Positions 1 through 64,000 of a DNA stretch of 64,000 nucleotides are shown here, piece after piece. Each line of letters begins with the position of its first letter. The stretch's first letter is position 1. A program made the translations under genes and the position numbers. The DNA is taken from contig JBGPTH010000015.1 in the NCBI GenBank assembly GCA_041490525.1, positions 3,867 through 67,866 of the forward strand, read 5' to 3'. The DNA comes from Nitrospiria bacterium. GTDB taxonomy: Bacteria > Nitrospirota > Nitrospiria > Nitrospirales > NS-4. The notes beneath the pieces are model-generated. The model was not told the DNA's origin. It made no database searches and worked only from the letters and a program-made list of their open reading frames with translations.

Positions 1-356
1 GCATGGGGAATTTTCTTCTGAGAGAGAAACGCGAGCAGTTCACGCGCGCCCGGAAGGGGGCGGACTTGTTGAACCAGGCGCGTATAGGCTTCCTTGTGAG
101 ATCGTTGGATCCGCTGCGCCTCCTCGGCGCTCACTTGGCGCCCGGTCTCTCGCATCAGGGCATTCACGAACAGCCCGCCGCTCATCCCGATTTGTCGGTG
201 GATCCTCCAGACCGCCAGCTCGATTCCGGCCCGCTCGAATGCCTCCCGCCACGCCAGCACGTGCTCGTAGACATTGTCCACGAGCGTACCGTCCAAATCG
301 AACAGGAGCGCTCGCTGGCGAGGAGCGTTTCTGGCGTCTCCCAGTGGCTGGACCAT
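1..356 (-). CDS. HAD-superfamily hydrolase (phosphoglycolate-phosphatase-like), N-terminal part only; gene runs off the left edge
   Basis: Not in the ORF track because there is no stop inside the window. Manual reverse translation from ATG 356-354 gives MVQPLGDARNAPRQRALLFDLDGTLVDNVYEHVLAWREAFERAGIE... This contains HAD motif I (DxDGT) followed by a cap-helix-like region. Confidence 0.7.
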   Translation of the reverse strand, partial: MVQPLGDARNAPRQRALLFDLDGTLVDNVYEHVLAWREAFERAGIELAVWRIHRQIGMSGGLFVNALMRETGRQVSAEEAQRIQRSHKEAYTRLVQQVRPLPGARELLAFLSQKKIPH

Positions 357-457
357 TGCGGCTCTCCCAGAAATCAATCAACCCAGGCAACCACAAACAA
401 GAAGGGCAGGGATGAGCCCCCGCCCTTACAACGTCGATATTGACAGGATGGAATAGG

Positions 458-739
458 TCAGGCGGAGGCTGCGGCAGGGGCGGGTTTTGGAGCCGCATAC
501 ACGCTCACCCGCCGGCGGTCCTTCGGGCCTTCGAACTTCACGGTGCCCGCGATTTTGGCGAAGAGCGTATCGTCCTTCCCTCGCCCGACGTTGAAGCCGG
601 GATGGAACTTGGTGCCGCGCTGGCGGACGATGATGCTCCCTCCGGGAACGACCTCGCCCCCGTAACACTTCACGCCGAGATGCTGCGGGTTGCTGTCCCG
701 CCCGTTCCGGCACGACCCTTGGCCTTTTTTGTGCGCCAT
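458..739 (-). CDS. rpmA: 50S ribosomal protein L27
   Basis: 93 aa with the conserved bL27 N-terminus [24 protein letters not shown]. It lies directly downstream of rplU. Confidence 0.97.
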
Positions 740-741
740 GA

Positions 742-1056
742 CTAGCCCTCTGATATTCCGGTGATCTTGAGTGCGGTGAAGGATTGCCGGTGCCCATTGG
801 TCCGGCGATAGGCCTTGCGCCGCTTTTTCTTGAAGACAATGATCTTGCGGGAGCGGCCCTGGCCCACGACCTCCCCGGTAACCTTCGCGTTGGCCACGGT
901 GGGAGTCCCGATCTTGGTCTCCCCCTCGCCGGCCACGAAAAGCACTTTTTCCAGCGTGATGGTCGAGCCTACGTCCCCATCCAGGCGTTCGACTTCCAGG
1001 ACCTGTCCCGGCTCGACCCGATACTGCTTTCCGCCCGTTTCGACGATCGCGTACAT
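742..1056 (-). CDS. rplU: 50S ribosomal protein L21
   Basis: 104 aa from the internal ATG at 1056 ([18 protein letters not shown]..., the canonical bL21 start). The track ORF 742..1410 over-extends upstream. Confidence 0.95.
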
Positions 1057-1211
1057 TGCTTGGGATCCCTGTTCAACCGAATGGATTGGAAGAATTGCCT
1101 TTTTAACACAAGGATCAGGGAAAGTCAAGGAATGGAAAGATGGTACAATATCACTCACAGGCCTATGGGCATCAGGCGAGGTTGGACCACGCTTCGCCAG
1201 AGGAGGAGCGT

Positions 1212-1385
1212 ATGAACGTGAGAAGAGAGATCCAGGAATTCGCCAATGCGAGCAACGGGGTCTTATCGGCCCTTCGTGGATGTTCGTTGAGCAGGATTGA
1301 AGAGGACATATTAAGCACGACCCTGACGAAGCTTCGCACCGCGTTGAACAGAAACCAGGCCAGGGGTGACGCGCCCCGCGTTTGA
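1212..1385 (+). CDS. possible small protein (57 aa), unknown function
   Basis: ATG at 1212 is preceded by GAGGAGG with 5-nt spacing. It is an internal start of track ORF 1140..1385. No recognisable motif, and the local sequence is AT-richer. Confidence 0.25.
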
Positions 1386-1410
1386 CATGGTCCGGAGCCG
1401 CTGTTATCAT
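1382..1410 (+). promoter_or_regulatory. sigma70-like promoter candidate for ilvE (TTGACA-17-TATCAT)
   Basis: TTGACA at 1382-1387, a 17-nt spacer, and TATCAT at 1405-1410. GGAGGGAGG lies between it and the ilvE GTG at 1440. Confidence 0.4.
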
Positions 1411-1439
1411 CGCGCCCGAGAGCGGAGGGAGGAATCGGG

Positions 1440-2354
1440 GTGCTGAAGGAGTCCGAAAAAATCTGGCTGGACGGCGCCTTCGTGCCCTGGAAGGACGCGC
1501 AGGTCCACGTTCTTACCCACAGCCTTCATTACGGGCTGGCCGCCTTTGAGGGCATCCGCTGCTACAAAGGGACCCGGGGCTCGGCGATCTTTCGCCTCAC
1601 TGAGCACGTGGACCGGCTGTTCGCCTCGGCCCACATCACGCTCCTGACGATCCCGTTTGGAAAAAAAGAGATCGGCGACGCCATCCGGGAGACCGTCCGC
1701 GTGAACAAACTCCAGGAATGCTACATCCGTCCCATCGTCTTCATAGGCTACGGCGATATGGGGCTGTACGTGCCGGAGAACCCGATCCGCGTCGCGATCG
1801 CGGCGTGGCCGTGGGGGGCCTACCTCGGCGAGGAAGGGCTCAAGAACGGCATCCGGGCCAAGGTGTCGTCCTTCACCCGGCATCACGTGAACGTCAGCCT
1901 GACCCGAGCCAAGATCTCGGGTTACTACGTGAACTCCATCATGGCCAAGCGCGAGGTGAAGGCCTGCGGCTATGACGAGGCCATCATGCTGGATCCCGAG
2001 GGGTATGTCTCCGAGGGGACGGGGGAGAACCTCTTCCTGGTGCGGAACGGGATCGTCAAGACCACCCCGCTGACCTCGATCCTGGAGGGGATCACCCGCA
2101 ACTCGATCATGCAAGTCGCCCGCGAACGCGGGTTGACCGTCGTGGAGGAGCGATTTACCCGCGACGAGCTCTACATCGCCGATGAGGTGTTCATGACCGG
2201 TACGGCGGCCGAGCTGACGCCCATCCGCGAAGTGGACGACCGCACCGTCGGCACCGGCAAGCCGGGCCCCATCACCAAGGACCTCCAGACCGCGTTCTTC
2301 GATATCGTGCAAGGGCGCGATTCGAAGCACGCTTCCTGGCTCTCGCCCGTCTAA
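1440..2354 (+). CDS. ilvE: branched-chain amino acid aminotransferase (class IV)
   Basis: 304 aa, GTG start. Motifs [16 protein letters not shown] and [10 protein letters not shown] are typical of IlvE. Confidence 0.93.
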
Positions 2355-2373
2355 TCGCCCTCAAGATCCCGGG

Positions 2374-2931
2374 CTAATTCTCTTTATTGGAAGTTTCAGG
2401 GTAGCGCACGGAATGTTCCGGATTCAGTTCCGGGTACCATTTCGCGAGGCAGTCCGAGCAGATCCCGTGGGTAAACTGCATCTCCGAATGTTGTTCGATG
2501 TACTGGACGAGGTCCTTCCAATACCCTTGGATGTCGCGGATCCGTTTGCACGACGCGCAGATGGGCAGCAGTTCACGCAGGACCTTGATCTCGGCCTGCT
2601 TTTGCTTGTACCGCAGCACGAGAATCGCCGTCATCCAGATCATGAACACGATGAGGATGCGATTGGCGATCGACATCCAGAGGACTCCCCCCGGTGGTGA
2701 CACGAAGTAGCCGAGGACGGTCAGCACGGTGGATCCCCCGGCGACGAAAAGGGTGAACCGTCGCTGCGGCGACCAGAGCGAGGACAGGACCAGCCCCACA
2801 TACAGCACCGCATCCGCCACGCCCAAGGGAGTCAACAAATCCAGGCAGAAGACTCCGCCCGCCAGCACGGCCGTCACGCCCGCACGGAGAACGTTGGTCT
2901 GTTCGGCCGGTTTCATCATGACCCGTTGCAA
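2374..2931 (-). CDS. membrane protein (about 4 TM) with C-terminal Cys/His-rich cytoplasmic module
   Basis: 185 aa. The N-terminal part is hydrophobic helices. The C-terminus reads CASCKRIRDIQGYWKDLVQYIEQHSEMQFTHGICSDCLAKW (CxxC...HGxCxxC). Confidence 0.6.
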   Translation of the reverse strand: MQRVMMKPAEQTNVLRAGVTAVLAGGVFCLDLLTPLGVADAVLYVGLVLSSLWSPQRRFTLFVAGGSTVLTVLGYFVSPPGGVLWMSIANRILIVFMIWMTAILVLRYKQKQAEIKVLRELLPICASCKRIRDIQGYWKDLVQYIEQHSEMQFTHGICSDCLAKWYPELNPEHSVRYPETSNKEN

Positions 2932-3015
2932 GTCTCCGGGATCAAAGAACCAGCACTATGAGGGGAAATGATGCCCGGAGTCAAGCGGGGGCTGAGATCC
3001 GGCGGGGGACGTGAA

Positions 3016-3372
3016 CTAGGGGGTGGCCGGCGCAGGGGCGGCCGGGGCCGGTGCCGGCGCGGCTGAAGGAGCGGGCGCATCGGGTGCAGCAGGCGCCGAT
3101 GGAGCGGCGACAGGCTTGTCGAGCCCGATGGTTGAAGAGTAGTTCTGCTGCTTCGACATGATCGCCAGGGCGAGCGAGGTGACCATGAAGATCGTCGCGG
3201 CGACGGCGGTCATCTTGCTCAGGAACGTGCTGGCCCCGCGCGCACCGAACACCGTCTGGCTGGAGCCTCCGAAGGCGGCGCCGATCTCGGCCCCCTTCCC
3301 CGACTGCAGGAGGATCACCCCCACCATGATGAAGGCGACCAGGACATGGAGAATGATCAGCGCGGTGTACAT
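3016..3372 (-). CDS. secG: preprotein translocase subunit SecG
   Basis: 118 aa with two TM helices and the LLQSGKGAEIGAAFGG signature. The tail is Ala/Pro-rich. Confidence 0.9.
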   Translation of the reverse strand: MYTALIILHVLVAFIMVGVILLQSGKGAEIGAAFGGSSQTVFGARGASTFLSKMTAVAATIFMVTSLALAIMSKQQNYSSTIGLDKPVAAPSAPAAPDAPAPSAAPAPAPAAPAPATP

Positions 3373-3383
3373 GCGGCTCCTTG

Positions 3384-4259
3384 TTAGACGGCCCGGGCGA
3401 TGGTCAGGATTCTAGCAAATTGGAGGGGATCGAGGCAAGCACTGCCCACGAGCGCCCCATCGATCTCGGGGGTGGCGAGCAGCTCCGCGATGTTGTCCGA
3501 CGTCACGCTCCCGCCGTAGATGATCGGTACCTGCCCCGCGGCATCCTGCCCCCAGAGGGCCCTGATCCGCGTCCGGATGTGCCGGTGCGCCTCGCGGGCT
3601 TGGTCCGGCGTGGCGGGGTGGCCGGAGCCGATCGCCCAAACGGGCTCGTACGCGATCACGACCTCGCCGGCCCGCTCCTTCGCCACGGCCGCCAAGCCCT
3701 CGGCCAGTTGGACCGAGAGGACCTGCTCGGTCTGTCCGGACGCGCGCTGGTCCGACGTCTCGCCGATGCACAGGATGGGGCGAAGCCCGTGGCGCAGCGC
3801 CGCGGCCGATTTTTTCTGGACGGCGGCGTTGGTCTCCCCGAACACCTGGCGGCGCTCGGAATGGCCGACGATGACATACCGGCAGCCCGCATCCTTCAGC
3901 ATGGAGGCGGAGACTTCGCCGGTGAACGCACCGTGCTCTTCCCAGTGCAGGTCTTGGGCGGAGAGGGCAAAGGGATGGGCGCGGATTGCCGCGGCCACTG
4001 AGGAAAGCGCCGTGAATGGCGGGGCGAGCACAATTATGACGGGAGGGGGCCCCGCTGACGCCCCTCCCGTACCCACCTTACCGGGAGGGGGCCCACCACC
4101 CGCAGAGCCGGGTACCCGCGCCCCTCCCGTGCCCACTATTTCAGCGGGAGGGGGGGGCTGGCGAAGGAGATCCGCCAGGCGGTCCACGAAGGCGTTGGCC
4201 TCCGGGATCGTCTTGTGCATCTTCCAGTTTCCGACGATCAGCCGTGGACGCTGGGGCAT
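3384..4259 (-). CDS. tpiA: triosephosphate isomerase carrying an ~40-aa in-frame insertion
   Basis: 291 aa with LIVGNWKMHKT, VIVGHSERR, IAYEPVWAIGSG and IIYGGSV. Between helix 1 and strand 2 sits an extra Gly/Pro-rich segment: PPPPAEIVGTGGARVPGSAGGGPPPGKVGTGGASAGPPP. Confidence 0.93.
   Translation of the reverse strand: MPQRPRLIVGNWKMHKTIPEANAFVDRLADLLRQPPPPAEIVGTGGARVPGSAGGGPPPGKVGTGGASAGPPPVIIVLAPPFTALSSVAAAIRAHPFALSAQDLHWEEHGAFTGEVSASMLKDAGCRYVIVGHSERRQVFGETNAAVQKKSAAALRHGLRPILCIGETSDQRASGQTEQVLSVQLAEGLAAVAKERAGEVVIAYEPVWAIGSGHPATPDQAREAHRHIRTRIRALWGQDAAGQVPIIYGGSVTSDNIAELLATPEIDGALVGSACLDPLQFARILTIARAV
4039..4153. repeat. tandem GC-rich palindromic units inside the tpiA coding sequence
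   Basis: ACGGGAGGGG (4039-4048) pairs with CCCCTCCCGT (4061-4070). CGGGAGGGG (4082-4090) pairs with CCCCTCCCG (4121-4129). A third half-site CGGGAGGGG lies at 4145-4153. The two units share GGGAGGGGGCCC...CGCCCCTCCCGTRCCCAC. Confidence 0.7.
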
Positions 4260-4277
4260 GGTGGACAGGGGGAGGGC

Positions 4278-5477
4278 TCAGGTCTGCTTGTTGGGAAGGG
4301 CGGCGATCCCCGGAAGGATTTTTCCTTCCAGCAACTCCAGGGCGGCGCCGCCGCCGGTGGAAATAAAGGACATGCTCTCGGAGACCCCGGCCCGATGGAC
4401 GGCCAGGGCGGTGTCCGCCCCGCCGACGATGGTCAGCGCGTAGGCGTCGGCGACGGCGTGGGCCACCGCCAACGTGCCGCGTGAATAGGCGTCGGTTTCA
4501 AAGACCCCCATCGGGCCGTTCCAGAGGATGGTCTTGGCATTGCCGAGCGCCTCGGTGAACAGTTTGACCGAGGCCGGCCCGATGTCCAGGCCGTACCAGC
4601 CCTGGGGGATCTCCTGGGACGTGACGATCTTGGTCTCGGCGCCGGGATTGGTGGAGGCCGCGACGACGCAGTCCACCGGCAGGTAGAACTTCACCCCTCG
4701 GCTGACGGCGTGCTCGTAAATCTCCTTGGCGAACTTCAGCATCCCGTCCTCCACGAGCGAGTTCCCGATCTCATAGCCCAGGGCCCTGAGGTAGGTGAAG
4801 GCCATCCCTCCTCCGATGATGACCTTGTCCACCTTCTTGCCCAGGTTTTCGATGACCCCGATCTTTCCGGATACCTTCGCCCCGCCCAGAATGGCCACGA
4901 AGGGCCGCATAGGGTTGGCCACGGCCCCTTCGAGGTATTCGATTTCCTTCCGCATGAGAAAGCCGGCGCCCGCCTCGGGCAGAAACTTCGTGATTCCGAC
5001 CACGGAGGCATGGTTGCGGTGCGCGGCCCCGAAGGCGTCGTTGACGTAGACGTCGGCGAGCGAGGCCAGCGCCTTGGCGAAGCGCTCGTCGTTCAGCTCT
5101 TCCTCGGGGTGGAAGCGGAGATTTTCGAGCAGGAGGACGTCTCCCGGCTTCATCTTGTTCACGAGCGTTCGGGCCTGGGGCCCGATGCAGTCTTCCGAGA
5201 AGCTGACCTCTTTCCCCAGCAGGCGTTGCAGGCGCCGCGCGACCGGGGCCAGGCTCAAGCGCGGGTCAACCTTGCCATTGGGTCGCCCGAGGTGGGAGCA
5301 GAGGATGACGCGAGCGCCCTCGTCCACAGCGTAATTGATCGTGGGCAGGGTCCCGCGGATGCGGGTATCGTCCGTGATGTGGCCGCTTTCGTCCAGCGGC
5401 ACGTTGAAGTCCGCGCGGATAAGGACGCGCTTGTCTTGGAGGTGCAGGTCCTCGATGGAGACTTTGTTCAGGTGCAT
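4278..5477 (-). CDS. pgk: phosphoglycerate kinase
   Basis: 399 aa with RADFNVPLD, AHRNHAS and STGGGA motifs. Confidence 0.97.
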   Translation of the reverse strand: MHLNKVSIEDLHLQDKRVLIRADFNVPLDESGHITDDTRIRGTLPTINYAVDEGARVILCSHLGRPNGKVDPRLSLAPVARRLQRLLGKEVSFSEDCIGPQARTLVNKMKPGDVLLLENLRFHPEEELNDERFAKALASLADVYVNDAFGAAHRNHASVVGITKFLPEAGAGFLMRKEIEYLEGAVANPMRPFVAILGGAKVSGKIGVIENLGKKVDKVIIGGGMAFTYLRALGYEIGNSLVEDGMLKFAKEIYEHAVSRGVKFYLPVDCVVAASTNPGAETKIVTSQEIPQGWYGLDIGPASVKLFTEALGNAKTILWNGPMGVFETDAYSRGTLAVAHAVADAYALTIVGGADTALAVHRAGVSESMSFISTGGGAALELLEGKILPGIAALPNKQT

Positions 5478-5493
5478 GCGAAACCGGCGGCTA

Positions 5494-6546
<1,053 letters not shown>

Positions 6547-6598
6547 CTATTCGAAAAACGGCGCGGAGTCAAATGCCCTGATCGGGCGCTTGCTGCGG

Positions 6599-7579
6599 TC
6601 AGACTTGCATCGCCTCGCTGGCCTCGGCGATGGTCTCGCGGGCCACGGCGCGGGCCCGCGCCGTTCCCGCCTCGATCACGTCCTCCACGCGGTTCGGCTG
6701 CTGTTCCAGCTTGCGCCGGTTCTCCCAGATGGGGGTCAGGCGTCCCACGATGGCGTCCGACGCCAGTTTCTTGCAGTCGATGCAGCCGATCTCCGCCGTC
6801 CGGCATTCCCGGTTGACCCGATCGATCACGGCTTGGGGCGACACTGGCTTGTGCAGCGTGAAGACCGGGCAGACGTCCGGGTTCCCCTTGTCGGTCCGCC
6901 GCACCCGCGCCGGGTCGGTGACCATCGTTTTGAGCTTGGCCCGCACCTGCGCTTCGGAGTCCGAGAGGTTGATCGTGTTGTTGTAGCTCTTGCTCATCTT
7001 CCGGCCGTCCGTGCCGGGGACCTTGGGGGTCTCCGTGAGCAAGGCCTGGGGCTCCGGAAAGATCGGCTTGTACAGGGAGTTGAACCGCCGGGTGATCTCC
7101 CGGGTCAGTTCGAGATGAGGGAGTTGATCGACTCCCACCGGCACGAAGTTACCCTTGTACAGCAAGATGTCCGCGGCCTGCAGGACCGGATAGCCGAGAA
7201 ACCCGAGGGTGGAGAGGTCGCGTCCTTCGAGGTTCTCCTGCTTTTCCTTGTAGGTGGGGTTCCGCTCCAGCCAGGGGACCGGCGTGATCATGGAGAGGAG
7301 CAGGTAGAGGACGGCGTGCTCCGGCACGCGGGACTGGATGAAGAGCGTGGAGCGGTCGGGATCGAGGCCCGCGGCCAGCCAATCGAGCAGCATCTCCCGG
7401 ACGTAGAACCGGATCTTGGAGGGGTCTTCGAAATTCGTGGAGAGCGCGTGCCAGTCGGCGATGAAGTAGAAGCATTCGTGATCGGCCTGCAGCCGGATGA
7501 AGTTGTCGAGCGCCCCCAGGAGGTTGCCGAGGTGCAGCACCCCGCTCGGCTGCATTCCGCTGAGGACTCGCGTGGGCAT
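6599..7579 (-). CDS. trpS: tryptophan--tRNA ligase
   Basis: 326 aa. Class-I synthetase motifs GVLHLGNLLG and KMSKS in a TrpRS-like context. Confidence 0.94.
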   Translation of the reverse strand: MPTRVLSGMQPSGVLHLGNLLGALDNFIRLQADHECFYFIADWHALSTNFEDPSKIRFYVREMLLDWLAAGLDPDRSTLFIQSRVPEHAVLYLLLSMITPVPWLERNPTYKEKQENLEGRDLSTLGFLGYPVLQAADILLYKGNFVPVGVDQLPHLELTREITRRFNSLYKPIFPEPQALLTETPKVPGTDGRKMSKSYNNTINLSDSEAQVRAKLKTMVTDPARVRRTDKGNPDVCPVFTLHKPVSPQAVIDRVNRECRTAEIGCIDCKKLASDAIVGRLTPIWENRRKLEQQPNRVEDVIEAGTARARAVARETIAEASEAMQV

Positions 7580-7589
7580 CCGGGCCGTC

Positions 7590-8312
7590 CTAAGAGGCGA
7601 AGGTGTTGAGGATCGTCATGGTCAGGCCGTTCACCAGGGGCCCCATCAGCGTGCGAAACACGTGGATCTGGGGGTCCGCGATGACGAGGATGAAGATGAT
7701 CGCCATGCCATAGGGTTCCAGCCGGCTGAGCGCCGCGGCCTGGCGCACGGGCAGGAGATTCACCAGGATGCGGCCCCCGTCCAACGGCGGGATGGGAATC
7801 AGGTTGAAGACCATCAGGACCACGTTGATCATCACCGAATACATGGTCATCCAGGCCAGGGGCACGAGCAGCATGCCCTGGAAGTCCGTTCGCGGGACCA
7901 GGCTGCCGCGGGCGGAGATGGATTCGGCGACGGTCGGGTCGATCGCAAGGATGCCGCTGAAGAGCAGGCCGCTCGCCAGGGCGAGGAGCAGGTTCATGGC
8001 CGGGCCGGCCGCGGCCACGAGCGCCATGTCGCGGCGCGGGTTGCGCAGGTTCATCGCATTGATCGGCACCGGCTTCGCGTAGCCGATGAGGATGCCGGTG
8101 GGAAAAATCACGCACAGGAGCGGGAGGATCACAGTGCCGAACGGATCAATATGGGCGAGCGGGTTGAGCGTGAGCCGTCCTTCCAGGCGGGCCGTGTCGT
8201 CGCCATAATAGGACGCCACCTTGCCGTGGGCGTACTCGTGGAAGACCATGGCCAGGATGAGGGGAATGGCCATGTACGAAATGGTGTGCAGGATGGCGCC
8301 GAGTTGGGTCAC
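7590..8312 (-). CDS. site-2-protease-family (peptidase M50) membrane metalloprotease
   Basis: 240-aa polytopic membrane protein with the HEYAHG (HExxH) motif. No PDZ region is evident. Confidence 0.85.
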   Translation of the reverse strand: MTQLGAILHTISYMAIPLILAMVFHEYAHGKVASYYGDDTARLEGRLTLNPLAHIDPFGTVILPLLCVIFPTGILIGYAKPVPINAMNLRNPRRDMALVAAAGPAMNLLLALASGLLFSGILAIDPTVAESISARGSLVPRTDFQGMLLVPLAWMTMYSVMINVVLMVFNLIPIPPLDGGRILVNLLPVRQAAALSRLEPYGMAIIFILVIADPQIHVFRTLMGPLVNGLTMTILNTFAS

Positions 8313-10303
8313 CGTGGCGTCGTCACCGGTACGAATTTCCCTCCCTTCACCTGGATGAGCTCATACCGCCGCTCCAGGTAGCCCGCCGGGGACATGGTGA
8401 TCGTTCCCGACAGCCCGGCGACGTTTTTTGTGTTCTTGAGGCTGTCCCGAAGGCCCCGGCCGGTGGTGGCGCCCCTTCGAACGGCCTCCAGCACCAGCCG
8501 CGTGGCCTCATAGGCCTGGGCCGCAAACGCCGACGGGGAGGTCTGGAATCGTTTCATGTACCCCTCCGCGAAGTTTCGCACGGCGAGGTCGGGGCTGTCC
8601 ACGAAAAAACTGTCGGCGAAGATGGCTCCTTCCACCGCACGGTCGCCGATCCGGATCAGTTCAGGGGAGTTCATGCCGTTCGTCCCGAGGATGGGCACCT
8701 TTGCGGCGTAGAACGCCAACTGGCCGGCGATCAGGCCCACTTGTTCCGCCTCGCCGGGCAGGAAGACGGCGTCGAAGCCCGGCGTGTACACCTTCGTGTC
8801 TTTGCCCGCCTTCTTGGGCCCCGGCTCAAGCTTCCCCTCCCGCTTGAGGTCGGCCTCTTTGATCCGCTTGATCGAGGGGCCGAAATCTTTGTCCTCGGGC
8901 GCATAGGTCTCGGTCGCGATGATCTCCCCGCCGAACCGGCGGACCTCTTCGATGAAGATCTGACTCATCTCGGCTCCGTAGGGGTCGCGGGGGTACAGGA
9001 CGCAGAATCGTTTCCATCGCATCGGACCGGTCGCGTACGCCGCGAGTTCCTGGACGAGGGCGCGGTTGTTCACGGAGGTGTTGAAAAGGTACCGGCTGGT
9101 GCGCTGTACGTCGGGGGCGGTCGCCGTGGGGGTCACGAACACCACTTCATGGGAGTCCGCCGCCGCGGCGACCGCCTTCACCTCGCGGGTGAGCAGGGGG
9201 CCGATCACCGCGAGAGGCCGGAAGTCCCCTAACAAGTCGTCGAGCTCGAGCGTCAGCTCCTTGGGGTCGCCCGCGGTGTCTTTGACGACCAGGCCGACGG
9301 ACTGGAGCCCGCCCTCCGCGACCATCTCGTCGAAGGCCATCCTGATCCCGTTGAGCACCTCGTCTCCGTACGGGCTGAGGGGCCCCGAGAGCGGGAGAAG
9401 GGCCCCGATGAGAAGGCTCTTGGCCTTGAGCTGCTGGCGGTGGTCGCCCAGCATTCTGCTCACCACGCCGATCTGCTCGTGCAGGGGGAATCGTCGGAAG
9501 AATTCCCGGGCCGTGCGCGCGGCCTTGTAGGATTCCCCCCCGGCCAACTGGAGGTCCAGCAGGCGGAGGAGCGCGGCGTCTCCCGGGAACGCGGTCGGGT
9601 ATCGATCCGCAATGCGCCGGAGGTCCTGTTCGCCGCGCAGGGATCGCAAAAGGTCCCGCACACGCTGCTCGAGAAGGAGCCGGGTGTCGTCGCCCGAAAG
9701 AGCGCGGGTCTCGAGAATGGATTCGACGGCACGGACGTAGTCGCGCTTGGCAAGATACAGCTCTTCAAGGTGTTGCAAGACCGTCAACTTGAAGGCCGGG
9801 TCCGGAGCCTGGTCTTTGGCCTCAAGGAGCGGGGTGAGCGCGTCCTCAGGACGGCCGGCCTTCATGAGGCCGAGGGCCAGCCGGAGCCGCGCCTGCGGGG
9901 CGAACTCGGAGGACGGAAATTCTTCCAAGAGAAGCCGGTAATAGGCGAGCGCCTCTTCCGGGTGCTGTTGATCGGTCTCGATCTGCCCGAGCAGCAGATA
10001 GGCTTCGGGCACGAAGGGGCTCTGAGGAGCGGCGTTGATGAACTTCAGGAGCGCCTCGGCGGCCGGCTCGAGCTTGCCCGCCGCGATCAGCGCTTTCGCC
10101 TTTTCGATCTGGATTTTCTGTGCCTGGACCTGCACCGCCGCTTTATTCGGGAGGTCGGGCTGAGCCCACAGGGGCGGCCCGGAGACCCCCACCGACAGGC
10201 AGAGCGCCGTCATCGCCAGAGCGAAAAGGGGCCGGCTCGGCCTGAGGAACCTTGGAGCAGATGGTGACAACATGGATCGGCGGAGCGACGTGTGTGCGCG
10301 CAT
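8309..10303 (-). CDS. secreted TPR-repeat / type-I periplasmic-binding-protein (LivK/LpoA-like) fusion
   Basis: 664 aa. It has a signal-peptide-like N-terminus, TPR-like helical repeats, then a Leu/Ile/Val-binding-protein-like C-terminal half. It overlaps the M50 gene by 4 nt. Confidence 0.7.
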   Translation of the reverse strand: MRAHTSLRRSMLSPSAPRFLRPSRPLFALAMTALCLSVGVSGPPLWAQPDLPNKAAVQVQAQKIQIEKAKALIAAGKLEPAAEALLKFINAAPQSPFVPEAYLLLGQIETDQQHPEEALAYYRLLLEEFPSSEFAPQARLRLALGLMKAGRPEDALTPLLEAKDQAPDPAFKLTVLQHLEELYLAKRDYVRAVESILETRALSGDDTRLLLEQRVRDLLRSLRGEQDLRRIADRYPTAFPGDAALLRLLDLQLAGGESYKAARTAREFFRRFPLHEQIGVVSRMLGDHRQQLKAKSLLIGALLPLSGPLSPYGDEVLNGIRMAFDEMVAEGGLQSVGLVVKDTAGDPKELTLELDDLLGDFRPLAVIGPLLTREVKAVAAAADSHEVVFVTPTATAPDVQRTSRYLFNTSVNNRALVQELAAYATGPMRWKRFCVLYPRDPYGAEMSQIFIEEVRRFGGEIIATETYAPEDKDFGPSIKRIKEADLKREGKLEPGPKKAGKDTKVYTPGFDAVFLPGEAEQVGLIAGQLAFYAAKVPILGTNGMNSPELIRIGDRAVEGAIFADSFFVDSPDLAVRNFAEGYMKRFQTSPSAFAAQAYEATRLVLEAVRRGATTGRGLRDSLKNTKNVAGLSGTITMSPAGYLERRYELIQVKGGKFVPVTTPR

Positions 10304-10387
10304 GCGGCAGAGTCACTATAGAGGCCAGCGGAGAATGAAGTCAAGGGTGGGTATGCTAGGATACGATTACGGAATGATGGCGAGGGA

Positions 10388-11188
10388 GTGGACGTGCATC
10401 CAGCGTGGGTAGCGGCCTGTCTGCTGTCGGCAGGTACTTCTATCGGCGTCGCAGCCGCCGCGGATCTGCCTCAGGAGATCACCGGAAAGGACGGCGCGCC
10501 GATGGTCCTGGTGCCGGCGGGGGAATTCTGGATGGGTCTGGCGGAGGGCGAAGGGCTGGACGACGAGCAGCCGCGCCACAAAGTCTATTTGGATTCGTAT
10601 TATATCGACAAGTTCGAGGTGACGACGGAACGCTACGCGAGGTTTTTGGAGTTCACGAGCTGGGAGAAGCCCTTCAACTGGTCCCTGGTCAGGCTTCCGG
10701 ACCATGCCGACCGTCCGGTGATCGGGGTCAGTTGGGGCGACGCCGACGCGTACTGCCGGATCAGCGGCTGGCGCCTCCCGACCGAGGCCGAGTGGGAAAA
10801 GGCGGCACGGGGCACGAACGAGCGCAAGTTTCCCTGGGGCGACACCAAGCCGGCTCCCTCACGCGCCTTCTACGGCCAGGGGTCCCGGTTCTCGTACGAT
10901 GTCCTCAAACCCGTCGGGAGCTTCCCGGCCGGGCAAGGTCCCTATGGAGCCTTTGACTTGGCCGGAAACGTCTCGGAGTGGGTCCAGGATTGGTACGACG
11001 GCGAGTACTACCGCGACACCCCCGAACGGAACCCCCCGGGACCCAAGAACGGGCAGTACAAGGTCGTGCGCGGAGGGTCCTGGTCCGACATGCCGGTCTA
11101 TCTGCTGTCCGCGAGTCGCACCACGAAGCTGCCGCCGGGCACCCGCAATGCCTTCATCGGCTTTCGCTGCGCGCAGTCGGCAAAGTAA
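10388..11188 (+). CDS. formylglycine-generating-enzyme (SUMF1/EgtB/PvdO) family protein
   Basis: 266 aa with a signal peptide and GEFWMG, RLPTEAEWEKAARG and RGGSW motifs. Confidence 0.85.
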   Translation: MDVHPAWVAACLLSAGTSIGVAAAADLPQEITGKDGAPMVLVPAGEFWMGLAEGEGLDDEQPRHKVYLDSYYIDKFEVTTERYARFLEFTSWEKPFNWSLVRLPDHADRPVIGVSWGDADAYCRISGWRLPTEAEWEKAARGTNERKFPWGDTKPAPSRAFYGQGSRFSYDVLKPVGSFPAGQGPYGAFDLAGNVSEWVQDWYDGEYYRDTPERNPPGPKNGQYKVVRGGSWSDMPVYLLSASRTTKLPPGTRNAFIGFRCAQSAK

Positions 11189-11313
11189 TCCCGATCGCGG
11201 GTCCTGTCGGCTTGGCATCCCGCCGTGCTCCGAGAAGCTGCGCGCGGCGGGAGCCCTGCACCCGCCGCCACCCCGCCGCCTTCGGCGACATCGGCGCCAC
11301 CCGCATGGAGGGA

Positions 11314-11739
11314 TCAACTCAACTGGACGGGGCCGCCGGCGCAGTCGCGGAATTCCCCGGAGTGGGAGGACTCCCCTAACTTCCAGAAGGTCGGCGTTAC
11401 CTCGAAGGGATGGCCCTTGCTGGTGAACAGCTTGGCCTTGTTGATCTGGACGTGGTCCTTGTCCAGGAACTTCACCTCCAGCACCACCTCTTCGTTCCCG
11501 CGCCGGATGACCTTGACCACCGAGGGCTCGGTGAGGACTTCGAATTCGCCGCGAATGTTCAACAGCAGGCTGCTCTCCGCGATCTTGGCCGCCAGTTCGC
11601 CCTTTGAATCGAAGAGGGTGCCCCTCAGCATCATCTCATTGTAGCGGCGGGTGAACTCGAACGAGAATTGTCCTAATCCGTCGATCTCGATGCTGTTCAT
11701 GGCGTTCCGATACTGATTGGAGCCGATGTCGAAGTCCAT
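11314..11739 (-). CDS. hypothetical protein (141 aa), third gene of an orphan operon
   Basis: Coding-like ORF that starts 3 nt after the stop of the 179-aa ORF. I recognise no motif. Confidence 0.55.
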   Translation of the reverse strand: MDFDIGSNQYRNAMNSIEIDGLGQFSFEFTRRYNEMMLRGTLFDSKGELAAKIAESSLLLNIRGEFEVLTEPSVVKVIRRGNEEVVLEVKFLDKDHVQINKAKLFTSKGHPFEVTPTFWKLGESSHSGEFRDCAGGPVQLS

Positions 11740-11742
11740 GCC

Positions 11743-12282
11743 TCATGCCCTTTCTTGGATGCCCTGCTGAGCGCTCATCGTTTTGATCGCCGCGGCCCGG
11801 ACCTCCGTGAAGATGACCTTGATCGTCTCGCGAAAGTTGTCGGCTGTCAGGGGATCCTCGATCGGCGTACCCAGGATCTGGATGGCGGCCGCTTCTCCAA
11901 GCAGTTTATAGGGGCCGGTTTTTTCCTCTCCCTCGATCGCCTGGGCGTAGAGCCGATAGCGCGCCGTCAGGTTTTTCTCGTGCGCCTCGGCGATGTCCTG
12001 CCCGGTCTGGTCCGCGATGTGGCGGAGGAAGGCGGTATGGAAGGCTTTAAGGATCGCGGTGGTCCGCCCCGGGTCACTGGTGGAGGAGGTCCCGCCCCCG
12101 GTCGTGATGGCGAACAGGATAAGGTAGGTCAGTTCCCACTCGGCGGCATTGAGCTGGGGCTGGTCGAATGTCTTGAGGTCTGCCGCCTTGCCGACGTGCT
12201 GCTCCAGCCAGTTCTGCTCGACAATCCCGAAGGCCAGGTCGGACAGCTCGCGGCCGACCTCCTCCGGAGACGACGAAGGCAT
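11743..12282 (-). CDS. hypothetical protein (179 aa, predicted helical)
   Basis: Starts 3 nt after the stop of the 67-aa ORF. No recognisable motif. Confidence 0.55.
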   Translation of the reverse strand: MPSSSPEEVGRELSDLAFGIVEQNWLEQHVGKAADLKTFDQPQLNAAEWELTYLILFAITTGGGTSSTSDPGRTTAILKAFHTAFLRHIADQTGQDIAEAHEKNLTARYRLYAQAIEGEEKTGPYKLLGEAAAIQILGTPIEDPLTADNFRETIKVIFTEVRAAAIKTMSAQQGIQERA

Positions 12283-12285
12283 GCC

Positions 12286-12489
12286 TCAAAATTCCTCGAT
12301 CTTCCCAAGCCGGCAGTGATCCATCCGGATGAGATGAAAGTGACCCTGATCGTCGGCGACGAGGAGCCCGGGAAGATTCCCGGTGCCTTGATAGAGGACT
12401 TCCAGGACGGGGTAGGTGGCTTCATGGGTGAACGCCGGATGGGGCTGGCCGTTGCCTTCGGTGATGTCGGTGATCTTGAAACGCCTCAT
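12286..12489 (-). CDS. hypothetical small protein (67 aa)
   Basis: First ORF of the tightly spaced trio. GAGGAGG lies upstream on the minus strand (12492-12498). Confidence 0.5.
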   Translation of the reverse strand: MRRFKITDITEGNGQPHPAFTHEATYPVLEVLYQGTGNLPGLLVADDQGHFHLIRMDHCRLGKIEEF

Positions 12490-12696
12490 GCCGCTGCCTC
12501 CTCAAGGTAAAATTGAAGTATACCACGGACCTTCTCCTAATCAAGCGGCCCGACGGTCTGTCCACCGCTCAGCGCGTCCGCTGCCGGCAACTCCCCGCAG
12601 GGGTTTGACGCCCCTCGGGAAACCTGCTATCAAGCGGGGAGCGCTCTCTTTTAACATATCGGATGATTCCTGCGTGAGCACAAGCCGGCGAGGGCG

Positions 12697-13935
12697 CTAT
12701 TTTGTCGTCGGAGCAAGGTGCCATTTCGAATACCGGGTTAGCAACAGAAGGCCGGGAGCCATCGCGAGTACGCTGAGGAGAAAGTATTGCTCCCATCCCA
12801 ACGCTTTGGCGAGATACCCGGTCGGCGCCCCCCCCAGGACTCGACTCAATCCCATGACACTTGTGAGAAGCGCATACTGCGTGGCGGTAAATCGTTTATC
12901 GCAGATGCTCATCATGAAAGCGGTGAACGCGGCGGTCCCCATCCCGCTGCAGAAGTTTTCGATGGCGATCGCGGCAACCATCATGGGATAGTGATGCCCA
13001 AGATGCGCCAGCAGCATGAAAGAAAGCCCGGAGATCCCCTGGCTCAGCCCAAACGCCCAAAGAGAGCGCTGCATCCCGAGGCGCACCATCAGTGCCCCAC
13101 CAGCCAGAGTTCCCGTTAAGGTTGCGACAAGGCCAAAGCCCTTCGTGACGGCACCGATGTCGGTTTTCGTGAACCCCATTTCCAACAAAAATGGGGTGGT
13201 CATGGCCATCGCGATCACGACATCGATTTTATAGAGGATGATGAAGAGGAGAACCTCAAACGCTCCTTGTCGTTTGAAGTACTCGAGAAAAGGAAGAACC
13301 ACTGCGTCAGCGATCGTTTGGGGGGGCTTGCCGGCCTCCTTGGGTTCAGGAGCAAACACAGATGCAACCACTCCTATCCCCATAGCCGCGGCCATCAGCA
13401 GATACACTTCTCGCCAAGACAAATAATCCGATAAGATCAGAGCCAGCGCACCCGAAACCAACATAGCAATCCGGTATCCCGCAATATAAAGCGCAGCAGC
13501 AGGCCCCATTTCCTCCTTCTCGACCAGGTCTGTCCGGTATGCGTCCACGACGATGTCTTGACTCGCGCTAAAAAACGCAATCAGCACCGCAATCACCGCT
13601 GTTGCCACTGGGAATCGGACGGGGCTGGTAAAGGCCATCGCGGCAATCGACACCACGAGCGCGAGTTGGAAGACTAACATCCATCCTCGACGACGGCCTA
13701 AAAATGGGGGGATGAAGCGATCCATGGCAGGGGCCCAGATAAATTTCAATCCGTAAGGCAGGCCGACCAGCGAGAACAATCCGATGACTGTCAAATCGAT
13801 GTTCTCAGACTTCATCCAAGCTTGGAGAGTCGTAGCCGTCAATGCGAGAGGGAGACCGGACGAAAATCCCAACAAAAGGACGACCGCCATCCGCCAGCTT
13901 GTAAAGGCGCGAAGAATTACTCCCATGGACTCCAC
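12697..13935 (-). CDS. ampG: MFS transporter, AmpG (muropeptide permease) family
   Basis: 412 aa with about 12 TM helices. The N-terminus FSSGLPLALTATTLQAWM...GLPYGLKFIWAPAMDRF is typical of AmpG. Confidence 0.82.
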   Translation of the reverse strand: MESMGVILRAFTSWRMAVVLLLGFSSGLPLALTATTLQAWMKSENIDLTVIGLFSLVGLPYGLKFIWAPAMDRFIPPFLGRRRGWMLVFQLALVVSIAAMAFTSPVRFPVATAVIAVLIAFFSASQDIVVDAYRTDLVEKEEMGPAAALYIAGYRIAMLVSGALALILSDYLSWREVYLLMAAAMGIGVVASVFAPEPKEAGKPPQTIADAVVLPFLEYFKRQGAFEVLLFIILYKIDVVIAMAMTTPFLLEMGFTKTDIGAVTKGFGLVATLTGTLAGGALMVRLGMQRSLWAFGLSQGISGLSFMLLAHLGHHYPMMVAAIAIENFCSGMGTAAFTAFMMSICDKRFTATQYALLTSVMGLSRVLGGAPTGYLAKALGWEQYFLLSVLAMAPGLLLLTRYSKWHLAPTTK

Positions 13936-14001
13936 GCTAGCACAATGCGCTCAGGCACGGAACACCCTGTTCTTTTTTTATGTAGCCCGCGTTTCTGCAA
14001 T

Positions 14002-14036
14002 AAAAAAAGGGCCGACCCCCGTTGGGGATCGGCCCC
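14002..14036 (-). terminator. intrinsic terminator downstream of the 14058-14393 gene
   Basis: GGGCCGACCCC / GGGGATCGGCCC form an 11-bp stem with one bulge and a CGTT loop (14009-14035). A 7-nt A-run follows on the plus strand (14002-14008), which is a U-run on the minus transcript. Confidence 0.6.
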
Positions 14037-14057
14037 TCACATTGAAAACGGGTCCCG

Positions 14058-14393
14058 TTATTTCGGCGCGGCGTTGACCTTGGTGGCGTCTTTGATCATG
14101 TTTTCCTTCACGCCCCGCTCCGGATAGCCGGGATGGGTCGTCTCGCGCGGATCGCCGGTGTTGGCGAGACCGGCCCGCGTGTTTTCCTCCGCTTCCTTCA
14201 CTTGATCTTTGTTGGCCTTCGGGGCATCTTCCGCGGCCTTCAACGATGCCGCCTCACCCGTGGCCGTGGTGGCTTTGCCCGTCTCGTCGGGGTAGCCTTC
14301 GTGTTTCTTCATCAAGGCCGGGTTGGCGAAGGCCGAAGAGGCCATGAACAGGAATCCGGTCACCATTGCGATCCCCAATAAAGCGTGTCTCAT
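14058..14393 (-). CDS. small secreted protein, unknown function
   Basis: 111 aa with a signal peptide (MRHALLGIAMVTGFLFMASSAFA) and a repeated H-x-GYP-D/E motif. AAGGAGGG SD upstream. Confidence 0.6.
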   Translation of the reverse strand: MRHALLGIAMVTGFLFMASSAFANPALMKKHEGYPDETGKATTATGEAASLKAAEDAPKANKDQVKEAEENTRAGLANTGDPRETTHPGYPERGVKENMIKDATKVNAAPK

Positions 14394-14507
14394 AAGAACC
14401 CTCCTTACTTAAATTGGAATGACGTTCTTTTGAATGACCCCCTCGATGGCCGAAAAAGACGGATGGACCATATCTGATTCCCTCCTCGCCTGTCAAGGGG
14501 CCGCCCC

Positions 14508-16325
14508 CTAGCGCCGGTGGGGGCGCCGACGGCCCCGGCCGCGAGGGCGTGCGGGGGCGTGCGCCGGGAGACGGATGACCACGGCCGTGCCCTGGCCCGG
14601 TCCGCTGGCGATCGAGATCTGCCCGTGGTGCTCCTCGATGATTTTCTTCACGGAGGAGAGCCCCAGCCCCGTGCCGACCTCTTTGGTCGTGAACCCGGGC
14701 TCAAAAATCTTGCCGATGTGCTCGGTGGGAATGGGGGCGCCGTCGTTCTTGACCGTGATGGCGACCTCGTGGCGGCCTCGGGATCCTTTATGGGGAACGG
14801 CCTCAAGAGCGATGTGCCCCCCCGGCACCATCGCTTCCAGGGCATTCTTGAGGATGCTGAGGAATACCTGTTGGAGCTTGCCCTCATCCGCCCTGACGGC
14901 CGGAAGGCCCTCGGAGAACTGCCGCGTGACGGTGATGCGGTTTCGTTCCAGCTCGCCCGTGATGACTTCGACGGCGCTCTCGAGGACATCCGTGATCCGG
15001 ATCACGCGGGGATGCAGTTCCAGCGGCTTGGCGACGTCGAGGACCTCGTTGAGGATGGCCTCGATCCTGGTCAGGTCGCGGTAGGCCTTCTCGATGCGCT
15101 GCAGCGTGCCCACGGTGACCGTTTTGCCGCCGCCGGCTTCTTCCGTCACCTCTTCCATTTCCAGACGGATTTTCGTCAGCGGTCGCTGGATCTCCTGCTC
15201 CAGAAAGCCCGTGAGCTCGCGGATCGCCGCTTGCCGTTCATGGCGGAGCAGGAGCTCGCGGGATTCGAGCGTGTCCTGCGGACCCGCCAAAAACTCCGTG
15301 GGGGAAGGTCGTTCCAGGTGCCCCGGGGGACCGCCCGATTCTCCGGCCGGGGGCTGGGCAGGCCTGGGGCTCATTGTCGGAAGGAGGGCGGCCAGCCGCC
15401 CCAGCAAGGCGGAGGAGGCCCGCGCCATGTCAGGGTTGTACAGGTCCGGCGTGCGCGACGACAGGGCGATCGTCCCGATGAAATCCTGGCCCCTCCTCAA
15501 GGGAAGCACCAGCGCGGTCTTGAATTTGTCCTTGTACAGTTCCTTATAGTCCAGGAACCGTCCCTGGGTGGAGGCCAGGTCGCGGTCCAACCTCGGCTTC
15601 TTGTGCCGGATGACCCACCCGGCTGCCGAGCCATCGAGGGTTAAGGTCTGTCCCTGTCTCCAGTCGATATGGCCGGGGGTGTGGGACAAGACGGCGTCCA
15701 GGGTCTTCGTCCCCTCCTCGTAGCGCGTCACAAGGGCGCGGTCGTAAGGGATCAAGGCCCGGATTTCGGCCATGAGCGATTCAATGACCAGATCCTCGGT
15801 CCCGATGACGGGGGCCAGGGCCGGTTCGGCAAGCGCGGGCACGCGACCCTCACGGGCACGGCCGCTGTCTCGCATTTTGGCGGCCGGCAACACCGGCGCC
15901 GGTGGAAGGCCCGGTGCAGGGAAGAGGCCGGATTTGGCGAGCGCCGCCTCGAGCTCGCCGGCGGTGTCCTCCACCCGTCGCCGATCCTTTTCGGAAAAAG
16001 CCGCCCGCTCCTTGCGTCCGATCACGAGCGCGCCGTAGACCCGCCGTTGGCACCGCAGGGGGACACCGATCAGGGAACGATGGGCGGGCGCGGTCATCCG
16101 GATGCGGAACGGTTTCTGCCCGTTGGCGGCCCTTGCCTCGAACCCCGCCTCCGGGTGCGAGATGGCACGAATGAGGGCCTGGATCTCGCGGGGGGCCAGG
16201 CCGCGGTGCGCCTGAGATTGAAACGGCCCGTAACCGTCTTCCTTCAGGGCGATCAGAGCCGTTTCGGCGTCGAGTTCGTTGAGGGACGTGTTAAAGGTCT
16301 TCAGGAGATGTGGTGGTATCTGCAC
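14508..16325 (-). CDS. cytoplasmic GAF-domain histidine-kinase-like protein with a degenerate H-box
   Basis: 605 aa, no TM. The HATPase_c boxes are present: N (LSILKNALEAM), G1 (VKNDGAPIP) and G2 (GTGLGLS). The H-box position reads LEQEIQRPL, with Gln in place of His. Confidence 0.8.
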   Translation of the reverse strand: MQIPPHLLKTFNTSLNELDAETALIALKEDGYGPFQSQAHRGLAPREIQALIRAISHPEAGFEARAANGQKPFRIRMTAPAHRSLIGVPLRCQRRVYGALVIGRKERAAFSEKDRRRVEDTAGELEAALAKSGLFPAPGLPPAPVLPAAKMRDSGRAREGRVPALAEPALAPVIGTEDLVIESLMAEIRALIPYDRALVTRYEEGTKTLDAVLSHTPGHIDWRQGQTLTLDGSAAGWVIRHKKPRLDRDLASTQGRFLDYKELYKDKFKTALVLPLRRGQDFIGTIALSSRTPDLYNPDMARASSALLGRLAALLPTMSPRPAQPPAGESGGPPGHLERPSPTEFLAGPQDTLESRELLLRHERQAAIRELTGFLEQEIQRPLTKIRLEMEEVTEEAGGGKTVTVGTLQRIEKAYRDLTRIEAILNEVLDVAKPLELHPRVIRITDVLESAVEVITGELERNRITVTRQFSEGLPAVRADEGKLQQVFLSILKNALEAMVPGGHIALEAVPHKGSRGRHEVAITVKNDGAPIPTEHIGKIFEPGFTTKEVGTGLGLSSVKKIIEEHHGQISIASGPGQGTAVVIRLPAHAPARPRGRGRRRPHRR

Positions 16326-16510
16326 GGTCGGTCGGTCCTCCGGAGGGTTGTCTTACGCGAGACATTGTAGCAACGCTTGGCGGCGCGATCAATCGGGATG
16401 ATTCGAATTCCCGGCCGCCCCATTCTTTCTTGCACGCTTCCTGGAAAATGTAGGATACTGGGGCGCCGGCCTTGCTCAAAGCGTGAGACTCCACCGCGAG
16501 GATTCGTTCA

Positions 16511-16879
16511 ATGAGGGCGCACTGCATTGGAATCGGGGTCATGACCGGACTGGCGGCATGGATGCTCTGGTCCGGGCCCGCGATCGGCCAGCGATCCAAA
16601 CTCGATCGTCCTAACCTGGATGAAGGAGCCCGGATCTTCAAGCAGAACTGCCTCAATTGCCATGGGCCCGCCGGCAAGGGGGACGGCATCGTCGCGGCCC
16701 AGCTCGATCCCAAGCCGGCGGATCTGACGTCGGCCAAGACCCAACAGAAAGCGGACTCCGATCTGCTCGAGGTCCTCAAGTTCGGTCGGCCGGGCACGGC
16801 CATGCCGGGCTGGATGAGCGAAATCAACGAACGCGAGATGCGGGACATGCTGGCCTATATCCGATCGCTGGCGCCTTAA
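16511..16879 (+). CDS. class-I c-type cytochrome
   Basis: 122 aa with a signal sequence, one CLNCH haem motif and a distal Met region (GTAMPGW). Confidence 0.85.
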   Translation: MRAHCIGIGVMTGLAAWMLWSGPAIGQRSKLDRPNLDEGARIFKQNCLNCHGPAGKGDGIVAAQLDPKPADLTSAKTQQKADSDLLEVLKFGRPGTAMPGWMSEINEREMRDMLAYIRSLAP

Positions 16880-16925
16880 CGGTCACCATGGACCTTGGCC
16901 CCTCCAACCCGGTGGACGAACGGAC

Positions 16926-18923
16926 GTGAGCGACGTCATCGACTTCGGCCGGGGCATCGCCGGCGATCTGCAGAACGCGGAGAGCCGCGAATGGCTGGTC
17001 ACCAACGGCATCGGCGGGTACGCCTCCGGGACGGTCGCCGGCCTGCTCACCCGGTGCTACCACGGCCTGCTCGTGGCCGCGCTGAAGCCGCCGCTGGGGC
17101 GCACCCTCCTGGTCGCCAAACTGGATGAGACGGCCGAGTACGCCGGCCGCATCTATTCCTTGTTCACCAATCGCTGGGCGGGCGGGGCGATCAATCCCGA
17201 GGGGTATCGCTACATCGAACGGTTCCGGCTCGAGGGCGCCATCCCGGTCTGGACCTTTGCCCTCGCCGATGTGCTGCTTGAGAAGCGCATCTGGATGGAG
17301 CCGGGGGCCAATACCACCTACGTGCGCTATGAGCTGGTTCGCGGGTCCGGTCCCGTGAGCCTGGTCCTCAAGGCGCTGGTCAACTATCGCGACCACCATG
17401 GGTGCACCCGGGCCGACGGCTGGCAGATGCGGGTGGAGCCTGCGGAGGACGGGTTCACCGTGACGGCGTACGAGGGCGCCGTGCCCTTCCGTGTTCTGTC
17501 GGAGCGGGGGCGGGTCGACGTGACGCACGCATGGTATCGCGGCTTCGACCGCGCCGCTGAACGGGCTCGGGGTCTGGAGGACCGCGAAGACCATCTTTGG
17601 GCCGGCACGATCCAGGCGACGCTCGAAGCCAGAAAGCCGCTCACGGTCCTCATGAGCGCCGGACCGGACCTTCCGCCCGATCGGGCCGGGGCTCTCCAGC
17701 GCCGGCAGCGTCACGAGCGCGCGCTCCTTACGGCCTTTGCCAAGGCCCAGCCGGTGCTCTCGAAGAACCGGCCGCCGTGGGTGCCCCAGGTCCTCTACGC
17801 CGCCGACCAGTTCATCGTGGCCCGGCCCTCGCCGGCGGACCCGAAGGGGCTGTCGGTCATCGCCGGGTACCATTGGTTCGGGGATTGGGGGCGCGACACG
17901 ATGATCGCCCTTCCTGGGCTGACGCTCACGACCGGGCGTCCCGCCATCGCGCGCGGCATCTTGAGGACCTTTGCCCGTCATTGTGTGGAACACGGGATGG
18001 TGCCCAACCGGTTTCCCGACGTCGGCGAGACACCCGAGTACAATACCGTGGACGCGACGCTCTGGTACGTCGAAGCGATCCGCGCCTACCATGCCGCGAC
18101 GGGCGACGAGAAGCTCGTCCGGGACCTTTTCCCCGTGCTGACCCAGATCGTGGACTGGCACCGGCGGGGGACGCGGTTTGGCATCCGCCTGGATCACGCC
18201 GACGGGCTGCTGCTCGCCGGCGAGGAGGGCGTCCAGCTTACGTGGATGGACGCCAAGGTGGGCAGCTGGGTCGTCACGCCGCGCATCGGCAAACCGGTGG
18301 AGGTCAATGCGCTCTGGTACAACGCGCTCCTGACGGTGGCGCGCTTCGCCCGGATCGTGAAGAAGCCCGCCGGGGAATACGAGGACCTGGCGAAGCGGGC
18401 GGCCGCCGGCTTCGCCCGGTTCTGGAATCCCGCCGTGGGATATTGTTATGACGTGCTGGACGGCCCGGACGGGGACGACCCCTCGCTCCGGCCCAATCAG
18501 ATCTTCGCCGTCTCCCTGCCGGAGAGCCCGCTGGAGCCGGACCAACGGAAGGCCCTCGTGGACGTCTGCGCGCGCACGCTCGTGACCTCGCACGGCCTCC
18601 GGAGCCTGTCTCCCGACGATCGGCGGTATGCAGGCCGGTACGAAGGCGACCAGCGGAGCCGGGACGGGGCCTATCACCAGGGCACGGTCTGGGGCTGGCT
18701 GCTGGGGCCGTTCGTCACCGCCCATCTCAAGGTCTACCGCGACCCGGTCCTGGCGCTCTCGTTCCTGGAGCCGATGGTCCGGCATCTGGAGTCCTCCGGG
18801 CTCGGGACCCTCAGCGAGATTTTCGACGGGGACCCGCCGTTCGCTCCGCGCGGCTGCATCGCCCAGGCCTGGACCGTGGCCGAGGTCCTCCGCGCGTGGG
18901 CGGAAGCCGCGAGGGCCCGCTAG
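16926..18923 (+). CDS. glycogen-debranching-enzyme family protein (amylo-alpha-1,6-glucosidase type)
   Basis: 665 aa, GTG start. An N-terminal GDE_N-like region is followed by an (alpha/alpha)6-barrel region (GYHWFGDWGRDTMI, LTWMDAKV). Confidence 0.82.
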   Translation: MSDVIDFGRGIAGDLQNAESREWLVTNGIGGYASGTVAGLLTRCYHGLLVAALKPPLGRTLLVAKLDETAEYAGRIYSLFTNRWAGGAINPEGYRYIERFRLEGAIPVWTFALADVLLEKRIWMEPGANTTYVRYELVRGSGPVSLVLKALVNYRDHHGCTRADGWQMRVEPAEDGFTVTAYEGAVPFRVLSERGRVDVTHAWYRGFDRAAERARGLEDREDHLWAGTIQATLEARKPLTVLMSAGPDLPPDRAGALQRRQRHERALLTAFAKAQPVLSKNRPPWVPQVLYAADQFIVARPSPADPKGLSVIAGYHWFGDWGRDTMIALPGLTLTTGRPAIARGILRTFARHCVEHGMVPNRFPDVGETPEYNTVDATLWYVEAIRAYHAATGDEKLVRDLFPVLTQIVDWHRRGTRFGIRLDHADGLLLAGEEGVQLTWMDAKVGSWVVTPRIGKPVEVNALWYNALLTVARFARIVKKPAGEYEDLAKRAAAGFARFWNPAVGYCYDVLDGPDGDDPSLRPNQIFAVSLPESPLEPDQRKALVDVCARTLVTSHGLRSLSPDDRRYAGRYEGDQRSRDGAYHQGTVWGWLLGPFVTAHLKVYRDPVLALSFLEPMVRHLESSGLGTLSEIFDGDPPFAPRGCIAQAWTVAEVLRAWAEAARAR

Positions 18924-18927
18924 CGGT

Positions 18928-19623
18928 ATGGATCAGGACGCGCTCAAAAAGATGGCGGCCGAAGCGGCCGTCGAGTTCGTCCAAGACGGACAGGTGGTGG
19001 GGTTGGGGACCGGCTCGACCTTTCGCTACGTGATTCCCAAACTGGCCGAGCGGGTCAAGGAAGGGCTTCGCATCCGGGGGGTGGCTACCTCGCTGATCAC
19101 CGCGCGCCTGGCGATGGATGCAGGGATCCCGCTGCTGGCCGACGACGCGGAGTGGGACATCGACGTGGCGCTGGACGGGGCGGACCAGGTGGATCCCCAA
19201 TTGGCCCTCATCAAGGGCGGCGGCGGCGCGCTCCTGAAGGAAAAAATCGTGGCGGCGGCATCCCGCCGGTTCGTGGTGGTCGTGGACGAGACCAAGCGGG
19301 TGCCGGTGCTTGGGGGGCCGGTGGTCCCGGTGCCCGTGGAAGTCATTCCCTTCGGCTGGCGGACCCTGGCGAAACGGCTGGAGAGATTCGGCTGCCGGGT
19401 CACCCCGCGGATGAAGGACGGAGCGCACTTCCTCACGGAAGCGGGCCACTACATCCTCGACCTGTGGTTTCCGACGATCGAGGCTCCCGCGCGGCTCGAA
19501 GGTGAGCTGGAGCAGACTCCCGGGGTGGTGTGCGCGGGTCTCTTCGTCGGCCGGGCCGACCTCGTCCTGGTCGCCACGCGGAAGGGCCTCGTGACGCTCC
19601 ACCGCTCCCTCGCCCGTCCGTGA
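18928..19623 (+). CDS. rpiA: ribose-5-phosphate isomerase A
   Basis: 231 aa from ATG 18928, with GLGTGSTF, DGADQVD and LIKGGGGALLKEK. The track ORF 18628.. over-extends into the preceding gene. Confidence 0.92.
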   Translation: MDQDALKKMAAEAAVEFVQDGQVVGLGTGSTFRYVIPKLAERVKEGLRIRGVATSLITARLAMDAGIPLLADDAEWDIDVALDGADQVDPQLALIKGGGGALLKEKIVAAASRRFVVVVDETKRVPVLGGPVVPVPVEVIPFGWRTLAKRLERFGCRVTPRMKDGAHFLTEAGHYILDLWFPTIEAPARLEGELEQTPGVVCAGLFVGRADLVLVATRKGLVTLHRSLARP

Positions 19624-20066
19624 AGGTCCGCCGACTCACTCCCCACGCGAAGCTTCCGGTCAAGGCCTCGGAGGGCGCGGCGGGTTTTGATCTATTCGCG
19701 AGCGAGCGGACGGTGGTCCCGGCCTCGATGGCGCGGGACGGGCGCGCCGACATTGGGCACGCCCTGGTGCCGACCGGGATCGCCCTCAGCCTGCCGGCGG
19801 GTCATGTGGGGCGGATCGGGTCGCGGTCCGGCCTCTCCACGCTCAAGAACCTCGAGGTCGGCGCGGGCTGGATCGATGCGGATTACCGGGGGGAGGTCAA
19901 GGTTGAGCTGAAGAACTTCTCGGGCGAGGACTTCGTCGTGGAGGCCGGCGCGCGGATCGCCCAGTTGCTCATTCTGCCGGTCGCCTCGCCCGAGATGGAA
20001 GAGACCGACAGCCTGCCGCCGTCCCCCCGCGGTGCCGGCGGCTTCGGCTCCACCGGAATGCAGTGA
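19620..20066 (+). CDS. dut: dUTP diphosphatase
   Basis: 148 aa from GTG 19620 (GTGA overlap with the rpiA stop). Motifs AGFDL, GRIGSRSGL, IDADYRGEV and GFGSTG. Confidence 0.92.
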   Translation: MKVRRLTPHAKLPVKASEGAAGFDLFASERTVVPASMARDGRADIGHALVPTGIALSLPAGHVGRIGSRSGLSTLKNLEVGAGWIDADYRGEVKVELKNFSGEDFVVEAGARIAQLLILPVASPEMEETDSLPPSPRGAGGFGSTGMQ

Positions 20067-20078
20067 TGGGGAAGATCC

Positions 20079-21161
20079 TCACAGGACGAGGTCCACGGCG
20101 GCCTGGCGCTTCGTGACCTTGTCCTCGGGATTGTAGGTGGCGGTGATCTCCTTCTTGGCGTTGTTGGCGGAGACGACGATCTTGGTGCCGGAATCCTCGT
20201 TGTGGATGTGGAGGAAGATCTCGTAGTAGCCCTCCTTGTTCGTCTTGCCTTCGTGCCCCTCGCGGCCTTCTTTTAACGGCTGGGCCTTGATCGGAAGGTC
20301 GGGCACCGGCTTGCCGCTCTTGTCGCGCACGTACCCGTATACGATGAAGCCGTGCTCCACCTTGGTCTTCACGAAGATCGGTTTCGGGGTCTCGACGGCC
20401 GGGTTCTTCAGCGAGGCCAGGTAGGCGGCCAGGGCGGAAACCTCCTCATCGGTCATCAATTCCTTGTACTTGTCGGGCATCAGGCCCTTCTTGTGCTCCT
20501 TCTCGAACCCATCGGCATAAAGGTACCCCGGATCGAACACCTTCTTTTTGATGTCGTCCTGCGTCAGGAAGCTTCCGACGTTGTCCAGCACGGGCCCGCG
20601 CTTCTTGACCGACCCCTTGCCCCCGATCTTGTGGCAGTTGTAACACTCGTGCAGGTCATAGACCTCCATGCCCCGCGCGATGATGTCGCTTCCGGCCGCG
20701 GAGGCCGGCTTGGCCATGACGCCGGCTCCCGGCGCGCCGCCCGCGGGCTCCGGGGCGAGCCGATTGAGCTCCGCCATGAGGGTGCTGGCCTTGGCCTCCA
20801 GGTCCGCGGACTTCTTGAGGAGTTCTTCCAGCTTCGCCTTCCGGGCCTCCGGCGTCTCCATCTTGGGCTTGACGATTTTCTCGATCTTCCCCATTTCGAC
20901 CTTGGGATCGTACTGCGGGAGGAACGAGGCGCCCCAGATGTAGACGGCCGAGATCGCCGCGTAGAATCCGACCAGGGCCGCCCCGGCCTTCCAGCCGCTG
21001 ATCCTCGGAACGGACGGCGCGTCCAACAACAGGAAGACCGCCAGGCCCAGCATGACATAGAGGACGAACATCGTCTGGAAGACCGGCGGGAAGTGCATGG
21101 CGCTGGTCCCAAACCACATGAGCGGGATCAAGACTGCGGCGATGATGAGCTTACGAATCAT
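20079..21161 (-). CDS. membrane-anchored mono-haem c-type cytochrome with C-terminal beta-sandwich-like region
   Basis: 360 aa with N-terminal TM helices, one CYNCH motif, and a C-terminal carboxypeptidase-regulatory-like segment (YGYVRDKSGKPV...). Confidence 0.7.
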   Translation of the reverse strand: MIRKLIIAAVLIPLMWFGTSAMHFPPVFQTMFVLYVMLGLAVFLLLDAPSVPRISGWKAGAALVGFYAAISAVYIWGASFLPQYDPKVEMGKIEKIVKPKMETPEARKAKLEELLKKSADLEAKASTLMAELNRLAPEPAGGAPGAGVMAKPASAAGSDIIARGMEVYDLHECYNCHKIGGKGSVKKRGPVLDNVGSFLTQDDIKKKVFDPGYLYADGFEKEHKKGLMPDKYKELMTDEEVSALAAYLASLKNPAVETPKPIFVKTKVEHGFIVYGYVRDKSGKPVPDLPIKAQPLKEGREGHEGKTNKEGYYEIFLHIHNEDSGTKIVVSANNAKKEITATYNPEDKVTKRQAAVDLVL

Positions 21162-21216
21162 GGGAACCTCGCGGGGGGTGATGGGGGATCATTATACCGA
21201 CGTGAGAGGCATGAGG

Positions 21217-22008
21217 CTAGGGCAGGGCCCCTGGCAAGCGCCCGGCGAGCTTTTTCAAGAAGAGGGCGGTGATCGGCAGGTACATCAAGAGCCCGGTGGT
21301 GCCGATGAGGGGTTCGCCGATCCAGAAGGTGACCCCTAGGAGGAATGCGAGGATACTGTAGTAGAGGGCGCAGCCCAGCAGGAGAGGCCCTGCGATGTTG
21401 TCCGCATGGGGGTTTGCCGGGAGGCGGCGGTCGATCTGCTGGTAGAGCCCGAGGGCGATGAGGCCCACCACGCCCCACCCCACGTAGTTCACGAGCGGTA
21501 CGCCGAAATGCACGCCCGGTTCGGGATAGTAATAGATCCGGCCGAGGAACCAGCGGTCTCCCAGCAGGGCCACGGGATCGATGACCACGTCCAGGAGCAC
21601 GAAGAAGAGCGCCGAGAGGGCGAGCACGGCGGGCGACGTCCGGACCGCCGGGTCATCGCGGATGGCGAATCCCAGGCCGCTCCCGCGAACGGGCAGGAGG
21701 AAGACAAGGGCCAGGCAGTAGCTGCAGAACAGGAGGAAGGTAAACGACAGCGAATCCATGAACGGCACGTTGCTGATGTAGAGTTCCCGGCCCCGCGTCG
21801 GGCCCGTGTAGACATACCACCCGAAAGGGAAGCCCGTCCGCGTTGAGGAGAACTCGCAGACGAACGCGGTCACCCAGGTGAGGAGGAAGAAGATCGCCGT
21901 CCGCGTGCGCCCCATCAGCCGGACGGCGGTGACAAGTGCGATCGCCAGGAGGAGGAAGACGTAGGGGCGGAAGAAGATGGTTTTTCCGAGAAGGGTCAGG
22001 ACTTCCAT
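21217..22008 (-). CDS. carotenoid-biosynthesis-protein family (Caroten_synth/DUF422-like) membrane protein
   Basis: 263 aa, polytopic. FFRPYVFLLL...EFSSTRTGFPFGWYVYTG is the family-typical N-terminal pattern. Confidence 0.65.
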   Translation of the reverse strand: MEVLTLLGKTIFFRPYVFLLLAIALVTAVRLMGRTRTAIFFLLTWVTAFVCEFSSTRTGFPFGWYVYTGPTRGRELYISNVPFMDSLSFTFLLFCSYCLALVFLLPVRGSGLGFAIRDDPAVRTSPAVLALSALFFVLLDVVIDPVALLGDRWFLGRIYYYPEPGVHFGVPLVNYVGWGVVGLIALGLYQQIDRRLPANPHADNIAGPLLLGCALYYSILAFLLGVTFWIGEPLIGTTGLLMYLPITALFLKKLAGRLPGALP

Positions 22009-22017
22009 GAAGAATGG

Positions 22018-22698
22018 TTAGAACGCCTGGATGAGCCGCAGCACCTCGATGGCCCGATCGCGCGGCCGGAGCATGAACTCACGGGCTTTCTTGTCGTGCC
22101 GCCGGCGGGCCTGCTCGAAGGTATCGTCCTTGCCCCACGTGGGAAGCGGTGGGTTCTCGATCCGGATGCGGTGCAGTCTTCCTTCGCGGCAGAACGTGGC
22201 GTAGAACACCGGCACGTCCGCGCGGAGGCCGACGGTGAGGGGATCGGAGGGCGTCCTCCACAGACGGAGCTCCAATAACTCCTCCCAAAGCAGAGCGTAG
22301 CGCGCCACGTCCACCTTGTCTTCCGCAAAGGCGGGAGCCGAGCCCGCGGCTCCGGGGGTCTCTACTACGAAGGATTGTACGTCGGCCTGGGTTTCCACGA
22401 GCCACAGGCTGTTGTAAATGTTCCGGCTTCCCGCCAGGCCTATTTCGATCGCCAGCAAGCTGCGAACGGGGCCGCGTTCATCTCCAAGCCGGCGGACCTT
22501 TTGCAGCATGGCAAGGCGCGTGGCGTTGTCAGCCCAGAACTGGACACGGTCGGCGGCCGGATCGGTCACACCCCGATCCAGGCAAGACAACGTCGGAGGT
22601 GGTGGGGCTGGGGGTTCCGCTCCAAGGGCGGATGAGGAGAGAGTCAGCGATACCAGAGCCGAGAGGAGGGTGACATGGAGGAGAAGTCGTCTACGCAT
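22018..22698 (-). CDS. secreted hypothetical protein
   Basis: 226 aa from ATG 22698 (MRRRLLLHVTLLSALVSLTLSSSALG signal peptide). It overlaps the hpnA stop by 8 nt. Confidence 0.55.
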   Translation of the reverse strand: MRRRLLLHVTLLSALVSLTLSSSALGAEPPAPPPPTLSCLDRGVTDPAADRVQFWADNATRLAMLQKVRRLGDERGPVRSLLAIEIGLAGSRNIYNSLWLVETQADVQSFVVETPGAAGSAPAFAEDKVDVARYALLWEELLELRLWRTPSDPLTVGLRADVPVFYATFCREGRLHRIRIENPPLPTWGKDDTFEQARRRHDKKAREFMLRPRDRAIEVLRLIQAF

Positions 22699-23677
22699 AC
22701 TTGTGGTCCCTGAACCAGCGCACCGCTTTCTCCAGCGCACGCTCTACCGGCGTCTGCGGCATTTCCAGCTCCCGGAGGGCTTTGGCGCAGTCGTAGTGCA
22801 TCATGTACTTGGCCATCCGGACCCCTTCCAGCGGGATCCGCGGCGGCCGGTGCGTGATGTAATCGGCCAGCCACTGGTTGGCGTAGGCCAGAGGCAGGAT
22901 GCTCAGGCGGGGCAGCTTGATCCGGGGCGCTGGGACCCCCGTCAGCCCGCTCAGGATCGTGAATACCTCATAGAGGGACAGATTCCGGTGGCCCAGGATA
23001 TATCGTTCGCCCAGCCGGCCTCGTTCCATCGCTCGGAGATGCCCGATGGCCACGTCCTCCACGTCCACCAGGTTCATGCCCGTGTCGATGTAGGCCCGCA
23101 TCCGGCCCTTCATGAAGTCCACGATCATTTGCCCGGTCGGTGTGGGCTTGACGTCGCGGACCCCGACCGGAGCGGTGGGGTTGACGATGACGACCGGCAG
23201 GCCCGCCCTGGCCTGCTTGAGCACCTCCTGCTCGGCAAGGAACTTCGACCGCTTGTAGTGGCCCGCCATCTGGTCCAGCGAAATCGGAGTGTCCTCGGTC
23301 CCGAGCCCCCCGCCCCGAGGGAGCCCGATTGCGCCGATGGTGCTGGTGTACACGATCCGTTCCACCCCGGAGGTGTGCGCCGCTTCCAGAAGGAGGCGTG
23401 TGCCGGTGACGTTGACGTCGTAGAAGATCCGCGGGTCCTGCGCCCAGAGCGCATAGTGCGCGGCCACATGGTAGAGGTGGCGGCAGCCGGCGAGGGCCCG
23501 TCGAAGCGTCGAAGCCTCCCGCAGATCGCCGTGGACCTGTTCGACCTTGAGCCTGTCGAGGTTCCGGAGGTCGCTGTCGGGCCGGACCAGGACGCGCACT
23601 TCCACGCCGTGCTCCAGCAAGGAGCGCGTCACGGCGGCGCCGATGAAGCCGGTGGACCCCGTGACGAGCGCTTTCAT
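22691..23677 (-). CDS. hpnA: hopanoid-associated sugar epimerase (NAD-dependent epimerase/dehydratase)
   Basis: 328 aa from ATG 23677 (MKALVTGSTGFIGAAV). HVAAHYALW, YKRSKFLAE and KPTPTGQMI match the HpnA pattern. It follows the polyprenyl synthase gene. Confidence 0.78.
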   Translation of the reverse strand: MKALVTGSTGFIGAAVTRSLLEHGVEVRVLVRPDSDLRNLDRLKVEQVHGDLREASTLRRALAGCRHLYHVAAHYALWAQDPRIFYDVNVTGTRLLLEAAHTSGVERIVYTSTIGAIGLPRGGGLGTEDTPISLDQMAGHYKRSKFLAEQEVLKQARAGLPVVIVNPTAPVGVRDVKPTPTGQMIVDFMKGRMRAYIDTGMNLVDVEDVAIGHLRAMERGRLGERYILGHRNLSLYEVFTILSGLTGVPAPRIKLPRLSILPLAYANQWLADYITHRPPRIPLEGVRMAKYMMHYDCAKALRELEMPQTPVERALEKAVRWFRDHKYA

Positions 23678-23687
23678 ACGGTCCGTG

Positions 23688-24578
23688 CTAATTCTTTCTG
23701 GCGGTGATGTAGCGGGCCAACTCGCGGAGGGGATCGGCCTTCGCGTCAAAATCTTTCAGCTGCTGGATCGCCGAGGCGACGCGCTCCTCGGCGAGCTTGC
23801 GGGCGCCCTCCACGCCGAAAAAGGAGGGATAGGTCTTTTTCCCCCGCGAGGCGTCGGTCCGCGCGTCCTTGCCGAGCTCCTCGCGCGTGCCTACGACGTT
23901 CAGCACGTCGTCCGCGATTTGAAAGGCCAGGCCGATGTCCTCCGCATAGCGGGTCAAGGCGTCAAGTTGCGCGGGGGTCGCGCCCCCCACCGTGGCGCCG
24001 ATGCGGACCGATGCCCGGATGAGCATGCCGGTCTTCCACCGGTGGGTGGATTCCAACGTGGCGAGGTCGATGTCCTTGCCCTCGGCCTCGATGTCGGCCA
24101 CCTGACCGCCCACCATGCCTTCGTCGCCGGAGCCGACGGCCAGCTCCCGGATGGCCCGGATCTGAGCGAACGGGTCGAGACCGTCCACCAATTCCGGCCG
24201 GCTGACCAGATCAAAGGCCATCGTGAGCAGGGCATCGCCAGCCAGGATTGCCATGGCTTCTCCGAAGACCTTATGGTTCGTCAGCTTGCCGCGCCGGTAA
24301 TCGTCGTTGTCCATGGCGGGGAGATCGTCGTGGATCAGCGAATACGTGTGAATGAGCTCCAGCGCGGACGCGAAGGGGAGGACGGGCGCGGGGGACCGCT
24401 CGACGGCCCCGCACGCGGCAATGGCCAGGATGGGCCGCACGCGTTTCCCGCCGGCGAAGAGGCTGTAGCGCATGGCCTTGTGAAGCGTCGTCGGCGGGGC
24501 GTCCTCGGCGGGCACGACCGAGTCGAGGAAGCGGTCAACCTCCTTCCGCTTGTGTTCCAGATACCTCGTGATGTCCAT
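23688..24578 (-). CDS. ispA: polyprenyl (farnesyl/geranylgeranyl) diphosphate synthase
   Basis: 296 aa with Asp-rich motifs LIHDDLPAMDNDDYRRGK and FQIADDVLN. Confidence 0.9.
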   Translation of the reverse strand: MDITRYLEHKRKEVDRFLDSVVPAEDAPPTTLHKAMRYSLFAGGKRVRPILAIAACGAVERSPAPVLPFASALELIHTYSLIHDDLPAMDNDDYRRGKLTNHKVFGEAMAILAGDALLTMAFDLVSRPELVDGLDPFAQIRAIRELAVGSGDEGMVGGQVADIEAEGKDIDLATLESTHRWKTGMLIRASVRIGATVGGATPAQLDALTRYAEDIGLAFQIADDVLNVVGTREELGKDARTDASRGKKTYPSFFGVEGARKLAEERVASAIQQLKDFDAKADPLRELARYITARKN

Positions 24579-24731
24579 CCGTAACCGAGCTTAGCAAAGC
24601 TACGCAAAGGGTGTCAACGCGAGGAGGTCACGGGATGGCCGCGAAATCCAGGTCGAAGGAGACTTCCCGCCGCCGAGGACCAGGCCCAGATCGCCGTGGG
24701 GAGAAGCCACGACAAGGGCCCCCTCACGGAG

Positions 24732-25466
24732 TCATCCTTTTTCTGGGTCGCGGTTCCGCTCGGAGGATAGCCCGCGGATCATCGTGCGGAACCCGAAAAA
24801 CCTCCAGCCGACCGCAACCAGGAGGATCCAGAACAGGTGGAGGCCCCCGGCAAAGGCCCAGACTAGTCTCTGCCAGGCCAAGTTTCCCTCGGAGCCCGTC
24901 ACCATCAGGTAGACCATGATGAAGATGTACAGCGGCTCGCGTGCGGTCAGGATGTTCATTGTGCGGAAGAGGACCCGCCGTTGGTGGGCCGGCAACGGAA
25001 TGGCCGCCCGAAGCGACTCCAGCCTCCACTCCACCAGGAAGCACAGGGGAAGCCCCGCCGCGATCGTCCATCCAGGGAAGGCCAGATGGCCCGGCGGGAG
25101 GTGCGCGGTGATCGACCAGGTCATCCCGGCCACCACCGCCAGGGCCACGAGCCCGTCGGAGAGATTGTCCAGGAAGTGCCCCAGGGACGACTCCGTCGCC
25201 GTGGCGCGGGCTAACTCTCCATCCGAATGGTCCAGGACGGCCGAGAAGCAGAACAGGGCGAGTCCCCACAAGCCGGAGAGGAGAGTCCCTTGGCCAAAGC
25301 ACCAACCGGCGGCCAGCCCGAAGGCGAGACTGAGGATCGTGACCTGCGTGGCGGTGAGGGGCGTGTGCAGAAAAGCTTGGGTGACCCAGTGCGAGAGAGG
25401 CCGGTGAAGGCGCCGGTCCATCCAGCTGTCGGGAGTCCGGGTTCCGGCGACGGCGTGTCTCATCAA
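24732..25466 (-). CDS. CDP-alcohol phosphatidyltransferase family protein
   Basis: 244-aa membrane protein. DHSDGELARATATESSLGHFLDNLSDGLV matches D(x)2DG(x)2AR...G(x)3D(x)3D. Confidence 0.8.
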   Translation of the reverse strand: MMRHAVAGTRTPDSWMDRRLHRPLSHWVTQAFLHTPLTATQVTILSLAFGLAAGWCFGQGTLLSGLWGLALFCFSAVLDHSDGELARATATESSLGHFLDNLSDGLVALAVVAGMTWSITAHLPPGHLAFPGWTIAAGLPLCFLVEWRLESLRAAIPLPAHQRRVLFRTMNILTAREPLYIFIMVYLMVTGSEGNLAWQRLVWAFAGGLHLFWILLVAVGWRFFGFRTMIRGLSSERNRDPEKG

Positions 25467-25579
25467 GCAGTCTTGTACCCATCCGTGTGGTTTCTGTCAA
25501 GCCAAGAATCTGTCGCGGGCCTCCGGCCGGCTCCGGCGGGCTTGCGCGACCGAACGTGCTCGTCTATAGTGAGGCCACC

Positions 25580-25876
25580 ATGAGCTGGCGGCGAGTCGAA
25601 CAAGGGATCGAACACCTGACCTTAGAAATCCAGCCGGCCACCTGTCCGGTGTGTGGGAAAGGTCTCTACCGGAACATCACCTTCCTGAAGGGGGGCTGGA
25701 CCCGATGCCGGATCTGCGACCAATTTGTCCACTACTCCTGCCTCAGCGGAGGGCTTCTCCTCAAGGACCGTCCTCGGGTGTGTGTTGATTGCAAAGCCGG
25801 CCGGGTGCGGGCCGGTCAGCAGATGCCCTCGCTCCCGCCGGATTCCTCCGTCTCCTCCGTTTCCTCGCCGTCGTGA
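25580..25876 (+). CDS. small Cys-rich zinc-finger-like protein
   Basis: 98 aa from ATG 25580. Cys pairs CPVCGK...CRICDQFVHYSC...CVDC and a Ser/Pro-rich tail. Third-position GC bias is coding-like. Confidence 0.5.
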   Translation: MSWRRVEQGIEHLTLEIQPATCPVCGKGLYRNITFLKGGWTRCRICDQFVHYSCLSGGLLLKDRPRVCVDCKAGRVRAGQQMPSLPPDSSVSSVSSPS

Positions 25877-26217
25877 GCGGCTCGACTGCCGCAGAGAGCA
25901 CCGCCGGCTGGCGCCTCCTGGGGGATGTCTTTCATGTGGTCGTCGTCCCGACCGTTCACGCCGCGGGGGGATTCTTCATCCTCGATTTCCTGCTCAGCGG
26001 CCAGTACACCTGGGGCCGGACCCTCCGCACCTTCGTCCTCTTCCTGGGCAACCTAATCCTGGCCTACGAGTTCGTGTATCGGGACTTGCAGACCCGTCAT
26101 CCGGAATGGCCCGGACGGCGTCTTTTTATAAGCGTCATGGGCTATTCGGTGATCCCGTTCGCCGTCGGGATGGCGGCGCTACTGATCCTCCACGCGGCGG
26201 TTCGCCTGGCAAAATGA
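25873..26217 (+). CDS. small membrane protein (about 3 TM)
   Basis: 114 aa from GTG 25873, with a GTGA overlap on the upstream stop. Hydrophobic helices. Confidence 0.42.
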   Translation: MSGSTAAESTAGWRLLGDVFHVVVVPTVHAAGGFFILDFLLSGQYTWGRTLRTFVLFLGNLILAYEFVYRDLQTRHPEWPGRRLFISVMGYSVIPFAVGMAALLILHAAVRLAK

Positions 26218-26223
26218 AGAGAC

Positions 26224-26433
26224 CTAGGGGAGGGCGTACTTCGAGGTATGCTGGAAGGCGCACTTCGGACAGAGGTAGTGCAGGAACCGTCCGTTTCCCA
26301 CCAGCTTCTTTCTCATCGGCACCTTGCACCAGGTGCACGCCCGGTCGGGGGTATCGCAAGCAGGACAGACGGTGGCGGTCCTCCCTTCTCCAGCGACCGC
26401 GACGGTGGATCCTCCGCACTTCAGGCAGGTCAT
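26224..26433 (-). CDS. small zinc-ribbon protein
   Basis: 69 aa with four Cys pairs (CLKCG, CPAC, CTWC, CPKC). Confidence 0.5.
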   Translation of the reverse strand: MTCLKCGGSTVAVAGEGRTATVCPACDTPDRACTWCKVPMRKKLVGNGRFLHYLCPKCAFQHTSKYALP

Positions 26434-26821
26434 GGTGTCCCCGGTTCAAAATTCTTTTCGCATAGCCCGAAGAAGCTTGTCAACGGAACCGAAAACGGTA
26501 GGGGAATTCTTTGAGGCGCTCCCCTCCCGGTTTCATCCCGACGCGGCGGAGGGGATGACGGCCGTATATCAGTTTGTCCTCTCCGGGGACCAGGGGGGGC
26601 AGTACCAGCTTTACATCGCCGACCGGTCGTGCCGCATCGCCGCCGGGGTCCATCCGGCGCCGGACGTCACACTTACGATGGCCGGGGATGATTGCATGGC
26701 AGTGCTGGAGGGGCGGCTGAACGGCATCACGGCGTATCTTAGCGGACGATTGCGGATCGAGGGGGATCTCGGGCTGGCGATGAGACTGGCAGCGCTCTTC
26801 CCGGATCTCCGCCCGAAATAA
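26432..26821 (+). CDS. SCP2 sterol/lipid-binding-domain protein
   Basis: About 129 aa. AVYQFVLSGDQGGQYQLYI...LEGRLNGITAYLSGRLRIEGDLGLAMRLAALF is the typical SCP2 C-terminal pattern. The start is uncertain. Confidence 0.68.
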   Translation: MVSPVQNSFRIARRSLSTEPKTVGEFFEALPSRFHPDAAEGMTAVYQFVLSGDQGGQYQLYIADRSCRIAAGVHPAPDVTLTMAGDDCMAVLEGRLNGITAYLSGRLRIEGDLGLAMRLAALFPDLRPK

Positions 26822-26829
26822 CCTCCGAC

Positions 26830-28494
26830 ATGCCCCAGCCGTTCTCCCCACGACTCAGGCCGGTCGGTGAGATTGCGGCAGACCTGGGTCTCCTCGAAAA
26901 GGAACTGACTCCTTACGGGCGCTTCAAGGGCAAAATCTCCCCCGCAGTTGTGGAGCGCCTTCGCGATCGGCCTCTGGGCCGGTACGTCCTGGTCACCGCC
27001 ATTAACCCGACTCCGCTCGGAGAAGGGAAAACCGTGACGTCCATCGGACTGGCCATGGCCTTGTGCCGGCTCGGCCGCCGCGCAATCGTCACCCTGCGCC
27101 AGCCCAGCCTCGGGCCTGTGTTCGGCATCAAGGGCGGGGCCGCCGGCGGTGGCCGCTCGCAGGTGGTGCCGCAGGAGGACATCAATCTGCATCTGACAGG
27201 GGACGCGCACGCCGTGAGCGCCGCGCACAATCTCCTGGCCGCCTGCCTCGACAATCATCTGGCCCACGGGAATGCTCTGGGGCTCGACCCGGCCCGGCTC
27301 ACCTGGCCGCGGGCCATGGCGGTGAGCGATCGCGCCTTGCGCGAGGTCATCTTGCAAAACGGGCGGCGGAGTCAGTTCGTGATCACCGAGGCCTCCGAAG
27401 TGATGGCGATTCTTGCGCTCGCCTCCGGCTTGATAGATTTGCGGCGCCGGCTCGGCCGCATTCTGGTCGGGACAACGACCGAGGGGCGGCCGGTGACGGC
27501 CGACGAGCTTCGCTGCGCGGGGGCCATGGCGGTTCTGCTCAAGGACGCCCTGGGTCCCAACCTGCTGCAAACCTCCGAGGGGACGCCGGCCATCATTCAT
27601 GCCGGCCCTTTCGGGAACATCGCCCACGGCAACTGCTCGATCCTCGCCGACGCGATCGCGCTTCGCCTGGCCGATTACGTGATCACGGAGGCCGGCTTCG
27701 GGAGCGAGCTGGGCGCGGAGAAGTTTTTCGATATCAAGTGCCGGATCTCCGGCCTTCGACCCCACGCCGCGGTCGTCGTGGCCTCCTTGCGGGCGCTCAA
27801 GCTGCACGGAGGGGGCGGCGCGGCCAAGCCGGGCCGGCCGCTTCCGCCGGCCCTGACCGGGCCCAACCGAGAGGCCCTGGCGCGCGGGGTCGCGAACCTG
27901 GAGCAGCATATCGCCAACGTGCGCGCGTTCGGCGTGCCGGCCATCGTTGCGGTGAACGCGTTTCCGGATGATCCGAAGGACGAGCTGGACTACGTGAAGG
28001 CGAGGGCGGTGGAGAGCGGCGCGGCGGCCGCCGCGGTGTCCACGGTGTTTACTGAGGGAGGGGCGGGGGGCGAGGCCTTGGCTGCGGCGGTCCAGGAGGC
28101 CTGCAGCCGGCCCTCCGCTTACCGGCCGTTGTACGAGGAGACGGACTCGGTCGAGGAAAAGATCGAGACGATCGCGCGCCGCATGTACGGGGCCGGGGGG
28201 GTGAGCTACGAGCCGGACGCGTCGGCCCAGATCGAAGCGGCCGTGGGCCTGGGGTACGGGCGCTTTCCGATCTGCATGGCCAAGACCCCCCTGTCGCTCT
28301 CCCACGATCCAAGTCTCAAGGGGCGGCCCACAGGATTCACCCTCCCAGTCCGCGAACTCCAGATTCTCGCGGGAGCGGGGTTCCTTACGGCGGTGTGCTC
28401 CGGGATTCAGCTCATGCCCGGGCTGCCGAGCCGCCCGGCGGCCGAGCACATCGATCTGGATCCCGAAACCGGAGAGATCGTCGGATTGTTCTAG
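26830..28494 (+). CDS. fhs: formate--tetrahydrofolate ligase
   Basis: 554 aa with INPTPLGEGKTVTSIGL and overall FTHFS-like sequence. Confidence 0.95.
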   Translation: MPQPFSPRLRPVGEIAADLGLLEKELTPYGRFKGKISPAVVERLRDRPLGRYVLVTAINPTPLGEGKTVTSIGLAMALCRLGRRAIVTLRQPSLGPVFGIKGGAAGGGRSQVVPQEDINLHLTGDAHAVSAAHNLLAACLDNHLAHGNALGLDPARLTWPRAMAVSDRALREVILQNGRRSQFVITEASEVMAILALASGLIDLRRRLGRILVGTTTEGRPVTADELRCAGAMAVLLKDALGPNLLQTSEGTPAIIHAGPFGNIAHGNCSILADAIALRLADYVITEAGFGSELGAEKFFDIKCRISGLRPHAAVVVASLRALKLHGGGGAAKPGRPLPPALTGPNREALARGVANLEQHIANVRAFGVPAIVAVNAFPDDPKDELDYVKARAVESGAAAAAVSTVFTEGGAGGEALAAAVQEACSRPSAYRPLYEETDSVEEKIETIARRMYGAGGVSYEPDASAQIEAAVGLGYGRFPICMAKTPLSLSHDPSLKGRPTGFTLPVRELQILAGAGFLTAVCSGIQLMPGLPSRPAAEHIDLDPETGEIVGLF

Positions 28495-29123
28495 GCCTTC
28501 TTCCTGGCCCCGTCCGTCGCCAGCGCCCGGGTGATGGCCTCTTTGGCGCCGACGATCACCGGATCGCCGTGGTGGGGACACAGAGTTTCGAAGCTCAGGC
28601 TGAGCAGGCGACGGACGCTCTCGCGGGTGCGCGCGGGCTCGTCCTGGTACTCGTCAGGGACGAAGGCCAGACCCTCGGCGCCGGCGTTCGTGAGCAGATC
28701 CGCGCAGAACACCGCGCCTCCCTCACGCTCCAGATAAAAGGCGTAGTGCGCGTCGGTCGGGCCGGGCGCATGCACGGCCACGAGGTTCCCTGGCAGGCGG
28801 TCGCCCGCGCGGTACCAGCGGTCCGGCGTCTCCTCGAAATCCACGCCGCCGTGCGGCGCGTGCACCAGGACGTGAAAGGCTCGGCGGTAGCGCCAGGCGG
28901 ACCGCTCATGGCAGGAGGCCGTCAGGCAGATGGCCTCGACGGGGCCGAGGGCTTTGAGGTCTGCGTCGGCCATGGGCAGGGGGTCGATCAGGATGGCCTT
29001 GCCGGTGTCCACCACCACATAGCTGTCGCTTTCAAAGTCGATCCGGTCGTCATGGATTGTGAAGCGATAGACGCCCGGAAGGACTTCCCCGACGAGCGTT
29101 GCGGTGCCGCCTGGCTCAGGCAT
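28491..29123 (-). CDS. metallo-beta-lactamase-fold protein with a degenerate HxHxDH motif
   Basis: 210 aa from ATG 29123, 8 nt downstream of the PepM-fusion stop. The motif order is MBL-like (VHAPGPTDAH, FCADLL, CPHHG), but motif 2 reads LTASCHERS. Confidence 0.6.
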   Translation of the reverse strand: MPEPGGTATLVGEVLPGVYRFTIHDDRIDFESDSYVVVDTGKAILIDPLPMADADLKALGPVEAICLTASCHERSAWRYRRAFHVLVHAPHGGVDFEETPDRWYRAGDRLPGNLVAVHAPGPTDAHYAFYLEREGGAVFCADLLTNAGAEGLAFVPDEYQDEPARTRESVRRLLSLSFETLCPHHGDPVIVGAKEAITRALATDGARKKA

Positions 29124-29131
29124 GATCCCCT

Positions 29132-30802
29132 CTATTTCTTCAATTCCGCCCAGGCCTGCTGGTAGTCCTCGAAAGTGTCCACCTCCATCCACCCCTTGTA
29201 GATGGTGAGGCAGGAGACCGTGTGTCCCTGGTCTACCAGCTCCTGGAGCATGTCGGTGAGGGAGGCTTTGGCGAGGGAGGCGGCTTCATGGAAAGGACGG
29301 TCGGAAGTACCGGCCGCTTTCTTGTAAGCGGCCTTCAGAATGTCGGTTCCCCGCTCCGACAGCATGGCCAGGCCGATGAACTCGCCGTGCGCCTGGTCCG
29401 GGTCCAGGTGCTGGCCGATCTTGATGAGCCGGGCCGGGCCTTCCGGCGGGACGAACCGGTAGCGGGCTTCCGGGGGATGGTCCATGAGCACGAGGTCCGG
29501 CTTCGCGTGCGGACGCGGCAGTCCGTGCCGGTGGTGATCTGCCCAGGCCTGGTCCACCACGACCGTGATGTCGGCGGGGCTCTTGAGGAGCTTCAATAAG
29601 ATTCCGGTCTCGAAGATGATGTCGGCGTAGAGCAGCAGGCAGCGGCCCTTCAGCTCGTTCTCGGCGCAGAAGATCGAGGCCAGGTCCCCGGTCTCCTCAT
29701 AGCGGTCGTTGTCGTAGTAGCGAAGGTTGGGAAGCGCGATCTTGTCTTTCTGATATCCCCTGATGACGGCGATGTCCTTGATGTGGACCTCGTTCAGGGT
29801 TGTCACCTGACGTTCCAGGATCGTCCGGCCCTTGATGTCCAGCAGGCATTTGGGTTTGTCCTGGATGAGCGGCATCAGTTGTTTCTCAAACCCGGCCGCC
29901 GGAATGATGGCCGTGATTTTCTCGGCCCCCACCGGGAGGAACTTGCGTTCGTCCTCCTCCAGCTTGGTGACCCCGACCAGGTCATAGACCTCCTGGAGGG
30001 ACACCATCCGGTCCGCCACCGCCTCGGCGCGGGTTTCGCGCTTCAGCACGTCCAGGGTGTCGCGCATGGCCTTGATGGCTGTCCGAATGACCTGGTTGGC
30101 GAAGATGACGATCTTGAAGCCGTGTTGCTCGAGCTCCTCCGCCCTCACCGAGCTGAAGATGGTGGGGACGACGACCAGCGGGACCCGGCCGGACCACTGC
30201 CGGGCGACGGCGCGGAGCTCCTCGAACGTGGGCGCTTTCGAGTGGATCAGGACGGCGTCAGCGCCGGCGTCGGCATAGGCTTCGGCCCGCTTCAACGCCT
30301 CGTCCTGGCCCCAGCCCGCGATCAGCGCCTCGGTTCGGGCGATCACCACGAAGTCCGGAGAGGACTGCGCCGCCTTGGCCGCGCGGACCTTGCCGGCGTG
30401 CTCCTCGACGGACACCAGCTCGCGGCGGACTCCCGCGTAGAACGAGCACCGCTTGGGGAAGACGTTGTCCTCGATGCAGATGCCGGCGATGCCGGCCTTC
30501 TCATAGTCCTGGACCGTCCGCATGACGTTCAGGGCGTTCCCGAACCCGGTGTCGCAATCGGCGATGACCGGAAGGGCGACCGCCTCCACGATGTTCCGGG
30601 TCACGTCGAGCTGTTCCGTCATCGTGAGGAAGCTGCCGTCGGGGATGCACTTGAGCGAGGCCGAGATGCCGAACCCGGAGGCCCAGATCGCGTCGAACCC
30701 GGCCCGCTCGATGAGCTTCGCGCTGAGCGCGTCGTGAGCGCCGACCGTGCGGATGAGCCCCGGCCGGTTCATCAGCTCGCGAAGTCTTGTTGCGTGGCGC
30801 AT
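29132..30802 (-). CDS. PEP-mutase-family (ICL/PEPM superfamily) domain fused to a C-terminal nucleotidyltransferase-like domain
   Basis: 556 aa. The N-terminal ~290 aa carry ADCDTGFG, ARTEA and AGADAVLIHSK (PepM-like), with the active-site loop EDNVFPKRCS. The C-terminal ~255 aa are NTP-transferase-like (AIIPAAGFEKQL...DKPKCLL...YADIIF). Confidence 0.8.
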   Translation of the reverse strand: MRHATRLRELMNRPGLIRTVGAHDALSAKLIERAGFDAIWASGFGISASLKCIPDGSFLTMTEQLDVTRNIVEAVALPVIADCDTGFGNALNVMRTVQDYEKAGIAGICIEDNVFPKRCSFYAGVRRELVSVEEHAGKVRAAKAAQSSPDFVVIARTEALIAGWGQDEALKRAEAYADAGADAVLIHSKAPTFEELRAVARQWSGRVPLVVVPTIFSSVRAEELEQHGFKIVIFANQVIRTAIKAMRDTLDVLKRETRAEAVADRMVSLQEVYDLVGVTKLEEDERKFLPVGAEKITAIIPAAGFEKQLMPLIQDKPKCLLDIKGRTILERQVTTLNEVHIKDIAVIRGYQKDKIALPNLRYYDNDRYEETGDLASIFCAENELKGRCLLLYADIIFETGILLKLLKSPADITVVVDQAWADHHRHGLPRPHAKPDLVLMDHPPEARYRFVPPEGPARLIKIGQHLDPDQAHGEFIGLAMLSERGTDILKAAYKKAAGTSDRPFHEAASLAKASLTDMLQELVDQGHTVSCLTIYKGWMEVDTFEDYQQAWAELKK

Positions 30803-30900
30803 GAGTCCCTATGGTGCGAGAGCCGGGGCGAGAAAGTCAAATGGAAAGTGGAGGGTCGGTGGGTTGTATGAGCCGAGTGGGAATGGTATAAAGCCTGGCC

Positions 30901-31650
30901 ATGGCGGACAGGGCGGCTCTGGGCAAGGTTGCGGTGATCACCGGCGGGGCGAAGGGGATCGGCCGCGCCATCGGCGTGGACCTCGCTGCGAGCGGCTGGA
31001 ACGTGGCCTTCTGCTACAGGACCTCCGAGCGCGAGGCCGCCGAGACGGCGGCGTTCATCAAGAACCACGGGCGGCGCGTGCTGGCCGAGCGGTGCGATGT
31101 CTCGGATCCGGCCGCGGCTGAGGCCTTCGTCCGGAAGGTGGAAAAAGAATTCGGCGCGGTGGACGCCCTCATCAACTGCGCAGGCCCCTACCATCGGGTC
31201 AATGTCCTGGAGGAGACCCCCGCCGGGTGGACCGACATGTTCGCCCACAACCTGCACCCTGTCTTTTACATGAGCAAGGCCGTCTCGGCGGGCATGAAGG
31301 CGTGCAAGTGGGGGCGGATCGTGACCTTCTCGATGGCCAACGCCGACCAGATGGTGGCTCAACCCGAGGTGACCGCTCATTACATCGCCAAGGCGGGGGT
31401 CCTGATCCTGACCCGCACGCTGGCGAAGACGCTGGCCCCACACGGCATCACGGTCAATGCGATCTCCCCGGGCTTCATCAACTCGGGGAGCGCGCCGGAG
31501 GCGGAACTCGCCGCCATGGTGAAAAAAATTCCGGCGGGCTACGTCGGCGAGCCGCGCGATGCCGTGGCGGCGGTCCGGTTCCTCTTGTCCGACGAGGCGC
31601 GGTACGTGACCGGCACGAACATACACCTCAGCGGCGGGTGGGGGATCTGA
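30901..31650 (+). CDS. short-chain dehydrogenase/reductase (FabG-like)
   Basis: 249 aa with TGGAKGIG and YxxxK (HYIAKAG). Confidence 0.85.
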   Translation: MADRAALGKVAVITGGAKGIGRAIGVDLAASGWNVAFCYRTSEREAAETAAFIKNHGRRVLAERCDVSDPAAAEAFVRKVEKEFGAVDALINCAGPYHRVNVLEETPAGWTDMFAHNLHPVFYMSKAVSAGMKACKWGRIVTFSMANADQMVAQPEVTAHYIAKAGVLILTRTLAKTLAPHGITVNAISPGFINSGSAPEAELAAMVKKIPAGYVGEPRDAVAAVRFLLSDEARYVTGTNIHLSGGWGI

Positions 31651-33186
31651 ATGGCCCAGGATTTCGATCAGACGATTAAAGACGGCTATCGGTTTGAGGG
31701 CGCCGTGCTTGATGTGGGGCGTGCCCTCCGAGGCGGCAACGTGTTTCCCGACCTGCCGGTCAGGTTGCCGTTGGCCATGATGAACCGCCATGGGCTGATC
31801 GCGGGGGCGACGGGCACCGGAAAGACGAAGACCCTCCAACTGCTGGCCGGAGAACTGTCGGACGCCGGCGTGCCGGTGTTTCTCGCCGACCTGAAGGGGG
31901 ATCTCTCCGGCCTGGCCAAACCCGGCGTGCCCACCGAAAAGCTCCAGAGCCGTTGCAGAGATCTTAAGATCACGTTTTCTCCGAAGGCCCACCCGGTCGA
32001 GTTCCTCAGCCTGACCGGAAAGCAGGGCGCGCAAGTCCGCGCGACCGTGTCCTCATTCGGCCCGCTGCTGCTCGCGAAGGTGCTTGCCCTCAACGACACA
32101 CAGCAGGGGGTTCTCACACTCCTCTTCAAGTTCTGCGACGACCATCACCTGCCGATCCTGGACCTCCCGGATCTCAAGGCGGTCCTGGCCTATCTTCAGG
32201 GCCTCGACTCCCAGCAATTGGCCGGGTACGGGGGCATGGCGAAGGCCGCGCTGGGGGTCCTCAACCGCAAGCTCGTCGAGCTGGAGCAGCAGGGCGCCGA
32301 CCTCTTCCTCGGCGAACCGGAGTTCGACATCATGGACCTGTTGCGGACGACTCCGGACGGCAAGGGCATCGTCAGCCTTCTCTCACTGACCGATATCCAG
32401 GACCGGCCGGCCCTCTTCTCGACGTTCATGATGTGGCTGCTGGGAGAGCTCTTCCATCGGCTTCCCGAACGGGGGGATGTGGACAAGCCGGTGCTGGTGT
32501 TTTTCTTCGACGAGGCGCACCTCCTGTTCGAGGAGGCCTCGAAGGCCCTGGTCAATCAGATCGAGCAGGTAGTGAAGCTGATCCGCTCCAAGGGGGTCGG
32601 CGTCTACTTCGTGACCCAGACGCCGAAGGACATCCCAGCGGACGTGCTGGCCCAGCTCGGGAACCGCTTCCAGCACGCGCTGCGGGCCTTCACGCCGGAC
32701 GACGCCAAGGCCCTCAAGGCGACCGCCGGCACGTTTCCGAGGACGCCGTTCTACGAGATCGAGAAAGAACTCACGTCGCTTGGGATCGGAGAGGCGCTGG
32801 TCACGGTCCTCGACTCGCAGGGACGTCCCACGCCGGTGGTGGCGACGCGCCTCATTCCGCCGGACTCGTTCATGGGGGCGCTGGAGGAGAAGGACTTTCA
32901 GACCAAGGTCAAGGCCGGGACATTACAGGCCAAGTACGCGCAGGCCATCGATCGCGAGTCCGCGCGGGAAATCCTCCACAAGAAGATGGCCCTGCCGACG
33001 GAAGCCGGTGGAGCCGCTCGTGGTGAGGTTGAAGAGGGAGAGCCGATACCTCAACCGGCGGGGGGTCGACGTGGGAAGCCAGAGCCGTCGCTCGCGGAGG
33101 AGATTCTCAAATCCCCCCTCACCCGCCAGATCGGAAAGGAAGTGGTTCGCGGCCTGTTCGGGATGTTGAAAAAGAGTCTTCGGTAG
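31651..33186 (+). CDS. HerA/FtsK-like P-loop ATPase (DUF853/YjgR type)
   Basis: 511 aa with Walker A GATGTGKT and Walker-B-like VLVFFFDEAH. The start abuts the SDR stop. Confidence 0.78.
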   Translation: MAQDFDQTIKDGYRFEGAVLDVGRALRGGNVFPDLPVRLPLAMMNRHGLIAGATGTGKTKTLQLLAGELSDAGVPVFLADLKGDLSGLAKPGVPTEKLQSRCRDLKITFSPKAHPVEFLSLTGKQGAQVRATVSSFGPLLLAKVLALNDTQQGVLTLLFKFCDDHHLPILDLPDLKAVLAYLQGLDSQQLAGYGGMAKAALGVLNRKLVELEQQGADLFLGEPEFDIMDLLRTTPDGKGIVSLLSLTDIQDRPALFSTFMMWLLGELFHRLPERGDVDKPVLVFFFDEAHLLFEEASKALVNQIEQVVKLIRSKGVGVYFVTQTPKDIPADVLAQLGNRFQHALRAFTPDDAKALKATAGTFPRTPFYEIEKELTSLGIGEALVTVLDSQGRPTPVVATRLIPPDSFMGALEEKDFQTKVKAGTLQAKYAQAIDRESAREILHKKMALPTEAGGAARGEVEEGEPIPQPAGGRRGKPEPSLAEEILKSPLTRQIGKEVVRGLFGMLKKSLR

Positions 33187-33204
33187 ACGTCGCCCCCCTG
33201 CGTC

Positions 33205-33699
33205 TTACGGCATCAGGTAAAACCCAAGGGCCTCCTTCAGAAAAGGATCCGGAGACACGTATTCCACTCCCAGGATGAACCGGGCCTTCTCGGGAATGAT
33301 TTCGCGGATGGAACAAAGCGGGTCCAGCTTCGTCCGTTGAAGGTCGTCGAGAACCACCCGGATCGTAACCAATTGGCCTTCGACGAGATTCTTGGCGGAG
33401 GTCACGGCCAGTCGCATGCCTGTTTGGGAGATATCAAGGACCGTGCAGCTACGCTCAAATGTCCTGACGTCGGAGTCGACCGTCAGACTGCCCTGAAGAT
33501 TGACGCTCCTGCGATAGGTCCTCCGGAAATTCACCAAGACGCTGGAGGGCTTCCCACACGGACACTCGTAGATGAAGGGATTCGGCAAGTCCGGGGGAAG
33601 TTCGTCCACCCGGAATTCCCGTGATCGGGGGCAGTAGGGGCACGAGACGATGAAAGTGTTCGTATCGGAAACGTAGAGCTGTAAAACGTTATCTGCCAT
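33205..33699 (-). CDS. PilZ-domain protein with N-terminal zinc-ribbon
   Basis: 164 aa with CPYC...CPCG, then the c-di-GMP-binding motifs FRRTYRR (RxxxR) and DISQTGMR (D/NxSxxG). Confidence 0.75.
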   Translation of the reverse strand: MADNVLQLYVSDTNTFIVSCPYCPRSREFRVDELPPDLPNPFIYECPCGKPSSVLVNFRRTYRRSVNLQGSLTVDSDVRTFERSCTVLDISQTGMRLAVTSAKNLVEGQLVTIRVVLDDLQRTKLDPLCSIREIIPEKARFILGVEYVSPDPFLKEALGFYLMP

Positions 33700-34052
33700 G
33701 ATTCCTGACTTCGAGGCCCATGAGAGAGGACCGTGGGGTCTGGGCCTCCATTAGTCTAGTATGTCGGAATTTTCCGTCCGTTTCATAAATCAGGCACTTG
33801 CGTGGTCTCCGAGACCTCGCCCAAGTCTCTGTCGGAGAAGGACATCGGGGTCTCGGACATGCCTGATGTATGAGTGACTGACCTGATTCTCCCCATCGGC
33901 CCTCCCGTTGTCAAAGGGAATTTTGCTGAGTGGCAACCATTTCAGGACATTTACGGGCTTGTGCGAAACTATCACATTCTCGATCGGATGGGAGGCGCCT
34001 GTCTTTGGATCGGACGAGGGACGATCGGGCGGAAAAGGGGGTGGGAATCCGC

Positions 34053-34748
34053 TCAGTCGAGGACGGGGTTCAAGTTGAAGGCCACGCTGATGCGAGGGGC
34101 CGTGCCGTGGTAGGTGCTGACCGCGTGCGAGAGCCACCCGGGAAACAGCACGCACCGGCCGGTGACCGGGGTGATCGAGATGCTCTTGCCGGCGTCGTGC
34201 AGCTCGGGCATCGCGTACCGCAGATAGGGCGCGAGCATCGAGGGGAGGCATCCCCGGGGATCAAAGAGCTGCAAGTCCCCGCCGCACCCGCCCTGGGCGG
34301 GGATGTCGCCCGCATCCACATAGTACACACCCGACCAGAAGGAGCCGGGGTGGGGGTGGACGGCGTTGCTTCCCCCCTTCCGCTGCACGTTCGCCCAGGT
34401 CTCGATGACCTGCCAACGCGGCTTGGACCCGGTCAGATCGGGCGCCCGTTCGGAGAATTCCGTCGCTTGGGTCGCGACTTCCACGACGGGCGTTAACAGA
34501 TCTTTGACCACCGGAGCCCAGTCCAGCATGGACAGGTCGTGGGGGGAGGACCAGCCCACCACTTCGTGGTCGAGGACGGCCGGGGTCGTCACCTCCCGCT
34601 CGAGGATCGCGGCCCGGAGGTCTTTGTCGATCCGCGCGTGGTCGGGGATCATGAACACGAGCAGCGGAGTGGCGAAGAGCGGCCGGACGTTGATTTCCAT
34701 TTCCTGGGACATGGCTGGCAGGATATCGTCAGGGTCGGGAGGTGTCAA
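34053..34748 (-). CDS. putative 2OG-Fe(II)-oxygenase-like protein (TIGR02466/2OG-FeII_Oxy_5 type)
   Basis: 231 aa with NAVHPHPGSFWSGVYYV and GRCVLFPGWLSHAV...RISVAFN. The start could instead be the internal Met at 34712. Confidence 0.68.
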   Translation of the reverse strand: MTPPDPDDILPAMSQEMEINVRPLFATPLLVFMIPDHARIDKDLRAAILEREVTTPAVLDHEVVGWSSPHDLSMLDWAPVVKDLLTPVVEVATQATEFSERAPDLTGSKPRWQVIETWANVQRKGGSNAVHPHPGSFWSGVYYVDAGDIPAQGGCGGDLQLFDPRGCLPSMLAPYLRYAMPELHDAGKSISITPVTGRCVLFPGWLSHAVSTYHGTAPRISVAFNLNPVLD

Positions 34749-34765
34749 GGCGGGGGCGGGCGCTC

Positions 34766-34795
34766 TTGAGAAGCCCGCCCGCCTCCTTATATAAT
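34766..34795 (+). promoter_or_regulatory. sigma70-like promoter candidate for the phosphonate operon (TTGAGA-18-TATAAT)
   Basis: TTGAGA at 34766-34771 and TATAAT at 34790-34795, with only 9 nt between the -10 and ATG 34805. The -35 is bracketed by the inverted repeat GGGCGGGC (34754-34761) / GCCCGCCC (34773-34780). Confidence 0.4.
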
Positions 34796-34804
34796 GCGAT
34801 CCCT

Positions 34805-35293
34805 ATGTCGATTCCCGCCAAGGACTTCGTCGGCCTGTTGCAGGAAGCCGGGTTCGACTTCTTCACGGGCGTCCCGGATTCGATGCTGGGGGGCGTCATC
34901 GCCACGCTGATCGAGCGGCGGGTCTATGTCCCGGCGGCCCGGGAGGACGAGGCGGCGGGGATGGCCGCAGGGGCTTTTATGGGGGGGAAGACACCGGTCG
35001 TCCTGATGCAGAACTCCGGTCTCGGCACCTCCCTGAACACCCTGATCTCGCTGAACCTGATCTACCTCCAGCCGTGCCTGCTCCTGATCTCCTGGCGGGG
35101 CCAGGGCGGAAAAGACGCCGCGGAACATCTGGTCATGGGCCAGGTCATGCGGGAGTTGCTGGATCTGGTCCGCATTCCTCACCGGACGCTCGGGGTGGAA
35201 ACCCTCCGCGAGGACGTTGGGTGGGCGGCGCAGGTCTTCATGACGCGGCGCATTCCGGCGGCCTTGCTCATCACCAAGGGGGTCCTGGCGTGA
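34805..35293 (+). CDS. phosphonopyruvate-decarboxylase-type TPP enzyme, alpha (N-terminal PYR) subunit
   Basis: 162 aa from ATG 34805. FVGLLQEAGFDFFTGVPDSML...AAREDEAAGMAAGA...MQNSGLG is typical of the Ppd/ComD N-terminal domain. Confidence 0.8.
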   Translation: MSIPAKDFVGLLQEAGFDFFTGVPDSMLGGVIATLIERRVYVPAAREDEAAGMAAGAFMGGKTPVVLMQNSGLGTSLNTLISLNLIYLQPCLLLISWRGQGGKDAAEHLVMGQVMRELLDLVRIPHRTLGVETLREDVGWAAQVFMTRRIPAALLITKGVLA

Positions 35294-35883
35294 GGCCGGA
35301 AGAGGGAGTCCTGACCAGCCGCAGCCGGGCGATCGGGGCCGTCCTGGCCCTGCTGACCGACGAGCTGGTTATTGTCTGTAATGGATTTCCCTCACGTGAG
35401 GCCTACGCCCTGCGCGACCGGCCTGAGAATTTTTACATGATCGGCTCCATGGGGGTCGCGGCGGCGATCGGGTTGGGCCTGGCCCTGGCCCAGCCGCGCC
35501 GCAGGGTGGTGGTCTTCGACGGCGACGGCAACGTGTTGATGGGCCTGGGAACCCTGGCCACCGTCGGGGCCCTGAAGCCCAAGAATTTCGTTCACATCGT
35601 GTATGATAATGAGGTCTACGGTAGCACCGGGAACCAGCCGACGATCTCCCAGACCGTGCGCCTGGAGCAGATGGCCAAAGCCGCGGGGTATCGGAACGTG
35701 GAACGCGTGCGGGAACTGGACGATCTCGTGTATGAAGCCAAAACCATGCTGAAGGAGGATGGCCCCAGTTTCCTGCTGGTGAAGGTGTCTGAACTGGCAG
35801 AGGACGTGGGACGGGTGGAGATCGAGCCGGCGGCCATGACGACCCGATTCAGGGCGGCCGCCATGGGAGGGACGCCGACGTGA
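35290..35883 (+). CDS. phosphonopyruvate-decarboxylase-type TPP enzyme, beta (C-terminal PP) subunit
   Basis: 197 aa from GTG 35290 (GTGA overlap). GSMGVAAAIGLG...DGDGNVLMGLG...NEVYGSTGNQ is the TPP-binding motif region. Confidence 0.8.
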   Translation: MRPEEGVLTSRSRAIGAVLALLTDELVIVCNGFPSREAYALRDRPENFYMIGSMGVAAAIGLGLALAQPRRRVVVFDGDGNVLMGLGTLATVGALKPKNFVHIVYDNEVYGSTGNQPTISQTVRLEQMAKAAGYRNVERVRELDDLVYEAKTMLKEDGPSFLLVKVSELAEDVGRVEIEPAAMTTRFRAAAMGGTPT

Positions 35884-37148
35884 TCTTATTGAATCCGGGT
35901 CCGGTCAACGTATCCGAGCGCGTGCGCCAGGCCCTGCTCCGGCCGGACATCTGCCACCGCGAATCCGAGTTCGTCGAGCTGATCCAGAGCATCCGCGAAA
36001 AGCTGGTCCGAGCGTTCGCTCCGGGCGGGGAGTATCTCGCTCTCGTCCTGACGGGATCGGGAACGGCGGCGGTGGAAGCCGCGGTGACCTCGTCCCTGGC
36101 GCCTGGGCGCCGGTTGCTGGTCGTCAAGAACGGGGTCTATTCCCAACGGATCGTGGAGATGGCCGGCGCGCACAAAATCCATACGGCGGAGATTCCCGGC
36201 GAGTGGGACCAGCGCTTTGATGTCGAACAAGTGGCGGTCTCGCTGCGGCAGAACCAATCGATCCAGGTCGTGGCGGCGGTCCACCATGAGACCTCCACCG
36301 GCATGATCAACTCGATCAAAGAGATCGGGGCGGTCGTCAAGAAGGCCGGGCGCGTGCTCCTGGTGGACGGCGTGAGCAGCCTCGCCGGCGAGGACCTCGA
36401 CTTCACTGCCTGCAACGTGGGATTGATGGTCGGCTCGTCGGGCAAGTGCATCCAGGGATTCCCCGGAGTCGGGTTCGTGCTGGTCCGCCGCGATCTCATG
36501 GAACAGATGGCGAACTACACGCAGCGCTCCGTCTACCTGCATCTTCCCACCTATTACAAGGAGCAGGAAGAGGGCTCGATCCCGTTCACCCCCGCGGTCC
36601 AGCTCTACTATGCCTTCGATGAGGCCCTGAGCGAGCTGTTGGAAGAGGGGGTGGCCAACCGGATCGCGCGGTACCGGAAGATGGCCCGGACGATCCGGAA
36701 CTGGATGCGGACCATCCGGATGAAGTTCTACCTCCGCGAACCGTTCCTGTCGAGCACGCTCACGGCGTTGAGGCTCCCCGAGGGGGTGTATTACGATCAC
36801 CTGCACGACCTCCTGCGCGAGCGGGGCTACGTCGTATACGCCGGCCAATCCAATCTGGCGGCAAGCATTTTCCGCGTAGCCAACATGGGCGCCCTGACTG
36901 AGGCCGACATCAATGGATTCCTGACCGCCTTCGAAGAAATCCTGCCGGAAGCCCAGAAGCTCGGTGCCGAACGGGCCGGGGAAATGGAACAACTGCAGCG
37001 CGAGCGTAAGGATAAGGAGGAACTGGAGAAGGCCGAGGCGAAGGCGGCGGAAGAGGCGGCGAAGGCCGAGGAAGAGGCCAGGAAAGCGGAAGCGGAGGCG
37101 AAGACGGCCGAGGCCGCGGCCAAGCTCGAGGTCAAGACCGGCACTTGA
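35880..37148 (+). CDS. class-V aminotransferase, 2-aminoethylphosphonate:pyruvate transaminase-like, with a charged Ala/Glu/Lys tail
   Basis: 422 aa, GTG start overlapping the upstream stop (GTGA). The N-terminus reads LLNPGPVNVSERV...HRESEF...LTGSGTAAVEA. The last ~55 aa are EAK-rich low complexity. Confidence 0.82.
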   Translation: MILLNPGPVNVSERVRQALLRPDICHRESEFVELIQSIREKLVRAFAPGGEYLALVLTGSGTAAVEAAVTSSLAPGRRLLVVKNGVYSQRIVEMAGAHKIHTAEIPGEWDQRFDVEQVAVSLRQNQSIQVVAAVHHETSTGMINSIKEIGAVVKKAGRVLLVDGVSSLAGEDLDFTACNVGLMVGSSGKCIQGFPGVGFVLVRRDLMEQMANYTQRSVYLHLPTYYKEQEEGSIPFTPAVQLYYAFDEALSELLEEGVANRIARYRKMARTIRNWMRTIRMKFYLREPFLSSTLTALRLPEGVYYDHLHDLLRERGYVVYAGQSNLAASIFRVANMGALTEADINGFLTAFEEILPEAQKLGAERAGEMEQLQRERKDKEELEKAEAKAAEEAAKAEEEARKAEAEAKTAEAAAKLEVKTGT

Positions 37149-37188
37149 CCATGGCCGGGCGTCTGCTGTCGCCACGGGCGGCGTCATC

Positions 37189-37911
37189 ATGAAGGCGATC
37201 ATCCTGGCAGCGGGGGTCGGCAAGCGGCTTGCCGCGGTGACCCGAGAGCGTCCCAAGTGCCTGGTCGAATTGGGCGGGCAGCCCCTCCTGATCCGCTATC
37301 TCAACGCGTTGCTGGAGGCCGGGGTCAAGCGCGCCGCGGTGGTGGTGGGCCACAAGCAGGAGATGATCCGGAGGACGGTCGGCGAGAGCTACCGTGGCCT
37401 GGCCGTCCAGTACGTGGTCAACGACCAGTACCGGAGAGGGAGCCTCTATTCGCTCTGGCTGGCGCGGGTCGCCTTCGACGATGATGTGCTCATCATGGAT
37501 GCCGACGTCCTGTGCCCGTCCTCCTTCGTGGCGCGCCTGATCCACTCGCCGCACCCGAATGCCCTGTTGATCGACGAGACCGTCCGCCAGCAGATGGAGG
37601 AACGCATGGCCATAATTGACGGAGACCGGGTGGTGGCGCTGACCAAGAAGATTCCTCAGGAGACGCCCGACCTTATGGGCGAGGGGGTGGGATTCCTCAA
37701 GGTCACCAGGGCGGATACCCGGTTCATGCTGGCCGTGATGGAACCCTACGTGACGAGGGGCGAGCTGGACATGGAATATGAGGATACGTGGGAGAGTTTC
37801 TTCCGTACGGTCTCCGTGGGCTATGAAAAGGTCGGAGGCCAGCCCTGGATTGAGATCGACTTTCCGGAGGACCTCGAGCGCGCCAAGCGGGAGATCGTTC
37901 CGAAATTGTGA
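37189..37911 (+). CDS. LicC/PntC-like cytidylyltransferase (nucleotidyltransferase)
   Basis: 240 aa from ATG 37189, with MKAIILAAGVGKRL...RPKCLVELGG. The track ORF 36964.. over-extends. Confidence 0.8.
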   Translation: MKAIILAAGVGKRLAAVTRERPKCLVELGGQPLLIRYLNALLEAGVKRAAVVVGHKQEMIRRTVGESYRGLAVQYVVNDQYRRGSLYSLWLARVAFDDDVLIMDADVLCPSSFVARLIHSPHPNALLIDETVRQQMEERMAIIDGDRVVALTKKIPQETPDLMGEGVGFLKVTRADTRFMLAVMEPYVTRGELDMEYEDTWESFFRTVSVGYEKVGGQPWIEIDFPEDLERAKREIVPKL

Positions 37912-37926
37912 AGATCCCCTCACCCT

Positions 37927-37951
37927 ACCCCTCTCCCCGGAGGGAAGAGGG
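37927..37951. repeat. intergenic GC-rich hairpin (REP-like)
   Basis: CCCCTCT-CCC cgga GGG-a-AGAGGGG lies between the cytidylyltransferase stop and the next start. Confidence 0.45.
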
Positions 37952-37974
37952 GAAAGAAGAGCCAGCGAGGAGGA

Positions 37975-38961
37975 ATGATGAGCATCCGCATGGACCAGAT
38001 CCAGCCGATCATTGACCGGGAGTACGACTATCTCGTGTCCGAACATCCGCACTGGAGCCTGACCAAGGGCGACCAGGACCTGGAGCTGGTGGCGCACGCG
38101 CTGCGGGTCCTGCTTCACATGAAGACCACTCCGCAGCATCTGGCCGAGTATCTCGCCCTGGTGGACTGCCAGCATGCGGATGGGGGCTGGGGCAAACTGT
38201 CGTCCGACAAGCAGAGCGCCGCGTGGGTGACGGCCTTCTGCGCGCTGATGCTCATTCGCGGGAATCTCCTGCTGAAACACCCCCGGATCGCCGAATCGGT
38301 CCGGAAGTGCGTCCGCTATTTTCTGGCGACCCAGAAGGAAGACGGGAAGTGGTCCGATTCCTCCTGGGCGGACCTGGACGCCGTCAGCCATCCCATGAGC
38401 TTCTTCGATGTGCTGCTGGCCGTGGGCAAGCACCTGGTCGATGAGGCGACGCTGGGAGAGGTCAGGGCGGCGTGGCGGAAGGGCATGCGGTTCATGCTCG
38501 ACCGGCAAGCGGCCGATGGGGGCTGGTACGATCCGGAGTTCCACCCGACCGGCGTGGAGATCACGGCGCACCTGATCCAGGACTCCATCGTGCCCGACCT
38601 GGTGCTGGAGAATGAGTTCAATGTGCGGGACTGCTGCCAGGGAGGGGTGAGGAGGCTGCTTGCGGTCCAGGCGGCCGACGGCTCCTGGGACGGTGAGAAC
38701 GTCGATCACACCATGGATTGCAGCCGGTCCCTCATGCTGGTCAGCAGCATCCTGGGGACGCGGTCGCAGTGCGATCCGGCAATCGAGCGCGGGCTTGCGT
38801 GGATTCTGAAACATAAGTGCGAACGGGGCTGGCCGGATTTTCCGGGGATGGACCCGAACCTCGAACGGACCTGCGACGGCCTCGATACGCTGCTCAAATA
38901 CAAGGCGTACAGCCAGCCGGTGACGACCGCCATCGTCAAGCTCTGGGGATACGCCCTGTGA
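37975..38961 (+). CDS. prenyltransferase / squalene-cyclase-repeat (alpha/alpha toroid) protein
   Basis: 328 aa with four Q-x2-DG(G/S)W-type repeats: QHADGGWGK, TQKEDGKWSD, RQAADGGWYD and VQAADGSWDG. Confidence 0.7.
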   Translation: MMSIRMDQIQPIIDREYDYLVSEHPHWSLTKGDQDLELVAHALRVLLHMKTTPQHLAEYLALVDCQHADGGWGKLSSDKQSAAWVTAFCALMLIRGNLLLKHPRIAESVRKCVRYFLATQKEDGKWSDSSWADLDAVSHPMSFFDVLLAVGKHLVDEATLGEVRAAWRKGMRFMLDRQAADGGWYDPEFHPTGVEITAHLIQDSIVPDLVLENEFNVRDCCQGGVRRLLAVQAADGSWDGENVDHTMDCSRSLMLVSSILGTRSQCDPAIERGLAWILKHKCERGWPDFPGMDPNLERTCDGLDTLLKYKAYSQPVTTAIVKLWGYAL

Positions 38962-39278
38962 CGTTCCTGGCCAAGGTCGCCGAGATTCCGGCCGGCGACC
39001 GCAAGCTCATCAAGGTGAACGGCGTCGACGTCGCGGTGTTTCACGTCGGGGACCGGTTCTATGCCCTCAATAACACCTGCCCTCACCGCCAGGGCCCGCT
39101 GATTCGGGGCACCCTCGAAGACTCGGCAGGGGGCGCGGGCTGCGCGATCCGCTGCCCGATGCACGGATGGAAGTTTGATCTTGAGACCGGCGACAGCCAC
39201 GGCCGTTCCGGTAACGCGACGGTGTATCCCGTCACGCAACGGGACGGGGAACTCTTCATCGAGATCGGCGGGGTCTGA
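38958..39278 (+). CDS. small Rieske [2Fe-2S] ferredoxin (NirD-type)
   Basis: 106 aa from GTG 38958 (GTGA overlap), with CPHRQGPL...CPMHGWKF. Confidence 0.8.
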   Translation: MTFLAKVAEIPAGDRKLIKVNGVDVAVFHVGDRFYALNNTCPHRQGPLIRGTLEDSAGGAGCAIRCPMHGWKFDLETGDSHGRSGNATVYPVTQRDGELFIEIGGV

Positions 39279-39284
39279 TCACCC

Positions 39285-40727
39285 ATGGACGCCTCACCCA
39301 TCGACAGCGCTTTGGTCCTGACCACGGGAGGGATCTTCGATCCGACGGGGGCCCCTTCTCCACCGAGCCCCCTGACGGTCGTGGGCGGCCTCTCTCTCCT
39401 GCAGCGGACCATCATGACCCTGCAGCGGGCGGGCATCACGCGGCTCGTGATGCTGGGAGGCGACAAGACGGAGGCGATGCAGCGCCAGCTTCAGGGAGAT
39501 CGCCGGATCCAGATTGAGGTGGGGTGGCTCCCGATCCGCGAATTCCCCCTGAGCGACCCGCGGACCTGGGAAGGCCTCTCCGGCATGCTCGGCTCGTCCT
39601 ACCTCGTGGCGGGAACCAGGGCCGTTTTTTCCCCCGACCTGGTCATCCGCTTGCGTGAAGAGGGCAGGAAGGGGGATCCGGTCTTGGTCGTACGGAACGC
39701 GGACTCCGGCAGAACGAGGCGAGACTCCCTTTCCCCGGGCCGGCAGGATCTGCCGTCCCACTCCGGGGTGCCCATGGCTCCTCAAGGCGTCAAGGGCCAT
39801 GGGAGAGGGGAGAGCGAAGGGGCCGGCGGTGTGGTCACCCTGGAGCCCGCCGTGGCCTCCAGCCTGTTTGTTGACCTCGTGTCGATACCGGAAGGGTTCA
39901 CCTCCCCGGGTTGGGTCAATCCCCAAGACTCCCCTCACCCGCTGCGGACGGCCCTCGAACGCGGGCTCCGTTCGGGACAGGTGAAGGTCTTGCCGCTGGA
40001 GGCGGATTGGTACCAGGAGGTGCGGACGGGGGCGCCTGAAGAGGTGGCGTCGGCGGAATGGACCTTGCTTCGGTCCCTCAAAGGCGGTCTCGAAGGCTTC
40101 GTGGACCGCCATTTCAACCGCAAGTGTTCGAAGTGGATCACGCAGTGGCTGGTGGGGACTCCCTTGACCCCGAACGGCGTGACCATTCTGGCCACCGCGG
40201 TGGGTCTCCTGGCCGCCACCGCCTTCGGGCTCGGCGGATACGCGGAGGGGATCATTGGGGCCCTTCTGTTTCAGCTCTCCGCCATTCTGGATTGCTGTGA
40301 CGGCGAGGTAGCCCGGCTCAAATTCCTGGAATCGTCCATGGGGGAGCAATTGGACGTCGTACTGGATAACGTGGTCCACGTCGCCCTCTACGCTGGGATC
40401 GCGTGGGCCTCGTACCGGGACAATTGGGGCCCGGTGGCCCTGCTCTTCGGGTGGCTGGCGATGCTCGGCAATCTCTTTGCGTTCGTCGTGGTCCAGAAAG
40501 CAACCAGGATGCGGGGGGCGCTGGATCCGGACCGCCGGCGCTATGTGGAGTCGATCCTCAACACCCTGGTCAGCCGCGACTTCTCGGTGCTCATCCTGGT
40601 CTTAGCTCTCGTCAATCATGTCGAATGGTTTCTTCCGCTCGCGGCCATCGGCTCGAATGTCTTCTGGCCCCTGCTGGCCTGGCAGCTCCGGACGGAAAAG
40701 CGATCCGCCAGCCCTCCCATAACATGA
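39285..40727 (+). CDS. nucleotidyltransferase-like domain fused to a CDP-alcohol phosphatidyltransferase membrane domain
   Basis: 480 aa. The N-terminal NT-like fold has a degenerate Gly loop (LVLTTGGIFDPTG). A low-complexity linker follows. The C-terminal part carries DCCDGEVARLKFLESSMGEQLDVVLDNVVH plus TM helices. Confidence 0.7.
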   Translation: MDASPIDSALVLTTGGIFDPTGAPSPPSPLTVVGGLSLLQRTIMTLQRAGITRLVMLGGDKTEAMQRQLQGDRRIQIEVGWLPIREFPLSDPRTWEGLSGMLGSSYLVAGTRAVFSPDLVIRLREEGRKGDPVLVVRNADSGRTRRDSLSPGRQDLPSHSGVPMAPQGVKGHGRGESEGAGGVVTLEPAVASSLFVDLVSIPEGFTSPGWVNPQDSPHPLRTALERGLRSGQVKVLPLEADWYQEVRTGAPEEVASAEWTLLRSLKGGLEGFVDRHFNRKCSKWITQWLVGTPLTPNGVTILATAVGLLAATAFGLGGYAEGIIGALLFQLSAILDCCDGEVARLKFLESSMGEQLDVVLDNVVHVALYAGIAWASYRDNWGPVALLFGWLAMLGNLFAFVVVQKATRMRGALDPDRRRYVESILNTLVSRDFSVLILVLALVNHVEWFLPLAAIGSNVFWPLLAWQLRTEKRSASPPIT

Positions 40728-41725
40728 CCCGACTGACGGGCCTCCTTTTCGCGCTCGGGGTGGCGGTCCTTGTGGGCCTCGTGGTTCACATCGGTCCGGG
40801 CACGCTGGCGGCGGAACTCCACAAGCTGGGCCTGAATTTTCTCTGGATCATGCTCCCCTCGTTGGGCGTCTATCTGCTGGACGCCCTGGGCTGGCGCTAT
40901 ACGCTGGACCGGCACGCGGAACGGGTCCCGTTCGGCCGTCTCTTCATGACCCGCATGGCCGGCGAAGCCGTCAACTTCACCACCCCGGCGGCGTACTTGG
41001 GGGGCGAACCGGTGAAGGCCTACATGCTGAGCCGGTACAACGTCCCCTTGGTGGACGGCCTGGCCTCGGTGATCACGGCAAAGACGACGATGATCCTCGC
41101 CGAGGTCCTGTTCATCCTGGTCGGGGTGGGGCTCAGCGCGACGCTCCTGAGCCGGTCGGGCGATGTGCTGATGGCCGGCCTGGTCGGCTTCGGGGTGTTG
41201 GGGTTCGGGATCGGTCTATTCGTCTTCGTCCAGCGACAAGGGTTGTTCGGGGGAGTGCTCCGCTTACTCGAGCGCCTCGGAATCAGGATCGCGTGGCTGA
41301 AGGAACGGGAGTCCACGCTCCAGGTGCTGGATGAGGCGATCGGGGATTTCTATAAGCGGGACCATCGCCGGTTTTTTCTCTCCTTCCTGGCGTTCTTCGG
41401 GGGATGGGTGGTGGGAACCTTCGAAGTGTACCTGACGTTGTATTTCCTGGAGTTGCCGGTGGATGTGCTGACCGCCGTCGCGATCGAGGCCCTCGCCGTG
41501 TTCATCAAGGGGGCCACGGCGTTCATTCCCGGGAGCGTCGGCGGCCAGGAGGCGGGGATCGTCTTGCTGTGCGCGGCCTTCGGATTTCCCCAGGCGGGCG
41601 CCGTGACGTTCGCCCTGGTGCGGCGGGTCCGGGAGATCATCTGGGTCGCGTTCGGCTTGCTTGCCCTGACCGCGCAGAGTCCCGCTTCTTTCCCCGACGA
41701 TGCGCCGGGCCGCCCGCTGGAGTGA
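40724..41725 (+). CDS. flippase-like / lysyl-PG-synthase-TM-region (UPF0104, HpnL-like) membrane protein
   Basis: 333 aa from ATG 40724 (ATGA overlap), polytopic, with LDALGWRYTL...RMAGEAVNFTTPAAYLGGEPVKAY. Confidence 0.68.
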   Translation: MTRLTGLLFALGVAVLVGLVVHIGPGTLAAELHKLGLNFLWIMLPSLGVYLLDALGWRYTLDRHAERVPFGRLFMTRMAGEAVNFTTPAAYLGGEPVKAYMLSRYNVPLVDGLASVITAKTTMILAEVLFILVGVGLSATLLSRSGDVLMAGLVGFGVLGFGIGLFVFVQRQGLFGGVLRLLERLGIRIAWLKERESTLQVLDEAIGDFYKRDHRRFFLSFLAFFGGWVVGTFEVYLTLYFLELPVDVLTAVAIEALAVFIKGATAFIPGSVGGQEAGIVLLCAAFGFPQAGAVTFALVRRVREIIWVAFGLLALTAQSPASFPDDAPGRPLE

Positions 41726-41782
41726 TCCGCGCTTCCGATCGAATCCTTTACACACCCCCCGGCTCTTGTTAGTATTTCACCT

Positions 41783-43756
41783 ATGAAGGGCATTGCCGCT
41801 GTGGGTTGGGCCGCGCTGGCGGCGCTCTGCGCCGGGGCCTTCGGCGTTGTCACCGGGATCTTCAACCCCGAGGAGAAGGTCAACGCCCTGTGGCTCGTCG
41901 TCGCCGCGACCTGCTTCTATGTGCTGGCCTACCGGTTTTACGGGCGGTTTCTGGCCAGGCGCGTGCTGGAGTTGGACGACCGCCGGGTGACGCCGGCGCA
42001 CCGCCTCCCCGACGGCGCCAATTTCATTCCTACCAACCGCTGGGTGCTGTTCGGGCATCACTTTGCGGCGATCGCCGGCGCGGGGCCGCTGCTGGGCCCG
42101 GTGCTGGCGGCGCAGTTCGGGTTTCTCCCGGGCTTTCTCTGGCTGGTAATCGGCGCGGTGCTGGCCGGCGCGGTGCAGGACTTCGTGATCCTCGTGGCTT
42201 CGATGCGGCGCAACGGCCGGTCGCTGCCGCAGATCGCCCGGGATGAAATCGGGACGGTGACCGGCACGGCGACGGCGGTCGCGGTCCTCTTTATCGTGGT
42301 GGTGGCCCTGGCCGGCCTCGGCCTGGCCGTCGTGAACGCTCTCTATCACAACCCCTGGGGCACCTTCACGCTCGCCGTGACGATCCCGATCGCCTTCCTG
42401 ATGGGGTTCTACCTCCAACGCTGGCGGCCGGGTCAGGTAGGGGAGATGTCGGCGGTCGGCGTGATTCTGTTGGTCGCCGCGGTCTTGGCCGGGCATGGGG
42501 TCGCGCACTCGTCTCTCGCGCCGTTCTTCGATTTCGAGCGGGCCACGCTGGTTTGGCTGCTGGCGGCCTACGGATTCCTGGCGTCGGTCTTGCCGGTCTG
42601 GATGCTGCTGGTGCCGCGCGATTATCTGTCGAGCTTCATGAAGGTCAGCGTGGTGGCCTTGCTGGGCGTCGGCGTGGTGCTCATGGCCCCGACCATCGAG
42701 ATGCCCCGGGTCACGGCCTTCATCTCGGGAGGCGGGCCGGTCATTCCGGGGCCGATCTTCCCCTTCGTCTTCATCACGATCGCCTGCGGGGCGATCTCGG
42801 GTTTCCACTCGCTGGTGGCCTCCGGCACGACGCCCAAGATGATCGATCGGGAATCGCACGCGATGATCGGGTACGGGGCGATGCTGATGGAGAGCTTCGT
42901 GGGCGTCATCGCGCTGGTCGCCGCCTCGATCCTGATGCCCGGCGACTACTTCGCGATCAACACGAAGCTGTCGGCCGACGCGCTGGGGGCGCTCGGCTAC
43001 CCGGTGGACCACATCCGGGAGCTGTCCCGCCTGGTGGAACAGGAGGTCATGGGCCGGCCCGGGGGCGCTGTCTCGCTGGCGGTGGGGATGGCTTCGATCT
43101 TCTCAGCCTTGCCGGGCCTCTCGGCCATCCCGGGTCTGATGGCCTACTGGTATCAGTTCGCTCTGCTCTTCGAGGCCTTGTTCATCCTCACGACCATCGA
43201 TGCGGGGACGCGGGTGGCGCGCTACCTTGTGCAGGAGATGGGGGGGATCCTCTATGCGCCCCTCCGGACGATCACCTGGGCGCCGGGCGTGATCGCGGCC
43301 AGCCTGGCGGTGGTGGGAAGCTGGGGCTATCTGCTCGCCACGGGGACGGTCGCCACCATCTGGCCCATGTTCGGGGCGGCGAACCAACTGCTCGGCATGC
43401 TGGCCCTGTGCGTCGGGACCACCGTGCTCATCAAGATGGGCAAGGCGCCCTACCTATGGGTCACGGCGGTCCCGATGGTGTTTGTGGGGGTCATCACGCT
43501 GTCCGGCTCCTTCGAGCTGTTCGTGTTCTTTTCCCGGAAGGCCGCGGCCGCGGCCGGAAAGGACTCCGTTCCCTTTTACCTGGACGCCGCGTTGGTCGGA
43601 GTGGTGGCGTCGCTGGCGGTGGTGATCCTGGGGGACTCGGTCGCCAAGTGGTACGGGTATCTGATCCAGAAGAAACCCATCACGACCAGCGAGGTCGCAG
43701 CAGACGTCGGGGGCGATCAGGGGGGGATCAAGATCCCGGCCGGGCCCTGCTGCTGA
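41783..43756 (+). CDS. cstA: carbon starvation protein A (peptide/pyruvate transporter family)
   Basis: 657 aa with YRFYGRFLARRVLELDD...NRWVLFGHHFAAIAGAGPLLGPVLAAQFG. Confidence 0.93.
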   Translation: MKGIAAVGWAALAALCAGAFGVVTGIFNPEEKVNALWLVVAATCFYVLAYRFYGRFLARRVLELDDRRVTPAHRLPDGANFIPTNRWVLFGHHFAAIAGAGPLLGPVLAAQFGFLPGFLWLVIGAVLAGAVQDFVILVASMRRNGRSLPQIARDEIGTVTGTATAVAVLFIVVVALAGLGLAVVNALYHNPWGTFTLAVTIPIAFLMGFYLQRWRPGQVGEMSAVGVILLVAAVLAGHGVAHSSLAPFFDFERATLVWLLAAYGFLASVLPVWMLLVPRDYLSSFMKVSVVALLGVGVVLMAPTIEMPRVTAFISGGGPVIPGPIFPFVFITIACGAISGFHSLVASGTTPKMIDRESHAMIGYGAMLMESFVGVIALVAASILMPGDYFAINTKLSADALGALGYPVDHIRELSRLVEQEVMGRPGGAVSLAVGMASIFSALPGLSAIPGLMAYWYQFALLFEALFILTTIDAGTRVARYLVQEMGGILYAPLRTITWAPGVIAASLAVVGSWGYLLATGTVATIWPMFGAANQLLGMLALCVGTTVLIKMGKAPYLWVTAVPMVFVGVITLSGSFELFVFFSRKAAAAAGKDSVPFYLDAALVGVVASLAVVILGDSVAKWYGYLIQKKPITTSEVAADVGGDQGGIKIPAGPCC

Positions 43757-43859
43757 ATTTTTCCGTTGATAAGACCGTTTTGCCTGGACGGAACGTAGAG
43801 TGGTATGATGCGCTCTTTAATCGTCCCTATCAGGACGGTACTGGCCGCGCACGACGCCT

Positions 43860-44681
43860 ATGAAACCTTCCCCCAGGCAGGCCTCCTCGGTTCCGCACTC
43901 CGACCGGTCGCGGACGTCTCTCGGCCGGGCGGGGGAGCCGGGCGGACGAGCGCGGGTGCTCCTGCCCTCCTTTTCCCGATGGCTGGTCCATCCCGTGGTG
44001 GCGCTCGGGGCGATTTTGTTGCTGGCAGGGGCCGCGCTCTACGCGCTGGCGACCCGCGCGCAGGTCGAGATCGAACGGGGGGAACGCCAGCGCGCGGAAA
44101 TGACCTTGCAGGGGGAGATGATTCGCCTCTCCGCGCTCCAGCGCCAGGTGGCGGAACAGGAACGGATGATGAGCGGCTTGCGGGAAGAGGTGAGCCATCG
44201 AATGGGCGACATCGGCGAGGTTCAAGACGAAATGTCCCGGCGTGCCGCCGAACTGGATCACCTGCGCGCGCTCCTGGCCCAACGGGAGCAGGAAGCGGCC
44301 GGCCTTCGCAAGACACTGGCCCAACGGGACGAGATGCTGGATTTCCTGCGGTCCCCCCACGTCAAAGTGGTGTCGCTGGCCGGCCTGGAGCGGGCCAAAT
44401 CAGCCGGCGCGTTGTTGCTGTTCGACCCGTCTAGCAAGAAGGCGTTTTTCTACGGCTTCAACATGCCACCGCTTCCCGCCGGGAAGACCTACCAACTCTG
44501 GGCCATCGTGGACAAGCCGGTGAGCGCGGGGACGTTCGGGACCGATGCCGGCGCCAAAAGCCGGCTGATCGTCCGAAGCATCCCGGAGTTCTCCCGTATT
44601 GCCAAATTTGCGGTCAGCGTCGAGCCGGAGGGGGGGCGGCCGCAGCCGACCGGCGACATCTATCTGATGGGCCAGCTGTAA
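43860..44681 (+). CDS. membrane protein with an anti-sigma-K (RskA) C-terminal domain and coiled-coil linker
   Basis: 273 aa with one TM helix and a coiled coil. The C-terminus reads YQLWAI...AVSVEPEGG.PQPTG. No zinc-finger anti-sigma N-domain is seen. Confidence 0.65.
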   Translation: MKPSPRQASSVPHSDRSRTSLGRAGEPGGRARVLLPSFSRWLVHPVVALGAILLLAGAALYALATRAQVEIERGERQRAEMTLQGEMIRLSALQRQVAEQERMMSGLREEVSHRMGDIGEVQDEMSRRAAELDHLRALLAQREQEAAGLRKTLAQRDEMLDFLRSPHVKVVSLAGLERAKSAGALLLFDPSSKKAFFYGFNMPPLPAGKTYQLWAIVDKPVSAGTFGTDAGAKSRLIVRSIPEFSRIAKFAVSVEPEGGRPQPTGDIYLMGQL

Positions 44682-44784
44682 CCCGCCGCCGGCAGGGCTG
44701 ATCCGGGCGCATTGACACGGGTCCGAGCGGATGTTACGGTCGGTCCCGGCGGGGTGTGAGGAAACTGCGGAGGGGAGCTGAGGC

Positions 44785-45282
44785 ATGCCGGAACTGAACT
44801 CGTTCGATGTAGTGTCGAAGGTCGAGATGCAAGAGGTCAAGAACGCGATCGACCAGGCCTTAAAGGAGATCCACCAACGGTTTGATTTCAAGGGAACGAA
44901 GACGGAGCTGACGCTCAAGGAAAAAGAACTCGAACTGGTGATCGTCTCCGACGACGAGTACAAGCTCAAGAGCGTCGTCGACATCCTGAAAGCCAAGCTC
45001 ATCAAGCGCAACGTCTCGATCAGGGCCTTCGCCTTCGGCGTTGTGGAGCCGGCGTTGGGCGGGACGATGCGTCAGGTGGCCAAGATCCAGAGCGGGCTCT
45101 CGACCGACAAGGCGAAGGAGATCACGAAGGCCATCAAGGAGGGGAAACAAAAGGTCCAGGCTCAGATCCAGGGGGACCAGGTGCGTGTCCAGAGCAAGAG
45201 CCGCGACGAGCTTCAGACTGTGATCGCGCTCTTGAAGGCCAAGGATTTCGGCATCGATCTGCAGTTCGTCAACTATCGGTGA
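44785..45282 (+). CDS. yajQ: YajQ-family nucleotide (c-di-GMP)-binding protein
   Basis: 165 aa with [32 protein letters not shown]. Confidence 0.92.
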
Positions 45283-45283
45283 C

Positions 45284-45478
45284 TCACACCGAACCTTTCC
45301 GGTGGGCCTCCTTGAAGTCCTCGAGCTCCAGTTCCACGCCGCATCCCGTGCACTCGATCGGTTCGCCGCCCGCCGGCGGCAAAACCTCCTCCTTCTGCAT
45401 CACGCCCAGGCAGACATGATAGAAATGCCCGCTGGCGTGCTCTTCGTCCAAGGGATCGCTGATGAAGGCAAGGACCAT
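45284..45478 (-). CDS. possible small protein (64 aa)
   Basis: An ORF fills the gap between yajQ and the next gene and contains a C...CxxC pattern. The SD is weak. Confidence 0.3.
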   Translation of the reverse strand: MVLAFISDPLDEEHASGHFYHVCLGVMQKEEVLPPAGGEPIECTGCGVELELEDFKEAHRKGSV

Positions 45479-45649
45479 CGCCGCCTAGTTTAACGGCGGG
45501 GCGGCGCCATGGCAACCCCCTCTGCCCCACGTTGCTTCAAAGGGCTTGATTCTTTAAAGCAAAACCTCTATCGTGGAGGGCGCTTTTGGGACGCGGGGTC
45601 TTCGTACGCGTGGCCTCGTTCAGATGTTCACGTAAGAAGGCGGTCCTCG

Positions 45650-46411
45650 ATGGGTTTCGGAACCGAGCGGGCAAAATGGCTGGGCTGGTGCGGGGTGGCG
45701 ATAGGGCTCGGCCTCTGGGTCCTGGTGTCGTCCGGGTTGGCCGATGTCGCCGCGCCTGACCCGGCGGGACATGGGGCCGTCACGCATGGGGAACATGGCG
45801 CGGTCCAAGCCGGGCTTTCCCCCACGGGGCTGACGCCTGAGGAGGAGCTGGCCTATTCGCTGTTCATGCATCGGTCCTCCGGTATCGCCCTGGTGATCCT
45901 GGGCGTTCTAGTCATGGCGGACCGCTTGACGCGGAGACGTTACGGCTCCATCCAAATCGGCATTGGCCTGCTGTGGCTGGCGTTCGGGGCGCATCTGTTC
46001 ATCAGGAGCGATCTGGAAGGATGGCCCGTCGGGCCCGCCGGGCTCGTGGAGAGCTTCTCAATGGCCACCGCGGGGGAATGGATGCAGCACAAGACCCTGT
46101 CCCTGATTCCGCTGACGCTTGGGGTCTGGACGCTCACGTCGCGCTCCGCCCTGCCCAGCGCCTCCTGGAACTATGCCTTAGGAGCTGTGCTTTCGGCGGG
46201 AGTGGCTGGGCTTCTCATCCATCAGCATTTGGACCATAGGACGATGGACCTGGTCAACCTCCAGCACCGGCTCATGGCTCTGACGGCGTTGGTCATCGCC
46301 GCAGGCTCCGTGGCGGAAGGGTTGGGCCGATTCAGATGGACGCACAAGCCGTTGCTGGTGCCCTGCGGGTTCATGGTGCTCGGTCTCCAACTGGTTTTTT
46401 ACATCGAATGA
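45650..46411 (+). CDS. integral membrane protein, unknown function
   Basis: 253 aa from ATG 45650 (AAGAAGG upstream). It has a signal/TM start, a His-rich periplasmic stretch (HGAVTHGEHG) and several TM helices. Confidence 0.55.
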   Translation: MGFGTERAKWLGWCGVAIGLGLWVLVSSGLADVAAPDPAGHGAVTHGEHGAVQAGLSPTGLTPEEELAYSLFMHRSSGIALVILGVLVMADRLTRRRYGSIQIGIGLLWLAFGAHLFIRSDLEGWPVGPAGLVESFSMATAGEWMQHKTLSLIPLTLGVWTLTSRSALPSASWNYALGAVLSAGVAGLLIHQHLDHRTMDLVNLQHRLMALTALVIAAGSVAEGLGRFRWTHKPLLVPCGFMVLGLQLVFYIE

Positions 46412-46503
46412 CGCGGCGTTGCGGCCCATGCCCTCTTTTTGTTCGCCATCCGTATGGGCGAGGGGCCGGCTTGAGTGTTGTGCGGGGGGGGAGGACCTGA
46501 TTC

Positions 46504-47667
46504 GTGAAGACTCTGCTCGAGTGGCTGTGTCTCGTGCCCGCGATCGGAGGGTCGGTGTATGCGGTCCTGTGTCTGCTCGCGGTCATTCGCCTCCGGAGGC
46601 GCCCCGCACGCTCCCTGCGCTATTCCTTTTCCTCCTGGCCGCCGGTCACCATTATGAAGCCGGTCTGCGGCCTGGAGAAAAACTTACGCGACAATCTGCG
46701 CAGCGTCTGTATCCAAGAGTATCCGGAGTTCCAGGTCGTGTTCTCGGTGCAGGACCCGGATGATCCCGCCCTCCCGCTCCTGAGAGAGGTCCAGAACGAA
46801 TTCGGGCCCGACAAAGTGTCCGTGGCCGTCGACGGGGCCCACACCGCCCCCAACGGCAAGATTAGGAACCTCTTGGGAGGCCTGCCCTATGCCCGGTACG
46901 ACGTCCTGGTGATCAGCGACAGCGACGTCCGGGTGGGGCCGGATTATCTGAAGACCATTGTCGGCCCTCTGGCGGATCCTGAGTTCGGGTGCGTGTGCAC
47001 GCTCTACAAGGCCACGGGCGCCGGGACCTGGTTCGAAAAGTTGGAGCTGCTGACCCTGAATGCCGATTTCATGACCAACGTGGTCTTCGCCCATTTCAGC
47101 GGGGCCTCGAAGTTCTGTCTGGGCGCCTCCACGGCGATCCTCCGGCCGAGCCTGAAAGAGATCGGCGGCCTGGAAGCCCTGGCAGATTATCTGGTGGAAG
47201 ACCACGAGATGGGCCGGCGCGTGTGGAAGTCCGGGAAGAAGATCGCCATCGTGCCGTACTTTGTGGAAACTACGGTGGACCTTAAGGACCCCTCCCAGTG
47301 GTGGAGCCATCAGGTCTATTGGGATCAAAACACGCGCGCGGCGCAGCCCTGGGGATTTTTCGCCACCGCGCTGATCCGTTCTGTTCCTTTCGCCCTGCTG
47401 TTCGCGGTGCTCCGGCTGGGAGACCCTATCGGGTGGGCGGTCCTGGGCGGAACCCTGGCGGTGCGCCTGTCCACCGCGGGAGTAATCCTAGGGTGGGGGT
47501 TTCGGGACCACGAGGGGCTCAGGAGTCTCTGGCTGCTGCCTCTTCGCGATCTCGCAGGTCTGGTCTCCTGGCTCCTGGCGTTCACGAAGCGGACGGTTAT
47601 CTGGCGGGGGGCGGAGTTCATCCTGACGCGGCAGGGAAGGATGGTCCCGCGCGACTCGAGGTCATGA
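46504..47667 (+). CDS. hpnI: glycosyltransferase, HpnI / ceramide-glucosyltransferase (GT21-like) family
   Basis: 387 aa with VTIMKPVCGLEKNL...DPDDPALPLL...NGKIRNL...ISDSDVRV...LVEDHEMG, followed by an hpnK-like gene with an ATGA overlap. Confidence 0.7.
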   Translation: MKTLLEWLCLVPAIGGSVYAVLCLLAVIRLRRRPARSLRYSFSSWPPVTIMKPVCGLEKNLRDNLRSVCIQEYPEFQVVFSVQDPDDPALPLLREVQNEFGPDKVSVAVDGAHTAPNGKIRNLLGGLPYARYDVLVISDSDVRVGPDYLKTIVGPLADPEFGCVCTLYKATGAGTWFEKLELLTLNADFMTNVVFAHFSGASKFCLGASTAILRPSLKEIGGLEALADYLVEDHEMGRRVWKSGKKIAIVPYFVETTVDLKDPSQWWSHQVYWDQNTRAAQPWGFFATALIRSVPFALLFAVLRLGDPIGWAVLGGTLAVRLSTAGVILGWGFRDHEGLRSLWLLPLRDLAGLVSWLLAFTKRTVIWRGAEFILTRQGRMVPRDSRS

Positions 47668-48515
47668 AAAAACTCATTGTCACTGGCGATGACTTTGGCC
47701 TGGCGGTCCCGGTCAACGAAGCGATCGAGGAAGCCCACCGGGGCGGGGTCCTGACGACCGCGAGCCTAATGGTGGGGGGGGGGGCCGCGGCGGACGCCGT
47801 GGAGCGAGCGAAGCGGCTGCCGTCGTTGAAGGTAGGCCTCCACGTGGTCCTAGTGGAAGGCCGCCCGGTCCTGCCGCCCGAGGCGGTTCCCGATCTGGTG
47901 GACAGCCGGGGGGAATTTTCCTCTCAATTGGTCCGGGCGGGGATCAAGTTCTTCTTCAGGCCGGGAGTGAGGCGCCAGTTGGAAGCGGAGATCAGGGCGC
48001 AGTTCCAGACCTTCCGGGACTTCGGGCTTCCGCTGGATCACGTCAATGGCCATAATCACATGCATCTGCACCCCACGGTTTTGGGGCTCATTTTGAAAGT
48101 GGGGCGGGACTTCGGGCTCAAAGCGGTCCGCTTGCCGTACGAGCCGCCCGTGCCCTCCTGGCGCGCGTCGCGGAGGGGACTCTCCCACAAGCTGATGGCG
48201 TGGCTGTTGTTGGCCCCCTGGGTGGCCGTCTTGAAATTTCGCCTCGGCCGCGCGCAGGTGCGGTCGAACGAGTTTGTGTTCGGCATGAACGACAGCGGGA
48301 GCATGCACCTGGAGCTCGTCCTGCGCATCCTCAAGCACCTCCCGCAGGGAGTGACGGAGATCTATTTCCATCCCGCCACTCGGCGGTGCCCCGAGATCGA
48401 GCGGTCCATGAAGGACTATGACCATGAACGCGAGTTCGAGGCCCTGATCAGTCCCGCAGTGCGGGAGGCGCTCCTGGCCTCCGGCGTGCAGAGGATTGCG
48501 TTCAGCGACCTGTAG
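47664..48515 (+). CDS. hpnK: YdjC/ChbG-family deacetylase, HpnK-like
   Basis: 283 aa from ATG 47664 with LIVTGDDFGLAVPVNEAI...LTTASLMV...VGLHVVLVEG...LDHVNGHNHMHLHP. Confidence 0.75.
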   Translation: MKKLIVTGDDFGLAVPVNEAIEEAHRGGVLTTASLMVGGGAAADAVERAKRLPSLKVGLHVVLVEGRPVLPPEAVPDLVDSRGEFSSQLVRAGIKFFFRPGVRRQLEAEIRAQFQTFRDFGLPLDHVNGHNHMHLHPTVLGLILKVGRDFGLKAVRLPYEPPVPSWRASRRGLSHKLMAWLLLAPWVAVLKFRLGRAQVRSNEFVFGMNDSGSMHLELVLRILKHLPQGVTEIYFHPATRRCPEIERSMKDYDHEREFEALISPAVREALLASGVQRIAFSDL

Positions 48516-48592
48516 GAGGGCTACGGGCTCATCCCGCTCTCGCCGATCGAGACCGCACGGCCGCTCCGATAACCGATATTGAGGAGGAGAGA

Positions 48593-48988
48593 ATGATTCG
48601 AGTACTGATCGCTATGACGATCGCCGCGGGCGCGGCCGCGATCGGCCAGATTCTGCTCCGGATCGGCATGCAGCAGGTCGGATCGTTGGAGCACTACGGC
48701 CCCGTGGCGCTGACGGCCTATTTCTGGCAGGCCTTGTGCAACCCCTACGTGATCGGGGGGACGATCCTCAACGCGGTGTTTTATTTCCTGTTCCTGGCGG
48801 CGCTGTCGTGGACGGACGTGACGGTGGTCCTGCCCATGACCGCGATCGAATACGGGTTCGCCGCGGTCTTGGCGGTCATGATTCTCAGCGAGGCGGTCCC
48901 GCCCATGCGCTGGGCCGGGATCGCGTTGGTGATCCTGGGCGTGATTTTGATCAGCATGGGCGGCGGCGAATCCCCGATTCAATCCTAG
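48593..48988 (+). CDS. small 4-TM EamA/DMT-type protein (ArnE/ArnF-like flippase subunit)
   Basis: 131 aa with four hydrophobic helices. GAGGAGG SD upstream. Confidence 0.65.
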   Translation: MIRVLIAMTIAAGAAAIGQILLRIGMQQVGSLEHYGPVALTAYFWQALCNPYVIGGTILNAVFYFLFLAALSWTDVTVVLPMTAIEYGFAAVLAVMILSEAVPPMRWAGIALVILGVILISMGGGESPIQS

Positions 48989-49003
48989 AAGGAGGCATCA
49001 TTG

Positions 49004-50155
49004 ATGACCACCGGTTCTGACACGACGGCGAAGATTCCCGAGCGCCGGGTCCCGGCCGCGAAAATTCAGTTCTTGCCCGAGGACCGCGCGTGGATTGCGG
49101 CCCGGATACAAGAGGTCCTGGCGACCGGCCAGCTGACCCTCGGCAAGTACGGCGCCGAGTTCGAACAGCAGTTCGCGCAGTTCTGCGGAGTTCGCCATGC
49201 CGTGGCCGTCAATAGCGGCACCAGCGCGCTGGAGATCATCCTCCGGGCCCTGGGCGTCGAGGGCAAGGACGTCCTGGTTCCCACCAATACGTTTTTCGGC
49301 ACCGCGGCGGCGGTCGTCCATGCCGGCGCGCGTCCGGTCCTGGTGGACCTGGACCCCGAATCCTTCGCCGTCCGGCCTGAGGAGGTGGAGCGGGCTCTGA
49401 CTCCGAAGACCGCCGGCCTCATCGTCGTGCACATCGGCGGGATCGTTTCGCGGAGGATCACGGAACTGCAAGAACTCGCCCGAAAGAAAGGCCTCTGGCT
49501 GGTGGAGGACGCCGCCCATGCCCATGGGTCCTCCTACGGAGAGGTGCGGGCCGGCGCCTTCGGGATCGCCGGGTCCTTCAGCTTTTATCCAACCAAGGTC
49601 ATGACCTCGGGCGAGGGGGGCATGATCGTGACCAACGACAGCCGGATCGCCGAGGAGGCGCGGATCTACCGGGACCAGGGCAAGGCCAGCTTCACGCAGA
49701 ACGCCCACGTCCGCATGGGCTACAACTGGCGGATGTCCGAACCCCACGCCATCATCGGCCTGAAACATCTGGAGCGCCTGCCGGCGATGATTGCGGACCG
49801 GCAGCGGATCGCCGCGATCTACGACCAGGGCTTGAAGGGAATCCGCCCCCTCGACCAGCTGGCCATCCCGGCCGGCGGCGGGTGCAATTATTACAAATAC
49901 ATCGTGGTGCTCAAGGAGAAGCGGGACCGCAAGGCCCTCAAGACCCTGTTGCGCGAGCGGTACGGGGTCTCCTTGGCGGGAGAGGTCTATGAGGAACCCC
50001 TGCACAAGCAGCCGGTGTTCGAATCGTATGTGACGCGCGCGCTGCCGGTGTCGGAAGACTACTGCGCCCGGCACCTCTGCCTCCCGATCTTTTCGGGCAT
50101 GGAAGAGGGCGAGGCGCATCAAGTACTCCGCGCGTTGAAAGAGGTCTTCGAATAA
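49004..50155 (+). CDS. DegT/DnrJ/EryC1/StrS-family sugar aminotransferase
   Basis: 383 aa with NSGTSALE, DAAHAHGS and SFYPTKVMTSGEGGM (PLP-Lys region). Confidence 0.9.
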   Translation: MTTGSDTTAKIPERRVPAAKIQFLPEDRAWIAARIQEVLATGQLTLGKYGAEFEQQFAQFCGVRHAVAVNSGTSALEIILRALGVEGKDVLVPTNTFFGTAAAVVHAGARPVLVDLDPESFAVRPEEVERALTPKTAGLIVVHIGGIVSRRITELQELARKKGLWLVEDAAHAHGSSYGEVRAGAFGIAGSFSFYPTKVMTSGEGGMIVTNDSRIAEEARIYRDQGKASFTQNAHVRMGYNWRMSEPHAIIGLKHLERLPAMIADRQRIAAIYDQGLKGIRPLDQLAIPAGGGCNYYKYIVVLKEKRDRKALKTLLRERYGVSLAGEVYEEPLHKQPVFESYVTRALPVSEDYCARHLCLPIFSGMEEGEAHQVLRALKEVFE

Positions 50156-50170
50156 CAAGGAGTCAATACA

Positions 50171-51088
50171 ATGGCCAAGATCGTGGTTACCGGAGGAAGC
50201 GGATTTATCGGTTCCCATGTCGTGGATGCCCTGATGGACGCGGGACATCAGGTGACGGTCCTGGACCACCGCACACGCCCTCACCGTGACGACGTCGGTT
50301 TCGAGGATGTCGACCTGATGGAGATGTCCTCGGTCCTGGCCGCCACCCGGGGGGCGGAATACGTTTTCCACCTCGCGGCGGTCTCCAACGTCAATTACGC
50401 GTACAAGTACCCGGTCTATACCACGGCGCTGAACATCGTGGGGACGGCAAACGTGCTTGAGGCCGCACGGCTCAACGGCGCCCGACGACTGTTCCTGGCC
50501 TCGACGGTGTGGGTCTATAACGGGTCTCCCGACGGAAAGCCGCTGGATGAATCCACCCCCTTCTATCTGGACGGCGCCGGGCACATCTACACCTCCACGA
50601 AGATGGCCAGCGAGATGCTCTGCCACAATTACAGCCAGCTCTACAAGGTGCCCTTCACCGTGTTGCGGTACGGCATTCCTTACGGGCCCCGGATGCGGGA
50701 GGAACTGCTGCTCCCGATTTTTATCAAGAAGGCGCTGGCGGGCCAGCCGCTCACCGTCGCGGGAAAGGGCGAGCAGTACCGGAACTTCGTCTACGTCCGG
50801 GACATGGCCGACGCGCATGTGCTCGCCATGAAGGACACCGCGGTGAACCAGACCTATAACCTGGAGGGCACGCGAAAGGTCACGGTTCTGGAAGTGGCGG
50901 AGGGCATCCGGAAGGTGATCGGGGACCAGGTGAAAATCGAGTTCGTCCCGGAGCGCCCAGGGGATTTCGGCGGGAAGGAGGTGACCGCCGAGAAGGCGCG
51001 ACGGGAGTTGAACTGGCGCCCCGCCGTGGAGTTCGAGGATGGGCTCCGGGCCACCATCGAGTGGTTCCGCCGAAAATGGGGGAAATAG
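50171..51088 (+). CDS. NAD-dependent nucleotide-sugar epimerase/dehydratase
   Basis: 305 aa with VTGGSGFIGSHV and YxxxK (YTSTKMASE). Confidence 0.9.
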   Translation: MAKIVVTGGSGFIGSHVVDALMDAGHQVTVLDHRTRPHRDDVGFEDVDLMEMSSVLAATRGAEYVFHLAAVSNVNYAYKYPVYTTALNIVGTANVLEAARLNGARRLFLASTVWVYNGSPDGKPLDESTPFYLDGAGHIYTSTKMASEMLCHNYSQLYKVPFTVLRYGIPYGPRMREELLLPIFIKKALAGQPLTVAGKGEQYRNFVYVRDMADAHVLAMKDTAVNQTYNLEGTRKVTVLEVAEGIRKVIGDQVKIEFVPERPGDFGGKEVTAEKARRELNWRPAVEFEDGLRATIEWFRRKWGK

Positions 51089-52403
51089 CATTCGTCGCCG
51101 GAGAAAGCCCTGGATCCGGATCGGCCGACGGGCTCGCATCCTGTGCATTCTCTGCTCGCTTGCCTCCTGGGGGGCTCTGGAGGCCGGGCGGCCCGCCTTC
51201 GCTGCGGCCGAATTGCCCGAGGAGATGCCGGATGGGCATCTCGCAAAGGAAGAGCATGTCCTGAAGGAATTGCCCGTCGAGGGCGCCTATACAGTCATCC
51301 CGCTGCCAGCCTTTTCCTACAATAGAAATGAAGGCCCCTGGTATGGCGTGCTGGTCCCGATCCTCAGAGCGAACCCCAGGGGCGAAATCGAGGACATCCT
51401 CGCCCCCCTCTATCTGCATAACCGGCACATCGGTGAAACCTTCACCCTGAATTACTACGGCTATCGCTCGAACACGATTCAATATCGGGCAGTGGCCTCC
51501 TATTCCACCGAGGTCGAACGGAATTTCGAGCTGAGCTATAAGGACACGGGCGTGGGGGCCGGCCGATTTATCCTGGCCGCGGAGGGCACCTGGTTCAAAA
51601 ATGCCTTTGCCCGGTTTTTCGGCTTCGGCAATAAGACTCACGAGGAACGGGAGACCACTTACACCTCCCGGGAAGGGCACGTCAAGCTCACCGCCGGCCT
51701 GAACCTTGGATCCCATGCCTCGTTGTTGTTCACCGAACGCTACCGCGACGTACGGATCGAGGACGGGGTGATCACGTCCCTGCCGCAGACGAAGGCCTTC
51801 TTCAGTGGGGTTGCGGGCATCGGGGGCGCCCATATCCTCGGTCATCGCCTGACCTATCTCTATGACTCGCGGGACAACGTGCTCACTCCGACGAGGGGTA
51901 GCTATGTCGCGATCTATGGAGAGGTGACGCAGAATCTCGTTCACGACAAGCCGGATCGGTGGCTGCGATACGGCCTCGATGCCCGGCATTCGTTCCCCCA
52001 TGCCGGGGGACGGATGGTCTTCGTCGCCCGGTTCTTGCTTGAGGCCGTCAGCGGACAGGAAGTGCCGTTCTATGAGCGGCCGATGCTGGGAGGGGAGAAC
52101 ACCCTTCGGGCGTTCGGCCTGAACCGGTTTATCGACGATACGGCGCTGTTGGTGAATTTCGAGGAGCGCATTCGGGTGTTGTCGAAGCGTTTCTTCGATC
52201 ACGCCGTCGAACTGGAACTCTCGCCGTTTCTGGACTTCGGGCGGGTCACAACCAATTGGGAATCGGCGCGGTTGCGGCGCTTTCAGATCAACCCGGGGGT
52301 CGGCATCCGGGCGCTCGCCCGTCCCAACGTGGTGGGCCGTCTGGATGTGGGTTACGGGAAGGACGGCGCCAACGTCTTCGTCGGCCTTGATTACCCGTTC
52401 TAG
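51039..52403 (+). CDS. Omp85/BamA-family outer-membrane beta-barrel protein
   Basis: 454 aa with a signal-like ILCILCSLASWGALEA, MLGGENTLRAFG, and a C-terminal ...VFVGLDYPF. The start is uncertain, since ATG 51039 overlaps the upstream gene by 50 nt. Confidence 0.7.
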   Translation: MGSGPPSSGSAENGGNSIRRRRKPWIRIGRRARILCILCSLASWGALEAGRPAFAAAELPEEMPDGHLAKEEHVLKELPVEGAYTVIPLPAFSYNRNEGPWYGVLVPILRANPRGEIEDILAPLYLHNRHIGETFTLNYYGYRSNTIQYRAVASYSTEVERNFELSYKDTGVGAGRFILAAEGTWFKNAFARFFGFGNKTHEERETTYTSREGHVKLTAGLNLGSHASLLFTERYRDVRIEDGVITSLPQTKAFFSGVAGIGGAHILGHRLTYLYDSRDNVLTPTRGSYVAIYGEVTQNLVHDKPDRWLRYGLDARHSFPHAGGRMVFVARFLLEAVSGQEVPFYERPMLGGENTLRAFGLNRFIDDTALLVNFEERIRVLSKRFFDHAVELELSPFLDFGRVTTNWESARLRRFQINPGVGIRALARPNVVGRLDVGYGKDGANVFVGLDYPF

Positions 52404-52410
52404 CGTGTGC

Positions 52411-53508
52411 ATGCGCCGTTGTCTGCTGTCCGGTCTGATCTGGCTCCTGTCGTTGCCGATCGGTATTCCCGCGACCGCCTCGGCCACCTGCACGGTGGAG
52501 CGGGAAGCGGCCGGGGAGCCCGCACTCTTCCTGCGGCATTTCAGTCCGGACTGCGCCCGGGGGGACCGCGCCGCGCACGCGGTTCCGGCGGCGGAGGTCC
52601 TTGCGGCCTTGAAAGCCGGCAAGGGACTCTCCCTCGAGAACGCGGTCCTCACCGGCGACCTTCTGCTCACCCAGCTCCCGTCCGCGCCGGTGGCCTCGCT
52701 CGCGCTGCCGGAACGGATTGCGACGGCGCTCCAACAGGCCAGGGTCACCGAGGCCAGGGTGATTCGCGGGCCTTTCCTGATCCGGAACTCGCTCGTGGAG
52801 GGTACAGTGGACACCCAGATGAAGCCGGATATGGTCGAGCACCGGCTGCTGGGAGACCTGGTGGTGATTCAGGGGCCGGTTGCGTTTACAGGGACGACCT
52901 TCGCCAAGACGGTGGACCTCTCCAGGACGGTCTTCCTGGGGCCGGTGGACAGTGCCGAGGCGATCTTCCTCGGCGATGCTCTGTTCCTCTCCAGTCTGTT
53001 CGACAAGGCGGCCACCTTCGAGAAGACCGCCTTTGCCGCCAACACGCGCTACTATCAGGCTGTCTTTTATGAGCCCGTCACGTTCCTCCGCGCGGGGTTC
53101 AGCGGATTGACGAATTTCCTGTCGGTCACTTTCAAGAAGGAGGCCGGCTTCTCACGGGCCTACTTCAAGATGGGAACCGGCTTTTCGGGCAGCGCCTTTG
53201 AGGGGATTTCCGACTTTTCCGAGAGCGTGTTCGAGCAGGCCGCCTTCTTCTCCCATGCTCACTTCGTCGCGGATACGTACTTCCGGCGCGCGACCTTCCG
53301 CGGCGAGGTCAACTTCTCCGACGCCAACTTCGGTGGCAAGGATGATTTTGCCAAGGTGTTCTACAAGCAGGAGCCCAACTTTACCCGGGCCAAGTTCGCC
53401 GCCCCCCGATCCTCCGCCGGATTCGAGAACCCGGTCTTTCTGGCCCTCGTGGCCGGGGCCCTCGCCGTCTTCCTCATCGCCTTCATCCTGATGTTGCGGA
53501 AAGGCTGA
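52411..53508 (+). CDS. pentapeptide-repeat-like protein with signal peptide and C-terminal TM anchor
   Basis: 365 aa from ATG 52411. It has long runs of A/S-x-F repeats (TFAKTVDLSRTVFLG...ATFRGEVNFSDANFGG) and ends with a hydrophobic helix. Confidence 0.7.
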   Translation: MRRCLLSGLIWLLSLPIGIPATASATCTVEREAAGEPALFLRHFSPDCARGDRAAHAVPAAEVLAALKAGKGLSLENAVLTGDLLLTQLPSAPVASLALPERIATALQQARVTEARVIRGPFLIRNSLVEGTVDTQMKPDMVEHRLLGDLVVIQGPVAFTGTTFAKTVDLSRTVFLGPVDSAEAIFLGDALFLSSLFDKAATFEKTAFAANTRYYQAVFYEPVTFLRAGFSGLTNFLSVTFKKEAGFSRAYFKMGTGFSGSAFEGISDFSESVFEQAAFFSHAHFVADTYFRRATFRGEVNFSDANFGGKDDFAKVFYKQEPNFTRAKFAAPRSSAGFENPVFLALVAGALAVFLIAFILMLRKG

Positions 53509-53511
53509 CCC

Positions 53512-53536
53512 CGGCAATAATATACTTGACTCAGTA
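53512..53536. repeat. left terminal inverted repeat (IR-L)
   Basis: CGGCAATAATATACTTGACTCAGTA. It begins 4 nt after the TGA of the pentapeptide-repeat gene. Confidence 0.75.
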
Positions 53537-53554
53537 AGTCAGACCTGCTATGGT
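53526..53554 (+). promoter_or_regulatory. transposase promoter candidate (TTGACT-17-TATGGT), with the -35 inside IR-L
   Basis: TTGACT at 53526-53531 and TATGGT at 53549-53554. GAGGG SD lies 6 nt before ATG 53585. Confidence 0.4.
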
Positions 53555-53584
53555 GAGGGTAACAACAACCAATGAGGGCTGACG

Positions 53585-54496
53585 ATGCTTCCCCAAACTC
53601 TTCAACAAGCCATTCGGTATTTCGCTGATCCTGAGGTCTGTCTGACCTTCGTAGCCAATCTACGTTGGCCGGAAGGCGCGGTCTGTCCGCGCTGTTCTGC
53701 CAAGAAGCCGCGCTTCATCCAGACACGCCGGATCTGGGAGTGCAAAGGCTGTCGGAAGCAATTCAGCGTGAAGGTCGGGACGATCTTCGAGGACAGCCCA
53801 ATCTCGCTGGATAAGTGGCTCTGTGCGATTTGGTTGATCGTCAATGCGAAGAACGGCGTGTCGTCCTATGAGATTGCCCGTTCCCTTGGCGTCACGCAAA
53901 AGACAGGCTGGTTTATGATGCATCGCATCCGGTTAGCCCTCCAGCGTGGAAGCTTTGCCAAGAAGCTCGCTGGTCCTGTGGAGGCGGACGAGACTTATAT
54001 CGGAGGGAAAGCGCGGTTCATGCATTCGACTAAACGTAGCCGCACACGCGGGATCACGGGGAAGGCTATCGTCATGGGACTGCTGGAGCGAAAAGGTGAG
54101 GTACGGACCAAGGTCATTGAAGCGGCCACTAGCCAAACCCTTCACCGGATGGTGAGAGACAATGTGAAAACGGGTTCCGAACTCTACACCGATGAATGGC
54201 GCGGCTACCGTGGGCTGTCTTGGGATTACGCTCACCGTGTCATCAATCACGCCGAAAAGTACGTTGATGGGATTGTCCACACTCAAGGCATCGAGAACTT
54301 TTGGAGCCTCTTGAAGCGCGGCATCAAGGGAACCTACGTGAGCGTCGAACCGTTCCATTTATTCCGCTACCTGGACGAGCAAGCCTTCCGGTTCAATGCG
54401 CGGAAAGGGAACGATCAGGAGCGATTTATAACCGCCGTTGCTGGCGTGTCTGGAAGGCGTGTCACTTATCAGCGGCTGACTGGTCTTTCAGTATAA
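53585..54496 (+). CDS. IS1595-family (ISXO2-like) DDE transposase
   Basis: 303 aa with an N-terminal zinc ribbon (CPRCSAKKPRF...WECKGCRKQFSVKVGTIFEDS) and ADETYIGG...YTDEW.GY...H..VNH in the catalytic region. Confidence 0.92.
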   Translation: MLPQTLQQAIRYFADPEVCLTFVANLRWPEGAVCPRCSAKKPRFIQTRRIWECKGCRKQFSVKVGTIFEDSPISLDKWLCAIWLIVNAKNGVSSYEIARSLGVTQKTGWFMMHRIRLALQRGSFAKKLAGPVEADETYIGGKARFMHSTKRSRTRGITGKAIVMGLLERKGEVRTKVIEAATSQTLHRMVRDNVKTGSELYTDEWRGYRGLSWDYAHRVINHAEKYVDGIVHTQGIENFWSLLKRGIKGTYVSVEPFHLFRYLDEQAFRFNARKGNDQERFITAVAGVSGRRVTYQRLTGLSV

Positions 54497-54555
54497 ACAG
54501 GCGTATGGTAAGAGACAGCGGCGCGGGAAGCGCAAGGAGGGTCGATGAAAAATTT

Positions 54556-54588
54556 CGCGGGTCAAAGACCCCATTTCTTTGACCCGCG
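54556..54588. repeat. perfect 13-bp-stem hairpin downstream of the transposase
   Basis: CGCGGGTCAAAGA ccccatt TCTTTGACCCGCG. No T-run follows, so it may be a terminator/attenuator or a protein-binding site. Confidence 0.5.
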
Positions 54589-54637
54589 CTCCGGTAGTCC
54601 CTATTTGGCCTGAGTCATGAATCCTCTCAACCTTCGC

Positions 54638-54657
54638 CTTGATCCTGGCAGATCAAG
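54638..54657. promoter_or_regulatory. palindrome CTTGATC-N6-GATCAAG upstream of the cargo operon (operator candidate)
   Basis: Perfect 7-bp arms ending 57 nt upstream of ATG 54714. TATCAT lies at 54671-54676 downstream of it. Confidence 0.4.
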
Positions 54658-54713
54658 GTGCACAGTCGAGCTATCATCAGAACCGACCTAAGCATAGCAT
54701 AGGGAGGCTGAGG

Positions 54714-55517
54714 ATGGCAAGAATTACAGTCCAACTAAAGGGTTCTCTGTCTGATGATTATCATGTTCGCCTATCGGAATTTCTCACCCAGCTTAACGCG
54801 CTCCAACAAGCTTTAGCAAATACCGAAACCGTAATTTCTGGAAGTCCGAAGCCCTCTCTATACTATCGCATCATTGACCTGACCCACTCCAGTCCTTCGA
54901 CTGTAATAGTTGAAGCGAAATCTTACAACCCTGACAACGATTTGAGCACGGATGTCGTGAACAAGTTTTTTGGTGGGCTTCGACAAATCCAAGAAACCGG
55001 GCAAATCTCTGACGATTTCGACAGGCCGACACTCGAAGCCTACAAAGGATTAAGCGCAACGCTTCGCAAGCATATCACTGAGATAAAGTTGAGCAACGGG
55101 GAGAACCAGTTTGAAATTACAAGGCGTCTCGAAGCTCGCATTGATCATATCCTTGGCGATGAGATAATCGTTGAAGGCTCTATAGAGGGAATGCTTGAAG
55201 CGATCAACCTTCACAATAACGCCAACAAATTCCACCTATTCCCATCTGTGGGTCCCCAGAAAGTTGCTTGTCATTTTCCCGATGCATTGCAACCTGAAGC
55301 GATCGCTGCTATCAAGCGGTATGTCTTTGTCAGTGGCCAAGTGAAATATCAAAGACGTGGCTTCTTTCCCCATGAAGTAGAAGTATCCACAATGGAGGTT
55401 TATCCGCAAGAAAGTGACCTGCCGACACTTGGAAGCTTGCGCGGGATCGCGCCCAACGCAACAGGAAAATTAGATTCCGTGGCTTTTATCCGCTCTCTCA
55501 GAAATGCGGCAAGGTAA
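54714..55517 (+). CDS. uncharacterised 267-aa protein upstream of, and coupled to, the PIN gene (candidate long antitoxin/sensor)
   Basis: ATG 54714 is preceded by AGGGAGG. I recognise no motif. Its 3' end overlaps the PIN gene start by 14 nt. Confidence 0.7.
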   Translation: MARITVQLKGSLSDDYHVRLSEFLTQLNALQQALANTETVISGSPKPSLYYRIIDLTHSSPSTVIVEAKSYNPDNDLSTDVVNKFFGGLRQIQETGQISDDFDRPTLEAYKGLSATLRKHITEIKLSNGENQFEITRRLEARIDHILGDEIIVEGSIEGMLEAINLHNNANKFHLFPSVGPQKVACHFPDALQPEAIAAIKRYVFVSGQVKYQRRGFFPHEVEVSTMEVYPQESDLPTLGSLRGIAPNATGKLDSVAFIRSLRNAAR

Positions 55518-55977
55518 GCCCACATACTACTGGGATGCCTGCTTGTTCCTTGCCTGGCTTAAGGATGAGCAACGAGAAGCCGGTGATATGGAAGGCCTAG
55601 CAGAAGTTATTTGGATGGTGGACCGCAACCGCGTAACTATCTCTACCTCAGTGGTTACAAAAGGAGAGATTTGGCAAAGCACTCTGACCGAGCAAGCGAA
55701 AGGGATGTTTACTCAGATGTTGAAACGGCGCAATGTCGTTCTCGTGAATCTTACTGACCCAATCTCTGAGCTGAGCGCAACGATTCGTCAATTTTATGTG
55801 GGCCGGAAAGAACAGATGGATTTACCTGATGCCCAACACCTGGCAACAGCTATTGCTTACAAAACAGATGAGTTCCATACATTTGATGATAAACTCCTAA
55901 ACAAGAGTGGAAATGTCGCGGGCTATAGACTTATTATTTGTAAACCAAAAGGTTTACAGGGAATATTGTTCGTATGA
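55504..55977 (+). CDS. PIN-domain nuclease (VapC-like toxin candidate)
   Basis: 157 aa with acidic residues in PIN-typical positions: YYWDACLF (D11), TKGEIW, LPDAQHLATAI and HTFDD. Confidence 0.8.
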   Translation: MRQGKPTYYWDACLFLAWLKDEQREAGDMEGLAEVIWMVDRNRVTISTSVVTKGEIWQSTLTEQAKGMFTQMLKRRNVVLVNLTDPISELSATIRQFYVGRKEQMDLPDAQHLATAIAYKTDEFHTFDDKLLNKSGNVAGYRLIICKPKGLQGILFV

Positions 55978-56111
55978 AAAAGAGTGGATCACAAACGCCA
56001 TTTGAACGCCTCAAGGAAGCCATGAAGCAAATTCTCTCGACCCCCAAGAAAGATCTCCCCATAAAGCCGTCTGCCAACAAGAAGGCGAAGGCCGCTAAGT
56101 CCTCGTCGTAA
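55974..56111 (+). CDS. possible 45-aa Lys-rich protein coupled to the PIN gene
   Basis: Not in the track (<60 aa). The ATG overlaps the PIN stop (ATGA). Sequence: MKKSGSQTPFERLKEAMKQILSTPKKDLPIKPSANKKAKAAKSSS. Confidence 0.4.
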   Translation: MKKSGSQTPFERLKEAMKQILSTPKKDLPIKPSANKKAKAAKSSS

Positions 56112-56127
56112 TTCCATGCTGCGGCAA

Positions 56128-56165
56128 GTATCCATTTAGATACTGCTTTGTATCTTCATTGATAC
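56128..56165. promoter_or_regulatory. two tandem GTATC-N6-GATAC palindromes (operator candidate)
   Basis: GTATCCATTTAGATAC (56128-56143) and GTATCTTCATTGATAC (56150-56165), 22 bp centre-to-centre, in an AT-rich spacer upstream of ATG 56290. Confidence 0.5.
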
Positions 56166-56289
56166 ATCGAACTGGTTCTTTGATTTGCTTATCCTTTAAA
56201 AACATTTACTTTGTAAGACGACAACGCAAGCACAGACTTTGCTTATTATGTGATGGGCAACATAACAAATTTAACAAGGAGGGTTAACG

Positions 56290-56451
56290 ATGGCAAAGGT
56301 CCCACCGATCCATTCTAAGAAGCCCTTTACACCGCAAGTTTATCACGACGATGACAAATGCACCGAACGCAACAACATCGAGAAAGAAAACATCGTCAGC
56401 GGGACCGGCGGACGCCCCAAGTGCGACCATTGCAAGCGTCTATCTGGTTAA
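56290..56451 (+). CDS. small Cys-containing protein (53 aa)
   Basis: Not in the track (<60 aa). AAGGAGGG SD 7 nt upstream. Sequence: MAKVPPIHSKKPFTPQVYHDDDKCTERNNIEKENIVSGTGGRPKCDHCKRLSG. Confidence 0.5.
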   Translation: MAKVPPIHSKKPFTPQVYHDDDKCTERNNIEKENIVSGTGGRPKCDHCKRLSG

Positions 56452-56780
56452 CTCGCTCCTAGGTCCGTGGTGCGGAAAGTCATTTCCCACCACGGACCAT
56501 GCGGAAAACCATCGTAGAAGTCCCAGACGAGCCTCACCGATAAGACTGGCAGATGGTATGTCATGGCGACTGCCAAGGCCTTGAAGCCCTCGCCGTGGTT
56601 GCCGTGGAACTTGATCGTAGGTTCCGGAAAGGTATGCGTTGCGCCGCCTTGACACGACTCGAATGTCTCAATTCCTTGCGATCTCAAGATAAGGACATAC
56701 TGCCGGATACCGGGGTCTAGCTCCATATCAACTATAGGAGCGAATGATTCTAGTTGGCGTTGTAGATCAAGATTTTTCAT
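56448..56780 (-). CDS. hypothetical protein (110 aa), last cargo gene
   Basis: The ORF start lies 2 nt inside IR-R. It overlaps the 53-aa ORF convergently by 4 nt. No recognisable motif. Confidence 0.5.
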   Translation of the reverse strand: MKNLDLQRQLESFAPIVDMELDPGIRQYVLILRSQGIETFESCQGGATHTFPEPTIKFHGNHGEGFKALAVAMTYHLPVLSVRLVWDFYDGFPHGPWWEMTFRTTDLGAS

Positions 56781-56782
56781 AA

Positions 56783-56807
56783 TACTGAGCCTAGTATATT
56801 ACTGCCG
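56783..56807. repeat. right terminal inverted repeat (IR-R)
   Basis: The reverse complement is CGGCAGTAATATACTAGGCTCAGTA, matching IR-L at 22/25 positions. Confidence 0.75.
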
Positions 56808-56879
56808 CTGACCCCCGCTCCTACCATATGTAGAAGAAAATCTTGCCTTTATCCACCAAATGTGGTAGGAACTACGCCC

Positions 56880-57674
56880 ATGACCGATCATCCGGGGACG
56901 GAAGTGGATACCCTCAGGGACGCCTACCAGATCCGATTGGACCGGTTCGAGGGCCCGCTTGACCTCCTCCTGCATCTGATCAAGGAGGAGAAGATTAACA
57001 TCTACGACATTCCGATCGCGTTGATCACCAAGCAGTATCTCGACTACATCAGCCTCATGAAATCGTTGAATTTGGAGGTGGCGGGAGAATTTCTGGTGAT
57101 GGCGGCCACCCTTATCCATATCAAATCCCGGATGCTCTTGCCCCCCGAGCCCGAGGAGGAAGAGGAGGAGGGGGAGGATCCGCGCGCCGAGCTGGTCCGG
57201 CAGCTCCTGCTGTACAGACAATTCAAGGAAGCGGCCGGCGAGCTGGAAGAGCGGGAGCGGCTGTGGCGGGAGGTGTATGCCCGCGCGCCGCTCATCGAGG
57301 AGGCCACCGATGAGGCGGAGGAGGGCCCACTGGACCTCACGCTCTCCGAGCTGGTGGGTGCGTTTCAGGACCTCCTTCAGCGCGTCCCCTCGAAGGCCCT
57401 GATTGAACTGACGGCCGAATTTCTGACGGTCAAAGACCGGATGAATTACATCCTGGAAAAGTTGGAGGAGGCGCCGGTCGTCTCCTTTGAGACGCTCTTT
57501 CTTCCCGAGGAGGGGCGTCTGGTGTTGATCGTGACATTCCTGGGGCTGCTGGAACTGATCCGGATCAAGTTGGTCCGGGCGTTTCAGCCGGAGCCGTTCG
57601 GGTCCATCCTCCTGTCGCGGGCGTTCCTGGCGGTGACGTCGAAGGAGGGCGATTCGGGGGAGAATGACCAATGA
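56880..57674 (+). CDS. scpA: segregation and condensation protein A
   Basis: About 264 aa with FEGPLDLLLHLIKEEKINIYDIPIALITKQYL...AGEFLVMAATLIHIKSRMLLP. ATG 56880 is preferred over GTG 56862. Confidence 0.9.
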   Translation: MTDHPGTEVDTLRDAYQIRLDRFEGPLDLLLHLIKEEKINIYDIPIALITKQYLDYISLMKSLNLEVAGEFLVMAATLIHIKSRMLLPPEPEEEEEEGEDPRAELVRQLLLYRQFKEAAGELEERERLWREVYARAPLIEEATDEAEEGPLDLTLSELVGAFQDLLQRVPSKALIELTAEFLTVKDRMNYILEKLEEAPVVSFETLFLPEEGRLVLIVTFLGLLELIRIKLVRAFQPEPFGSILLSRAFLAVTSKEGDSGENDQ

Positions 57675-58393
57675 GCAACAAAGCAACGGACTCTGAAGCG
57701 TCAGTCACGGCGACGGTCGAGGCCACCGGGCCCAATGGAGGCAATGGACACCAAGACCCCGGCCTGTCCGGGCTCAAGGGGATCGTGGAAGCGCTCCTCT
57801 TCGTCTCGGGGGAGCCGCTCTCGGTGGATCGGCTGTTGGGCGTCGTGGAGGGCTCCTCCCGGTCGGAGTTGAAAGAGGTGCTGCGGGCCCTGCGAGACGA
57901 GTATGCGGCGGAGGGCCGCGGGCTCCAAGTGGTCGAAGTCGCCGGAGGCTTTCAGATCACCACCCGGGCCGATTGCGCCCCGTGGATCAGACGGCTGGAA
58001 AAAGCCAAGGGGGCCGCCAAGCTGTCGCGCTCGGCCATGGAGACGCTGGCCATCATCGCCTACAAGCAGCCGCTGGTTCGGACCGAGATCGAGCAGATCC
58101 GCGGCGTGGACACGGCGGGTGTTCTGAGAACGCTTCTCGATCGCCGTCTGATTCGCATCATCGGGCGGAAGGACATTCCTGGACGCCCCATCATGTACGG
58201 GACCACCAAGCAGTTCCTGCAGGCCTTCGGGTTAAAAGATTTGGCGGACTTGCCGGCCCTCCGAGACCTCAAGGATCTCGGAGAACCCGAGGGGTTTCTT
58301 CTGCCCGGTGGGGCGCCGATGAGCGAGCCGGGCGAGGAGGAGGACCCACCAGGGTCCTTGGAGCCGGCTCAGGAAGTCGCGGCGAACGGCTGA
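57671..58393 (+). CDS. scpB: segregation and condensation protein B
   Basis: 240 aa with EALLFVSGEPLSV...GFQITTR...LSRSAMETLAIIAYKQPLVRTEIEQIRGV. ATGA overlap with scpA. Confidence 0.9.
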   Translation: MSNKATDSEASVTATVEATGPNGGNGHQDPGLSGLKGIVEALLFVSGEPLSVDRLLGVVEGSSRSELKEVLRALRDEYAAEGRGLQVVEVAGGFQITTRADCAPWIRRLEKAKGAAKLSRSAMETLAIIAYKQPLVRTEIEQIRGVDTAGVLRTLLDRRLIRIIGRKDIPGRPIMYGTTKQFLQAFGLKDLADLPALRDLKDLGEPEGFLLPGGAPMSEPGEEEDPPGSLEPAQEVAANG

Positions 58394-58643
58394 GGCGCCG
58401 CTCGCGTCCCTCCCTCGATCCCCGTGCCGTTCTCTTGCGACGCTACCCGGGCGGTGGCACGCCTACCCCTCGGTACATCTCCCCCCCGAAACTCGGCACT
58501 CCCGGCATCCGGAATCGGTCGAGGTGGGTCAGCCGCCCCCCCGTAGCTTTCCGCCCGCCGATGTGTCAAATTTAAATTATTTTTGAAAGGCTCGGCCCGC
58601 CGGCGCCATTACTCTTTCGAACCGCTCTCGAAAGGAGGAGATC

Positions 58644-60788
58644 ATGGGAAATTTATTTCGAGCAGGTGTCGTGAGTCTGATGCTTGTGGGCAGTGCGCTG
58701 GCGCAAAACCAGCCGGCGTCCGGTCAGCCCGAAGCGCTCGCGTTATCGGGCGGGAAGGCCACGCTGGCGGAGGTGCCGGTGCGGGCCGTCGCGCTGTTCA
58801 GCAGCGGGGTCGGGTACTTCGAGCACGCCGGCACGGTCAGAGGGGACACGAACGCGGAGCTCCGGTTCAAGACCTACCAGATCAACGACATTCTCAAATC
58901 CCTGGTGCTGGAGGATGCGGATGGGGGCAGGGTCAGCGCCGTCGTCTACCCATCCCAGGATCCCCTCGCCAAGACCCTCCGCAGTTTTCAGGTGGACCTC
59001 AACGGAAATCCGTCCCTGGCGCAACTGCTGAACCAGCTGAGGGGGGCGCGGGTCACGGTGAGCCTGCCGGCGGAGCAAATCAGCGGCATGATTCTCGGCC
59101 TCGAGAAAAAGCCCCGGACGGTCGGCGACAAAGGCCAGGTGGTGGAGGCCTGGACGCTGAACCTCCTCATCGGCTCCGCCATGCGCGCCGTGGCGCTGGA
59201 CGACGTGCAGCGGATCGATCTGGAAGACCCGCACTTGCAGGAGGAGCTGGCCAAAGCCCTGGCGGCGCTCTCGCAAGCCCGCGACCAGGACAAGAAACCG
59301 GTCGCCATTTATTTTCAAGGAAAGGGCGAGCGGCGCGTGCGGATGGGCTACGTCGTGGAAACGCCGATCTGGAAGACGAGCTACCGCTTGATCTTGCCCG
59401 CGAAGCCGGAGGAAAAGCCCAAGCTGCAGGGCTGGGCCATCGTCGAGAACCAGACGGACAATGACTGGAACAACGTGCAGCTGTCGCTGGTGAGCGGTCG
59501 GCCGATCTCGTTCGTGCAGGACTTGTATCAGCCGCTGTACATCCCCAGGCCCGTCGTGCAACCGGACCTCTATGCGAGCCTGCGCCCGCAGACGTACGAG
59601 GGCGGGATGGAGGCGGACGAGAAGCAGGTCGAACGGTTTGGGGAGCCGAAGTCGGGAAAAAAGGCCGAAGGCCTTCTCAAACAGAGGGCACCGGGCAGAA
59701 TGGATAGAGGGAAACCCCCTGAGGCGCCCGCGGCCGAAGAAGGCCTCGCCTTGAGCTCTGTGGCAGGGGTTCCCCAAGCCGACAGGCCCCTGGACGCCAC
59801 CGCCGGGGTCGTCTCGGTCGCCTCGGCCGCCAAGATCGGCGAGCTTTTCCAGTACACCGTCGGCAGCGTGTCGCTCCCGCGCCAGCGCTCGGCCATGATC
59901 CCGATCGTGACCGACGAGATCGAGGCGGAACGGGTCAGCATCTACAACCAGAGCGTCTTGCCGAAGAATCCGCTCCAAGGCGTGAGAGTCAAGAACACCA
60001 CCGGCAAGCATCTCCTGGAGGGTCCGCTGACCGTGCTCGATGGCCACACCTACGCCGGCGATGCGCGCATCGACAGCCTTCCGCCGGGTCAGGAGCGGTT
60101 GCTGAGCTACGCGGTGGACCTCCTCATGCAGGTCAATGCGACGAACAACCGGCAGGACACGACGATTCAGACCGGCAAGATCGTGAAAGGGGTCCTGAAC
60201 CTGACCCGAAAGCACGTTTTCACGCAGGAGTACGTGGTGGAGAACAAGGCCGACAAGGACAGGACGGTGATCATCGAGCATCCCTTCCGGGCCGGCTGGA
60301 AGCTGGTCGAGAGCCCCCAGCCGATGGAGACCACGGAAACACTGTACCGGTTCAAGGATGCGGTCGCCTCAGGCAAGACCGCCAGGCTTGCGGTGAAGGA
60401 GGAAAGGGTGCAAGGCGAGACACTGGCCCTTCTTCCCGCCGACCTCGGCCAATTGGAGTTCTACAGCCGGACCGGGGAGATTCCCGCGGCCGTACGGACC
60501 GCCCTGATCAAGGCCATGGACCTCAAGAGCGCGATGCTGGACACCCAGCGGCAGATCCAGGAGCGCCAAAAGGAGTCGGCGGAGATCACGCAGGAGCAGG
60601 AGCGGATCCGCGCCAACATGAAGACGGTCACCCAGAATAGCCAGTACTACACGCGGCTGCTGACGAAGCTGAACGACCAGGAGACCCGGATCGAAAAGCT
60701 GCAGGGCGAGCTCGATCGGCTGAAGGGAACCTACGAGCGCCAGCAAAAGGAGTTGGAGACCTATCTGCTCAACACGACGGTGGGGTGA
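58644..60788 (+). CDS. large secreted protein, DUF4139-like, with a C-terminal coiled coil
   Basis: 714 aa with a signal peptide. The N-terminal pattern (VRAVALFSSGVGYFEH...YQINDILKSLVLED) resembles the DUF4140/DUF4139 family. The C-terminal ~120 aa are heptad-like. Confidence 0.5.
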   Translation: MGNLFRAGVVSLMLVGSALAQNQPASGQPEALALSGGKATLAEVPVRAVALFSSGVGYFEHAGTVRGDTNAELRFKTYQINDILKSLVLEDADGGRVSAVVYPSQDPLAKTLRSFQVDLNGNPSLAQLLNQLRGARVTVSLPAEQISGMILGLEKKPRTVGDKGQVVEAWTLNLLIGSAMRAVALDDVQRIDLEDPHLQEELAKALAALSQARDQDKKPVAIYFQGKGERRVRMGYVVETPIWKTSYRLILPAKPEEKPKLQGWAIVENQTDNDWNNVQLSLVSGRPISFVQDLYQPLYIPRPVVQPDLYASLRPQTYEGGMEADEKQVERFGEPKSGKKAEGLLKQRAPGRMDRGKPPEAPAAEEGLALSSVAGVPQADRPLDATAGVVSVASAAKIGELFQYTVGSVSLPRQRSAMIPIVTDEIEAERVSIYNQSVLPKNPLQGVRVKNTTGKHLLEGPLTVLDGHTYAGDARIDSLPPGQERLLSYAVDLLMQVNATNNRQDTTIQTGKIVKGVLNLTRKHVFTQEYVVENKADKDRTVIIEHPFRAGWKLVESPQPMETTETLYRFKDAVASGKTARLAVKEERVQGETLALLPADLGQLEFYSRTGEIPAAVRTALIKAMDLKSAMLDTQRQIQERQKESAEITQEQERIRANMKTVTQNSQYYTRLLTKLNDQETRIEKLQGELDRLKGTYERQQKELETYLLNTTVG

Positions 60789-60807
60789 CACGCATCCTGA
60801 AAACTGC

Positions 60808-62277
60808 TTACACCTGGTCCGGCGGCGAGTGGGCCGCTTCTTTCAGCCGCCGGAGGCGGGCCTGGTCCAGCTCGAGGAAGAGGCTCCTTTCCTGCGTGAC
60901 CGTCACCGTGCCGGGGGTGCGGCTCTGCACCTTCCGGACCTTGCTTCGCTTGGTGTAGATGACGTCGCCCTTGCCGCTCTTTTTCAGATCGCTGTAAAGC
61001 AGGGCCAAGGTCGCGGCATCCCGGATTGATTCGAGGGGCGGAGTCATCCCTTTCTCCAACCATAAAACTACGTGCGAGCCCGGCGTTCCCTGCGCGTGGA
61101 ACCACAAGTCATGGCTTCGGGCGAATTGGAACGTCAACTCCTCGTTCTCGCGGGCGTTGCGGCCCACGAAGATTTGAAGGCCGTCCGTCGACACAAAGCG
61201 GCGAAACGGCCCCTTTACCGTGGCCTTCTTCCCTAGAGACCCCTTGCCTTGAGGCACCCATTGCTTCCCCTGGTGCAATGGGTCATGGGGGAGAGGGGAG
61301 GGGGACGGCTCAAATTCACCCCGCTCGATTTTCGCCAACTCCGCGCGTAAGGCGGTCAGTTCCCGCTCGGCCGCTTCGAGCCGCGGCCGAATTTCCCGCT
61401 CAGCCCCCAAATATTTTCTGTGTTTCCGGAAATGGTCTTCCATGTTGCCGCGCGCGCCTTTGGCGGGGTCCAACGGAAGGACGATCTCCGGAAGCGCCGG
61501 GTCGAAGTAGTCCACGACCGTGATCCGCTCCTGTCCTTTCGCGATTTCTCCAAGATGCGCTTTGAGCAATTCCCCATAGCGGGCGTACTCCCGATACCGC
61601 GCTGCCTTGTCCAGGTCTCCTTGCAACGCGTCCAAGCGCCGGTGGGTCTTTTTCAGCGCCTTGCGGATCTCGGCCGTGCGGGCTTGCACGGTTCGGGCGC
61701 GGGCGCGGTCTTCCTCCTCCTGCTGATACCGACGCTCGAGGGAGGCGGAGACCGGAAAGGGATGATCAAGGGAGAGCTCCCATCCACTTGTCCGTCTCTC
61801 TTGCGAGCGCGAGGGTGGGGGTGGTGGAGGATGATAGGGCCGGCCGGCTTGCTCGCGGAGCGTTTTTAAGGTGGCCAGGATCTTCTCCTCCTCGTCCAAG
61901 AGGAAAAGATCGGCGCTTCGGCCGGTCAGTTCGGCGATCAGGATGTAAGCGGTGTCGCGCGTCTTGAATCGGAGGCGGACCAGGCGGTCGTCCTGGACCT
62001 GCTCGAGGCCCTCCAGGCGGGCGCCTTCCAGGTTCGCGCGTAGGAACTGGCAGAAGAGCGGAGGGGAAGCCGGGTTGGGAGGGCGATGGCTCAGGAGATG
62101 AAGGCGGGCGGTCTCGGGATCCGCGGACAGCAGCAGGGACACCGTCTGACCGGATCTTCGTACCTCCAGTGTAATCGCGTCCGGCGTTGGCTGAAAAATC
62201 TTCTGGACCGATCCGCCCGTCACGGCCGTGGCGATTTCTTCGACTGCGGCCGAGATCTCGGCGGCTGAGAGCCCCAT
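60808..62277 (-). CDS. NFACT-family (FbpA/RqcH-like, DUF814) RNA-binding protein
   Basis: 489 aa. The N-terminal NFACT-N-like region reads KIFQPTPDAITLEVRR. The C-terminal part reads DGLQIFVGRNARENEELTF..A...DLWFHAQGTPGSHVVL. Confidence 0.78.
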   Translation of the reverse strand: MGLSAAEISAAVEEIATAVTGGSVQKIFQPTPDAITLEVRRSGQTVSLLLSADPETARLHLLSHRPPNPASPPLFCQFLRANLEGARLEGLEQVQDDRLVRLRFKTRDTAYILIAELTGRSADLFLLDEEEKILATLKTLREQAGRPYHPPPPPPSRSQERRTSGWELSLDHPFPVSASLERRYQQEEEDRARARTVQARTAEIRKALKKTHRRLDALQGDLDKAARYREYARYGELLKAHLGEIAKGQERITVVDYFDPALPEIVLPLDPAKGARGNMEDHFRKHRKYLGAEREIRPRLEAAERELTALRAELAKIERGEFEPSPSPLPHDPLHQGKQWVPQGKGSLGKKATVKGPFRRFVSTDGLQIFVGRNARENEELTFQFARSHDLWFHAQGTPGSHVVLWLEKGMTPPLESIRDAATLALLYSDLKKSGKGDVIYTKRSKVRKVQSRTPGTVTVTQERSLFLELDQARLRRLKEAAHSPPDQV

Positions 62278-62339
62278 GTGTGCGTTTTATCGGGCGGAGG
62301 GGGCGGTTGAGCGTGAGAAAGAGATGGCCCGACCCTTCC

Positions 62340-63215
62340 CTAATGAGGGGGAGGTTTCAAGAGGGCATGGAGGGATTCCGAAACCTTTTTTAGGGACACC
62401 GCCTGGCCATCGAGCATTGATCCCTTCTTGACTAAGTCGCCTGCGATGGCTTTAATTTCACTGTCCAGTCGGTCTATTTCCTTTGTAACCTCGGCGACCC
62501 TACTCAGCGTTCCTCGAAAACTTGCCACTTCGCGTTGCATTTTCTCACACGCCTCTTGGGCCTGCGTGGCTTTCTCAGTGGATGCTTCCAACTGTTGCGT
62601 CATTCGGTGAAGTTGAGCCTCTCGAGCACTTAGGTCGTACTCAAGAGCCAACAGTTTCTCTTCGCTCCGTTGCCGTCGCTCATCGAGGCCTTGAATAGCC
62701 CGGATCCAACCCAGGACTTCACCACGTCCTAGCTCGGGTATAGCCGGTAAGGTGTGCCCGCGGTCCAATGCCTGGACAGTCATCTGAACCCAATCAATAA
62801 AGACTGTCATTTCCCGTAACTTGATGCCCAGAGGCGACGTCGTTTCTTCTGGTTCTGATACGGGCTCATCCAAGGCGCTCCTTTCCGGCGCCACGGACGG
62901 CGCCCGCGCATGGTCCGACCGGTGAAATTCCAGCAGCACCGCCACGCAGTGCCGGCAGAAGGGTTGCTCAGCCAAAGGGCACGAGCATTTCGTTACGAGG
63001 CTGCCGGCCTTCAGCCGGATCGTTTGCTTGTAGAGACCGGAATTGCCGATCACCGCCGCGGAAATCTGAACGTCATCGGCCTCGAGAATCCTCACGCGAT
63101 TCTCCAGCAGATACTGGTTGCCGACCGTAAACGCGGCGGCATCGGCCACGGACTGAATCACCGCGGGCTCCAACTGATTCAATTGCTGAGCAGCGCAAGG
63201 GATTTTATTCTGCAT
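62340..63215 (-). CDS. SWIM-zinc-finger protein with a C-terminal coiled coil
   Basis: 291 aa with CSCPLAEQPFCRHC (CxCx9CxH). The C-terminal half is heptad-rich. Confidence 0.68.
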   Translation of the reverse strand: MQNKIPCAAQQLNQLEPAVIQSVADAAAFTVGNQYLLENRVRILEADDVQISAAVIGNSGLYKQTIRLKAGSLVTKCSCPLAEQPFCRHCVAVLLEFHRSDHARAPSVAPERSALDEPVSEPEETTSPLGIKLREMTVFIDWVQMTVQALDRGHTLPAIPELGRGEVLGWIRAIQGLDERRQRSEEKLLALEYDLSAREAQLHRMTQQLEASTEKATQAQEACEKMQREVASFRGTLSRVAEVTKEIDRLDSEIKAIAGDLVKKGSMLDGQAVSLKKVSESLHALLKPPPH

Positions 63216-64000
63216 GGGCCCACTGGTTCCGGTTCAGGTCAGAAATCTCATTCTCTCTGTCCCACCTCGTGGTGTCAAGCCTCATTCCGAAGGGTTTCGC
63301 AGGGGTGTGCAACTCTTTCGGTCAATGGGCGGCATTGGGTAAAAATCGCACGATTTGAACACAATAGAGTACCGGGGAATGGATTGTTCGGCGACACAAA
63401 GCTCACGGTCTCGGGTAATCTCTTTCGAGAAGACCGGACGTTCGGAACGCCGTTGAGCCTTGCGTCCCGCACGATTGGGAGCACTGCGGTCGGGCTGGAG
63501 GGGGGGGATGACGCAAGGCGGTCGTTGGGAGGCCAAACTGTTTGCTCAGGGACAGACCTTCAGGAACTTGACCTCCCAGGTGACGCCCTCGCCGACGGTC
63601 AGGCTGGGTGAGGTCCGAGATCGGATCCAGGTCATTCCGTCCAACGATTTCGGGGGCCAAGGGCAATGGACTCTTCCGGTCGGTCCCCGTCATCGTCTGG
63701 CGGTGGGATTCGACGCTCGGGCGATTGTTGGTCAGTCGGAAGAGCAGATTTTCACGCCCTCGGGCGGGCCGATCGGGCGCAGCCTCGCTGAGCTCTGGGT
63801 CAAGGTTCGGTGTCTTCACGCAGGAAAAGTGGTAAGTCGGCAGATATTCCGCGCACCCAGTTCATTCCGGAGGACTCTCTATCAGAGGCCAGCGAAAGCT
63901 TTGGGAAAATTTTGGTGGAGGCATGAAACAGCAGGGCAGAAAAAAGGGATGCAACGCCTTGCTATTCGGTTGGCCGTGTGGTAGGGTGACATAACTTCAT

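Follow-up and report, generated by a model that had tools for sequence, protein, structure and literature searches.

In the window, by which we mean the whole 64-kb stretch of Nitrospirales DNA that was analyzed, a gene for a pentapeptide-repeat membrane protein is separated from scpA by a 3,294-bp segment (positions 53513-56806) that is bounded by inverted repeats (IRs) and flanked by a short direct repeat (cf. Table 1). The segment encodes an IS1595-family transposase and, between this gene and the right inverted repeat (IR-R), five further ORFs, four of which have conserved families of homologues. An earlier note on this DNA had described the region as a cargo-carrying IS1595 transposon whose transposase was accompanied by five unrelated ORFs. 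All five are present, but they are not unrelated, as they form two modules (A and B) and one gene that we assign to the backbone of the element. The claim that the interior is richer in AT than its flanks agreed with a GC content of 49.6%, compared with 64.4 ± 1.9% (minimum 58.5%) in equal-size segments elsewhere.

Table 1. Positions of the genes, repeats and predicted signals at the insertion locus
Feature	Position	Strand	Basis
Pentapeptide-repeat membrane protein gene, 365 aa	52411-53508	+	Pfam Pentapeptide_3, 1e-17
Left target-site duplication copy, 9 bp, GCTGACCCC	53504-53512		Identical to 56807-56815
IR-L, GGCAATAATATACTTGACTCAGTA	53513-53536	+	24/24 nt identical to IR-L of L099 and L242
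Promoter-like site for transposase	53526-53554	+	Consensus scan, 9/12 matches
IS1595-family transposase, 303 aa, intact	53585-54496	+	PF12762 1e-41, PF12760 1e-13, NF033547 3e-58
Hairpin, 13-bp stem, in transposase-cargo gap	54556-54588		Terminator-like scan
Module A gene 1, 267 aa, family uncharacterised	54714-55517	+	40 homologues
Module A gene 2, 157-aa nuclease with PIN domain	55504-55977	+	PF01850 1.4e-5
45-aa basic ORF	55974-56111	+	77% identical to 43-aa ORF of L242
Module B gene 1, 53-aa Cys/His-rich protein	56290-56451	+	Strong Shine-Dalgarno
Module B gene 2, 110-aa protein, convergent with 53-aa gene	56448-56780	-	703 homologues
IR-R, reverse complement GGCAGTAATATACTAGGCTCAGTA	56783-56806	-	21/24 match to IR-L
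Right target-site duplication copy, 9 bp, GCTGACCCC	56807-56815		Identical to 53504-53512
scpA	56880-57674	+	PF02616 7e-39

Ends of the element and its insertion site

The sequences at 53512-53536 and 56783-56807, which the earlier note had proposed as a 25-nt pair with 22 matches, ranked first among the inverted repeats of this region, with a length of 25 nt and a complementarity of 88%, and with up to three mismatches allowed the IR sequence occurred at only two sites in the 64 kb, while none was expected from 100 shuffles. Since the IRs of a sister element, L099, and of 38 further relatives have GG/CC tips, the ends were set at 53513 and 56806, which gives IRs of 24 nt and a target-site duplication of 9 bp; the pair itself was thus correct, but each of its proposed ends lay one base too far out. 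The two IRs differ at positions 5, 15, and 17, the latter two being located within the conserved motif TTGACT, and three of the 24 positions in IR-R deviate from the clade consensus. The direct repeat, previously estimated at 7-8 bp, is also present, though the identical stretch comprises 9 nt, and only this length is in register with the GG/CC termini, as 8- and 10-nt registers fail. Its core CTGACCC (53505-53511 and 56808-56814) is by itself a common heptamer, with 20 occurrences in the window versus 13 expected. In the IS1595 family, duplications are usually 8 bp long, while the related Merlin elements produce duplications of 8 or 9 bp (PMC8101967).

As claimed before, the left copy of the duplication includes the TGA stop codon (53506-53508) of the pentapeptide gene directly ahead, and scpA starts 72 nt past position 56807; its distance from the right copy is 64 nt. 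In two related Nitrospirales (L093 and L019), an orthologue of the pentapeptide protein (73-76% amino acid identity, ending at the same terminal residue) is followed by 68-69 nt and then by scpA, with no element in between, and the spacer of the window, after subtraction of the element and with one repeat copy retained, equals that of the two relatives. The proposed search for an empty site yielded these uninterrupted junctions, but not the exact empty-site sequence, which was absent from both large collections searched. According to the earlier note, cargo genes found here in relatives but lacking IRs and a duplication would have spoken against transposition. Neither L093 nor L019 has any cargo here, and, as with the other refuting conditions set out in the note, the outcome favors its interpretation. 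The IRs, the duplication and the uninterrupted junctions bear out the proposed cargo-carrying transposon, and we conclude that the segment is very probably a transporter IS (tIS) of the IS1595 family that entered the 68-nt pentapeptide-scpA spacer of a Nitrospirales chromosome. By analogy with the family, the transposase would bind both 24-nt IRs, cut at their GG tips and join the cut ends to a staggered target cut, the repair of which would create the 9-bp duplication, with the whole IR-to-IR segment moving as one unit.

One could also suppose that a simple IS1595 element lies beside an older small island, the distal repeat being no functional end and the cargo remaining outside the mobile unit, as the transposase (55% GC) differs in composition from the cargo (45-52% GC) and the right-end genes of the window element are unlike those of L099. 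However, this arrangement is contradicted by the junctions in L093 and L019, which lack both the IS and the island and leave a spacer that fits the loss of the whole 3.3 kb, by the 9-bp duplication that encloses the entire unit, and by L099 and another relative, L242, in which the order of transposase, cargo and 45-aa ORF is repeated within the same IRs elsewhere; we therefore consider it extremely improbable.

Because the duplication regenerates the TGA stop, the pentapeptide protein is unaltered, and the spacer motif CTTGCCTT...TGGTA, common to the window, L093, and L019, is still found downstream of the insertion, on the scpA-proximal side; the effect of the insertion on the host was thus probably near-neutral. 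The earlier note had also called the insertion recent, which agrees with the perfect duplication and the unameliorated GC content, but not with its fixation in all public contigs, so that it is recent only in a relative sense. An identical transposase was found in eight public contigs, always at this one site, where the element is also present in all public contigs with identical flanking proteins; the contigs with the element represent eight or more samples. Neither the window nor public data contained a further copy of the element in this exact form, and this single occupied site, like the missing exact empty site, weighs against the tIS reading.

The same observations, together with IR-R, do not bear out the continuing mobility that the earlier note had considered probable, and they fit an element that arrived by transposition and is now a fixed, immobile relic, with ends or expression that no longer support movement and with a cargo kept through a benefit to the host or the resistance of the toxin pair to loss. 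The deviations of IR-R from the clade consensus, two of them in TTGACT and as such also a point against the tIS reading, and the next-nearest transposase, which is only 79% identical, point in this direction. On the other hand, the transposase is full length and has every invariant residue, the duplication is still perfect, the GC content is unameliorated, and relatives such as L137, L173, L153, and L179 have comparable IR variation yet perfect duplications. We regard the loss of mobility as quite conceivable, though not as the favored view.

The transposase and the relatives of the element

The assignment of the transposase to the IS1595 type was confirmed by the match to DDE_Tnp_IS1595 (PF12762), which covers positions 1-153 of the 153 in the model, and by a zinc ribbon (PF12760) at residues 17-59. 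In an alignment of 17 sequences, the residues D135, D203, E237, K244, C34, C37, and C53 are invariant in the clade and all present in the window protein, E237 lying within GIENFW and K244 at +7. Family members encode a single transposase that combines a zinc finger with a DDE_Tnp_IS1595 domain, the zinc finger (Zn_Tnp_IS1595) being missing only in the IS1016 group (PMC8101967). The suggested ISfinder comparison, run with the DDE domains of 21 references (S2 File of PMC8101967), identified ISNwi1 as the best match by a small margin (39% identity over the DDE domain, 109 bits), followed by ISPepr2 (92 bits), ISAlba2 of the ISSod11 group (91 bits), the IS1016 group (84-87 bits), and ISSpo8 (82 bits). 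At the column of E237, the references have E in ISNwi1 and IS1016, H in ISSod11, and N in IS1595, ISPna2, and ISH4. The ISNwi1 subgroup is characterized by a DDE-K catalytic signature whose third residue is E and by the IR consensus ggnnatTAT, to which the start of the window IR, GGCAATAAT, fits at 8 of 9 positions.

As had been pointed out, the predicted -35 box of the transposase promoter (TTGACT, 53526) lies inside IR-L; it is followed by a 17-nt spacer and a TG-extended -10 box (TATGGT), and its hexamer belongs to the clade-wide conserved IR. This site probably drives the transposase. The hairpin behind the gene is followed by a T-run on the minus strand only.

The IR tip GGCAATAATATACTTGACT (the first 19 nt of IR-L) was detected in more than 120 metagenome contigs and in 7 viral contigs, with a transposase nearby in 86 of 127 contigs. 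Thirty-nine complete relatives of 1.07-4.4 kb were recovered, 36 of which exceed 1.7 kb, and perfect 8-bp duplications flank 32 of them, so that both the recurrence of the IR/duplication pattern and the copies with other cargo, for which the note had suggested a search, were found. None of the 39 has a duplication of 9 bp, and the length seen in the window thus speaks against the tIS reading. The sister element L099, in a different genomic context and with its own 8-bp duplication (TTCGTTGA), carries transposase, 267-aa, PIN and 43-aa genes between identical IRs (71% DNA identity, gene order alike). This supports the claim that the PIN module spreads with the transposase. In L242, the transposase is 73% identical, whereas the 267-aa and PIN-type pair shows just 21-25% identity, as if the cassette had been replaced. 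The intervening cargo being so divergent, the 77% identity of the 45-aa ORF to its counterpart in L242, together with the presence of its motif (PF..F..L..VPKKE and a K-rich tail) in 40 of 43 elements, marks it, judged by this conservation, as a backbone gene of the IS clade and not as cargo. It had no Pfam match, and we know of no description of the near-universal second small basic ORF of the clade. The backbone would accordingly consist of the IRs, the transposase and the 45-aa basic protein, with modules A and B as passengers.

IS relatives with passenger genes are termed transporter IS, and ISNha5 is given as an IS1595 example in PMC11891212, citing Siguier et al. 2009. The window element resembles tIS of the ISNwi1 group in (i) a single transposase in which DDE_Tnp_IS1595 is preceded by an N-terminal zinc ribbon, the third catalytic residue being E with K at +7, (ii) IRs starting with GG and a duplication of the 8-bp class, and (iii) passengers located past the transposase and ahead of the distal IR. 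The sizes of ISNwi1 and its passenger-carrying forms also agree with the 1.07-1.26 kb of simple and the 1.76-4.4 kb of loaded elements in the clade. The differences are the modest identity to ISNwi1, with ISSod11 and IS1016 references close behind, the 9-bp duplication, and the small basic ORF. Neither the 267-aa and PIN pair nor the 53-aa and 110-aa pair is among the passengers named in the IS1595 literature cited here.

The cargo of the relatives includes a restriction-modification pair (N6_N4 methylase and BglII-like endonuclease), AbiU/AIPR (match to AbiU 3e-164), an AbiLi-like ATPase with DUF3226 (AbiLi 7e-37), DUF3800, NYN, and DUF433 + PIN-like pairs; AbiU, AbiLi, and PDC-M38A were the sibling cargo that matched PADLOC-DB v2. 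Tn7-like elements are likewise transposons that carry mainly defence systems as cargo, and share a conserved backbone with a variable slot for restriction-modification, Abi and toxin-antitoxin genes, whereas the elements of this clade are far smaller (2-4 kb), usually carry one module, and have a single DDE transposase without targeting proteins and attachment site. While passenger-bearing IS elements were already known, this lineage emerges as a widely distributed carrier of small modules for defence and toxins.

Cargo modules A and B

In module A, the PIN gene overlaps the 267-aa gene by 14 nt. The PIN match is modest (26.2 bits versus a gathering cut-off of 23.6 for PF01850), but D11 and E55 are invariant among the homologues aligned, and the acidic positions in PDAxH and HTFDD are kept in five full-length homologues, the exception being the truncated copy in L100. 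The 267-aa protein had no match in Pfam, NCBIfam, PADLOC or PHROG, and neither the Pfam/NCBIfam searches nor its AlphaFold2 model revealed an RHH, AbrB, Phd or HTH domain. The model (pLDDT 86) comprises an N-terminal alpha/beta domain and an OB-fold-like domain, for which comparison with the PDB gave partial OB-fold matches only (E about 5e-3), and the C-terminal tail is conserved in the family. A PIN gene lies directly downstream of the 267-aa homologue in all eight contexts examined (truncated in L100), and the pair adjoins an IS1595 transposase, or what remains of one, in seven of eight independent loci at 25-78% identity.

Such linkage over deep divergence would be accounted for if the two proteins were accessory parts of transposition, with a role in selecting targets, processing the ends or regulating the process, and not passengers; the nucleic-acid-binding character of an OB-fold-like domain and the roughly parallel divergence of cargo and transposase in L099 and L231 would also suit such a role. 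Nevertheless, 37 of the 39 complete relatives lack the pair and still have duplications, the pair in L242 has diverged far more than its transposase, and the pair occurs without transposase in L100 and in L233, where it is part of an island of toxin-antitoxin and restriction genes, which makes an accessory function improbable.

Module A is most likely a toxin/regulator pair acting in addiction or abortive infection, a reading drawn from the domains, the overlap of the two genes and their surroundings; the modest PIN score, the absence of a known antitoxin DNA-binding domain from the 267-aa protein and the negative PADLOC search of both proteins speak against it. The PIN protein would be an RNase toxin restrained by its translationally coupled 267-aa partner with its OB-fold-like domain and conserved tail. 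Like VapBC, the two genes overlap and are co-directional, with a PIN gene in second place and its acidic residues conserved, and the pair resides on a mobile element as well as within toxin-antitoxin clusters. Unlike VapBC, the upstream protein has 267 aa instead of the about 70-90 aa of an antitoxin and combines alpha/beta and OB-like domains in place of RHH, AbrB, Phd or HTH; the PIN protein scored 16.7 bits against the VapC family model TIGR00028 (cut-off 73.6). The DUF433 + PIN-like (DUF5615/PIN_10) pairs of L130, L166, and L179 occupy the same post-transposase position in the same carrier clade and have a similar layout (230-300 aa upstream, about 150 aa PIN-like downstream), but no sequence relationship was detected, and neither DUF433 nor HTH models matched the 267-aa protein.

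More specifically, the 267-aa protein might sense phage nucleic acid or protein and free the PIN nuclease in an anti-phage abortive infection response, so that the module would not be one of plain addiction. The defence genes in sibling elements, the surroundings of the module, with restriction and toxin genes in L233 and adjacent phage genes in L102, and a partner about threefold larger than ordinary VapB antitoxins and equipped with an OB-like domain are in line with this function. However, neither protein was matched by PADLOC or PHROG models (for the five window proteins, PADLOC-DB v2 gave no match at E≤1e-3, the best being JetA at 0.025 for the PIN protein), and the neighbourhood does not tell defence from addiction, so that we consider a dedicated anti-phage role possible but rather unlikely.

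For the 110-aa protein of module B, no Pfam match was found, nor a significant PDB fold match for its AlphaFold2 model (pLDDT 90.7). Homologues of the convergent 53-aa protein form 289 representative clusters at E≤1e-3, and in L236-L240 a homologous 52-aa gene is paired with a 104-aa homologue.

Ends and insertion site of the element

An earlier note on this DNA had placed an intact, cargo-carrying IS1595-family transposon between a pentapeptide-repeat gene and scpA; save for small corrections, the element is real and was correctly interpreted. The inverted repeats it had claimed (53512-53536 and 56783-56807; 25 nt, 88% identity) were recovered as the top inverted repeat of the region, and the IR-L sequence, with up to three mismatches allowed, occurred at two positions only in the 64 kb and gave 0 matches in 100 shuffles. 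CTGACCC was also found at both ends as described; taken alone, this 7-mer is unremarkable (20 copies in the window against 13 expected), and its evidential value comes from its placement flush against both inverted repeats and not from rarity. A sister element, L099, which was reached via the 267-aa cargo protein, has perfect inverted repeats of 23-24 nt, the same as the window IR-L if this is counted from 53513, and an 8-bp duplication, TTCGTTGA. Since its GG/CC tips are also present in 38 further complete relatives among the matches listed, the window element spans 3,294 bp (cf. the table of features). Its inverted repeats then match at 21 of 24 positions with GG/CC tips, and its duplication is the 9-mer GCTGACCCC, the 8- and 10-nt registers failing. 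Thus, the perfect repeat stood up to the analysis, whereas the exact ends and the proposed length of 7-8 bp did not: a 7-bp duplication with C/G tips is ruled out by the tips of L099 and the 38 relatives, and an 8-bp one by the extra base needed at one junction. Perfect 8-bp duplications were found in 32 of the 39 complete relatives among the matches listed and 9-bp ones in none, so the window copy deviates slightly from the norm. For Merlin, a related group of eukaryotic elements, duplications of 8 or 9 bp are on record (PMC8101967). In many clade members the duplication is AT-rich and framed by C...G (CTATTTTG, CAAATTAG, CTCGTAAG), a hint that certain targets are preferred, and the GC-rich target of the window falls outside this pattern. 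At locus L136, two different cargo-carrying clade elements (2,778 and 2,920 bp) follow each other head to tail with just one CTAATTTG, common to both, between them, and this octamer also flanks one end of L222.

Coordinates of the features (window positions unless a locus handle is given)
Feature	Position	Remark
Left duplication	53504-53512	9 bp
Element	53513-56806	
IR-L	53513-53536	
Transposase gene	53585-54496	
267-aa gene	54714-55517	module A
PIN gene	55504-55977	module A
45-aa ORF	55974-56111	small basic ORF
53-aa gene	56290-56451	module B
110-aa gene	56448-56780	module B
IR-R	56783-56806	
Right duplication	56807-56815	9 bp
Spacer before scpA	56816-56879; L093:5915-5982; L019:4731-4799	
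Sister element	L099:2362-5273	
DNA shared with L242	53513-54720 and 55974-56084	within L242:637-3733
Divergent transposase segment	L014:42-261	window 54064-54283
Stranded module A pair	L233:4774-6309	putative derivative
Module B-like pair	L240:870-1367	
Head-to-tail elements	L136:123-5828	
Other small basic ORF copies	L216:2120-2368; other loci L103-L229	

The flanks agree with the earlier description: the TGA of the pentapeptide ORF lies inside the left repeat, scpA starts 72 nt past the right end as first drawn, and the interior is AT-richer (GC 49.6%, compared with 64.4 +/- 1.9% and a lowest value of 58.5% in equal-size windows elsewhere). The pentapeptide protein is intact because the duplication restores its stop codon. 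A literal search for the empty-site pattern AARGGNTGACCCCCGCTCCTAC gave 0 matches in metagenome_contigs and 0 in genome_contigs, look-ups of identical pentapeptide and ScpA proteins for insertion-free strains returned only element-carrying contigs, and a 387-aa version of the ORF had no record in the identical-protein look-up. All contigs encoding an identical transposase, pentapeptide protein or ScpA carry the element at the same site. In the nearest two genomes of the species-level collection, the Nitrospirales MAGs L093 and L019 (ScpA 66%, pentapeptide protein 73-76% identical), the pentapeptide gene is followed after 68 nt (L093) or 69 nt (L019) by scpA, and the window, once the element and one of the two repeats are taken out, has a spacer of 68 nt (predicted empty junction, GGAAAGGCTGACCCCCGCTCCTACC). 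This reconstructed junction is colinear with both MAGs and shares with them a CTTGCCTT...TGGTA motif downstream of the insertion. As their junctions are uninterrupted, both the IS and the cargo are absent in these relatives, which is the opposite of what would have spoken against the transposon, namely relatives with the cargo at this site but without inverted repeats or duplication. The conserved spacer proximal to scpA is untouched by the insertion, and its motif CTTGCCTT...AAAT.TGGTA is kept in all three sequences. The spacers of L093 and L019 read TTGCCT-17-TATATT, likely the scpA promoter judging from the sequence, while the -10 of the window is weaker (TAGGAA). An Rfam search over 53300-57000 gave no match. 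Since both ends, a perfect duplication and uninterrupted sites in orthologous positions are all available, the locus can serve as a textbook case of a transporter IS, and of a 3-kb foreign block slipping between two housekeeping genes with neither damaged.

Transposase affiliation, age and mobility

The transposase is of the IS1595 type, as had been claimed, with a full-length IS1595 DDE domain (1e-41), a zinc ribbon (1e-13) and a match to NCBIfam NF033547 (3e-58). The promoter proposed for it was also recovered as a consensus-like predicted sigma-70 site with its -35 (TTGACT) within IR-L. By analogy with the family, the transposase would bind the inverted repeats, cut at the GG tips and insert the element into a staggered target cut, and the position of the -35 would let it repress its own promoter. 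Of the 21 ISfinder references whose DDE domains the transposase was compared with (S2 File of PMC8101967), ISNwi1 scored highest (39% identity, 109 bits), followed by ISPepr2 of the ISNwi1 group (92 bits), ISAlba2 of the ISSod11 group (91 bits), the IS1016 group (84-87 bits) and ISSpo8, again of the ISNwi1 group (82 bits); the ISNha5, IS1595 and ISPna2 groups reached at most 54, 47 and 38 bits, respectively. The catalytic E237 with K244 resembles both ISNwi1 and IS1016, and membership of the latter group is excluded by the zinc ribbon. The element thus appears to be ISNwi1-like on a deep branch, though this placement is not secure. The plasmid collection yielded distant transposases only (at most 41.5% identical, with generic annotation). 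Such IS, when they carry passenger genes, are already described as transporter IS (PMC11891212, citing Siguier et al. 2009), and the element adds a member to them.

The anatomy and the insertion are plain, and the same architecture recurs elsewhere with independent duplications. The earlier note had further called the element recent and probably still mobile. A relatively recent arrival is favored by the perfect duplication, a GC content 15 points under that of the host and the sister species without the element, whereas three observations count against demonstrated mobility: (i) all samples show a single copy, always at this site, (ii) identity to the closest other transposase is 79% and (iii) IR-R departs from the consensus at three positions. 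Contig L014 (sample 3300052991) is identical to the window except in a 220-bp segment of the transposase gene, where it has 26 differences, mostly synonymous and at third positions; in L010 of that sample, this segment agrees with the window. Several same-site contigs break within the transposase gene. The differences point to a second, related IS copy that either donated sequence by gene conversion or was mis-assembled with this one, which hints that the community contains related copies. At positions 53968, 53977 and 53980, the window itself shows synonymous third-codon differences from all public same-site contigs spanning them (n=8).

Cargo modules and the small basic ORF

Five ORFs are present inside the element as described, but not all of them are cargo, the 45-aa ORF being part of the clade backbone. 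Locus L242 encodes a transposase 73% identical to that of the window and has an IR-L matching at 24/24 positions, and its DNA similarity to the window is confined to two segments (69-79% identity). Between them lies a 265-aa + PIN pair, whose proteins are 25% and 21% identical to those of the window, and the cargo therefore looks like a replaced cassette. At L241 (transposase 79%), a different 300-aa cargo is followed by a 45-aa-like segment. An iterated profile detected the small basic ORF in 40 of 43 clade elements among the matches listed, simple 1.1-kb IS included. It carries the motif PF..F..L..VP(K/H)..E and then a lysine-rich tail, and in clade elements it is mostly convergent with the transposase, on the opposite strand, abutting the transposase stop codon. 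Pfam gave no credible match for these small ORFs, which may represent an undescribed second backbone gene.

Module A consists of two genes with a 14-nt overlap. With 40 matches, the family of the 267-aa protein is small; it has no Pfam match, nothing below E 0.27 was obtained in a PDB sequence-profile search, and PADLOC, PHROGs and NCBIfam returned nothing significant for the cargo proteins. The AlphaFold2 model of the 267-aa protein (pLDDT 86) combines an alpha/beta domain with an OB-like barrel, and the conserved C-terminal tail (residues about 235-267) is modeled at lower confidence; with this model, Foldseek against PDB found partial OB-fold matches only (about 95 residues, E about 5e-3). 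The acidic residues of PIN are kept, and the PIN gene lies 3' of the 267-aa gene in 8/8 independent contexts, truncated at L100. The PIN module had been said to travel with the transposase, and indeed an IS1595 transposase, its pseudogene, or an inverted repeat plus a transposase remnant accompanies it in 7/8 contexts, in L099 between the same inverted repeats; the exception is L100, where module A sits between purine-biosynthesis genes. At L233, one of the seven, a 268-aa + PIN pair within a restriction and toxin-antitoxin gene cluster is directly preceded by an IR-L-like end and a transposase remnant of 53 C-terminal residues; this resembles an element of the same type that was stranded when its transposase was deleted. 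From content and neighborhood, module A most likely consists of a PIN toxin held by its large partner, and would either stabilize the element through addiction or act in abortive infection; plain addiction and defense are about equally probable. Since 37 of the 39 complete relatives among the matches listed move without module A, it is unlikely to take part in transposition directly.

The two genes of module B are convergent and belong to families without annotation (289 representative clusters for the 53-aa and 703 matches for the 110-aa protein). A related 52-aa + 104-aa pair was found at loci L236-L240 beside an IS1-like 296-aa transposase, so module B is an accessory module in its own right; the pair at L240 is about 65-70% identical to that of the window, and these contigs are Rhizomicrobium-like. 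Foldseek against PDB gave no meaningful fold match for the 110-aa model (pLDDT 90.7).

The wider clade and its passengers

The pattern of inverted repeats and duplications, which was to be sought in other copies, recurs widely and with independent duplications. The 19-nt tip GGCAATAATATACTTGACT was present in at least 120 metagenome contigs and 7 viral contigs, and among the matches listed 86 of 127 tip loci contain an IS1595 transposase 45-66% identical to that of the window; the tip is therefore far better conserved than the protein. Among the same matches, complete pairs delimit elements of 1,068-4,436 bp, and only 3 of the 39 complete copies are simple IS (1.07-1.26 kb), the other 36 measuring 1.76-4.4 kb. 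The tip thus marks a very large, mostly soil-borne IS1595 clade in which cargo carriage is the rule. Where cargo could be recognized, it consisted mostly of genes for restriction, abortive infection or toxins. L106 carries an N6_N4 methylase and a BglII-like endonuclease, L215 AIPR/AbiU (3e-164) and L185 an AbiLi-like ATPase with DUF3226; in other relatives, DUF3800, NYN and HNH proteins, an ECF sigma factor, and DUF433 + PIN-like pairs (n=3) were identified. Many further cargo proteins are without any match, and a literature search found no paper connecting IS1595 to defense cargo.

We tentatively consider, as a possibility rather than the expected outcome, that the ISNwi1-like clade is an undescribed modular cassette shuttle with a conserved backbone and an exchangeable slot holding mostly single defense or toxin modules. 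The backbone would consist of GG-tipped inverted repeats with a built-in -35, the transposase and the near-universal small basic protein, and, from the sequences compared, the slot appears to change its content through recombination between segments of the backbone. The OB-like 267-aa protein and PIN would then form a new two-gene immune or addiction system with this transposon lineage as its main vehicle. If the cargo pattern of the clade holds, such mini-transposons would carry single immune modules from one bacterium to another cheaply and with high turnover, and would be a convenient bait for new ones, first of all the uncharacterized 267-aa + PIN pair. To IS specialists, the locus taken singly is nothing unusual; the larger value lies in the clade-level picture of slot, passengers, small ORF and OB-like + PIN pair. 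Four of the 7 viral contigs with the tip (L223, L225, L226 and L228; IMG/VR) have an IS1595 transposase nearby, and clade elements may ride on phages or prophages.

Follow-up and report, generated by a model that had tools for sequence, protein, structure and literature searches.

Modules of the VapBC and FitAB type, in which a PIN-domain toxin is encoded next to its antitoxin, are the closest described systems to the locus reported here. Their antitoxins are about 70–90 aa long with a DNA-binding domain, and the tails of VapB and FitA dock in the VapC active-site cleft. Autoregulation is a hallmark of type II toxin–antitoxin (TA) systems, and the sequences of many antitoxins change far more quickly than those of the toxins they accompany. 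Large VapB-type partners have also been described, namely the DUF433-containing VapB45 and HTH + DUF955 fusions, and the HTH–DUF955 + DUF4411 pair is regarded as a potential three-component TA system (Matelska 2017, PMC5499597). In the Tn3 family, TA modules with a PIN-type pair hold a fixed position beside the transposition gene(s), apart from the usual passenger genes, and show evidence of exchange between backbones (Lima-Mendez et al. 2020, PMC7157771). Transporter insertion sequences (tIS) of the IS1595 family are characterized (Siguier et al. 2009, cited in PMC3129680; 10.1101/2021.05.26.445724) by a Zn-ribbon + DDE_Tnp_IS1595 transposase, short inverted repeats, a target duplication of ~8 bp, and internal passenger genes.

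The present locus, in a window of 64,000 nt (the whole stretch of DNA analysed), combines traits of all of these. It shares with VapBC and FitAB the downstream PIN nuclease with four conserved acids and a VapC fold, the overlapping and translationally coupled upstream partner gene (gene A), the carriage as a horizontally mobile cassette on mobile elements and, as judged from a structure model, a partner ending in a conserved, probably induced-fit tail. It differs in the partner itself, a 267-aa protein with an alpha/beta domain and an OB-fold instead of a small protein with a DNA-binding domain, and in that no conserved operator was found for A–PIN. Like the Tn3-family modules, it is a PIN-type pair at a fixed position beside a transposase gene with signs of exchange between backbones, whereas its backbone is an IS1595 tIS, its partner belongs to a new family other than RHH_6, Phd, or AbrB, and an extra ORF (C) is present. 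The HTH-ImmA/IrrE (DUF955) + DUF4411 modules (PMC5499597) likewise place a large multi-domain partner upstream of a PIN-like nuclease, and one of them occupies the identical slot, between the transposase and C, in a sister IS (L083); the families are nevertheless unrelated, A having neither HTH nor metallopeptidase domain and the PIN protein matching PF01850, not DUF4411. The searchable literature contains no account of a PIN pair in an IS1595 tIS, and searches on IS1595 passenger genes with PIN, on ISNwi1, and on PIN with an OB-fold antitoxin found no prior description.

Architecture of the carrier element

The region is an IS1595-family tIS. The element, 3,294 bp in length (53513–56806), encloses the A–PIN module in the order left inverted repeat (IRL), transposase, A, PIN, small ORF C, two extra small ORFs, and right inverted repeat (IRR). 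Its features are as follows.

53504–53512, no strand: left copy of the target-site duplication, GCTGACCCC, identical to 56807–56815
53513–53536, plus strand: IRL, left terminal inverted repeat, GGCAATAATATACTTGACTCAGTA, paired with IRR in the inverted-repeat search
53585–54496, plus strand: IS1595-family DDE transposase, 303 aa (PF12760, 1e-13; PF12762, 1e-41; NF033547, 2.6e-58)
54556–54588, no strand: GC-rich hairpin, stem of 13 bp, some 60 nt 3' of the transposase stop
54638–54657, no strand: short inverted repeat (arms of 7 bp, spacer of 6 nt), earlier called a palindrome
54701–54707, plus strand: Shine–Dalgarno sequence of gene A, AGGGAGG, read from the sequence
54714–55517, plus strand: protein A, 267 aa (homologues, alignment, AlphaFold2 pLDDT 86, Foldseek OB-fold matches)
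55504–55977, plus strand: predicted VapC-like PIN nuclease, 157 aa (Pfam PIN, AlphaFold2 pLDDT 90.5, Foldseek VapC)
55974–56111, plus strand: small basic ORF C, 45 aa, with small homologous ORFs in the corresponding place of other elements
56290–56451, plus strand: extra cargo ORF, 53 aa, Cys/His-rich, with a strong Shine–Dalgarno sequence; no family match
56448–56780, minus strand: extra cargo ORF, 110 aa; no family match
56783–56806, minus strand: IRR, right terminal inverted repeat, reverse complement GGCAGTAATATACTAGGCTCAGTA
56807–56815, no strand: right copy of the target-site duplication, GCTGACCCC

The two inverted repeats are 24 nt each and match at 21 of 24 positions; the core of IRL (TATACTTGAC) is also found at the ends of related elements, and the repeat GGCnnTAnTATACTTGAC, starting GGnnaT..TAT, is taken by us to resemble the consensus of the ISNwi1 subgroup. 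The element is bracketed by a perfect 9-bp direct repeat, and since a single copy is at hand, a duplication of either 8 or 9 bp fits; the target-site duplication in the IS1595 family is typically 8 bp. The transposase combines an N-terminal zinc ribbon (PF12760) with the DDE domain (PF12762; NF033547) as expected for the family, and the inverted repeats enclose A, PIN, C, and two more ORFs as passenger genes, in agreement with the definition of a tIS. The module had been proposed to be cargo of a mobile element, and the inverted repeats together with the direct repeat now delimit the carrier IS. A –35-like TTGAC lies inside IRL, with a promoter-like site at 53526–53554. The left copy of the duplication contains the TGA stop of an upstream pentapeptide-repeat gene. 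The 53-aa ORF was not found in the other fetched elements, and the 110-aa ORF is likewise unique to the present element among the fetched loci.

Hairpins of different sequence are found at the same relative position as the GC-rich hairpin 3' of the transposase in L039, L020, and L083, and the spacer of L016 has an imperfect one as judged by eye; in the window, a T-run follows the hairpin on the minus strand only. Neither an Rfam family nor tandem repeats were found in 53300–57000, which argues against a type III system with an RNA antitoxin. The "perfect palindrome" reported upstream of gene A turned out to be a pair of arms, CTTGATC and GATCAAG, around a 6-nt non-palindromic spacer. It was the only operator candidate and was rejected as such, being a weak 7-bp repeat that is not conserved in related elements and not unusual in the 64-kb window, where 42 hairpins of its quality occur.

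Gene layout and translation signals

Gene A starts at an ATG at 54714, with a second GAGG directly 5' of it in addition to the AGGGAGG, and its stop codon ends at 55517. The ATG of the PIN gene lies 14 nt inside the 3' end of gene A, and no Shine–Dalgarno sequence for PIN was found in its upstream sequence (...ccgctctctcagaaATG). The overlap and the Shine–Dalgarno sequence are as originally described, as is the Lys-rich 45-aa ORF overlapping the PIN stop in ATGA. With A translated first from a strong Shine–Dalgarno sequence and PIN only by coupled re-initiation, the amount of PIN should not exceed that of A. Across loci, the overlap between A and PIN is usually 14, 11, or 4 nt, and the VapBC-like layout, with the partner immediately upstream, co-oriented, and overlapping or coupled, is found in 55 of 55 loci.

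PIN nuclease

The 157-aa protein matches PF01850 with 26.2 bits, above Pfam's own threshold of 23.6. Its acidic tetrad (Asp11, Glu55, Asp109, and Asp128) is 90–100% conserved in 50 homologues, so that the PIN domain with conserved catalytic acids expected of a VapBC toxin is present, and the concern that these acids might be lacking is dispelled. The AlphaFold model is VapC-like in Foldseek (E=2e-6; TM up to 0.68/0.80), and the structures it resembles most are those of VapC toxins determined within VapBC and FitAB complexes. At the sequence level, a single-sequence search of the PDB returned nothing, a profile search gave only a weak VapC match (E=0.015), and PADLOC only a chance-level match to JetA (E=0.025). 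The PIN protein is thus predicted, from sequence and model, to be a VapC-like endonuclease of the Mg-dependent type with an intact active site.

Protein A

In the AlphaFold2 model, protein A is composed of an alpha/beta N-domain (residues ~1–148), an OB-fold (~150–230), and a conserved tail (231–267) with the consensus LPTLxSLRGIAPNATG...FVRxLR. The body is well folded in the model, while the tail is of low confidence (pLDDT 59–68) and yet is the most conserved stretch of the alignment. Natural mini-forms of A consist of the OB-fold and tail only and are still paired with PIN. The model displays the topology that defines the OB-fold, a barrel of five beta-strands whose third and fourth are joined by a helix (strands 151–166, 170–177, 184–187, 203–212, and 219–229; helix 190–198). 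The protein had been described as internally repetitive; instead, its N- and C-terminal halves align with a BLASTP E of 0.18, and the model shows two different domains and a tail.

The Foldseek top matches of A are SSB, OBody/AspRS, the LysRS N-domain, and Stn1–Ten1, with marginal E-values of about 4e-3 and probabilities of 0.99–1.0 for most of the top OB-fold matches; they include the anticodon-binding domains of Lys-, Asp-, and Asn-tRNA synthetases, and a phage SSB matches at 1.5e-3, also marginal. OB-folds usually bind single-stranded nucleic acid. The conserved polar and aromatic residues of A (Glu162, Asn165, His167, Asn171, Phe173, Cys186, His187, and Phe188) appear, from the model, to sit on beta1–beta3, the canonical OB ligand-binding face.

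A word-indexed search gave 40 homologue clusters. With a profile, the family grew to 3,495 representatives at a cut-off of E<=1e-3 (the figure of ~3,500 counting clusters at 50% identity), with 747 at E<=1e-30, nearly all of 260–280 aa. No plasmid record matched A, and the search of IMG/VR gave one locus, a duplicate of L040. Protein A has no match in Pfam, NCBIfam, PADLOC, or PHROG, and 29 of its relatives are equally without a match in Pfam or NCBIfam; its profile found only chance matches among PDB sequences (E>=0.35), so these searches place it in neither a known antitoxin family nor an unrelated enzyme family. No AbrB, RHH, Phd/YefM, or HTH domain is recognizable by Pfam, model, or Foldseek, and A with its 267 aa, alpha/beta domain, and OB-fold is not the small (about 70–100 aa) DNA-binding antitoxin of VapBC. 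The view of A as an unusually large partner holds for its size and its want of a classical domain, but less so for its singularity, because large VapB-type partners have precedent (PMC5499597).

Full-length structural matches to A are found in the phage proteins BFVD A0A8S5QA00 ("DUF6575 domain-containing") and A0A8S5T657, and in Q6NE06 of Leptospira phage LE1 (E, 3e-9 to 9e-8; TM, 0.42–0.51, in Foldseek). DUF6575 is among the domains newly reported in anti-phage defence systems by Vassallo et al. 2022 (PMC9519451). The likeness of A to the DUF6575 phage protein is structural only, and the matched part may lie outside the DUF6575 domain; membership of A in DUF6575 was rejected, as 30 A members gave no match to the Pfam DUF6575 profile even at E<=1.

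Pairing and distribution

A is an obligate, co-evolving partner of PIN. In all 55 distinct loci where a confident A homologue has 200 nt or more of sequence 3' of it, the same PIN subfamily comes directly after A, and every look-up starting from PIN found A upstream. The pairwise identities of A and PIN are correlated (Spearman 0.79, 946 pairs), and their conservation is 31% for A and 34% for PIN, A being slightly less conserved. The possibility that the two genes do not co-occur elsewhere is thereby put aside. Identities of the transposase and A are, on the other hand, uncorrelated (rho 0.07), which indicates cassette exchange between backbones. A–PIN is a self-contained, horizontally mobile two-gene cassette, with a patchy, cross-phylum distribution over Nitrospirota, Acidobacteriota, Chloroflexota, Armatimonadota, Verrucomicrobiota, and Alphaproteobacteria. 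Numerous environmental bacteria carry it, as does at least one phage.

The order IRL–transposase–A–PIN–small ORF–IRR recurs in at least seven related elements. Both inverted repeats bound transposase–A–PIN–C in seven elements, with L084 and L088 as two more, and the tIS architecture is shared by L004, L013, L020, L024, L039, L068, L084, and L088. These IS1595 backbones are 2.6–5.9 kb long with a single DDE transposase, and the spacer between transposase and A is 8–35 nt in several of them. The cassette is probably co-transcribed with the transposase, or just downstream of it. In the sister element L083, also with inverted repeats, the same slot is filled by an HTH + Peptidase_M78 (ImmA/HTH) gene followed by a DUF4411 (PIN-like) gene.

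In 25 of 38 well-flanked distinct loci, A–PIN stands without a transposase. These were considered as mobile insertion cassettes and rejected, as a search of their flanks for the core motif of the inverted repeats gave nothing but remnants of the right end in L016, L019, L053, L066, and L089. The 116 immediate neighbours in 31 loci include 11 IS1595 transposases and 6 phage integrases; housekeeping genes form an ordinary neighbourhood in about half of the loci, while some adjoin DarT-Macro, Mrr, or DNA methylase genes, and some adjoin tyrosine integrases or lie in integrase-flanked islands. In Pseudomonas phage vB_PaeS_AV001, A–PIN, at 3917–5276 of locus L081, directly follows the S24-peptidase repressor in the immunity region. 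The proposed survey of homologues therefore finds the pair on IS, on islands flanked by integrases, and in the immunity region of a phage.

In ORF C, a Lys-rich tail comes after the motif P-F-E-x-h-x-x-x-I/L-h-x-x-P, and its family comprises 252 matches, all of about 50 aa. It had been grouped with the module but does not belong to the toxin pair as such; its occurrence follows the IS backbone and the right end of the IS: it is missing from all 25 A–PIN loci without a transposase and was not found in the phage copy, it accompanies other cargo in other elements (3' of the DUF4411 gene and 5' of a methylase–Mrr gene), and in L089, where it is present, the IS right end is kept nearby.

Discussion

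With modest confidence, we read A–PIN as a non-canonical VapBC-like addiction or defence cassette carried in a transporter IS, in which we infer that A plays the part of the antitoxin. Obligate pairing, the VapC-type PIN, the docking-tail layout of the partner, the mobile contexts, and the equivalence of the slot in the sister element speak for it. On the other side stand a partner that has no recognizable DNA-binding antitoxin domain, which leaves autoregulation unsupported, the want of a conserved operator, the almost equally slow evolution of A and PIN, and the housekeeping surroundings of about half of the loci. The locus matches none of the anti-phage defence systems catalogued in PADLOC-DB v2.0.0, which holds no model for A or PIN, so that a defence role is without direct precedent. 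A would dock its invariant C-terminal tail (L-R-G-I-A-P-N-A-T-G ... F-V-R-x-L-R) on PIN and keep the nuclease inactive, and the conserved face of its OB-fold would bind nucleic acid or another ligand, thereby tuning the release of PIN or guiding it to RNA. When A is lost or inactivated, by loss of the element or phage infection, the RNase would be freed and the cell arrested; the cassette may thus stabilize its carrier IS, prophage, or island, or abort infection, and in the IS lineage its place would be fixed, with the transposase on one side and ORF C on the other.

A bolder version, which we put forward tentatively and consider rather unlikely as a whole, holds that this IS1595 lineage has a dedicated "toxin slot", always filled by a PIN-type pair (A–PIN or ImmA/HTH–DUF4411) and swapped between backbones. 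Rather than ordinary cargo, the pair would be an integral addiction or competition device expressed with the transposase, and A would represent a new class of OB-fold antitoxin that releases the RNase once its OB face has bound nucleic acid acting as a signal, for example phage ssDNA/RNA or a transposition intermediate.

Alternatively, A and PIN could be the subunits of a two-part RNase, in which A, with its OB-fold and RRM-like N-domain, would recognize RNA and its tail would tether the nuclease, and which would process or degrade specific host, phage, or transposon RNAs with no relation to TA. An OB-fold partner resembling SSB, the anticodon-binding domains of Lys-, Asp-, and Asn-tRNA synthetases, and Stn1/Ten1 fits an RNA-targeting subunit equally well. 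The conserved aromatic and polar residues that the model places on beta1–beta3, the near-equal evolutionary rates of the two proteins, and the missing DNA-binding antitoxin domain also speak for this reading. Rrp44/Dis3 is one combination of PIN with an OB-like RNA-binding module. Such combinations recur, for example in PIN-TRAM (PIN.COG4956, PMC5499597). However, the gene order and coupled translation, with PIN not exceeding A, are a signature of selfish TA and defence cassettes, the patchy cross-phylum spread and carriage by IS, phage, and integrase islands are likewise TA- or defence-like, the slot in the sister IS holds a predicted TA-type module, and the nearest structural relatives of PIN are all TA toxins. 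We regard the two-subunit RNase as a serious but rather improbable alternative.

The conserved order of transposase, A, PIN, and C within inverted repeats in at least seven elements, the 8–35-nt spacer implying co-transcription of the transposase and A, and the –35-like box in IRL might suggest an accessory transposition function of A–PIN (with C), for example a structure-specific nuclease and an ssDNA-binding protein that process intermediates or regulate transposase mRNA; PIN-like domains do include FEN-type DNA nucleases (PMC5499597). This is very unlikely in view of the 25 of 38 well-flanked loci without a transposase, the copies in a phage immunity region and beside tyrosine integrases, the discordant phylogenies of transposase and A, the unrelated ImmA/HTH + DUF4411 pair in the sister IS, and a PIN fold of VapC-type, not FEN-type. 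That C is the real antitoxin in a toxin-first order, as in HigBA, with another role for A, is hardly credible, since C, although short, basic, overlapping the PIN stop in ATGA, and conserved in position in IS-borne copies, also accompanies the DUF4411 and methylase–Mrr genes in other elements and is missing from the 25 loci without a transposase and the phage copy, where PIN is maintained without it.

On the preferred reading of A–PIN as a VapBC-like cassette, the A family would escape TA finders built around small antitoxins that bind DNA, and the number of PIN-based conflict systems in soil and sediment phyla is probably underestimated. The phage copy beside its repressor, in a cultivable host, provides an experimental entry point. 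If A is an OB-fold antitoxin, PIN could be controlled by nucleic-acid sensing, not by proteolysis of a labile DNA-binding antitoxin. To our knowledge, TA modules have so far been argued to be integral to the transposition module only for Tn3-family transposons; the fixed layout of transposase, PIN pair, and C would extend that idea to the simplest mobile elements.

Organization of the element carrying the A–PIN pair

ORF listing and direct reading bore out the predicted arrangement of the 267-aa protein (A), the VapC-like nuclease (PIN) and the small Lys-rich ORF (C), including the strong AGGGAGG before A, the PIN start 14 nt within the end of A and the ATGA overlap of C with the PIN stop at 55974.

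Features of the element in the window (coordinates, strand, feature)
53513–53536, +, left inverted repeat (IRL; inverted-repeat search, 24–25-nt arms)
53585–54496, +, IS1595-family transposase, 303 aa (PF12760 and PF12762, NF033547), directly upstream of A–PIN
54701–54707, +, AGGGAGG Shine-Dalgarno sequence ahead of A (direct reading)
54714–55517, +, A, 267 aa (ORF listing, direct reading)
55504–55977, +, PIN, 157 aa, ATG 14 nt inside the end of A, without its own Shine-Dalgarno sequence
55974–56111, +, C, 45 aa, Lys-rich, sharing ATGA with the PIN stop
56290–56451, +, ORF of 53 aa, strong Shine-Dalgarno sequence (AAGGAGGG), Cys/His pattern YHDDDKC...KCDHC
56448–56780, −, ORF of 110 aa, start 2 nt inside the right inverted repeat
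56783–56806, −, right inverted repeat (IRR; inverted-repeat search, 24–25-nt arms)
both sides of the inverted repeats, unstranded, perfect 9-bp direct repeat GCTGACCCC (element ends read)

Based on the inverted repeats and the perfect flanking direct repeat, the unit is a 3,294-bp transporter IS holding the transposase, A, PIN, C and two further small ORFs, so that the pair is indeed cargo of a mobile element, as had been proposed. The element agrees with the IS1595-family transporter IS in the features tested, and presumably resembles the ISNwi1 subgroup. The G+C content falls from ~62% in the flanks to 42–55% over about 53400–57000. The insertion point lies directly behind the stop codon of a pentapeptide-repeat gene, whose TGA (53506–53508) is inside the duplication; the other end is ~70 bp upstream of scpA–scpB (span 56807–56880), and the IS could therefore alter their expression. 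The IRL includes a TTGAC resembling a −35 box, for which there is a matching −10. The window contains one copy only, and every public copy of exactly this element occupies the same insertion site. The 53-aa ORF is an annotated gene in public records, with no family match and no occurrence in the other fetched elements; the 110-aa ORF (56% G+C, above the remaining cargo) has neither a family match nor a counterpart in the other fetched loci.

The spacer between the transposase and A measures 8–35 nt in several elements, implying co-transcription of the two genes. Elements with longer spacers (the window element and loci L039, L020 and L083) have a GC-rich hairpin about 50–60 nt behind the transposase stop, conserved in position but not in sequence; an imperfect hairpin was recognized by eye in the spacer of locus L016. 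The "perfect palindrome" originally described upstream of A proved to be an unconserved inverted repeat whose 7-bp arms flank a 6-nt spacer; it counts among 42 hairpins of this kind in the window. No Rfam families or tandem repeats were found in the element region.

PIN and its pairing with A

PIN scores above Pfam's own threshold, and the acidic catalytic residues looked for in the profile alignment (Asp11, Glu55, Asp109 and Asp128) are all present, with 90–100% conservation across 50 homologues. Its AlphaFold2 model (pLDDT 90.5) has as best PDB matches the VapC toxins of solved VapBC and FitAB complexes (Rickettsia felis VapC2, E = 2e-6; Shigella VapC, TM 0.68/0.80). The sequence relation to solved VapCs is only remote; PIN is thus a distinct subfamily.

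We sampled 88 related loci from representative genomes, metagenomes, exact-match look-ups and one phage record. Wherever a confident A homologue had sufficient sequence behind it (55 distinct loci), the PIN subfamily directly follows, confirming co-occurrence elsewhere, usually with an overlap of 14, 11 or 4 nt; A was always upstream when look-ups began from PIN homologues. Pairwise identities of A and PIN are correlated (Spearman 0.79, 44 distinct pairs), with A slightly less conserved (31% vs 34%). Altogether, A is a conserved, co-evolving and translationally coupled partner of a VapC-like PIN, predicted from its conserved acidic residues to be catalytically competent. The hosts include Nitrospirae, several Acidobacteria classes, Spirochaetales, Armatimonadota, Akkermansia, Alphaproteobacteria and Dehalococcoidia, a spread that indicates horizontal transfer.

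Family and structure of A

A lies outside known families, as suspected: neither A nor 29 relatives matched any Pfam, NCBIfam, PADLOC or PHROG model, and a profile of A found nothing among PDB sequences. The family is large and uniform, with 40 clusters in an indexed search and 3,495 matches at E ≤ 1e-3, nearly all of 260–280 aa, among 1.84 billion representatives.

The AlphaFold2 model of A (pLDDT 86, pTM 0.66) consists of an α/β N-terminal region (residues about 1–148), a five-stranded OB-fold barrel (about 150–230; order β1–β2–β3–α–β4–β5) and a tail of lower confidence (231–267). In Foldseek searches, the PDB returned OB-folds alone (SSB, aaRS anticodon-binding domains and Stn1/Ten1; marginal E ~4e-3), and viral models gave three full-length matches (E, 3e-9 to 9e-8), one named DUF6575, which is among the domains new to phage defence in an E. 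coli screen (Vassallo et al., PMC9519451). Since A and the 29 relatives have no sequence match to DUF6575, this modelled likeness is a lead only.

In the alignment of A, conservation is highest in the tail (LPTLxSLRGIAPNATG...FVRxLR). Natural short forms keep the OB-fold and tail alone, with PIN still following them: 145 aa in locus L069, and 160 aa in L023 and L067, where profile positions 1–27 are fused to 149–268; in a further short form (L065) the N-terminus differs. The OB-fold and tail are therefore the core of the partnership. Separately, the tail motif (SLSDLRGIAPNATGGLSSEEFVRRIREGW) occurs mid-protein in an otherwise unrelated 227-aa protein (L075, 261–944) that is not followed by PIN; perhaps the tail is an interaction module that can move between proteins. 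The internal repetition first ascribed to A found no support in a half-versus-half comparison (BLASTP E = 0.18). An N-domain helix, DRPTLEAYKGLS (residues 103–114; 55020–55055), resembles the tail motif DLPTLGSLRGIA (235–246; 55416–55451), with 5 of 12 residues identical (E = 0.18, not significant); the likeness could be due to chance, or the helix could mimic the tail from within the protein.

Genomic contexts and the cargo slot

The carriers of A–PIN are an IS lineage, integrase-flanked islands and a phage. An IS1595 transposase is directly upstream on the same strand in 13 of 38 distinct well-flanked loci, and nine elements have both inverted repeats (the window, L004, L013, L020, L024, L039, L068, L084 and L088; consensus GGCnnTAnTATACTTGACnnACC). 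Among 116 immediate neighbours (31 loci), IS1595 transposase (11) and phage integrase (6) are the commonest, the others being unrelated. Pseudomonas phage vB_PaeS_AV001 has a bona fide pair (hhalign probabilities, 99.95 and 99.4) directly behind an S24-peptidase repressor. The identities of the transposase and of A show no correlation (rho 0.07); L020 and L026, for example, share 62% in the transposase but 17% in A. Cassettes have thus been exchanged among IS backbones.

A 3.36-Mb contig (L001, 1–420 and 3244–5423) shows multiple or nested copies within one genome, namely a truncated transposase–A–PIN copy and, ~3 kb upstream, a PIN fragment followed by an IRR, in surroundings packed with further transposases, HicB and a phage terminase. 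A DarT–Macro (DarTG) toxin–antitoxin pair lies ~0.8 kb from the right end of the L013 element (5139–6855).

C was originally assigned to the A–PIN module. Its family is real (252 database matches, all about 50 aa), with the motif P-F-E/D-x-h-x-x-x-I/L-h-x-x-P before a Lys-rich tail. Of 13 loci with the transposase, 11 have a C-like ORF behind PIN, and all 25 loci lacking the transposase are without one (Fisher p = 6.5e-8, for a profile made from IS-borne copies and phylogenetically related loci); C is a component of the IS and not of the pair. The order transposase–A–PIN–C is canonical in L084 and L088, and a divergent A–PIN–C with the right repeat only is found in L089. The backbone (matching inverted repeats, related transposase and C) is common to elements with other cargo. 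A 5.85-kb sister IS (L083, 1690–7545) reads IRL–transposase–[HTH_3 + Peptidase_M78]–[DUF4411]–C–...–IRR, and in L086 (4501–6890) and L087 a 611-aa N6_N4 methylase–Mrr fusion comes immediately behind C, with an IRR after it. DUF4411 is PIN-like and is classed by Matelska et al. (PMC5499597) as a potential toxin whose three-component TA systems also comprise HTH and DUF955 partners. Comparison of the sister IS with the A–PIN elements thus shows that the transposase–C slot accepts alternative PIN-type two-gene modules, with extra cargo between C and the IRR. Together, L083, L086 and L087 suggest a modular family of transporter ISs shuttling conflict genes. In L084, the extra cargo is an NYN-domain protein (4821–5450, −), a second PIN-like RNase. 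C-like small ORFs also lie upstream of A, not downstream of PIN, in L053 (4725–4880) and L054 (4859–4960; E about 5e-4 to 9e-4), and L053 has IRR-type motifs just behind PIN (6347 and 6604). Rearranged or tandem elements could account for these layouts.

Possible function of A–PIN

The key functional claim, that A is an antitoxin or sensor, concerns a candidate function that we infer. On balance we favour a reading in which the tail of A would neutralize PIN, the OB-fold would sense or bind nucleic acid, and the cassette would stabilize its carrier or abort infection, because gene order and coupling hold PIN at or below A, PIN has TA toxins as its structural kin, the pair is found on mobile elements, the sister IS has a TA-type pair in the same slot, and TA modules are embedded in Tn3-family transposons (PMC7157771). 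The main rival, a heterodimeric RNase with A as RNA-recognition subunit, appears distinctly less probable. A role in transposition is unlikely, since many copies lack a transposase and one is carried by a phage, and C as the antitoxin is scarcely credible, being missing from most A–PIN pairs. With A as the antitoxin, the pair would work like a VapBC system; A is not, however, the small DNA-binding antitoxin that defines VapBC, and we therefore file A–PIN as a VapBC-like variant, not a member.

In the searchable literature we found neither the A family described nor any OB-fold partner for a PIN, and no account of an IS1595 transporter IS that carries a PIN pair. The A–PIN observation holds and reaches further than the original prediction could see: PIN nucleases gain a large family of unannotated partners, and one IS lineage has a fixed toxin slot.
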